Shown: positions 1-45,791 of the stretch, in pieces
Layout: every line of letters starts with the position of its first letter
How positions within the stretch are numbered: position 1 is the stretch's first letter
Source of the DNA: Catajapyx aquilonaris
Taxonomy: Eukaryota
Direction of reading: 5' to 3'
DNA length: 45,791 nucleotides
Assembly: GCA_000934665.2 (NCBI GenBank)
Contig: JYFJ02003156.1
Location: 1 to 45,791 of the forward strand
Translations under genes and position numbers: made by a program
The notes under the pieces: generated by a model
The model's database searches: none
What the model was told of the DNA's origin: nothing
Seen by the model: the letters and a program-made list of their open reading frames with translations, nothing else

Positions 1-97
1 AACTACATGCCTGCTCCAGCTGAACTTGCATCTGGGACAGCTAAAATGCGGTTGATAAAAATTATTTGCTTTCACAGCCATATCCTTTTTTTGAGTG

Positions 98-466
98 GAG
101 GATCGATTTAAGTATAGGAGTCATTATGTATGGCCGCCGCATTACTGAGATAAATGCTCGCAAACATGTAGTACAAAATATCCTGTCGGTTAGGCCACCC
201 ATCGAACCCTCCCCCAGTCAGAAGGCTCTGGAAGGTCTGGGGGCGGGACTTCGTTGGTTTGTTGCCCACAGGTGGTAAGGCCTCTTTGGCTAGTTACACC
301 AGAAAATTCTATTTAAAAGTCAGAAGGAGCGATTAGGCAAAAATCGCTAAAGAGTGTATCTCCGTAATGCGGCGGCCAAACATAATGATTCCTATACTTG
401 AATCGATCCTCTGGTGGCTAGGAAGGCTGTCATATACGTCGGGGCACTGAGTTCAGATACACCCTG
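98..466. mobile_element. MITE relic, Tc1/mariner-type end; left terminus lost or degraded
   Basis: 55-bp inverted repeat 98-152 / 357-411 with 4 mismatches; right end reads CAGATACACCCTG then TA (467-468), i.e. a TA-CAGGGTG terminus on the minus strand. Confidence 0.7.
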
Positions 467-3400
467 TATACACTCCAAAGTGAACCCTGGAGTGCAGAGT
501 TTGCACTCCAGTTGGTACTGGTTTTTAACATCGCTAAACCCAATAATTAAAAATCAAGAACTCCAAGAAAACATTTTGTACTCCAGCTGAAAGCCTGGAT
601 GGCAAACTTTGCCGCTGGACTAAAAAAATTAAAGATTCAATCCCTGAAATGGACATAAAAATCATGTGCGTACACATCCGTGAGTTGTTTCAAAAAACCA
701 AATTTCTTTATTAAACAAAAACCCACATGTGCACATCTGTAAAGGCCCGTATGTGCCATTCACCGTTTTCAGATATACCTCGTGAAAAGTCGCCGACCCC
801 CCGTGACCAATAGTGGTATATCAGCAGACTCCCCCCCCCCCGCCCCCCCGCCCCCAAAAGTGTCACGTGGTATTTGCACGACCCCTGTGTTTATGAGTAC
901 CGGTAATGTTGCTGGTCCGGCTCTTTCACTCGGCTGGATCAGCACAGGTGGATATTACTGCTCATTGTAATGCGGGGGTGGGGTTCGTACCGGGTTCGTA
1001 CATGACTGCTGTTGAGTGAAGTGATGAAGCAGAGCTAGAACTCCCTGCTTATGTACTGTAGTACTGTCGAGTACTGTTCACTGAATCTCTCTATAGTCTA
1101 TCTATGCCTTTATTTTATATCTCGATGAATTCTCCATCTTTCTGTGGTATTGAGGCGGCACTAGTACCTTCATGATCTCCATCCTGTCTCAAGACGCAAC
1201 ATTAAAGTGTAGACCATATTACGTCTAAACTAAAATAAACATTACTGGGCACGACAGACTTTCGACTTGAGTCTATGTTTACAGCACGGTCCAGATTACA
1301 GAGTTATCTGAAAAATCATTGGTTCGACTACTATACACAACACGTGTGATACTGTAGAGGTAACGACGTGACGCTGTGCATTATCTTATACATATGTAAT
1401 ATGTGCATTATCGAGTGCTCGCGATGTCGATGTAATTAAACTGGGGAAATTTAAAACCATTATCCATGACACTAATAGAGGCGACACATTCTCCGTAAAC
1501 ATTATGACGCCATTGACGAATCAATCTTAATGAGCTCGCGTGAAAGTATTGGGGATCGGAACCCTATCAGTATTGCTAATTAATTAACTCGTTAATTAAT
1601 GCTTGCTTAAACAATATTGTTAATTATATGCCGCTTGGCAATTAATAACCGGCCTCGCGCATTGTGACTTTTTCAAAATATCTTCCGAGTACACCTGCGC
1701 CAAAATGTGTCCTTGAGTTGGGCATGTTTGTCACATTGAATGTGACATCCAACTCCATGCTCTCCAACTGGTCGCCATGTTGCCAGCCAAATCCTCCCGC
1801 TGGCGTTTCATGTAATGATAGAATTACCCGGGGATGTAGATTGAGGGCTGTGCGGGAGGCCAGGGGTGGGGAGGGGGGAGGTAGGAGGGTGGCGGTGGGG
1901 AGGAATTCATAGGCCTGTGATGCAGACGAGCATGACAAGTTCAAAGGGCGCGGGAGGTTTTCAGGCCGCCTGGGCTGGGACTAATAAAATGATTGTGACG
2001 GCAACAGGAGCATGGGCTGACTCGTATCAACGTTGATTTGCAGGGATCACCTAACGCACCAACAAGGAGAACGCCATCTGTTGGCCATCACTAGGCCTAC
2101 TCATGGCGGCCCATTTCAAAATGCATAGTTTTGGGTAGTAGTGTCCGAGCAGGGGGTGGGGTGGGGTGGGGGTGGTTTGATGAGCGATTAATTAAGCGTG
2201 TGACAGCAAATGCGGCGATGATCCATTTCCTGCCGACGGGAAATGATTTCCGATTGGAGCTCAATAGCGGCGCGTTGATGAACTCGCCTGCGACCTGCAT
2301 TATGTGAATCCGCGCACCTGTTCCCGCACCCAACTATCTATCCATCTATCGCCCTGATCACATTTCGCTATTTTGTCTGCCCAAAGAGGACTTTTTCATT
2401 CCCACCCCTCCCTCCCCGCCGCGTCCCTCCCCCGCCATCATCCCAGAGTACGGGCCTCCCGGATATGAATGATTTATTTGCATTAATGTCCGAATCAATA
2501 TTTCAAAGCCTGGCTAATAAACACACTTTACGACCATCAGTTTTTTTTTCGTGCAAATCAGACTGATTTTTGTATAAGCCCTGATTGGCTAGGTCGGAAT
2601 TAATTCGCGGGCCTGGCATGAAACGGGCAAAGTGGGCCATTGGGTGTCGGTCTGGACTTCCTTTGTCAGGATTCCCGGGATCCCATGCGGCACAAAACCC
2701 AAATGTCCCTTCTCGGTCTCGCATCGGAAGCCACGGGTGACAAAAAGGCTGGAGAATAAGGAGAAAAACATGTCAGTCCCGGAACTGCGCCTGGATGCCT
2801 TAAAAGAGCGGTTTTGGACTAGTGAACATTCAAGTTTGTCTCGCCCTTACCAAGACACTTTTAATGCACGTGCATTACCGCCTCACTGCCCAAGACATGT
2901 CTTAGAGGAAGAAAAAAAAAGATAAAAATTCTATCCGCGTTGCAATGCGCTTGTGTGCAAATGGCCAGTGTCATTTAGTAGGGCGGCCATCTTTGCCAGA
3001 AATAAATTCGCGCAATATACAGATTGTATAGCACCAAGTGTCACTCGACCCACCGTTTGCGGTAACTGTTATTGGTTCCGCAACTGCCATGTAACTGGTA
3101 ACGGGGCCGGCTCGTAGTCAATAACACTAATTGTACGGTCGCATTGTTACATAGACTTTAATCACGTTAATGGAACTGTACTTGCGCAATTCCAGTGGTC
3201 CGGTGCACTTTATTATCTTATGCTCGGGCGTGGTTCATCGAGAGCATGACTGTGGTTCATCGAAAGTCGACCCTGGAACCGGGGGCAATCAAAGCGTGAA
3301 CATGGTTGACAATGAGGCCAATTGAAACCTAGATAACCAACTACATCAATAACCATGTTTAATTTACTGTAATTATATGGTCATTGCTTTCGCGTTATTG

Positions 3401-4585
3401 ACATTTCGATTCTGATCCTATTTGATGAGAGAACGTGGTGTACTATTTATACCTTCATCACATCGTGTACAAAATATACATATATTATGTAACGTGGGTT
3501 TATGGTGTATTTGTCTCTTTTTGGTTTTGTGCTATAATAACGCCAATTGTGACGTCAAGCTGTTACTGTCGACTGCCTATCCGCCTTGGGATTGGGTTGA
3601 CATCAAAAGGGGCGGAGTCATTCATACTTGCACTGCATTGTATGAGCAAGAATGTCGTGGTGCATTCTGTCGATATTCTGATTTTGAGAAATGCTCTTTT
3701 CAATTATTATACTTTGAATATGTTGCATGCGACTTCATCCCATGTCGATGTTCAACATCTGGACTGCGGGAGACTGTCTTGTAGGTTGTGGCATGTCATT
3801 TTTTCCCCCCGATTGTTTCCAACTGGTGATCAGGATTGTCACGCCATATTTTGATGCCTGATATTATCAAGGTTGTTTGAGTTATGTTCGTTGACACGTC
3901 AGAAACCTTGATGACTTCTTCTGATCATCAAGTATACAGTACTGTATAGATTGGTCGTTATTCTCATTAGTCTTTTTTGCTACTGCATTCTCGATATCTT
4001 GCAACTTTTTTAATGCAATGAATTTGTTCATATTCCGAACTCGGTCACGTGCAATAGCTCTCCCCTAAAATTATGCTTCATTTGGAGAACACTTCTCTTA
4101 CACTTTAAGCAGGCTACAGGATGCGTCAGAACTACTCGAAATCCCACCATGGAACTCTTTGGTCAAAACAACTAAAATGTTGGGGTGAAAAAAATTAAAA
4201 ACTAACCGTGAACGACATCAAGGACTATAAACATGTTAAGAAATTAAGTAATGGATAATATCTGAGAACTTGTGTTTACTGCTATTACAAAAGGGAGTCA
4301 ATTAAATCGCCTGTGTGTGACGTCATATTACTCCCTATATAGGGCTTGGCACTCCTCTTTGAAGTGTACACCTGATTACGCGAGTGGTTCACCCTCGTGT
4401 ATGTCATTTATGTAACTTACATAAAGCTGCCATTAACTTGATCACCATATATAACCCTTATTACAATATTACTGTATTACACTATAGTCTAGCAAACATG
4501 TAATACCGAGATGTTACACCACACATAACTGATGAGAAACTAGATAGGAAAAAAAGAAAGAACCCACAAGAATGCCAAGAGTATT

Positions 4586-4640
4586 GTTGGGAGGATCCCA
4601 GGTTCGAATCCCTGTTTGGTGGTTTCCGGGGCAAGACCTA
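4586..4640 (+). mobile_element. Fragment of a tRNA-derived SINE head
   Basis: GGAGGATCCCAGGTTCGAATCCC carries a pol III B-box (GGTTCGAATCC), followed by GTGGTTTCC resembling the SINE body at ~27827; no A-box or TSD seen. Confidence 0.4.
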
Positions 4641-4775
4641 TAATGAGTGAAAAGCCCTCGAAGAGACAAGAGATCCTTCCTGTTGGCAAAAAAAGAGAGA
4701 AATCCATGATGGAGTATCGAAAACCCTCGACCAACAGCAGAGAGGTGAAAGGGTAGGTGCATGAGGCAGACGGGC

Positions 4776-4795
4776 GAGTGAGTGAGTGAGTGAGT
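4776..4795. repeat. (GAGT)n microsatellite
   Basis: Five tandem GAGT units. Confidence 0.85.
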
Positions 4796-7700
4796 ATAGG
4801 TGTAAGCAGTCCAGGGTAGTCTGAAGCTGGTGGGTATCCATCTGCAGTGAGTTCCGGGACAGCGTGTCCGTCAGCTGGAATTGAGTAATACTGGGCTGGC
4901 GGTAATTGATAGCCAGCTGCATTCAAGCGCTGTCTGTCACCCCACCAACCTTCCCCCCCTCCCTGCAAGCTGCACCCGTGTCCACTGCACACTGTGTTTT
5001 AACATTTGAACACCCCCGCCTGGGCCACCCAACCACTTTACCATGCATATTCGCTCGCTTATAAAATGCTAAAGTGGACACGTGTAGGGGGAATATAATG
5101 GCTGCAATTACAATGGGCGCTGGTTTTAAGCCCGCTCTGTTTATGGCTCCGGATTATTCCCGCTCTCTTTGTCTGCCCTGATTTGGGCCTCTCCCTCCAG
5201 ATGAAAGCACAACTCAACACACTGGCCTACCCCTGTGTGCGTTGCCTTTTTTTTGCGACTTTACCCGGCTCGTGTTATTCGCAGGGACACTAATTGTGTT
5301 GTGGGGGGATGGGACCGGTCTGGGAAATGTTGGCCCAACACGCCTTGCCTCAAATGTGCAAGCTCCATAAGCTCATTTGCGTCTTAACTCGATTCGAATC
5401 AGGTTGAACGTGCCACACACATGACCCGGGGACCCATTTGGGGACAGGGTTGCACTTTTTGTTCATTGTCTGCCACCGGGCTTAATTGTTCAAACTTGTG
5501 GCATCAGGCTAAGGTGCTCGATTTATTCATAGTACACAAGCACTGGGGTCTGTATCAATACCAGCGGTATAAAATGGAACCCACAATGTGTGGGTCGGGA
5601 TTAAATTAGGGTCCGCACGTTGCGGGGACCATTAGATACCGCTGGTTTTGACACGGTTCGTAAATTCGGGTCAGTGTGGCGCGGCCCTCTAATGCGAACC
5701 CGATATCAAGTGTTTGGTTTTTGGCGTTGGTCAGATGGAGTCGTCTAATGCAAAGGCGTGTGTGTAACCTAGGCTGACAAGTGTGTCAGTCGTCAAAGAG
5801 GTGGGAGAAGGAGTGGAGTGTGTATCAAGTTTTGGAGACACCCAGGACGCTCTTGCATGCCAAGGATTAGGATGAACAGGCTTTGGGATAACAATGTGCC
5901 GCATTTTTTAAAACACCAAAAGTAAGAGAACAAGTAATACTACAAAATAATGAAGACCTGGAATGCGTATCAAGAGTCACATTTTGATCAAAATTGAGCT
6001 AGGCTTTGTTTACAGTCCTGGAAGGCTACTTTTCGAGGTGGAGTCTGCTAAACATATTACAACCTGCCAGATTAATATTCTTGGAAGAAATAATACTAGT
6101 AATTGCGACTCATTCCGTACGAGCTAAGCTTTCAACTACTTGAAACCGTCGCGTCGCATCTTGAAATCAGTCAAATGCGATCTAACTGATTATGATCGTT
6201 TTCAATATCAGGACTTGACATATTAACCTGATATTAGCCCGATATAATGTGCTCTCCCCGTAATTGGAAAAACTTGAATACTGTGTTCCACGACTAGAAC
6301 TTTTTTACATCACATACGCACTATGCAGTACGTGTGTTCTTTTGCGCTTTAAAAAATTGGCGGTGTCGTCATGTGGGTTGGGCTTCTACAAATTCGACGT
6401 AGAATTTTTGGATATTTGCCCACATACTGAGTGCTTAAAGTACCTTACGCTGCAGCAAAAATACTGCATGCTCTCCCTTTTTTTTTGGCCGAGCTATATT
6501 ACAAATTGATGGTACAACGCCCGCAAAACTCAATTCGCGAAGGATGTAGAGCCCATTTCCGAAACCCAGCCCGTTGCGCAATTTACACCATTGCTAGAGG
6601 CATTGGCAAATTTTTTTGTGTACTTATGTGTGAATTTTTAACTTTGTTTTTCCCCGAAAACTTTTCTGGCTGCAAACCCTAAAGCGTACGTTATGTTGTT
6701 TTCGACTGTTTATGCAGTATTACATTAGTTTCCTTCAAACTTTTTACCGGTGCCGATGTGCATTGTTTGAAACATAGCTGGAGACTCCATCCCAATATCA
6801 AAATATGAACAAGGGTAACTCAAAATATTTCCCTCGGTTTTTATGGTGTGTTTTCATTTTTGGGTGTATTGGAGTTGTGAAATTATTCCCAGGAGCGCAA
6901 GAAGTTTATAACAATGTGCATTTTAGAATGCTCAGTTTGCCGAGGCTCCTTTTAATAGGAAAATGCAAGTAAATGAAACGTGAAATAATTAATGTAATAA
7001 TAATGTTAAGCACTGCAGTAATTACAGCATTACCTTTCAGTTGACTGTGTAGGAAAAAGTAACTCTTTATGCTGCACAGGGAAATATGAATCTAATGCCA
7101 TTGATCTGTGACAATGAAGGGGTTGATTGCACAACTTTGCACTTAAGTATTGAATCTCTAAAATGAAACATTAGCTTTGCTAGCAGTTCCGAGGGATTCT
7201 GAAAATAGCAACTGAAATATATTCAAAATATTGTCAAGTAAAATATATTGTTGCGCGCATAGCTGATCGAAAGAGGTCATATAGATTTATATAGTCTAGA
7301 CATTGGCTTTTAGTGCTGTCCAACTTAATGACTATTTGCTACATTTGTGGCGAAGGAAATTAGTGTAGTAAATATTACTTTTATATGCAAAGTTACGTTT
7401 TGCAATTTTTTTAAAAATTTTTTGCTTGCGTAATTACTAGATAATTTTGTGGTGGGAGTTCTGTGAGTGGGTGTCGTATATTTCTACCACACTCCTGCGG
7501 TAAAATTTACCAAGACCTAAACATATCTGCCACGATTTATTAACACAAGCATTTGTGCATAAAATGATAGACTATACTGCATAGTAAGTTACTTTTAACT
7601 TGTCGAATAATATATTAACTACTGTAATACGAAACTGTCTGAATAACTTGAGTAGAAAAATCACTTTTTCCCACAGAGTAAGTTATATGTAATTAGTTTC

Positions 7701-9675
7701 TTCTTAAAAGTGACTTCTTTAGATATGGTAAGTATAGTACAGGTTCATCCCTGAAAACAATGCTGTTACCGCTGTGCGTAATGACTTCTTGCGTAATAAT
7801 AGTTTTCCTACCACTTCAGTCTTGTAATTTCAAAACAAAACACAAAAGAGTAGTTTAAGAATTCCTACTTTACTAAATTTTCCACCAAAATGTCGATTAC
7901 ATTGTATCCACGTCCATTGCGAATATTTTTAAAAAATATGGACTTTCGAAACTGCTGGTGTATAAGTGAAATTCAAGGGATCCCATAGAATCCGAGGACG
8001 GAATGAAATTGGAGACTCGGTATTCTTACGGAAGCTATAGTGGTAATCGTGAGGAATCAAAGGAATCTAGTGAAATTAGGAAATACAAAAGAGAGAGGGA
8101 TTCCAGCAGGGAGTATTCAGGTGTAGACTTTTGTCAAGTGCTTTTCCTAAACCGGGATCTTCCTCGATATGCCGAGTAAAGGTTTACACTGCATTCAGGT
8201 ACACGGATATGGGCCTACACACTGTAAGTTTGAGCATAAAAAGTAGGTTACCATCGTGATTCCTGGAAGCCAGCAGAAATCTTCAATAATATAGGAGAGT
8301 TCACTTGGAAGCGTAGAAAGCAATAAAATTCAGAAGGGAAGCCTAACGAGCACCTTATCAAGTTATTTACAGTGCACTTGCTTCTGAATGAATCGTTATT
8401 AATTCCACCGTCGTCATAGGCCGGGGAGGGTATGGGTAAAAGGGAGTTGGGGTAGAGATGGGGAGTTGGGGGTCCGGAGAGAAGTGTGGTAGAAACTTTT
8501 CTACAGAAGCTTTTCTCCGCCTCTTTTGGCTTCTTTGTGCAGATGCTGACGAGAAAATTAAGTGGCGCATGGTTTTCGAGGAAAGTTTCTCCTCACTTTG
8601 GCCTCATTTATGCACGTTAATTTTGTTCCCGAAGACGCCGCATGGATAAACGTAGGGGGCGGCAGCCATGTTGACTAATCAGCCCAATTTGATCAACTGC
8701 TGGGGCGTCATTTTGGGGGAACTAACCGTTACTTTCGGATTTTTTTTCTTGAAAAGATATCTTTGTATTGAGCTAATCGAGTTTTAATTATTCCGAAGTC
8801 ACTGTTTGAGAAGTATGGGGTGTCACCAGGTGGGAGTGGGTCAAACAGGATCATTCTCACTTGTCAGTATATGATGCTGCGAATTTGAGCATGTATACTG
8901 TATATGGCTTTCCACCCCCACCCCCACATCTCCTACATCACTCACGGTCACTAAGGACTATGCACCATCCCTCCTGTCCCCTATATGTACCGAAAGTACG
9001 CGATATTAGTGGCAATGGACCCTCTATTTCGTTTCTTCTCTCAGTTGATACATGAGCTGGCTTCAAGCAATATGACTGGCCAACCGGGGCGAAAAATGAG
9101 AGCTGACGCGTACGTGCATCTCATGGACTGAAAACTGAATCCGTTCCTGTTTAAACAGCAATACGGCTTGAGTGTAGCTGAAAAACCGGAAAGCGCCCTC
9201 CGCGTCCTAAATGGGCCCAAATGGGAACCAAGTTTATTGTTAAACACAACAAATGAATCGGTGAGAATGGAAATTGCCCCTAGCTCACTTTTTTTTACAA
9301 AATTGAGGTAGTGGTTGGAAGGGAATATAGGCGAATAGTAATTCCCACTGGATCCCATAGTAACATCCACTTTAAGAAAGGAACTCTGTTCAGAAAAGGG
9401 CCCCAATTCAAAAATGTAAACACTTGAAAAATATGCCGAGTGAAGCACCAGGTGATCAGGTCTAATATACTCTTATACATCCGTTTAGAGTAAAATACAT
9501 TTTTTTTTACCTGTCCCATAAAGTTGCGAGGCGTGGGTCCTTTTCATTCTCACCTATTCAGGTAATCAATACATCATCATAATCACGACACTTCCCAATA
9601 AAAGGGGTAGTCCAGGATGAGGTGATAAGAGTGTTGTTGAAGTGTTGTTGTTGAAGTGTTGTATTCATCAATACG

Positions 9676-9999
9676 CAGGAAGTCCCGGGTCTATACTGGG
9701 TTACGTTCCTGAAAATCTCTATATTAGTCGGATTTGTACTTGTACATAACTCGAATCTCTGAGGAACAGATCATACATACAGCGTAAAGATGCCTTTCCA
9801 ACGAACGGCTTACGTCATGTGTGTTTGTTTACATGATGCGCGGAAGAACGGAATTTCCCAATTGTTTTATTGTACAGTATTTATGTTGAACTAGGTGTTG
9901 GTCAACGTACGAAAAAGTGATTGAAAGTGGAGGGATATCAGTTGGTAAAGTATCCTTATCGGGAACCTTGGGACTAACCAGGGTATCAGGGACTATTTG
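9676..9999. mobile_element. Possible old pogo/Tigger-like MITE relic
   Basis: Left CAGGAAGTCCCGG vs reverse complement of right end CAAATAGTCCCTG (9/13); TA at 10000-10001; left end continues GGGTTACGTTCC, reminiscent of Tigger-type ends. Confidence 0.3.
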
Positions 10000-12900
10000 T
10001 AATACCTACAATCATTAATAAAATTAAACCCTAGTTACAGGGTTGTACACTTGCTGAATTTAGTAAAATGCGATGAATGACTCACACCAGTTGCGCCTGC
10101 GCTTTCCACTTACACGTATACACTTCTGGAACTACCATGCGTATGCACCACTGGGGTGAGACATACAATACGTTTTTCCACGCTCCGTTGTTGAAGTGTT
10201 CACTTGGGTATTGCACACACCCTGGATTACATAATATACAGTTTATTACAACAGAGGTGATTGTTGCATTGAACGTCTTTTTAAGCTCTTAACCTTTATG
10301 AGATATAAAAAGGTAAACTGCCAATATTAGGTAGAATATAAAAATTTATAAAGCACTGCGGGTGGATCTAGCCTGGGAAAAATGGGCTCAACCCGTTCAA
10401 CCATAGATTTCAGATGCCATGGTCCAAAATGGGGTCACTCGCAATGTCTCGCTACTTTGACAGTTGAGCGCCAAAAATGTGCAATAAATAAAATATTCCA
10501 AACATGTTGTAAGTTTTCAAATTTGATGGGTTTCCCCCCAATTCTGACCAATTGGGATGGTTTGAGGACTAGTGTGTGTTTGTCAAGCTAGCGAATGGAA
10601 GTTGGTGTGAGAGGAGAAAACATCGATCTGTTAGTCTGATTGGCGGCTGAGAGCGAAGGAGTTAATCCTGTTGGGCGCCGGACATGACCACCAAGGTAAT
10701 CTTGGCCGGCCTAAGCATTCGACTAATCTCCCTTTGAGCACGTGCCGGCATTTCCATTGGCCAGCCGCCTCCCCTTCTATCCGGATTTGGGTCGCTAAGG
10801 CCCCGGATTACATTACTCCTATTCATGTCATTCCACCAGCCCACCAACATATCAACACCTGCGCTTGGGTAAATACGTCGGTACACAACGCCTATCGATT
10901 GCCAGAATTTCTTGGGAAAAAAAGTTCCACGGCAAAACGCGATTTTTGAGGACGTTCCCCTAAACGCGATTTTTGTTGAAGAACCGCCCTTTATAGCCAT
11001 GTTCCCTTTTGAAGCTGTAGTTTTTGGGGACTGAGTTACAACAACAAGTAATTTAGCGATGGCGGTGCTGGCAATGGCAGACAGTTTAAATGCTTTTAGG
11101 GCTGGCTCGTTCCGAGTGCGACTTGCATCCAGATATTGGGGCATCTCCATTATAAAGCTTGGCCCCCCCGCCACGAGTTGGCTTTGTCAGCGTGACAATT
11201 AGGACCCAAACAGAGTCGGCGCCGGTCGCGTCTTTATGCTTTCCCCCGACCATTCTCTCTATATCTGCGTTGCAAGGCGCACAGCAACAATGGTCGGGAG
11301 GCTTGGGGGATGCCACCCGGGAATTCCGTCTCGGCACTGCAGGTGTAAACAATCGCAAAAGGAAATGTGCGGCGGGGCTTTAGGCACACTGGAAACTGTT
11401 CAACATTCGTAAACTAGGTTAAACTGCTAGCAGTTACGGGAGGTTTCCATCCCACAAACTTTGCACGCCCATTGACATCCTAGTTAAACGACTACCTCCA
11501 CCAGGGATCATCCCAAAGTCACTTTCCGGATCTTTTGCCAACGACTGCGGCCTTATCATTTGCAGCCTAGGGACTGGTCTAGCCCAAAGTGATTAAGCTC
11601 CACTCCTTTGAAGCTGGATCCTCAGCACATGCCACACATAGGCTCTCTGAAGGGTTCAACTCAGGTACACTGTCATTCATGTTTCGACTTGGACACGAGA
11701 ATTCTCATCTCGGGTTCAGGCTTGACAACCGAAACATTCCGTTTTCAAGTCTGAATCCGAGTTTCAAATATTGATCAGGGTATTGAAACGTGCTATGTTG
11801 TTACGATACTGCAGTGCGGAGGGGATCCAGTGTGACAATTTTGCTGGAAATTGTCGCCACTGTACGCGTTTCTTGTTTAATAATGGCAATTACAGAAGCT
11901 CCATTGTGGGTTGTGGGGAAGTGATCACAAAGGGCTAGAGCTGAGGGAAAGGCGTTTAAGAAAAGGGTGGGAAATAGTCAAATGGCAGCGTATAAGGGCC
12001 ATGTAAGAGCCTGCGCCCTGACAAACGCGCGCATTTGTCTCCGCAGCTGGCACAAACAGCCGACGTTCTCTCTCCTTTTAATCCCAGCCGTAACTCAACA
12101 CCTTCCGTTTTTCTTCCGTGCCACGAAAAAGGGGAGAGGGAATAGTTATTTTCTGGATATATGTAGGGCTGGTCAATCCGATGCATTGTTACCACCTCAG
12201 TATCCGACCAGGCGACCCGTTGCGCCAGCCATTGATGATCAGGATTACTCATTAATAATTTAAGCTTTTACTATTATAGATATACCGATTGCATATTTGG
12301 CAAAATTGTTATTTACAGCCTTACGAGTCACTCGCTTTTAAGAATGATTAAAAATTGACCCGTATGCAATTGTCATTTACAGACCATTGTACGTAACGCG
12401 CATTATTATTAATGCGAGGTAAAATCAAGTATCCACCGAATCCATTGAAATCATGTGAGGCTGCACTGTAGTGACATGATAAAAGAAGCGCATTGACTAC
12501 ACTATCCTGCTTGCCGGATTACAAATTGAATGGTAGCCGGGGAAAAATGAAAATGCTGGATATGTTAGTCCCTATTATCTAATCCAGATAGGTGGTTGTA
12601 AATCGCACTGACGCGGCCGATTTTAATATGAATTCCTGCACGCCTTGCATGAACGCCCCATTAGAATAAATGGCGGCACATGCCTCCTGCTCTTTGCCTG
12701 TGCCGATAATTGACCCACATTTCCGGAATTTTATTTCCTTGTCCGCGCCATTTGACTAGTCCAATGGAAGATTCTTCCCAACACTCCTTCATCAGCATTC
12801 CACCACCAACTGTGAAACATGGCCTTTATTTTGTCGTGTTTGGCCAACAGATTAGGCAACATCTGATGCCATGGCAGACTGCGCATGTGGATGCGCGCGC

Positions 12901-15900
12901 ATTTTGACATAAGGAGATAGTTTCTGAAAGTGTGTTATGAGAAGGGAATGGTTGTAGGCAGGGTGTAAGTGAACGGGTGCGAAAAGCGATTTTTGCAGCG
13001 TTCTGGCTTGGAAGCTGGGAGCTTAAGCCTGGATGAATAATTGAGGAGGGAATTAAAGGCTGGCAGTGGGCTAAAGGTGGAAGGTGGACTTTGGGATGAA
13101 ATATGGATGCCATTTCCGTCGGCCGGAAGGAAGCGCACCTTTTATGTTGGCTCGCCGACGCTTCTTTTTTCCTCGGCACCAGACTTGCACTCGCTTCCTT
13201 TTCTCGGCTCCGGCTCCCGTGTCCCATTGTGTTCCCCCAAAGCGACACTTTTGTCGGCTGATGAGTCGTCCAGGATTTATTTTCAGCTTTCTCGGCATCG
13301 CTTTATCCAATTGGCTCGGCACTACAATGCCTTATAGGATTCCGCATGGATGGATCCAGAGTGTTCACTCAAGGACGGCGCACTCTACTGGGAAGGAGGA
13401 GGAGGACCAAAAACATTCACTATTCATTCTAGCCAGGATACATGACGTCCACAATGTGCACGTCGTTACGTACCCTCGTGATGGAGTGCACAATACATAT
13501 TATTATTATAGTCAAATTCCACGGTATAGCAGCATCTAGGAACTGTAGAGAGAAGCATGTTGAAGGGAACTGTGGAACAAGAGCGATTCAGAGATCAGCT
13601 GAGACACATGCAGCCTACATAAATACGAAGAAATTACAAGTCCCGTGTGCTGGTCTACCCTTAATAAATTGCGACTGCTTTCGTCCTACAGTAAGGTCGT
13701 GCATTGTGGTCACTCCTGGACAACAGAAAAACTCCTCGTGAAACCTCAATATTTATCGAGGAAGGTTCAAAGAATGTTACCAATTCTGGTAATCAATCGT
13801 GCAGTAGTTTTAAAACGTATTTTACAAGTCAAATGTGCAAGGCTTGCTTCACTCAAAGTTAGAAGAGTGGGAATAGTTCCCTGAAGCTGCATCATGCTGC
13901 CCTATTATAGTTTCTAGGTCCAGATTCATCCAACAGGACGCGATGGTGTAAAAAGTGCAGATGACAATGACAGCTTGGAAGTTGGCTCGGAGTTACGAAG
14001 GTCTGGGCGAAGGAACCGCGAAGTGGTTGCCAGATGCAGGGGACCCTCCCTCCCTTCCTCGAGCATTTTCGGCCTGAATCCTAGCCCGAAAGAAAATGTC
14101 CTCAAGCAAGCAGCCACGTCGTCCATCCAGTCACAGCTGTCGCTTTCAGACACTGCTCTTAACATCTGCCCTGAACTTCGGAGGAGGACCAGTTGGGAAC
14201 ATTGCTCTCTAAAATGTCTGCCTTCTGCTCCACAAGGCGGGGACAAAATGGAAATTTGAGCAAATTGCGCAGAGGTTGTACCGGTTGCATACCCACCTTT
14301 CTAATCCGAATCCCAATTCACGCCATATGGGAATATGTTGTACTGCTTTTGTATCTCATTTAGACTTGTATTGGTTGACTCTCCATGTGTTTAGCCAGTT
14401 GTGATAGGCCTGGATAGTCGTGGTTAATCTCCTGCCACGTGCCCTTGTTATCGACATTCAAATTTGGACTCTGGAATCGTTCGAAATGACTACATTTTGC
14501 TAATGAATGCTTGGGTAGATTATGGGTCTGAATGCTCGCTGCCTAGCAATGGCCCCACGAATAACGCAGGTGAGAAGCAACCCTTGGAACCCGTTAATTA
14601 GACGCAAATCAGGCTTCTTCTACCAATGCTGTCTCCATGGTGCACCCGACTTGCCGAAGAGTTGGTTTCGTATGGGAATGAGAGAAAGAGAGGGAGGAGG
14701 TTCAGGCATATAAAGGCCACGTGCCTCCATTTTTACACTGGAATGGCCGCAGGAGGGAGACTCGGCAAACACTAATGTGGAGGAACAAAGATTTCCGGTT
14801 TCAAATCAATGCATTTTATTGGCCCGTTATACGTACTCTCTCTGTTCGAAAAAAAATGTGCTCGATGATTTATTAAAGGGCTGGCACTTCGCACAAAATA
14901 TATCACGAGTTGCATGAGGTTCAAACATGGGATGGGATATGTCTATCATTGATAATTACGTAATCAAACTGAGTTGTGTGTTATACTGATTAAATTTGTA
15001 CACGCCATAGCCGTGCTTTGGTTTATATGCACACTACGTTGCTGTCACGTCCAGTCGGCGTTTTAAATTTGACAGTTTTGCAAATTTATGACAGTTTATA
15101 CAAGATATAACAGAATTTTGGCACGTATCCCAACATTCCGGGAGTCCGTATTTTGCGCATACTGGCACTCCCTGTTGTGTTGACAAACAGGATGATTCAC
15201 GAGATAAACTGCGACAATATATCGCCATTCCAAAACGGGATGTCCTCACCATATTCTTTGCTTTGGGCAGGGTGACTCCTTTGGAGACCGTCTGACTCAC
15301 ATGTCCCAATTGACTATGTGCATACTGTATAGTGTAGTGCATTTTACTAACTATTACACGAATAGTGCTTTCAGTAGGCGTCGGGAATAATGTTGACGTG
15401 GCTCCATAAAGATGTAATAATTTTCAAGTTCGCAGTATGTCAACATAGATCTGACGTAGGTCTATGCTAAGCAGCGTTTTGTTGAAGTATAGTGTCTGCG
15501 TAGGTATATAGCAGGGTAGTGCTTGCAATGGTGAAAATTGGTCCAGAGTTGGGTTAGAGGATAGCAGAGCCAGCGCCACATTTGCCTTTGCGGGAGGCGT
15601 TTGAAATGTAAATACGGCCGTCTGTTTGATCGGAACAAACGAGCTCGAATGGGGTAGATAAATCCCGGCAGCAGTTGCTGACATCCCCAGTGGAAACAGG
15701 TGTCAGTGAGCTCTCCGACCTGCCACCGCTGCATTATCATTACACTTCTCTTGCACGCCGCCATCTTAACCCAACTCAAATGAGAGAAATAGCTCATCCA
15801 CCAACGCCAGAATGTTGCTTCCCGAACTATTCTAATCAAAGTGTATAATGATGCGCTCCGGTTATCCTACACCACTCCCTTTTCTCCAGTGTATCTGAGT

Positions 15901-16824
15901 GTTGGGACAGGTCAGGCATATCCCCTTTCGACCGGTAAACTATAGTGATGGATGTTGTTGGATTCAGGGTCCGGAAAGGATCCCCGAGTTGCATTTTCCG
16001 GTGAGGCTGAGACACCGACACCTTTTCCATCTTACCCCCCCCCCCCTCCTTTTATATGTTTTTTTGCTAACTCTTGAGCAAGAGAAAAGTTGGGGCCCTC
16101 TAGAATTAGCATGGGAGCTTATTCTGGGGTAGAAGTCGTTCTGCAGAGCCAACTTGACTCTGAAATCCTTTTTCGGCGAGAGCCTGGTGGAGGGGTCGGG
16201 GCGGCGAAGGGGTATGTTTCCTCTTACATTTCCCTGGTAGGATGGATGGCATGCGCCATGGCTTCCCTTCTAATGCTCCCGCACTCCATTCAAAAGCCCC
16301 CACGCCAAGTCTGATACATTGGGGAAGTAGAGTTGGGGACCAACCCATGCAGCCATGGGACCCATTTCCTCCACCATTTCCTACCAACATTTTCCCCCTT
16401 CTTCCCTGGCCTAGCGTCACCCTCATGCGGTCACACTTCCCATTGATTTCATCATAATTAAAAGGCTGATTGAAAGACCAGATTCAGCTTTTATCAGCCC
16501 GTGACCTCTTCGTTTTAGGTGACCTCTTCCTGACATATATCCATCTATTTATGTGAAGGGGAGTACATTTTAAATATGAACCCCTCCCATACGACAGTAA
16601 TATAATGGATTAATATCCCGCCCGGATTTAGGTGGACTTAAGGGGTGACAGGGAAGGTCCAAATGAACATGGAATTTGCGTTTGAGAAACATAAAATGCA
16701 TTGCCTAGCCAGTTTTATGATTATGACTCCCTCTGAATATATGATTATTGAGGTGCTTAAAAATTCTAGTTGCACTGAAAGGCATTGGAAAGGATATTGG
16801 ATTGAAGATGACTATTATGACGTA

Positions 16825-18090
16825 CCGTAAAACGTGGTGTGATTGTGCCAGCGCATTTTTGGGGCAACAACGCACCCTTTTGGCAGCAGGCGTAAACTGG
16901 CGAATTTAGGCGTATTCCATTACATTGGTGAATATTCAAGGTTGACAGTCACGATTCGCGATTTGTTGCGATAAAGCCCGTAAAATAAAAAAAAATTGCA
17001 GAAATTTAGATTTTCGTCAAGTTTTGCATTTGGTGGTATAGTAGTGGTTGCCGTGAGTGGACGGTTGCTTCTCTTTACCAAGTAAGTTACTACTTCCATA
17101 ACTGTGTTATTGAAGGTTATAAATACGACTGGACATTTTTAAATCTGCATTTGTTCTTGAGCTATGACGCAATGAGTAAAAGAAATAGGCACTTGACGGG
17201 GTGATATTGTGCCCCCCCCCCCCCCCCNCCCCCCCCAATCATTTCACGTGATGAGAAAGGTTTACGTGAAGAAGATCGGTCGGAAGCTTTGGCAGAAACC
17301 CTGGCTAACATTTCTGCGACGTTTAAAAGGTGGAAAGTGGATAGTGAAATAATGGGGGAAAACATGGGAAAACAGTGACACAATCTGACCTCGTCAACTG
17401 CACTGATTTTTTTACTAATAGCGCCATGTTTCAAAAAATCCCCCTCCCCCCTCATATATTGAAGATGCTCCTTTTTACAGACAGAAACCCCATGACACGT
17501 TTCCTATTCCAAGTATTTAAATATGCTGGCACATTCTCACCCCCACTCGACGGGGTGAAATTGTGCCTCGGAAAAGATTTTATATCTCCCCTCCCTTAGC
17601 GTATAAAAATTATTTTCCTATATGATCTTAAAGGGGGGAGGTGTAGATGGCCGAGATGGTAACGTCTCGGCTTGCTGAGTGAAAGGCCCCAGGTTCGATC
17701 CCCGCCTGGGGAACTTTCCTTTCACCTGCGTCAGGAGGGTCTCTGACCTGCACCAAGGAGGTGTCTGGCAACCTAACCTCCTGGGGAACAGCACATGACC
17801 CCTTTACCGACCTTGAACTTGCACCAATGTTCCCTCCCCAAAAAATCCCTATCCCTACCCTACATCCTTGACTCCTTGCACCTGTGATGAAGTTAAAGGA
17901 AAATTGGAGAGTAATGGTGGTATTCCACCCCCCTAAAAAGGCTAAGCCTTATCACGGGGTAACATAAAAAAATCTTAAAGGTGAAATGTGCATCAACGTT
18001 GTATATAAATTTCGCTCCAATATATAAATTACTCTGATTTGCTCTTAAGGAAAACCTCACAAAGTGGCACAATCTCACCCCGTTTGACGG
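16825..18090. mobile_element. Non-autonomous Tc1/mariner-superfamily (pogo-like) DNA transposon with a nested SINE
   Basis: 26-bp TIRs CCGTAAAACGTGGTGTGATTGTGCCA / revcomp CCGTCAAACGGGGTGAGATTGTGCCA (23/26); TA on both sides (16823-24, 18091-92); further internal copies of the GGGGTGANATTGTGCC motif near 17198, 17377, 17528 and 17552. Confidence 0.85.
17635..17971 (+). mobile_element. tRNA-derived SINE, family A copy 1 (full length)
   Basis: A-box TGGCCGAGATGG, B-box GGTTCGATCCC, A-rich tail, 10-bp TSD ATCTTAAAGG (17625-17634 / 17972-17981); first ~250 bp highly similar to the copy at 34251. Confidence 0.93.
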
Positions 18091-18107
18091 TATATGAGCC
18101 TGAAATA

Positions 18108-18817
18108 CAGGATCATCGAAAAAGAATGTCCCTATTTGAAAACCCTATAACTCGAAAACTTGTAGACATACGGTATAACTTATCTAAATAATTTGAGTTT
18201 TGAAATGCTAAGAAATGTTCAAAGTTTTTGTCTCACCTTTAGTTTGTTTCGATATGAGCTTCATTTGTCGCTCAGCAGATACAAAAGGCTTGCATCGGTC
18301 TCGTGCCAAACCCGCTCAATCATATCTTGAGTTACCGTATCCCGTAGGTGCTGGATATGACGGGTCTTTACACCACACACATTGTTATTCACTGTGCACA
18401 TAAAAAGTTGCCTCATCTATATGAAGCAAACCTGCCGTATAGGGAAGTTCCATTTTTTCAGTGTGCGAAGTCTTGAATGAGAAGTTTCCCAATGCCTAGC
18501 CCTCCCAGAATCCCAGATCTTACCCCGATGGACATTTTTATGGAGATACATGTATGGTGAAAAGATTCAGCATCTCCAGCGCCTACGGGAAAAGATTGCA
18601 AAGGTAACGGCAGACATGCCTGAGCGGGTTAGGCACGACACCGATTACCATATTTACATTTGACGAGCGACAAATGGAGCTCATATCGAAACAAACTAAG
18701 GTGAAACCAAAACGTGAGATATTTCTTAGCATTTCAAAACTTAAATCATTTAGATACGTCTACAAGTTTTCGAGTTATAGGGTTTTAAAATAGGGACATT
18801 CTTTTTCGATGACCCTG
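18108..18817. mobile_element. Palindromic Tc1/mariner deletion derivative (long-TIR MITE)
   Basis: TA-CAGGATCATCGAAAAAGAATGTCCCTATTT ... AAATAGGGACATTCTTTTTCGATGACCCTG-TA; inverted arms of about 160 bp, with weaker symmetry further inward; TA on both sides. Confidence 0.92.
18501..18699 (+). pseudogene. Degenerate C-terminal fragment of a Tc1/mariner-type transposase
   Basis: Manual translation: PPRIPDLTPMD (matches the WPPRSPDLxPxD motif), a frameshift, then YGEKIQHLQRLREKIAKVTADMPERVRHDTDYHIYI*RATNGAHIETN*. Confidence 0.85.
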
Positions 18818-18983
18818 TATTTTGGCGTCATAATTAATTTTGTATTGTATTTCGAACCCACGCTCTGGTATACTTTCCAAACGAATGCACGTGTATTTGT
18901 AATTTTTGTGTGCCTGTTATAACCGTAATGTATACGAGTATAAAGCACCGTAATGCACTTCGTACATGGGAGACGAACCTGTG

Positions 18984-19036
18984 GTAACTACGACACAGTA
19001 ACTCTGACACAGTACTCTGACACAGTAACTACGACA
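18984..19036. repeat. Short minisatellite, ~14-bp unit x ~4
   Basis: GTAACTACGACACA GTAACTCTGACACA GTACTCTGACACA GTAACTACGACA. Confidence 0.85.
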
Positions 19037-19071
19037 GATTGATTTTTCCAGTTGATTTTATGGTGACCTGA

Positions 19072-19072
<1 letters not shown>

Positions 19073-19142
<70 letters not shown>
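19073..19142. repeat. (AAT)n microsatellite, ~23 units; tail of SINE B
   Basis: Perfect trinucleotide run; explains the poly-Leu stretch in ORF 19058..19243. Confidence 0.95.
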
Positions 19143-19472
19143 TGATTGGGTATTCGGCTAGCCCCAAAGGGGCCTTCTGCCAGACCTTTATTTAGATGGT
19201 GTACAATTTTTGGGAATCCTATTTTTGAAGCGCCCGGGCCCACGGGCAGGATGACAGGAGGGGATGTGCAAAGTGCAGTGAATCTGACGCTGTGGCCATT
19301 TTTAGTGAACTCCCCCGGGTGGTTTAGTCTGTAGGAAATACCACCCGAGACGAAGCCAGAGGTGACCCTGAACTCTGCACGAGATGAAGGGGGTGTCCCC
19401 GGGCTGGGATCGAATCCGGGACCTTAACATCCGTGGGCGCGCACGTTACCGCGGCGCCACTCCGTCTCCCCT
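19077..19472 (-). mobile_element. tRNA-derived SINE, family B (full length, (TTA)n tail)
   Basis: Minus strand: A-box-like TGGCGCCGCGG, B-box GGATTCGATCCC; tail is the (AAT)n run at ~19073-19142; 14-bp TSD GTGACCTGAGTAAT (19063-19076 / 19473-19486). Confidence 0.92.
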
Positions 19473-22400
19473 GTGACCTGAGTAATGACTAGATTTTAAA
19501 AAATTCTCACCGCGTGTATCAGGACATGAGGACATACAACGTGGATTTTTGTGCACTTATCAGCAGTAAATTATTATTTACAAGATGTAATTTCCGTTTC
19601 TAGCGGAGATTTCGAATATGACTAATTTTTACTGTGTATACCTAGGATAAAATATTCTGTATAAATGGAGCTTTACCTGGTTTACAGTTACATCATATTA
19701 ACATACCGGTATTATAGAAGTATAACAGCTTATTGTGACCTTTTCCCAATATTTAGTAACTGTCGAAAATAATACACTGTGTATAGGGTATGCCCTACAG
19801 ATTACGTCCATATATACCAAAATAGTACCCACATTGGAAAAGGTGAAGAATATTCATATTTTTATTTAAGTTACGCCTAGTCCACTGGGAAACCGGTGAC
19901 GTCCGGTGACATTTCTGTTGCAAATATAGAATGGGAGGTCGTTACTATGACGTAATAAGCATGGGATAAGAGATGTCAGCGGTGTTCCAGTGAATAGTAA
20001 GAGGCCTGAAACATTAATCATCTCCCATCATTTAGTCACGGCATGACGTATATGCATTAACAAATTGGAAGTAGCTATAAACATGGATATAGAGAAGCGG
20101 TACTCCACTGTCTTGTTATTACTGTACTTCCCTTTGACGTCAGGAGAGAATACTTGGGAATAATATGTGCGTCACAAATGCCACGTAATTATATATATTT
20201 TTGGCATATGAGCCTTTTACAATGCTAAAGGTCGAGGCATTTGACTTGTTAACTGACAAATGTTGCGGCTTACAATCATTAGCCACAAAGACTGAAATTA
20301 CTGCCACCAATATGAACATGTTCTCATTTTCAACTATAGGGACGAGGGGAAATATGATCATCTATGCACTGGACCATGTTGGTTGTACACGTCATTGAAA
20401 GTTTTAAAAATGAAAACTAATGCTATCCACTGACATTATGCGGATAACTAGACGTTACGTATAGATCATTTCCCCTCCTGACCCTATATGCTGGGACCTA
20501 GTTGTACATTGTTTTGTAAATACCCCCAACTCGATTTGGGCCCACGAGTGATGCACTTTCAGAGCATTTTCCCCTCAGCTAAATCATAAGTTGGGACAAG
20601 AGGGGAGGATGGTGTGGGGGAAGGGGATATAGGTGGTTGAAAAAAAGTGCTGCAAGTTTGATGCGTCGAAATTGAGTGCGAGTGGGGTAAATATTCCATT
20701 CGGGAGTGTGGCCGACGTCAGCGCCGTTACCACCAACACTTGCTAAACATTGCAGAAAGGCCTAAAGCCAGCTTGAAGCCGAACTGCCACATTTGCGACA
20801 AGCATGAAATGACTATTATTATTCGAAAACAATGTATTTTTGGCCGCTGCTAATATGATGCCAGTGCTGCTTAGTGACAAATGTTTAAAAATTCCTATAG
20901 CAGCGTATAATGGGTGGCAGAATGAAATCGTTAAACCGCAGGTCCAGACACTCTGGGCTCATCATTTCTTCTCCAGTGGACGGAAGAAATATCGGTGAAT
21001 GGTGGACGTCCCCGAGTGCTAACATCAGCGAGTGACTTAGCGCGCAGGCAAGGACAGCACACGCGGGTACGTCTGCGAATGAAAAGAGAAGAAAAGAGAT
21101 ACGAGTGGATGGTGCAAGTGGGTCCATCCACGTCTAGTGCAGCAGGCGGCTTGCAGTTTTTTTCCCTTTTTGGGGGGGAGGTGGGCCATTCATCCGGGCC
21201 CATCTCTTTGTTAGCCACTCATAGGCCCAGGGTTTCTCCCCCAGTTTTATAGGGAAGGGGGGGGGNNNNNNNNGGGGGAGGGCGATGCAGCCTTATCTGT
21301 CCCAAGGAAGGCACTTGTGGAACTCTCTCGCACCCGACTCTATCGATCTGGGTCCAACAGCACACACTTGCCATGTCGAGTGCCAGAGTTGTTGTTTTTT
21401 TCCGCCTTTTTAGGGGGGTAGGGGGCACCCTTCCGCGTCAAGTGGAGGAAACATGGCGGCTCATCATCCCCCAATTCCTAGGAAACAGCGTGTGGCCACC
21501 ATTCTGGGCATATGCACGCTTAATTGACATGGCGAATGATTACGCTGTTATCACCTCTCGCGGACACAACAAAAAAACAGGAGCCAAAAATTACGAGCGT
21601 TGCGTTTGAAATGCGCGTAAAATGCTGGGGCACGCATAAACAAAATTAGGCTTATTTTCAGGTGACGTTAATTGAGTGACTGGAGCATGGAAGTGGTTAA
21701 TTGGGAAGCAGGGTGTAGTGTGCATTTAGCACTGATTCGTATCTGGCAGTGACAGAAATAAAACAGTGTGCATGGTATTATCACGTCAAAATTTCAACGC
21801 CTCTTCAAACCCCATGATGGATATAGATGTCGATGGTAGAGTCCCGACGGAACTGATTCTGCTGACTTGGGACCGTTTGCAGGGTCCGGTGGTTGTCAAG
21901 GGAGATTGGGTGCTTAGCGAGCTTTTGGTTCTTAATGGGGGCCAATGGGCTCAAGACGGTTTAACCGCCCCGGTGTTTTATGGGCCCAGGGGGCAGCCCA
22001 GGCGTATATATTCAATTATTGCCTGCTCTATTTCCAAGCTTGTCCGCCATTTTGGACTGGATTCAACGCAACCCATATATCGTAAATTTGGCCATTGAGT
22101 GCCGGCTCTTTTTCCCCCGCCACCGCCACACCCCCCTCTTGCACTACTCACATGCTACACTTTCCCAATTATGTAACATATGAGCCCCATGTCCCACACG
22201 AGTGCCCCATTAAACTTGTATTGACCTTTTAGCGCTTTGATCAAGCTGTTTTGGTCAAATACGAGCACCGCTACTGCTGGAGAGTTGCGTCTGAATTAGG
22301 TCCGGTCTCCTATTTGATTCCAAGTGTACAAGTCATGGTAGGATTCTGACATAAATCCCCGCTAACTTGTCCTGTCAGCACACTAACTAAATGGGAGAGG

Positions 22401-23768
22401 TTAACTGGAACTATTCCGCGATCCTCCGCCCTTTTCGTGGTATGAGACCACTATCAACCTATACTCAAAATGCTATACACTCTGCTGTCTACATTAAAAA
22501 TAACTGAGTTTCCTCTATTCACTTTTACAAACGCCCACCACTAATTTACTGTAATGGCATTTAGCTAGACTAAAGGTTTATTATGACGTCATGAAGACTA
22601 TCTCCTTCTGGAATATCCTATACAGTATAAGGTCAAAGCATGGTACTAGTCTATGCGTATATTACTGTAGTACCAAATTGTACATCTGACGCAAATGAGC
22701 ACGCTGTATTTACATTTGCGCTGTTAGTCTACCTGCGCATTAATAATGAATTAATATATACGGTACATTTTTGGTTGAAACGTTAGTATAGCTTGTGATG
22801 CATCATCATCAGGAGAATGCACCATCGCATGTGTCGTTTCCCTAAACAAATATGGAATCATTACCTGTAGGCACAAGTGTATTTATTTACCAAAATCATA
22901 CTGTAAATGATAATAGAAATGTACAGTATATAATCATTGTAGAGAGATGTAATCATTTCAGACCCCTCTGATACTGACATAAGACAGTAACGAGAACTGT
23001 ATGAGCTTAGTAACTTTAAAAGATGCTTAATTTATGATATCGGGCAATAGTGACTTGATATATGTTACATGTTTTCATATATGTTAAAGTAGGAATTTTG
23101 CCACGATTTAAATTTAGGCACATCCACCCAGACTTCCAGCTCCTCCTAAGTCATTTTCCCGCACCCAACTCATTCAGGACGAATTTGACACGAACCTCTC
23201 GAGAACAGAAGGCTGTGGATATAATAAAGGCTGGACTCCAAGTAATTACAGGCCACTCCTGTCTCTCCCTCTATATATATATTTTTTTTTTGCAAAAAAA
23301 GAGGGGAAAAAATTGCTGAAGGGGGGGTGAGGAAGGTGGGGGGGGGGGGTGTCAAGGGAGATCCATATTTTATTATTTCTCCCCCGCCGCTTTTGCCAAA
23401 CACGTGGTGACACGTCGCCTTGGGGACCCCTTGCTGGGTCTCGAATGGCCCTCCTTTTCCGGACCCACAAAAGCCCCGGATGCTGTCCTCGACCGGGCAT
23501 TATTTTTTCTCTCTCCGTCCCTCCATCACGCAAAAACTTTCTTTGTTCTCTTGGCTCCACTCCGCTTGCAGCACTTCGTCCAGATAGTGAAAAAGGCGGA
23601 GGAAATATTTTTTGAAAGGTTCCTTGCTCAGGTGGAGTGAAGGGGAAAAAAAGAGGTCCGGACTGTCCCGTGATTTGTCAAGTCACCGGACTAAAGGCAA
23701 GAGGGAGAAAAATAAATAAATCAAAGAAAACGTGACATGAAAGGGCCAAGTTAGACTTTTCTAGTGTG

Positions 23769-23957
23769 CTACACACGAAAGTCAAGATTCCAGTTTTTGT
23801 ATTGGAAACGGGCAAACTCGGAACCAACCGGTCCAAGTCATGTACTGTGGCCGACAAGAAGATTGGGAGAGACAGATACTCTGCTTGGTGGATTAGTCAG
23901 TCCCCTGGGAATATCGGGATGTACGGTAATTTGCCAGTCCCAATAGTTTTAGTGTAG
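23769..23957. mobile_element. Possible degraded MITE
   Basis: Left CTACAC...TATTGGAAACGGGCAAA vs revcomp of right end CTACACTAAAACTATTGGGACTGGCAAA; needs a gap to align; no TSD seen. Confidence 0.3.
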
Positions 23958-24222
23958 TGTAATATGAGCCCAGCATAATGCTGTGAATAGCGTGCATGGC
24001 GCAATTAGGCTGAAAGAGAAGTCTCGTCAATAATCCACGTAATGCCTTTTGTAAAGGAATAGGCCTATACTGTATTTATGAGCGTGTAATGGCACAAAGA
24101 ACTTTTGGTTCATATATTCGTCATCGAATTAATTGCGAATAAAAGGGCCAACGTTTCCAAAACAATATATTGGTACATTTTGTAATTTTCCGTAGTCATA
24201 CGTATGTGGTGCATAGGTTCAG

Positions 24223-24858
24223 AGAGGAGCTCCCAAGCAAAATCAGCTATATCCGACCGTGGGGAAAAAATGAGTTTGAAGTGGCACTGGATTCTACATG
24301 TTGCCCTCTACCTATAGTACCCAAATATGGTGTAGCACAGCCGCCTAGAAATGGGTGTAAAATGGCTCCAAATATGCGTGTCCTAAGCAGAAACAGCTAA
24401 ATCCAAGCCATGAAATTCGTTTGTTTCGTGCAAAAGCAGCTAGATCCAAGTTTGTGTGCATATCAAGCCAGCTCCAATGCGATACATTTTGTCATAATGA
24501 TAAATGTGTTAATTAAATTTAGTTTTTTTCCGTATCTATATGAAACATATACATGAGACGGTCTCATGAGTGGAGGAATCGGCATTTTAACACACTCCAT
24601 ATTATCGATAAAACAATATATATGTGGAAAAAATACTTTTTTTCTCAGAGCAAAACCAGCTACTTCCAAACCGACCTCAGAATTTGTGGTTAAACTACCA
24701 ATCCACGATTTTCAAAACTTATATTTAAAAATTCATAAAAATGCCATCTCTGCCTATCAGCTACTTTCAGTTTGCAACCGTTTCCAAATGACAGGTTTTT
24801 CTCCTCTCCTGTACAATTCTTATTATGGACTTAGTTGCTTTTGCTTTCGAGCTCCTCT
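24223..24858. mobile_element. MITE / non-autonomous DNA transposon with near-terminal GAG...CTC
   Basis: 27-bp imperfect TIR AGAGGAGCTCCCAAGCAAAATCAGCTA vs revcomp AGAGGAGCTCGAAAGCAAAAGCAACTA (23/27); AT-rich interior; no clean TSD. Confidence 0.6.
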
Positions 24859-27741
24859 ATATGGTCTTGCAGCAACCAGCAACAATTCACTTTCCACACT
24901 CCAATGTGTATCTATTCTGGACATACACATGAAAAATTGAGCAGATTTATGCAGTTTTACATCGAGTTTGTGTATATGGATCATATATTTCCTATTAGTT
25001 GTAACTAATCCTCATTCCACATCTTCAATCTGCCACATCATAGTGATTGATAATACCTGTTGTTTTTTGAGTGTTTGAATTCTGGGTCCTATTCAAACAA
25101 ATTCCGTAGCCAAATTCAGATATTCGGAAAGGGCCTGATAGCGCTAGGGCTAGAGGGATGGGGGGTTATGTAAAATCCAAAAATAAAATCAATCCCACAA
25201 CTTCGCCTCACCATCGCAGATAGACTGTTCTATGGGTTGGAGGCCCCCAATCTGGCGATATTGGCGTCCATTATCCGGGTTTTGTCCAGGGGAGTGGGGG
25301 GAGGTGGGTTGGTGATGTGATGGCAAAAAGAGCAGCAAATGGAGTGGAAGTGTGAGCGGGAGGGCCAAAAGGTCCGATGGTCCATTTATATGGCTGGTGG
25401 CCAGCCAAAATGCATCGAATGGGAAAGCGTGGGAAAGCGCACGTCGCTGTTGCCTCCCTGAAAGAAGAGGGAAAAAAGAGGGGGGGGGGGGCTGAATTTA
25501 TGACCCTCGGATGCATAATGAAATTTTGACTTCAGCCACCCCCTGAGTCATCCCAGGGTTACCAAAGTCAGTGGGACATATCCGGGGGGTGGGCGGGTGG
25601 AGATGGGGTCTTGTATCCCGGGGATCCGGGACAATGTCGGTCGTCGCGCTCGGCCGAATCTTGGCAGCGACCCGGATTATACGGAGATGGAAGGTGGTGC
25701 CTGGCCCCCTTGATGGCTTTCACTCGTGCCGCGGTTCCGGGAACAGAAAGGACCAGTTATGACCTCCCGGAAAGAGGGTATTAGGGAATTGAATCGGTTG
25801 CTTTACGCGTCAAATCTCCGATGTCTTTGTACAACTTGGAGCCCATTTAACTGCGTGGGTGACGTATCACTCGTGACTCAGTTTATTGTTGCCCAGGATT
25901 AATTCTCGAATTCAGATGTATTGCTGGCTGCGTTGGTTGCCGTCACACCAGTGTTTGTTATGCATGAGCGAGGGCATAGTGGTACGTCGCCTGGCCACGG
26001 GTTTCCCAATGCGAGGACTCGGATTTCGTTTGCATTGTATTTTCTCTTTTGATTGCTGGATTGATCCAGAGTATAAAAAAAACAACAATCAAATGTAGCG
26101 ACTAATATTGTGGAGTGCCTGCACGAATGAAAACGGGGAAAAAATAATATCGCCATATATATTGCGACGATTTATTAGAAGCTGCAGAAAACAATATCCT
26201 CTGTATGGAAGTGCTGCATTCCGAGATAACAGTGGGGCGAGTCTGATGCTGCAAGTTGCGGCAGAGATAGAATTATGAGTGCGGAAGGAGCGCAGTTTGC
26301 TCTTTATCCGTAGCAAGAGTGCGACGGGCTTAGCGAAGAGTATCATTCATTTCTTGGCCATTTGTCCGGATGGATATATCCGGAGGGGCAAAGCCATGGG
26401 AGTGGAGATGGGGGGAAGATACACGCCCCCTCCCTTCTCGTTGCTTGTTTCTCCCTGGAATCGCCCAATTGGTTCCTTGACATCCTTCCTCTCGAGTGAA
26501 AAGCGTCCGTGTAATTTATGGCCGTCCCTCGCACCACCTTTATTTCCTTTCCTGCTAATTCCGGATCCAGAAAAAAAAATACCCAGCGTGCCCGGAAACT
26601 CCGGGAGAGATGTCTCCCTTGGCTACTCTGCTGCCATGTCGCATAACTGGCGCCATCTCAGCTCCAAACAATAATGACGCCAGATGATTGATTACAGCAT
26701 ATGATATTATGTAGGCTGTGTCTGTAAGTCTCATAATTAAATATTGAATGTGTCGAAAATATTTAGAATGATAATGTTTGTACAAAATAGGCGAGTCGAG
26801 TAGGGGCATTAAAACTGGATTATAAATGGGTTCCACGTGAATGGTACGTCACATAATAAAACGGATGCGAGTCTAGACTTTGTTTTGCCGCAGAATCCAA
26901 ATGTGGATTGTGGCGCAATACTTGTGATAGAGTTGGCGGCGGCGGCGGTGGCGGCGGCAGTGATCCTGGCTACAGTAGCATTTGGGATGACGGGGACAAG
27001 TGTAGATGGGGAACGAGCTGGAAAAGCCTCGGGTTAAGCTTGTAATTGGGGTTCCCTTGGTGGGCGCCGAGTGGTCCTCACTTCATTCGCCGATTTCCGA
27101 ATAGCGCCTCCATAAATGCCGCTATTCGCCCACAATAAAACGCTCAACCCGCTCCCCAGTATTAACCCAATCCTTTCTGCATCTCCTCTCCGGACACTAG
27201 CCCTTCCTACACCTACTATTTCTACTACTACACCAGCCAGAGTGCTACTTAAAATGCCGGAAAAAAAAGCCGTGGAGCCAGAGGGTCAGTCCCCAGCACG
27301 TTCTAATTCAGCCCAAATCTAAAAACCTCCTGGCTCCCACACAACCCCATCCCCTCTTCCAGCTTGGAAATTAAAACCCTGAAACAGTTCCCTGGGTTGT
27401 GAATCGCCACATGGAACTCCACTTTATTGCGTGAATGTCCGGATTTTTCAGCATTTTCGGAAGGGAAGGAAAGAGAAAGGGTGGGGGGACCCATTTTGGC
27501 TGACGACAACGAACATCCTTCAAGGCTTGTTTCCTCCGGCACGAAAAAAGTGTGTAAATGCGCAAAAAAACTACATGTTCAGCTCTGGATATGTGCATTT
27601 TTTGGTGCCTGCTGCTACTTATGGCGAAAAGGATGAAGCGTTATGGGGGTATGTTTCTTTTTATGCTCTTGCACGTCGCTACAAGGGTGAAGGGAAACTC
27701 GCGCACAATCGCCAGGTGGACTTATATAGTATTCTCAAAAC

Positions 27742-28032
27742 CGAAGCAGTTTGGAGGAGGGGATATGGTGTCCGACTGCTAATCGGGAGGTCTTGGGATC
27801 AAATCCCGGGGCCGGCAACTCTGACCGTGGTTTTCTGTGGTTTCCCACGGTCCTTCCAGGGAAATTCCGGAGTTGCTTCCGTAATTAATAGGCCACAGCC
27901 GCTTCCTTCCATCCTATCCTATCCCAAAGAGCACAGTAAAAATTAAAAGCAAAGAGTTCCCGGAAAAACAAATTTCCCCCCCCCTAAAGAGCCGATGGCT
28001 GATAACGGGGTATGAATTATTATAATTATATC
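27742..28032 (+). mobile_element. tRNA-derived SINE, family C (diverged head, family-A-like tail)
   Basis: Degenerate B-box GGATCAAATCC; body GTGGTTTTCTGTGGTTTCCCA...GGCCACAGCCGCTTCCTTCC; tail CCCCTAAAGAGCCGATGGCTGATAACGGGGTAT plus AT-rich run; 13-bp TSD GTATTCTCAAAAC (27729-27741 / 28033-28045). Confidence 0.82.
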
Positions 28033-28035
28033 GTA

Positions 28036-28374
28036 TTCTCAAAACTAATATAGGGATGTGCAATTAGTTTTTGGCTCCGTTGCCAAGTTAATGCGTACGG
28101 CGCCTTTAAAGTGTAGAGGGCCGGATTGTAAAATACGAGGCAAAAACGACAAAGTGCACGGATGTCGTACCCGGATTCTTCCTCTCACGAGATTTGATCA
28201 CCTATTGCACATGGGCGGTGTGTTAGGGGACCAAGGCCCTGGAGCTGACTTTTGCTCCTTAGAAGCTGGCGGAACGCACGTGACGTCACGAAACTTTGAC
28301 GGCGCCGTACGCATTAACTACGCAACGGAGTCCAAAACTAATTGCTCAGCATCCCTATATATTAGTTTTGCGAG
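28036..28374. mobile_element. TA-flanked MITE with ~75-bp TIRs
   Basis: Left CAAAACTAATATAGGGATG..GCAATTAGTTTT..CTCCGTTGC..AGTTAATGCGTACGGCGCC is mirrored at ~28293-28374; TA at 28034-35 and 28375-76. Confidence 0.88.
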
Positions 28375-29391
28375 TAGTATAAGTTTACCTGGCGATTGTA
28401 CGCGACTTTCTTTTAAGAGCAGTGGAAACACGCCTGCATTTTAATAGCGTACTGATCCTGGTTTTATTTCTATATATTTTACGACTGATTTTGCCATATT
28501 CCTTTGGGAAGTTGGTGATGGTTAACTGTATCATTATTATTCCTGATTCAAAGAGACGTGTCCTTGGATAAGAGCTCGCTTGACTTGTTAACTTGCCTGC
28601 AGTGTGTTTTCGAATTGAGGTCTGATCCGTATCGGTTAAATTCTCGGAAGGCTATAATTTTCACTTGCGCCTGTCGCTTCTTAGTTATAGGAAAGCTCTT
28701 TAAATGAACTTTCCAATGGTGTATGTACGTATAATTACATAACCTACTCCTCACTTTCCAGTAAGGCAACAGGCACGAATGATAATTTTATTCCGGAGAC
28801 TTTCACCGATATACAAATCTGCGGTGAGTTCAATTCTAAAACTATGACTCTGTCCGACTCCGGCGCTAGGACGAAGTGTAATAACTACAAGAAAAAGACA
28901 CACCGGTCCGGCGAGTCTTCTGTAAAACCGACTATGTCTCTGCTCCAACGTGAATATAAATACAGTATATAGTTGTGAATATACAGCAGTGGACGTCATA
29001 TTGTAATCTTGATGTATTCTGTATATCCTACAGCGTAAAGTATAGGAACAGAGGCATCAACTGGTTTACCGTGAAGCTCCTGACCCTTATATTTACACTT
29101 TACATGTAAGAAGATTTACATAATATTATACTGTGTGTTTCAAAATGTAGCTCACATTGTCGATGGAAAGGATCGTTATTGGCTCCAATCGCGATACTTT
29201 TTAAGTGAGGGTGTCCCTAATAATGTGATGTGAAAAATGGAAAGCCAGTTTATGCCTGATTAAATCCCCAATAGGGAAATCTGGATATTAAAATCACGCA
29301 TTAACCCCATGAATATTAATTGTAGTTGACAATTTTAACCTGAAAATGCTCATCATCTTTCATGTCCATTTAAAAAGCAGTTTCCCTGCTT

Positions 29392-29416
29392 TCTCTCTCT
29401 CTCTCTCTCTCTCTCT
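29392..29416. repeat. (CT)n microsatellite
   Basis: About 12 CT units. Confidence 0.9.
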
Positions 29417-32400
29417 TTATACCACTTTGTACTGTACAGTACTATCTCACACTTGTCATATATTATATCTACGTAAGATGTGCTCGTCGTACGGACATGT
29501 TTTCATTTGAACACATGTGTCACAAACAGTTGTATGTGCTAATGTACAGTACGATGCTTCACTTCATCTGCAAGTGGTTTATGCTTCTGGCTTGAAACGA
29601 CAAATTAGGGAACTTGACCTTCTGAATTTTCCAAGGCTATAAGCTGGATTTGATGCCAATCGGGCACATATTTTGATTTTTAAAAAAATGTATTTTTCTC
29701 TCTCGCAAAAATTCAGAAGCGACTCTTTCAAATGCGGTTGCGATCTAAAAATTTAGCTCGTTGTAATCATAGTAATTATCTATTTCCAGTGATGTAATAA
29801 AATATCTGCTTTTTTGAGTGCGATATCTGAAACTCCGTAAGCTAAGCTGTCCGGGATGACATCGAGAGGTCATAACTTTTGAACTTGTCGTGCTTCGCCG
29901 AAACGGTTTGCATTTTGTTTAACTATAACTTTCCTGCATATATTATTGTGCCAAGTTTCATTCAACAACTCCATTGACAGCACTTACAGTTCCTTTGTAA
30001 GTAGGCAGAAACCTAGTTTCACTGCTTAACATAATATTGTTGATGGGAACAACCGCACTAAATCTTATCACGATTGGAGTAGAGAACGGTCCTATATGGA
30101 AGGGAGCCTTTCGCGAAGCTCGCCTCTGTGAACTTCAAGTTTGATGTAGGATCATGCATGCCTTGTGAAGAAAAATATGGGTTTTGCAGCAACGATCTAG
30201 GTATAACTCGCTACCACTTGAAGGTGAAGCGACTGCTGCAGCGAGTGAAACTGAGCGTCCCCGATATTTTTACCAATATGTACACGGATGGGAACTAATT
30301 CTGAATACTGTATAATTATTATGTATGCCCCTTTTTATATATCAAAAAATGGCCTTTTGATAGAATCGCGTTACTGAGTAAAGAGACCATATCGAGATTT
30401 TCAAAACCAGATTGCACGTTGTTTCTACCTGCAGGTAACGCCTGATAAACTGTATGTGGCAGTGGCAAAGCTACTCGTACATTGTATACTTGATATCGTC
30501 ACGAACACTTTGACTAAAATTCTGTTTATATCTAGGGATTCACACGCATGCAATGAGGATGCGTCAAACGTTTGAAGCCTATAATGAAACTTGCAGATTG
30601 AAGCAATCAGTGGCCAGGTTGGCTTATGCAACAGCCAATACCTATACAGTGCGCTGAATTAATGCCATGCCAGATTAATGAGCTTGCTGTGTAGAGCCAG
30701 TATGATTATTATTGCGCTTCTGCCCGAGAAAGTTGTAAGTGACAGAAAGTATAGGGGCAGGAGGGGGGAGTAATATCGCGGCAATATTTTTGTAATCGGG
30801 GCCTCCTTGCAGTTCATTTCGAGGCCCTGCACCTCAGGCCCGCGTAAAGTTCCGGGAGATTGGCGCATTAAATTTTCCCACTTTTGGCATGGGCTTAGAG
30901 GGAAACAGCAGTTTAGTTCGTGTTTCATTGATTTACGGCATAAAATGCAATTTCCGTTTCTGTTGAACTGTATTTACTGCGGCGGAATGAGCCCCGGCCA
31001 AGGCTTTTGTCGGCTGGGAATGGGCCCCGTTTGAAGTGGAGTTAATAACGGGCACATTTGACGTTGCCCCGGGGCCAGCCAGACCCTCCCCCGCACCCAA
31101 CACCCCCCCCCACCCACACCCGGATTCATATAAGCGCTCCAACTAATAAGTTGACTGTGTGTGTGCTGCTACAACCAGCAGGCTGCAGCAGCTTCACTTC
31201 GACGTTGGACTGCATTCAGCTGGATTTTAAGGCTTTGTCAACACTTACGGACCACAACTCGAGCTATTTTGTACTACTCTCTCAGGGCAGGCGACTAAGA
31301 ATAAATAGGACCTTTTGTTTAGAGTTTTGAAATAATAATTATGTAGGCCATTATTTTTACCCGGCTGCTATAGTTTTGCCTGACACACTGCATGAAAGTT
31401 GCTCCTTTGGGAATTTCATTATATATTCCAGGATGTGTTTAAATAAATAGCCAGCTCCCACTTGGTGTACCCTAGTGACTTACATAGGTGTGACACGAGG
31501 TTTTTTTAACCTGGCATTGTGCGCATGCAGATGAGTCATTAGAGTGCAAATGGCGTGTGATATGAAACCAGCGCACTTCTGAAATACAACGTATAACTCT
31601 AAACGTAAGCAGGAATGGGCGCAATTTTCCAGTGTTGCTCATCAGTCCCGGTATTGCTCGTTTTGCACTTTTAACGGGTATCCGAACCGACGGCCGGTAT
31701 TTTGGCGAATGCTAATGCGTGCAGTCAATGTTCTAAGTTCTGATGACGTGTACCCTGATGGAAGCGGGCAGGACGGGGAGGGTAATAGCATAAAAGCAAA
31801 GTGCAGGCATGCAAAAGTACCCCGTCATCAGGATACAATTTCATGGTTGCCGGAGCCACAAACAGTAATTATGCCGCATTCTCATTAGTAAGCGGTCTAC
31901 TTGCATTATTTTATAATTTGTGGAATCAGTGTAGTAGCTTGTGCGTGCAATTTTTGCAGCATCAGCTCTACCAATTGCCACCAGTTGGCAGCACCCACCC
32001 TGCAGGTTGTTGCGTGACTTAATTGGTCGCAATTTGATTTTTCCAACTGTAGCCTTTCATTTACTCGACTCTTTATTTTTGTCGTTTTTTTGTGCTCCCT
32101 TTCCTGCTTGGTAGTTGTTCGTTGTAGTTAACTAGATTTCCATTGCAAGCGAGAGACGAGGATTGTTTCCCGATCGGGTGGCTCTCACTTTTCGCCAGTC
32201 TGAATGCGGTTTGAAATTAATTTCAGCCAGCTGGGGGTGTGCCCATTGTTCGGCTTGAGTCTTATTGACGTAAGGGAGACGTCTTGTGGAGCAAGTCTTG
32301 CGGTTAACGCGTTTATGAATGCAAAGTGCAGGGACCTTCCCTGACAAACGTTTGCCGAATTACACACCGTCGCGCACTAATATCCGGGGAAATATGAAAC

Positions 32401-32467
32401 CAAGTCGAGCAGGACTTCTTTATCCGGGACTTCTTGCTGGTTTTGTCTCTCTCTGGGGCCTGCCATG

Positions 32468-32483
32468 CAGACACTTGGGCGTC
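32468..32483 (-). promoter_or_regulatory. Candidate BMP/Dpp silencer element (Mad/Medea/Schnurri motif)
   Basis: Minus strand GACGCC-CAAGT-GTCTG is an exact match to GRCGNC(N5)GTCTG; motif match only. Confidence 0.35.
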
Positions 32484-33573
32484 CTACGCACCATTACAGG
32501 GATGAAAGAGGGGTAAAAAAAAGAGAGACGGTGAATGGACCCATTTTGAGTTCAGGACTTGGTAGCGCGGAAGACTCATCAATTATATCTCGGTTTAAAT
32601 ATTGTCCCTCTTGTTTTTTTTGTGTATTTTTTTGTAGGAACCCGTAGGGGACTTTATGCGATGCCATCTCATTTTCACTCGGAATAGGCGAAATCTCTTC
32701 CAATGATTTCTATAAAGCCATTGCCTTTCAAAAAGAGATGTGAATAAGTATCTAAATCCGGTATCTTTCACTCGTACATAATATGATTTGAATCTGTGCT
32801 TGTGAATTATTTGGAATGGTGTGCGGTTTCATATCCTTAAAGCAGATTTTAGAGGTATGTTGCGTGACCCTGTTTGTCCCAGTTTCTCTTTTTTTTTGCC
32901 TATCGCCGCCAACTTGAATAATAAGTATCACTAAACAGACATACAGCGATATTACCAAGCCAGATTGTGTGAAATTGCCAGCATAACGAGGGAAAAAAAT
33001 GACTCGTAAAAAATCTGTTGTAAAGCGACGTACGGTAACATCCTTACTATCATTACACGTAAATTTACACAACAACCCATAAAATGACTGCGTAGCCCCA
33101 TAAAAGCAGGGGCATGTAGGAGTCCCTGCGGACATTTCTGGCCTTCCGGACTTAGGCCATACTGCGAGAGCCGCTCGGAATTTAATCTCCAGGCAATGAG
33201 TACGCCCTCCCGGATTATCCGGGTAAGGCCCGGGAGCGCCGCGTGGGAGCCCCCTCCCTCTCCCCTCTCCCCTCTTGCCATTCCCCTCCCCTCCTCTTCG
33301 GACTCCCACCTCAAGTTTCAAATCCGTCCCAGATTTACGAGCCTGCCCGGAGACTTGCCTACCCGGAATGTTAACCGCTACCTGCCGGGGATGGGAATTT
33401 CGTCTCAACTAGGATTCGGCTCACTTTGGCTGGATTTTTTAAATACTTATACGTCACACCTGCCACCAAAAAATATGCGGCAAGTCATTTGCTTTCACCT
33501 AAACAAAGTCTGATCAGAATTTCAATGTAGGCCTTGTAGATAGGCCCTACGTGCGTTACCTTCCTATACTATA

Positions 33574-33918
33574 CAGGGTGTTCCGATTCAAATCAGTTTG
33601 AGCACTAACCTGTTTATTTTAAGCCGTTATTTTTAGTGCATGTCAAATGTATTTGCTGCTAATACATTAGGCCGAATTGAATAGTCTACCCCAGCTCTGA
33701 GATGAATTTCCGTTTGGGAATGACCCATTAGAGCAATTTTCATCGAACACCAATGATTGGACTCATTTTGTGTTGGCGTTATAAAGAATGGAACCGTGCA
33801 ATCTAATATTACCAGCTAATACTTTTCATAACGGATTCAAAGTGTTTGAAATAAACAGCTAAGTGGCAAAAATTGTTATTCACTACTATAGGCCTATCAT
33901 TTCAATTGGCTCACCTTA
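33574..33918. mobile_element. Old mariner-type MITE
   Basis: TACAGGGTGTTCCGATTCAAAT vs revcomp of right end TATAAGGTGAGCCAATTGAAAT (16/22); second inverted match CACTAACCTGTTTATTTTAA vs revcomp near 33845-33870. Confidence 0.5.
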
Positions 33919-34250
33919 TATCTTTAGAACATAAATCTCTGCAGAGTAATACTATACTACATTTTCGAGTGTCTGAATTGATGTGAAAAGATTCCGGACG
34001 TTATATCCTGACAGAAAATAAAAGATTCACGATCATTGAATATAGTCATTCTACTGTGGCTTATTCCAATGATTATGCCAAACAAGCATCAAAATTACCA
34101 TTCGCAAACTCGATCTAAAATAACGACCTGGAAATCCCTTATGTCCCTCATGAAACGATCGCTTACAAAATCCCACAAATTCTAAAATATTGGGTTCCAG
34201 TGTTTGCGAAAAAACTAAAAGAAACATATAGTAGCAAGTAGGTCTACTTG

Positions 34251-34599
34251 GGGAGGTGTGGTGGCCGTGATGGTAACGTCACGGCTTGCTGAGTGAAAGG
34301 CCCCAGGTTCGATCCCCGCCTGGGGAGCTTTCCTTTCACCTGCGTCAGGAGGGTCTCTGACCTGCACCAAGGAGGTGTCTGGCAACCTAACCTCCTGGGG
34401 GACAGCACATGACCCATTTGTAGACATTGCACTTGCACCTATGTTCCCTCCCCAAAAAATCCCTACCCCTACCCGACATCCTTGACTCCTTGCACCGGTG
34501 AATGAAGAAAAGTGTAAAAACAAAGAGAAAACTGATGGTGGTGTGCCACCCCCCAAAGAGGCCTTTGATGCCTAGCACGGGGTATTTAAAAAAAAAAAA
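34251..34599 (+). mobile_element. tRNA-derived SINE, family A copy 2 (full length, young)
   Basis: A-box TGGCCGTGATGG, B-box GGTTCGATCCC, poly(A) tail, perfect 15-bp TSD AAGTAGGTCTACTTG (34236-34250 / 34600-34614). Confidence 0.95.
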
Positions 34600-35452
34600 A
34601 AGTAGGTCTACTTGTATAATTTGCACAACAACTGCAGTTCACTACATTCCTTGCTCTGATGCATTGATTGCAAGTTTTTTTAAATATCCCCGCAAAACCA
34701 TTATTATACGTAGAAAGGGAGACGACGTAACTAATTTCTTTCTGTTACACTGTTCAAGGTAATGGGTCGAGAATGTTACATTGTCATTAATTGATGGTAA
34801 CAATAAACATGCCAATAATAAAGATAAATCCGTCCATCCACTGCCTGCAGTGGTGCCATGGGTCCTTTTGCGGATTTTGATGGGAATGATGATGAAAGCA
34901 TTTTATGATCCATAAAATAAGAGGAAAGTCGCCACATGCGGACCCGGAGCTTCATTTTGCCAACTAGGTGATGCAGACTAAAAGCGAGACGGCCAAAAGG
35001 TTCATCAGTAAAGACGGCGTGAAGATATAGTGTAATCGCAATCACGTAGTTAGCATTGTTCAGTAATGAGTGGTGGGTTGATTTCTATTTTAGCGATTTG
35101 TGAAATTGTTGCAGCCTTTCTTCTCTTTGGGCATAGCTTGACTTTGTCATTGGTCAGAGTTGGTTTTTCACCCTGACTACTAGAAATAGAGTAGACGTAA
35201 CGATATATGTGGAAATGTCACTGCTTCTTAAATGTATAATACTTTAAAATGACATGCTTTCAAAGCAACGCTCTTCCCCAAATGCGGACTCCTACGAGTT
35301 CCAAAAGAGGCCCCCCACATGGGGGTTGAGGGAGGGGGTAAGAGAGGAGAAAGTGTGCGAAAGAGGCCTTGAAGGAAGGTTCTGAGTTGAGATGCTTTGT
35401 CGCGGTTAAAATGGTTCAACAGCATTAACAACTTCGAATAACTGATTTTGTT

Positions 35453-35528
35453 CACTGGAACAAAAATAATTACGCCCAGCTATTTAAACAGGTTTAAATA
35501 GCTGGGCGTAATTATTTTTGTTCGAGTG
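35453..35528. repeat. 76-bp near-perfect palindrome
   Basis: 37-bp arms (36/37 match) around a 2-nt AG centre. Confidence 0.95.
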
Positions 35529-38527
35529 GTTTTCCTGCTGCTGATTTGCTCTCTGCCAACGCAAGCTATTATTATTGAGTTTGGTTTATCTATAAAGAGC
35601 TCGCACCATAACGCAATATAGAGGCCCATATTATTTTTTCGTATTTATAAATACCTGTAATAAGCACTGGAATAGTTAACCTGAGGAGTTTAGGATTTGT
35701 TGTTTAACATATACGTACAGTACCGGTACTCGTTTCATGGTAACTTTGCGCGGAGATTGTCGGATTTCGCAATTTTTTTTGTATAGGCCTACTTGCTTTC
35801 TTATCTTTCCAGAGTGAATTTCTCCAAATTGATGAAAGATGCCTTTCCCTGCATATAGCTCATCCAGTTGCGTCCATGCTGGGAAAGATGACTTCACATT
35901 TCTTGTTGACTTTTTTGTTGCAACTGAGCGTCTCTTAGGCGAATAAATGTCGTTGAACGCCCCTGATATAGTCTTGCATGTTGTACTTGGGGGGTGACCC
36001 CGATGGTGGCAGCCGCTGCCAGAGGTCTTTGCATGTAATTAAAGCGGTTATTGTAGCGACACTACTAAGCTCGGATTATGGAATTGTGCATCTGGCTCCT
36101 CCTAAGAGGCAAGGCCTATCGTCTTCTATACCCTCGATTCTGATTCTAATACGGCGTGGAAATTGGATTGGAGTTCTGCCATATTTGGATCGGCTAAATG
36201 CTCTGGGACTTTTGCGGGATAGACGCCAACGTACCGGATTTTGCACTCCGGGAAAGGAGAGGGAAATGTTTAGAAAAAAAAATGGCAGAAAAAAGTTTCG
36301 TCTCGGACACTCCTTGAAAAGGAATTGGACGCTGTCACGTGTTGCGACACGACGGCTTTGATCCAGATCCGGAAAGGCTGCCCGGATGATAAGTCTCACC
36401 CTTTCTTCCTGGTCCCGGACGAAAAGAAAAAAATCCGGGGTTCCATGCACCCCCGGTCCTCCCAGATTAGTTAGCTTCCTAGACACGAAGCTCACTTTAG
36501 AGGGCCAGCTGATCAATGGAGAGCAGTCCCTGGTCTGATGTGTCCCCAGATGCGTGTCCGGCCCGTTTGTAAGGACGCGGGAGGTCGTGTCCTCTACAAC
36601 CCGGAATTTTGCCGCAGCAAAGCAACTCCAGTTTCTCCATAAATCCTTAACCGGCTCCCAATGGGCGTATACCCATGAATGGAATGACCACAATAACATC
36701 ATCGGTGGCCATGAAACTGTTTTTCCTCTTGTCCTTCGCATACAGAGCGATACAATAATAACAATGTGGGATACTCATGAGGTTCGTTCCTCTTCTGCAT
36801 TGCGACTCACTTTATTTTCTCATAACGACGCTATTGATATTGAGTTTCTGGAACAGAATAAGATTTAATCATGAGAGCGCGGATTAGAGTTTCTTCCAAC
36901 TTTGTTGCTCTACATTATGTGTGCCTACATTGTGTCTCCATGAAGCTGTACATCATTACCTATTGTGTATTTTAAAAAAGAAATACTTGGTAAAATCTCT
37001 CTTCCGTTGAAGATTGACAATATTATGCAGTGGGTATGTTACCCTTAGGTATAGGATTGTATCAATGCCTGCTAAGTTTTGACGGCTTGTATTTATTTAT
37101 TGTTAATTGGATGACACCAAGAAAGTGCAGGCCAACAACAATAATGAACAGCTGTCAAAATTGTACACAGATGGATGAAATTCTGCTTACAGCAGCCTGT
37201 AGTCTACTGTATATTAACTGTAGGCCGTATTATCTCTCTCGCGAATTAAATGAAAAGAACAAAAAGTGTCTGTTGGGTTGTTGTAAAAAACGCGGTGTTT
37301 CCGATGCATGACATGGGAATTACATCATTGTGATTTCACGATAATTACGTACCAATATTTTAGTTGTGTCTAAAGCGTTGGAAGTATTGCATAACTGTTC
37401 ACTGAACCGCATAAATTCATCGTGTTTAACTATTATTATTTTTTCACTGGCGGTAGTGCATAAAACTGGCCTGATCTCCCTTATCGCTCACTTGCATAAC
37501 GATTCATTACGGTTATACCGCAGGCCTTTGTTATGGTGATGCTATTTACGGCTGATTTGTAGCAGCGCCACTGGATTATTTATCTAATAGCTGGCCACTT
37601 GTTCCATTCATTAGCTGAGAATTTAAGGTTCTAAGCCCGGGGATGTGGCTGGTGGTGCATAGTGCGTGTTAGTGTGGGATAGTGCAAGTGACACGTTCCT
37701 TTCGCCGCATGATGGCAGTGGAAATCCATAAGCATTGTCGCTTTGTGGCTGGCTGCGAGGCAGATAAAGAGTGGCCAAAGTGGGAAGTGGAGTGTGCCAG
37801 CTGATGGCTGGAGCGGCCATTGTGCTTGTGGGCCAGTGCGCATGCGCGCCCATGGGGAGCGGATAGTCGTCGACAGCAATAAGTCCCCCTCTCGAAAGAA
37901 AAGAATGATAATCTGGTAGAGATCGATTTTCCGTTTGCTCCCAAACGCCGGAAGATTATTTGCAGGAGAGGAAGTGGAGCCTTTGAGAGGAACTTCGGGA
38001 AGGGAGCCGTTAGAGCCCCGGAAAACGGCGCTCCGGAGGCAGCAGCCATCCCCTCCTCTTCTTTTGCAAATCCGATATAAGGCAGAGACTGCGGCCTCCA
38101 CCAGATCCCAAAGGAATAATGCTCTTTTCACGCCTACCTGCCTGCCTGCCAAATCACAATCCTTTGCCTTCCTCACATATACTTTTTCCCGAGTGCAAAT
38201 GCGCCCTTGCCATAATCACCCAGCCTCAGCTCACATGGGGAAGCAGACATCGTGTAGCAGATGAACAATTTCTATCATCACTATGTTCTTCTGATAATAT
38301 CATGATGCGCTGTGTGAGGACAACGGGAGTCAGAAGTGCGACATTCGTAATTAATGATATAATAATTTTTAACAATTTTCATTGTGGTAATTATCTTCTT
38401 ATATCCGGAAATGACAAAATGACTATGATTTTGTATTGTGACTTCGCCATCTGATACTGTACATTATGTCTAGGTATTCTTGCAAATTACATGCATTGGA
38501 CCTGCCATGTTGGCAGGAGAACGGCAA

Positions 38528-38820
38528 GGTGCGGTGGTGTAGTGATAATCGCCACGACTTTCCAGTTTCCACCCATGAGGTCCCGAGTTTGATCACCGGG
38601 TCTGGCAGAGGAATTACTCATGTGGAAAGAGTTTCGATGGGTTCTCCATCCCCCACTCCCCACTCTCCTAAAACCCCTCCTAATTCCACCTGTATGATGC
38701 TAGATAGATAGTGCTTCTGTCTGCCAGGCTGGCAACCATTCCTGAATCACACGCTTTGAGCAAAATGGGGTTCATGGCCAAAGATTGCTTCTTCGCTGAA
38801 TGTGCTGCGGCTGTAATAAT
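38528..38820 (+). mobile_element. Degenerate tRNA-derived SINE (possible fourth family)
   Basis: A-box-like TGGTGTAGTGAT, B-box-like GAGGTCCCGAGTTTGATCACC, ends near GTAATAAT; no TSD; right boundary uncertain. Confidence 0.45.
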
Positions 38821-39239
38821 GCATGCAACATCGGGTACAGTACCATGTCATCGATGATGAAAGTTGCATTATGACAACAGAAGTTACTGTTCCAACTAAG
38901 CGAAATTTCTATACACTATAGCCAACTATAGCCAAGGTTGCATTATAACAACAGAAGTACTACTCCTCTGAAGTTTCAAGATGCTAATTAAATTTTGAAA
39001 CACGTGTCACTCTATTGGTTAATTAGGATAATAAGTTAGTGGTAACTAGTAGCAATTAAGAGCACAGAAAATGACTATAGCCTATCATTCCATTTTTTCC
39101 TGTCATAATGAAACTTCATCCTTACGGAGTGCTTATTAGGTGCTCACTGAAGGGCTCGCAAATGAAAGTGCTTGTATTTCTAGCCCATAAGTTCTTGAAA
39201 CATGGCTTGACCCAGCAATGTAAGTGTTACGTGTTGTTG

Positions 39240-39309
39240 CTAATGTGATTGTTTGCTCTTTGCAGGTAAGCGTCGCGGCATGGTCCGAAAACGACCATTT
39301 TGCGTAAGT
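39240..39309 (+). other. Candidate recursive splice site (ratchet point) with 38-nt cryptic exon
   Basis: Branch point CTAAT (39240-44), pyrimidine tract TTGTTTGCTCTTTG, CAG|GTAAGC at 39265/39266, no AG for ~39 nt upstream, downstream donor GTAAGT at 39304-39309. Confidence 0.7.
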
Positions 39310-41974
39310 GCCCTCTCGTTATTGAACGTTCTACCCTCCCATGAGTGAGCACTTTTAACGGTGCGGATGAAATTGGCATTAAACGAGAACGTATGTGTGG
39401 CCCAGCGATGGTTAACCAGCTTAATCCACTTGTAAACAAAGATTTTATCATGTGTCACGGCGCAACTCACGGTTATGCGCCAATAAATTATTTACCACAG
39501 GTTGAGCCACATAAAAATGATGATCCGTTGTTCAGCCCCGAGTATAATGGACATAAAGCGCATTATTACAAACCGATTTAAGAGATGACGAGATTATAGC
39601 GATCGGGAAGCAGAAGGGTATATGCGCATGCGCAAGATGGCTACCCTCGCCAGTGATCTGCTGATTGACCGCATCTGGACGTGTTTAGAGGCTTGTGAAC
39701 CCTGTGTATCGGTATTATCGGAGGTGGGTACGACCCCCGGCCTCTTCGTGCACTGCGGCATGAAACTCGATTAGCGGCAAAGGAGGTCCAAGTGCAGTCT
39801 ATTTGGGCAAATAGGGAGCGCGCCAGGCCTTATTGGATTAATTCCTCCCCAGGCCGCTTTCATCAGGAGGTCACCTGCGACCGGGGACCCCGGGGTTTGA
39901 CCGGAGGCCAATCAAGACCCTGGCCCTCCCAATTAGTGTGTCTCCACTTTCGGCTAATGTCATAAGTGAGAAGCAAGACGTAAACAACTCCATTAAGGGC
40001 ATTCGCCTCGTGCCTCTCCACCGGATGAGGGGGATTCCAGCCATATTTGCTGCCAGGAACAATATGGAGGTGCTGCGGCACCATGTATGCCTAAGCGGCT
40101 GTAATTAAACTCCCAGGCCCTGACGGCATGTTTGAAATCCAATCCAAAAGTCAGGTGGAAATTGACAGCCTGCTGGGCCTAGAGTCAGGAGTTCAACTCC
40201 AGGCGTGCACTCTCTACAGTATCATTTTGAAGAAATGTCACGTAGAGCAGTGGAGAGCATGAAAACTGAATGCATTATACAGTACGAATCGCGTGCAGAC
40301 TGGTACAATCAAGTTAGTACAAGTGATCAAATGAGGACATCCAGTATTGAGTTTCTGGCGAATATCTTCTCTCTGCGCGAACCTGCTGGCATTATGCAGA
40401 GGGAACTACTTGGAAATTGAAGCCTGTGTGGGATAGTTTTGCTCATGCTGTGGCTGGATCATATCTTAGGAAGAGGACCGGGATGAAATTTATCCACACT
40501 GCTCTATTGAAACATGAAGCCGGGAGTGGTTGAGGATCAATCCTGGCTCCGAGATTTGCGAGGCTTGTCCCGGTTTGTGACGTAATAGGGTCGTCCAGCA
40601 CTGGTTTCTTTCCTTCCCTGCCCAAGTCTCTCGTGTAATTCACTTAAGTGTCTTGTAAGAGGATTGAATTTGGGAGGCTAAGGGGTTCTGCCCATCACTC
40701 ATCCCACCCCTATTTTCAACCGCCCCTCTTTAAAATTCAAGGAGAGCACCCAGGACATCTGCATCAGGCACTTTGACGTCAGCGCAATTGCACGCCACGC
40801 TGCAATTAAATCATAAGATGACGCTCTTTGATAAACAGCGGGGCGGCCATATTTATTGCACTTTTAGGGGCCGTTATCTGCAAACCGATTTCTTGTACAC
40901 TCACACGCTTTATGGTCGACTCATTGCACCTTACCCCTGTTTATATATTTGATTATATGAGCTGTTTCTGAGGAGCGGGGTGTCTTCATCGAATGGCCCC
41001 GGGTCAATAGAGCTGCGACCTCTTGAGCGATGATGTAGGTCGGTTCTCCGTGAAGGTGAAGTGCGATGACCTTTATCCGCGCTTGGCGGCAAACTTGGAG
41101 CAGATGCAGCCGACGGCCCCGCGATTCTCATTTTGGCCCCTAACGAGGGAGTTAATGCGGATGAGCGTGTTATGCCGTGGCCAACCCCCGGAGATAAGTG
41201 ACATATCTCGAGCGTAAATCCTGGAGAATGCGAAGTAAAGGGATGTTTAGGAAGCACCGAACACGTGTAGTGCGGATGGATTTCTTTTGTCCACATCCAT
41301 TATGCCGTACTTCTGCTTTTTATTGAAAGAAGGTACGGTTTTTTGTATGGAAAGTGACATGCTAATAATAATCACGCTGACATAAATGCTAAGTGATGAC
41401 GCGAAAGGCTGTGTGCCCGAGATTCACTTACAAATTTCCTCAAAGTGGTATAATTTATGTTGAGCAACATTTGTCACTAATCTTTCTGCAATAATAAATG
41501 TGGAATATTCTGCAAATCTATCCGTAATTTAAAAGGGATTAAATGCAATTAATTAACTTCGAAATGAATGAGAGGTACTTTGACATAACTTATACATGAC
41601 AGTTTATCATTCATAACGGAAAATACATCAAATTCCATCGGAATTAGCAAAATAGACATTATAGGACCCATATATCTGGGTTAAAGACATGCCAAAGTTG
41701 CATTATTCAGGATGAGTCATTTGCCGTTGTCGCGTACTGGTTCGGCCCATCAGTTGAATGGTATTGCTCTATAGAAAGATACAATCCCCACGCACGTTAA
41801 TGAATGGCGATAACATTACTGAACGACATTAATGAACCGGTATTTATTTGCTTGAATAGAATTATGAATGATCTTTTCCGAGGTCACGATTAATTAGGGC
41901 GTCAATATTTTAACTGGACATGAGAAATATAGTATAGCAGCATAGACGCAAGTTTCATGAAAAACGCACGGTTT

Positions 41975-43032
41975 GTGACAGAAGCGTAAAATTTGTCATT
42001 TTCGTTCACTAAAAATATGCTGATCAAAATGTGATGTAGTGCCACCTCGAACTGAGACCGGAAGTGGCCGCCATTTTGAAAAATGGCGGCTTAAAACCGG
42101 TTTCCTAAGCATATCTCTAAAACGCCTGATATTTTGATAAGAAGATGTATTACCAAAAATGCTCGGAATGATATACTCCATAAAAAAGGTCAGAATCATC
42201 ATTTACATAATGGCAAAACGTACGTCGCAAAACCGGGATGAATAGCGGGGTTAGGATATGGATATGGATGGCTATGTAAACATTTCATATTTTTGAATGC
42301 ATTAAATACTGTTCTTCACCAACACAACTTTATATACAGGCCTATATAACTGTCCTTTACCTCCATAAAATACTCGCTTCGTAACGTAGTACATCACCAA
42401 AAGATGGCCATTGCGACACTTTTGAATTTATTTATAATTTATTGTCTAGATTTGATACTATCCACACTACAGAGAAAAGGAAAGTGTTGTCTGGAAGAAC
42501 ATTTCGTGCTCTTTCATTTATGTGCAGTTCAATATGATGAAAACCTAGCCGTTTTCGTGATAAAAATGTTTTTGTCCAACATATCCGATTTGGCCGCCAT
42601 TTTTTCAAGATGGCGGCTTTTGGTGCGACAGGACAGTGGTAGACTTTGCGCCATCGTTTTTATCGCCATTTTTTACTATGGAATCAGTTGACACCATTTC
42701 TGTTGCAGTTAGTTCTACGTCCATCAACAATATATTTGACTGGACTATTCCTAACCCATCTATTCATCCCGGTTTTGCGACGTACGTTTAACCATTATGT
42801 ACATGATGATTCTGTCCTTTTTTATGGAGAATATCATTCCGAGCATTTTTGGTAATACATCTCGTATATCAAAATATCAGCAGTTTTAGAGATATACTTA
42901 GAAAACCGTTTTAAGCCGCCATTTTTCAAAATGGCGGCCACTTCTGGTCTCAGATCGAGGTGGCACTACACCACATTTTGATCAGCATATATTTTTAGTG
43001 AACGAAAATGACAAACTTCACGCTTCTATCAC
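41975..43032. mobile_element. Long-TIR non-autonomous DNA transposon (possibly Academ-like; superfamily uncertain)
   Basis: ~280-bp inverted arms 41975-42256 / 42749-43032, alignable throughout; true termini may lie ~30 bp further out (TAG at 41943); TSD not resolved. Confidence 0.88.
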
Positions 43033-43341
43033 TATTTGACTATTGCTGTCCTACTAATAGTGCATTGATCATGCAAAATATTGCATCTCTCTTTGTGATA
43101 ATTTTTCAGGGAGCTTTCCGATTGTAGATAGCAATTTTGATAAAACGTCATTTCGGTAAAGAAGGGGAATAAATGCAATCTGGAACTGGAGCACATGTGT
43201 AATGTATGTGCTTGAGATTTCACACGTCGACATATCCGCTATATTAGGCTGGATTAATATTACGCGCTAACTTAAATTCTTGAGCGATCTATACCTTATC
43301 CGCAAGGTTGAAGGAAGTGTGTAGGCCTATTATACAGTTCA

Positions 43342-43570
43342 GGGGGGAGGCGTGGTGGCCTGCTGTGCGTGGTGACATGCTGTGCGAAAGGTCCCGGGTC
43401 CCCGCCAGGGAGTTCCTTTTCGCCTGCGTCGGGAGGGTCTCTGACCCGCGCCTTGGAGGTTTCTGGCAACATAACCTCCTGGGGGACTGCACATGACCCA
43501 TTATTCAGACATTGCACATGCACCCATGTCTCCTACCCAAAAATTCCCATTCCTATACCCCATGTCCTTT
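43342..43570 (+). mobile_element. tRNA-derived SINE, family A copy 3 (older, B-box damaged, 3' part missing)
   Basis: Collinear similarity to the copies at 17635 and 34251 (CCTGCGTCGGGAGGGTCTCTGACC, CTGGCAAC.TAACCTCCTGGGGGAC.GCACATGACCC). Confidence 0.88.
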
Positions 43571-43737
43571 CTGGGTGGTTCCATTTCAGATCAGCCAGTG
43601 AGTGAAAAAAGGTGTCAGGTCATAGTCATCGATTTTTTTGAAAAATATATATGTGAAACCCACATCGAATTGAACTCTTATGGAACAAGCAGTTTTACCA
43701 GATTAAATTTAGTTATCGAGTTATTAATATTTATTTG

Positions 43738-45791
43738 AAGGGGTACCAAATCACAATCACGCGAAGACGCACTTTTTCCCGCTTTTTCCATTGCTTTCAA
43801 TGAGGATATCTCGGGAACTGTTCAGAGAACCAACATGAAATTTTTAACTCATGCTTTTGGAATGACACGCTGTTATGTCATGCATAAATTTACCTCATTT
43901 AATGGTACAGTCACCTGAAAAAAAATCTCCAACATTGCATATTTTGGTCAAAATTCGCATATTTCGCAATTTATTACGGCGTTATGGTAAACGTGACGGT
44001 TATGCCGATTATATTTTGTTATATACTCGGTGACCCCCTCCAGGATATGAAATAAAATCTTCGTTAGCTCCCCGTGTAGTTGAGATATGCGAGGTGAAAA
44101 TATGGCAACAAGCGAAAACATGCATATTTCAAAAATTATTTTCTCAAAAAAGCCATTTTTTAAAATTTATTTTTATTTTTTATTTTACAAGGAAAGGCAT
44201 GGTATAAAATTACCTGGTGTCAAAACCCCGAATATATTTTTTATACGTGAGATATAAATTTTTGAAAAGTCACAACTTTTGTAATTGTGCTACAATATGC
44301 ACACTTTTTAAAATAAATATTTTCTCGAAGAAGCCATTTTAAATATTTTATTTTTATTTTTTATTTTATAAGGTCGGACATGTTATAAAATTATGTAGTG
44401 TCAAAACCCGGTATATATTTCTTATACGTGAGATATAAATTTTTGTAAAGTAACAACATTCGAAATTGGGCTACAATATGCACACTTAAAATAAATGTTT
44501 TCTCGAAGAAGCCATTTTGAAAATTTAATCGTTATTTTTTGTATAACAAAGTAGCATGAGTTCGATTATAAAATTATATCAAAATTCGGTATATATTTGT
44601 ATTCATTGAGACACGGAATTTTTTTACAGTGATGATTTTTGTTTCTATGCAACAACATGCACATTTCAAAAATTAATATATGGAAAACGCCATTTTAAAT
44701 ATGCAATATTCTTTTATATTTCATAAAGGAAAGACCGGTTCTGTCGTAAAATAATATAAAAACCTGGTATAGATTCTTGATGATACAAATTTATGAAATG
44801 TGGCATTTTTGCTTTCGTTTAGTGTGTTTCAACACCCTTGGAGTTACTTCTAAAGTAATATTCGACATAAAAAATAAATGTCAACAACTAATCTGGAAAC
44901 CTTCCATAATGGTCAACAGAAGGCAAGGGGGTATTAAATGTAAAATGGACCCACTTTCGTGACCATCTTCATGAGCTATGGAATGCATGAAATTATACAT
45001 TTATATAAAACTGTAAAACTTCATGAAACCCTCCCCATTATTGTATGAGACTATGCATACATGGGACAGTGTGTGTTGGTTACACCATCGGGAAATTAAT
45101 ATGTATCCATTTTGCATTTAATTCCCCCTTGCCTTCTGTTGACCATTATGGAAGGTTTCCAGATTAGTTGTTGACATTTATTTTTTATGTCGAATATTAC
45201 TTTAGAAGTAACTGCAAGGATGTTGAAACACACCAAACGAAAGCAAAAATACCACTTTTCATAAATTTGTATCATCAAGAATCTATACCAGGTTTTTATA
45301 TTATTTTACGACAGAACCGGTCTTTCCTTTATGAAATATAAAAGAATATTGCATATTTAAAATGGCGTTTTCCATATATTAATTTTTTAAATGTGCATGT
45401 TGTTGCATAGAAACAAAAATCATCACTGTAAAAAAAATTCGTGTCTCACTGAATACAAATATATACCGAATTTTGATATAATTTTATAATCGAACTCATG
45501 CTACTTTGTTATACAAAAAATAACGATTAAATTTTCAAAATGGCTTCTTCGAGAAAATATTTATTTTAAGTGTGCATATTGTAGCCCAATTTCGAATGTT
45601 GTTACTTTACAAAAATTTATATCTCACGTATAAGAAATATATACCGGGTTTTGACACTACATAATTTTATAACATGCCCGACCTTATAAAATGAAAAATA
45701 AAAATAAAATATTTAAAATGGCTTCTTCGAGAAAATATTTATTTTAAAAAGTGTGCATATTGTAGCACAATTACAAAAGTTGTGACTTTTC
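43738..45791. mobile_element. Foldback-type DNA element with modular long inverted repeats; continues beyond the window
   Basis: Near-identical inverted arms 44264-44949 / 45106-45791 around a 156-bp spacer; arms built from ~180-bp units; left boundary inferred near GAAGGGGTACC. Confidence 0.85.
44120..44800 (+). repeat. Diverged ~180-bp tandem repeats within the foldback left arm
   Basis: ATGCA-anchored units start at 44120, 44297, 44478 and 44657 (periods 177, 181, 179), each with GCCATTTT; mirrored in the right arm. Confidence 0.88.

Follow-up and report, generated by a model that had tools for sequence, protein, structure and literature searches.

We asked whether a cluster of splice-like motifs at 39.2 kb in the window, the whole 45,791-nt stretch of DNA analysed here, could mark a site of recursive splicing. 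Stepwise recursive splicing is a known mechanism, and the present site would be one motif-level candidate for it. As described for flies, ratchet points consist of juxtaposed acceptor and donor motifs with a prominent tract and high conservation, and the same source gives TT at positions -5/-6 in 196 of 197 Drosophila ratchet points and a length range of 11.3-132.7 kb for the introns that contain them (10.1101/006163). Of the fly introns that exceed the shortest recursive one in length, the Duff set gives only 6% as recursive (10.1101/006163), and a recursive site is reported in 63% of fly introns over 40 kb (PMC6110457). Recognition is reported to depend on a cryptic RS-exon of ~50 nt, out of frame in most cases, that ends in a 5' splice site, and the rebuilt ratchet-point donor is said there to beat the donor of the RS-exon, the stronger donor winning (PMC8605326). 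A recursive-splicing interpretation of the present motif is plausible: it would fit the sequence anatomy, and nothing that we tested contradicts it.

On the + strand the site reads, in order, CAGCAAT GTAAGT gttacgtgttgttg CTAAT gtgattgtttgctctt TGCAG/GTAAGC gtcgcggc ATG gtccgaaaacgaccattttgc GTAAGT g, where, as in all motifs below, the slash marks a putative splice junction (Table 1). An earlier note, written from the letters of this DNA, had described a branch point ~22 nt upstream of an acceptor, a pyrimidine tract, an AG-exclusion zone of ~39 nt, an acceptor fused directly to a donor, and a consensus donor 38 nt further downstream. All of these are present where the note had placed them, and the fused junction TTGCAG/GTAAGC falls between 39265 and 39266. 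The ATG that it saw inside the 38-nt unit is there as well, and the unit is out of frame, as it had proposed (38 mod 3 = 2). What the earlier note lacked is the third GTAAGT, at 39220, which allows the site to be read as an ordinary exon. Together with the acceptor ending at 39265, this GTAAGT bounds a 46-nt intron-like unit (39220-39265) that has its CTAAT and CAG in common with the fused site. Counted over the 20 nt ending at -5, pyrimidines make up 13 of 20 positions. The hairpin formed by the 6-bp inverted repeat is present in both the MFE and the centroid structures; a stable RNA fold of the site region was not found (z = 0.31, with 125 of 200 shuffles folding as well).

Table 1. Features of the 39.2-kb site. 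Donor matches are generic consensus counts and not the output of a host-specific splice-site scoring model; Y, pyrimidine.
Feature	Position	Strand	Remarks
Upstream donor-like GTAAGT (AAT/GTAAGT)	39220..39225	+	read from sequence
Branch-point-like CTAAT	39240..39244	+	candidate branch A is the second A, 39243, 22 nt from 39265
Pyrimidine tract	39249..39261	+	11/13 Y; TT at -6/-5 is 39260-61
AG-free zone, 39 nt	39225-39263	+	nearest AG upstream is 39223-24; tract lies inside the zone
Acceptor-like TTGCAG	39260..39265	+	last intron base would be 39265
Donor-like GTAAGC, putative ratchet-point donor	39266..39271	+	adjoins acceptor; 5/6 intronic and up to 3/3 exonic consensus positions, depending on the upstream exon
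Putative cryptic RS-exon, 38 nt	39266..39303	+	contains ATG 39280-82
6-bp inverted repeat in 38-nt unit	39280-85 / 39293-98		ATGGTC / GACCAT
Downstream donor-like GTAAGT (TGC/GTAAGT)	39304..39309	+	6/6 intronic, 0/3 exonic consensus positions

To judge the site against chance, we compared it with the rest of the window and with shuffled and simulated sequence. The heptamer AGGTAAG occurs once on the + strand and not at all on the - strand. The core TTNCAGGTAAG has one match against 0.10 expected per window, and at least one match appears in 10 of 100 dinucleotide shuffles. Sites were scored by a plain 19-position consensus count (ten Y, CAG, GTAAGT), which is generic and not the host's own splice-site profile; on this count the site reaches 17 and heads the 260 AG/GT sites in the window, the next best having 15. 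A score of at least 17 is present in 12% of 300 order-3 Markov windows. With 0.10 matches expected, the core present in 10 of 100 shuffles and the score reached in 12% of the simulations, chance could account for the fused core by itself in a single window. Nor is there any strand-wide enrichment of AG/GT sites on the + strand, where 5 sites score at least 14 against 11 on the - strand.

The accessory features are each unremarkable taken singly. The 13/20 pyrimidine content sits at the 75th percentile of the 225 TTNYAG sites in the window, and the AG-free zone of 39 nt lies between the 75th (26) and 90th (44) percentiles. Among 4912 AG sites, the zone from -50 to -12 contains CTAAY in 4.5% of cases and YTRAY in 24%, and the stretch 20-100 nt downstream contains GTRAG after 9% of the sites and GTAAGT after 1.5%. 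The whole configuration is expected ~0.001-0.02 times per window, a product of measured rates that we multiplied ourselves, that varies with strictness and whose thresholds were chosen after the site had been seen. By this estimate, the full combination is uncommon in one window, yet expected several to many times per genome. The three GTAAG that lie within 90 nt at the site were also considered as a signal in themselves and rejected as not significant, since at least three GTAAG within 100 nt were found in 26 of 400 simulated windows. Elsewhere in the window, the (GAGT)5 microsatellite at 4778-4797 yields six GTRAG within a span of 100 nt, an example of repetitive DNA that looks like a group of donor motifs.

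The window as a whole has a GC content of 43% and a CpG observed/expected ratio (o/e) of 0.82, and no coding signal was detected in it. Its composition and lack of genes suggest a fairly large animal genome that is not that of a vertebrate. Pfam families were found in none of the 8 longest open reading frames and in none of the 145 frames of at least 72 aa. The 256 frames of 50-71 aa gave two matches below the cut-off, to MerE (E = 0.0092) and Frag1 (E = 0.0076), about the number expected by chance, so that the 401 stop-to-stop frames of at least 50 aa hold no Pfam match above the cut-off. The window is likely exon-free; this falls short of proof because a Pfam search misses exons shorter than 50 aa or lacking a Pfam domain. 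ARAGORN called no tRNA gene in the window, and no Rfam family reached its gathering threshold there, the two matches near the site being far below it.

In all three DNA runs the site falls within one single-copy contig of 6528 bp (35494-42021), which contains no differing letters or variants, the three runs being of one sample. A repeat origin of the site was rejected, given its single-copy depth and the absence of any self-match in the window. A further sequencing run, whose kind is unrecorded, was inspected over 34300-44299; it covers only the repeat pieces 34284-34458, 38612-38649, 42562-42747 and 43418-44032, with depth in 6 of 30 bins, and leaves uncovered the piece around the site (38949-39419). 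A 24-mer spanning the junction had no match in metagenome contigs.

Several other elements are found in the window. A very abundant interspersed repeat of ~345 bp, possibly a SINE-like element, lies at 34239-34709 and recurs at 17635-17972 and 43344-43569; similarity among these three copies is 78-86%, the repeat has no Rfam or tRNA match, and the summed word depth of the repeat in the three DNA runs is 1.4-2.5x10^5, against 20-30 in the single-copy flanks. The piece at 38478-38948 is also multi-copy, chiefly over ~38612-38649, with a word depth of 2-5x10^3. By eye, 38520-38600 looks like the head of a tRNA-derived SINE with a C-rich tail after it, although ARAGORN calls no tRNA. Two inverted repeats look like foldback or MITE-like elements: one pairs 44264-44949 with 45106-45791 (within 44127-45791; 98% over 686 bp) and has as its basis a 181-bp unit in tandem (2.3 copies, 44137-44540), and the other pairs 41975-42256 with 42749-43032 (92% over 285 bp). 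The tail of the window is AT-rich with a high CpG o/e. Assembly gaps are present as a single N at 17228 and 8 N at 21266-21273, neither of them close to the site. Finally, CpG is undepleted in a patch at 39100-39800 (o/e 1.0-1.25, with 0.4-0.6 in the flanks), and the site lies at the upstream edge of this patch. A CpG island or promoter at 39100-39800 was considered and rejected, as the rise is only mild (o/e 1.0-1.25, GC 0.43-0.50).

We also examined the base composition of the two strands. With repeats masked, T exceeds A on the + strand by 3.0% and G exceeds C by 3.1%; of the 20 2-kb bins, 16 share the former sign (p = 0.002) and 15 the latter (p = 0.008), and the cumulative GC skew rises near-monotonically across the window. 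In mammals, the sense strand has G in excess of C together with T in excess of A. In Drosophila introns, T is reported to exceed A on the coding or sense strand, and the GC sign is opposite to that of the + strand here (PMC5786239). The skew is thus compatible with + strand transcription, or with the direction of replication, and it lends modest support to + strand transcription.

It is possible, at somewhat less than even odds, that the site is an intronic ratchet point with a short cryptic RS-exon, situated on the + strand in a long intron of an unannotated gene in a non-vertebrate animal genome. U2AF and U2 would recognise CTAAT, the T-rich tract and TTGCAG, and U1 bound to the downstream GTAAGT (39304) would define the 38-nt unit as an exon. 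The upstream exon would be joined to 39266, and the intron would lose its 5' part at this step. Ligation would rebuild a donor, xAG/GTAAGC, with up to 8 of 9 consensus positions, which would out-compete TGC/GTAAGT with 6 of 9. The 38-nt unit and the remaining intron would then be excised, and the mRNA would keep no trace of either.

Several observations support a ratchet point. It is favoured because the sole AGGTAAG of either strand coincides with the top score among the 260 AG/GT sites, because TT at -5/-6, CTAAT at -22 and the 39-nt AG-free zone accompany the core, and because a consensus donor 38 nt downstream, out of frame, fits the cryptic RS-exon model. The single-copy DNA, the absence of coding signal in the window and the T excess on the + strand support it as well. 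So do the sense-strand enrichment of RP-sites in long introns of the invertebrates studied (PMC2773006), the 63% share of fly introns over 40 kb that have a recursive site (PMC6110457), and the CpG o/e of 0.82, which speaks against a vertebrate host. It is weakened because the pyrimidine tract is only moderate, where fly ratchet points have unusually prominent ones, because no second strong + strand candidate exists in the 45.8 kb, and because Drosophila introns show the reverse of the G-over-C excess seen here on the + strand. The GTAAGT at 39220, 46 nt upstream, further weakens it, since this motif is outside the ratchet-point model and offers a competing reading; so do the low share of recursive introns in the Duff set (6%; 10.1101/006163) and a core motif that chance could produce in one window. 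The probability that we give to a recursive site, somewhat under one half, rests on assumed priors: we took 5-7% of such a genome to be sense-strand long intron, used published RP-site densities, assigned the downstream donor a likelihood ratio of ~5, the branch motif with the AG-free zone one of ~2 and the skew one of ~1.5-2, and put the chance that the host is an invertebrate with RP enrichment at ~0.5.

About equally likely as a recursive site is a chance co-occurrence of splice-like motifs with no function, the DNA being intergenic, antisense to a gene, or intronic with a pseudo-site that is ignored. The core's expectation of 0.10 per window speaks for chance, as does the behaviour of sites scoring at least 16 of 19, which show no enrichment (1 observed against 0.97 expected per window). 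Pseudo-exons are also common, 11 AG sites in the window satisfying loose requirements for an acceptor context and a GTRAG 20-100 nt downstream; clusters of three GTAAG recur in the simulations (26/400), the thresholds were set with the site in view, and neither the fold (z = 0.31) nor the RNA family search gave a signal. Chance accounts less readily for the conjunction of TTNCAG/GTAAG with the AG-free zone, the branch motif and the donor at +38, given its low joint rate (~0.001-0.02 per window), or for the strand skew, which favours + strand transcription. Against it, too, stands the report that sense-strand motif sites in long introns of the invertebrates studied are mostly above background (PMC2773006).

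The upstream GTAAGT opens a different reading, which we regard as unlikely: that the site belongs to an unannotated transcript (a lncRNA, a UTR, or an alternative or poison exon) as an ordinary small exon beside a short intron. Here a genuine intron of 46 nt would span 39220-39265, the 38 nt of 39266-39303 would be expressed as an exon and the next intron would start at 39304, and the exon-initial GTAAGC would be incidental, or the exon an expressed RS-exon. In its favour, the 46-nt unit opens with a perfect donor, has its branch motif 22 nt ahead of the acceptor, contains no AG internally and is T-rich in its body; GTAAGT is complete in both flanking donors, and the CpG-undepleted patch could mark a regulatory or transcribed island. 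An ordinary exon is disfavoured by the lack of an open, domain-bearing frame around the site, with no Pfam match above the cut-off, and by GTAAG clustering that 26 of 400 simulated windows equal. That clustering bears equally on a proposal we hold to be quite improbable, in which three GTAAGYG within 90 nt form a cluster of U1 snRNP sites that acts without splicing at 39265/66, as an intronic enhancer, as a decoy, or by keeping a long transcript from being cleaved and polyadenylated prematurely. Of the six GTAAGYG matches on the + strand, three do lie at 39220, 39266 and 39304, and a non-canonical role is described for a conserved U1-binding motif in an intron of Drosophila mod(mdg4) (PMC4387717); a U1 cluster, however, is not significant against simulation and leaves the acceptor-side features unexplained. 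Least probable, and in our view very improbable indeed, is an elaborated ratchet point, working in an invertebrate that is neither an insect nor a model species and coupled to the adjoining 46-nt mini-intron (39220-39265) as a three-donor switch in the stepwise removal of a very long intron. The mini-intron would share the branch point and acceptor of the ratchet point, and at the shared acceptor either a distant upstream exon could be spliced recursively over a long range or the mini-intron could be removed locally. The local removal would also re-create a donor, AAT/GTAAGC.

If confirmed, a ratchet point at 39265/66 would offer a recursive splice site open to experiment in an animal that is neither Drosophila nor a vertebrate, and would help to tell whether animals ancestrally remove their long introns in steps. 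Beyond those two groups, the evidence so far appears from the sources consulted to consist mostly of motif enrichment (PMC2773006) or indirect assays (locust, PMC8892266), and a library search on recursive splicing, long introns and invertebrates returned no paper devoted to a non-model invertebrate. At present the site is chiefly of value as a precise place at which RT-PCR or total RNA-seq could be brought to bear at low cost.

Compared with Drosophila ratchet points (Ubx, kuz, Bx; Duff et al., preprint 10.1101/006163; Joseph et al. 2018, via PMC8605326; Pai et al., PMC6110457), the candidate would be alike in its AG/GT fusion, in TT at -5/-6 and in its GTAAG donor. It is also alike in having a short out-of-frame downstream unit with a 5' splice site, as a motif match here, and in lying in single-copy DNA with no surrounding coding content. 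It differs in its moderate tract, in having C and not T at +6, and in the extra strong donor 46 nt upstream.

The RP-sites of other invertebrates (sea urchin, mosquito, bee and beetle; Shepard et al. 2009, PMC2773006) are likewise motif-defined, and likewise come from non-model genomes. By the counts given there, motif-defined RP-sites in introns over 50 kb are 4 to >20 times as dense on the sense as on the antisense strand in five of five invertebrates, with 0.540 per 100 kb on the sense strand and 0.066 on the complement in sea urchin. The antisense background is put at 0.07-0.12 per 100 kb per strand (PMC2773006), and the background that we measured, ~0.1 per 45.8 kb for both strands, agrees with these complementary-strand rates. 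The published sites were counted in annotated introns over 50 kb with a known sense strand (PMC2773006), whereas the present one is a motif-level candidate. The RS site of locust NPF1 was predicted from its motif, as here, but also has support from U2AF65 RIP (PMC8892266).

In eight vertebrates, the sense/antisense ratio of RP-sites is given as only 0.9-1.5, that is, without enrichment (PMC2773006). Vertebrate RS-exons are described as mostly expressed (Sibley 2015 and Blazquez 2018, via PMC8605326). Even so, the candidate is like these RS-exons, and like the 'zero-length exon' pseudo-exons (Grellscheid and Smith 2006, as cited in PMC2773006), in that a short unit would be defined as an exon, its first bases would rebuild a 5' splice site, and the donor so rebuilt would compete with the one that belongs to the unit.
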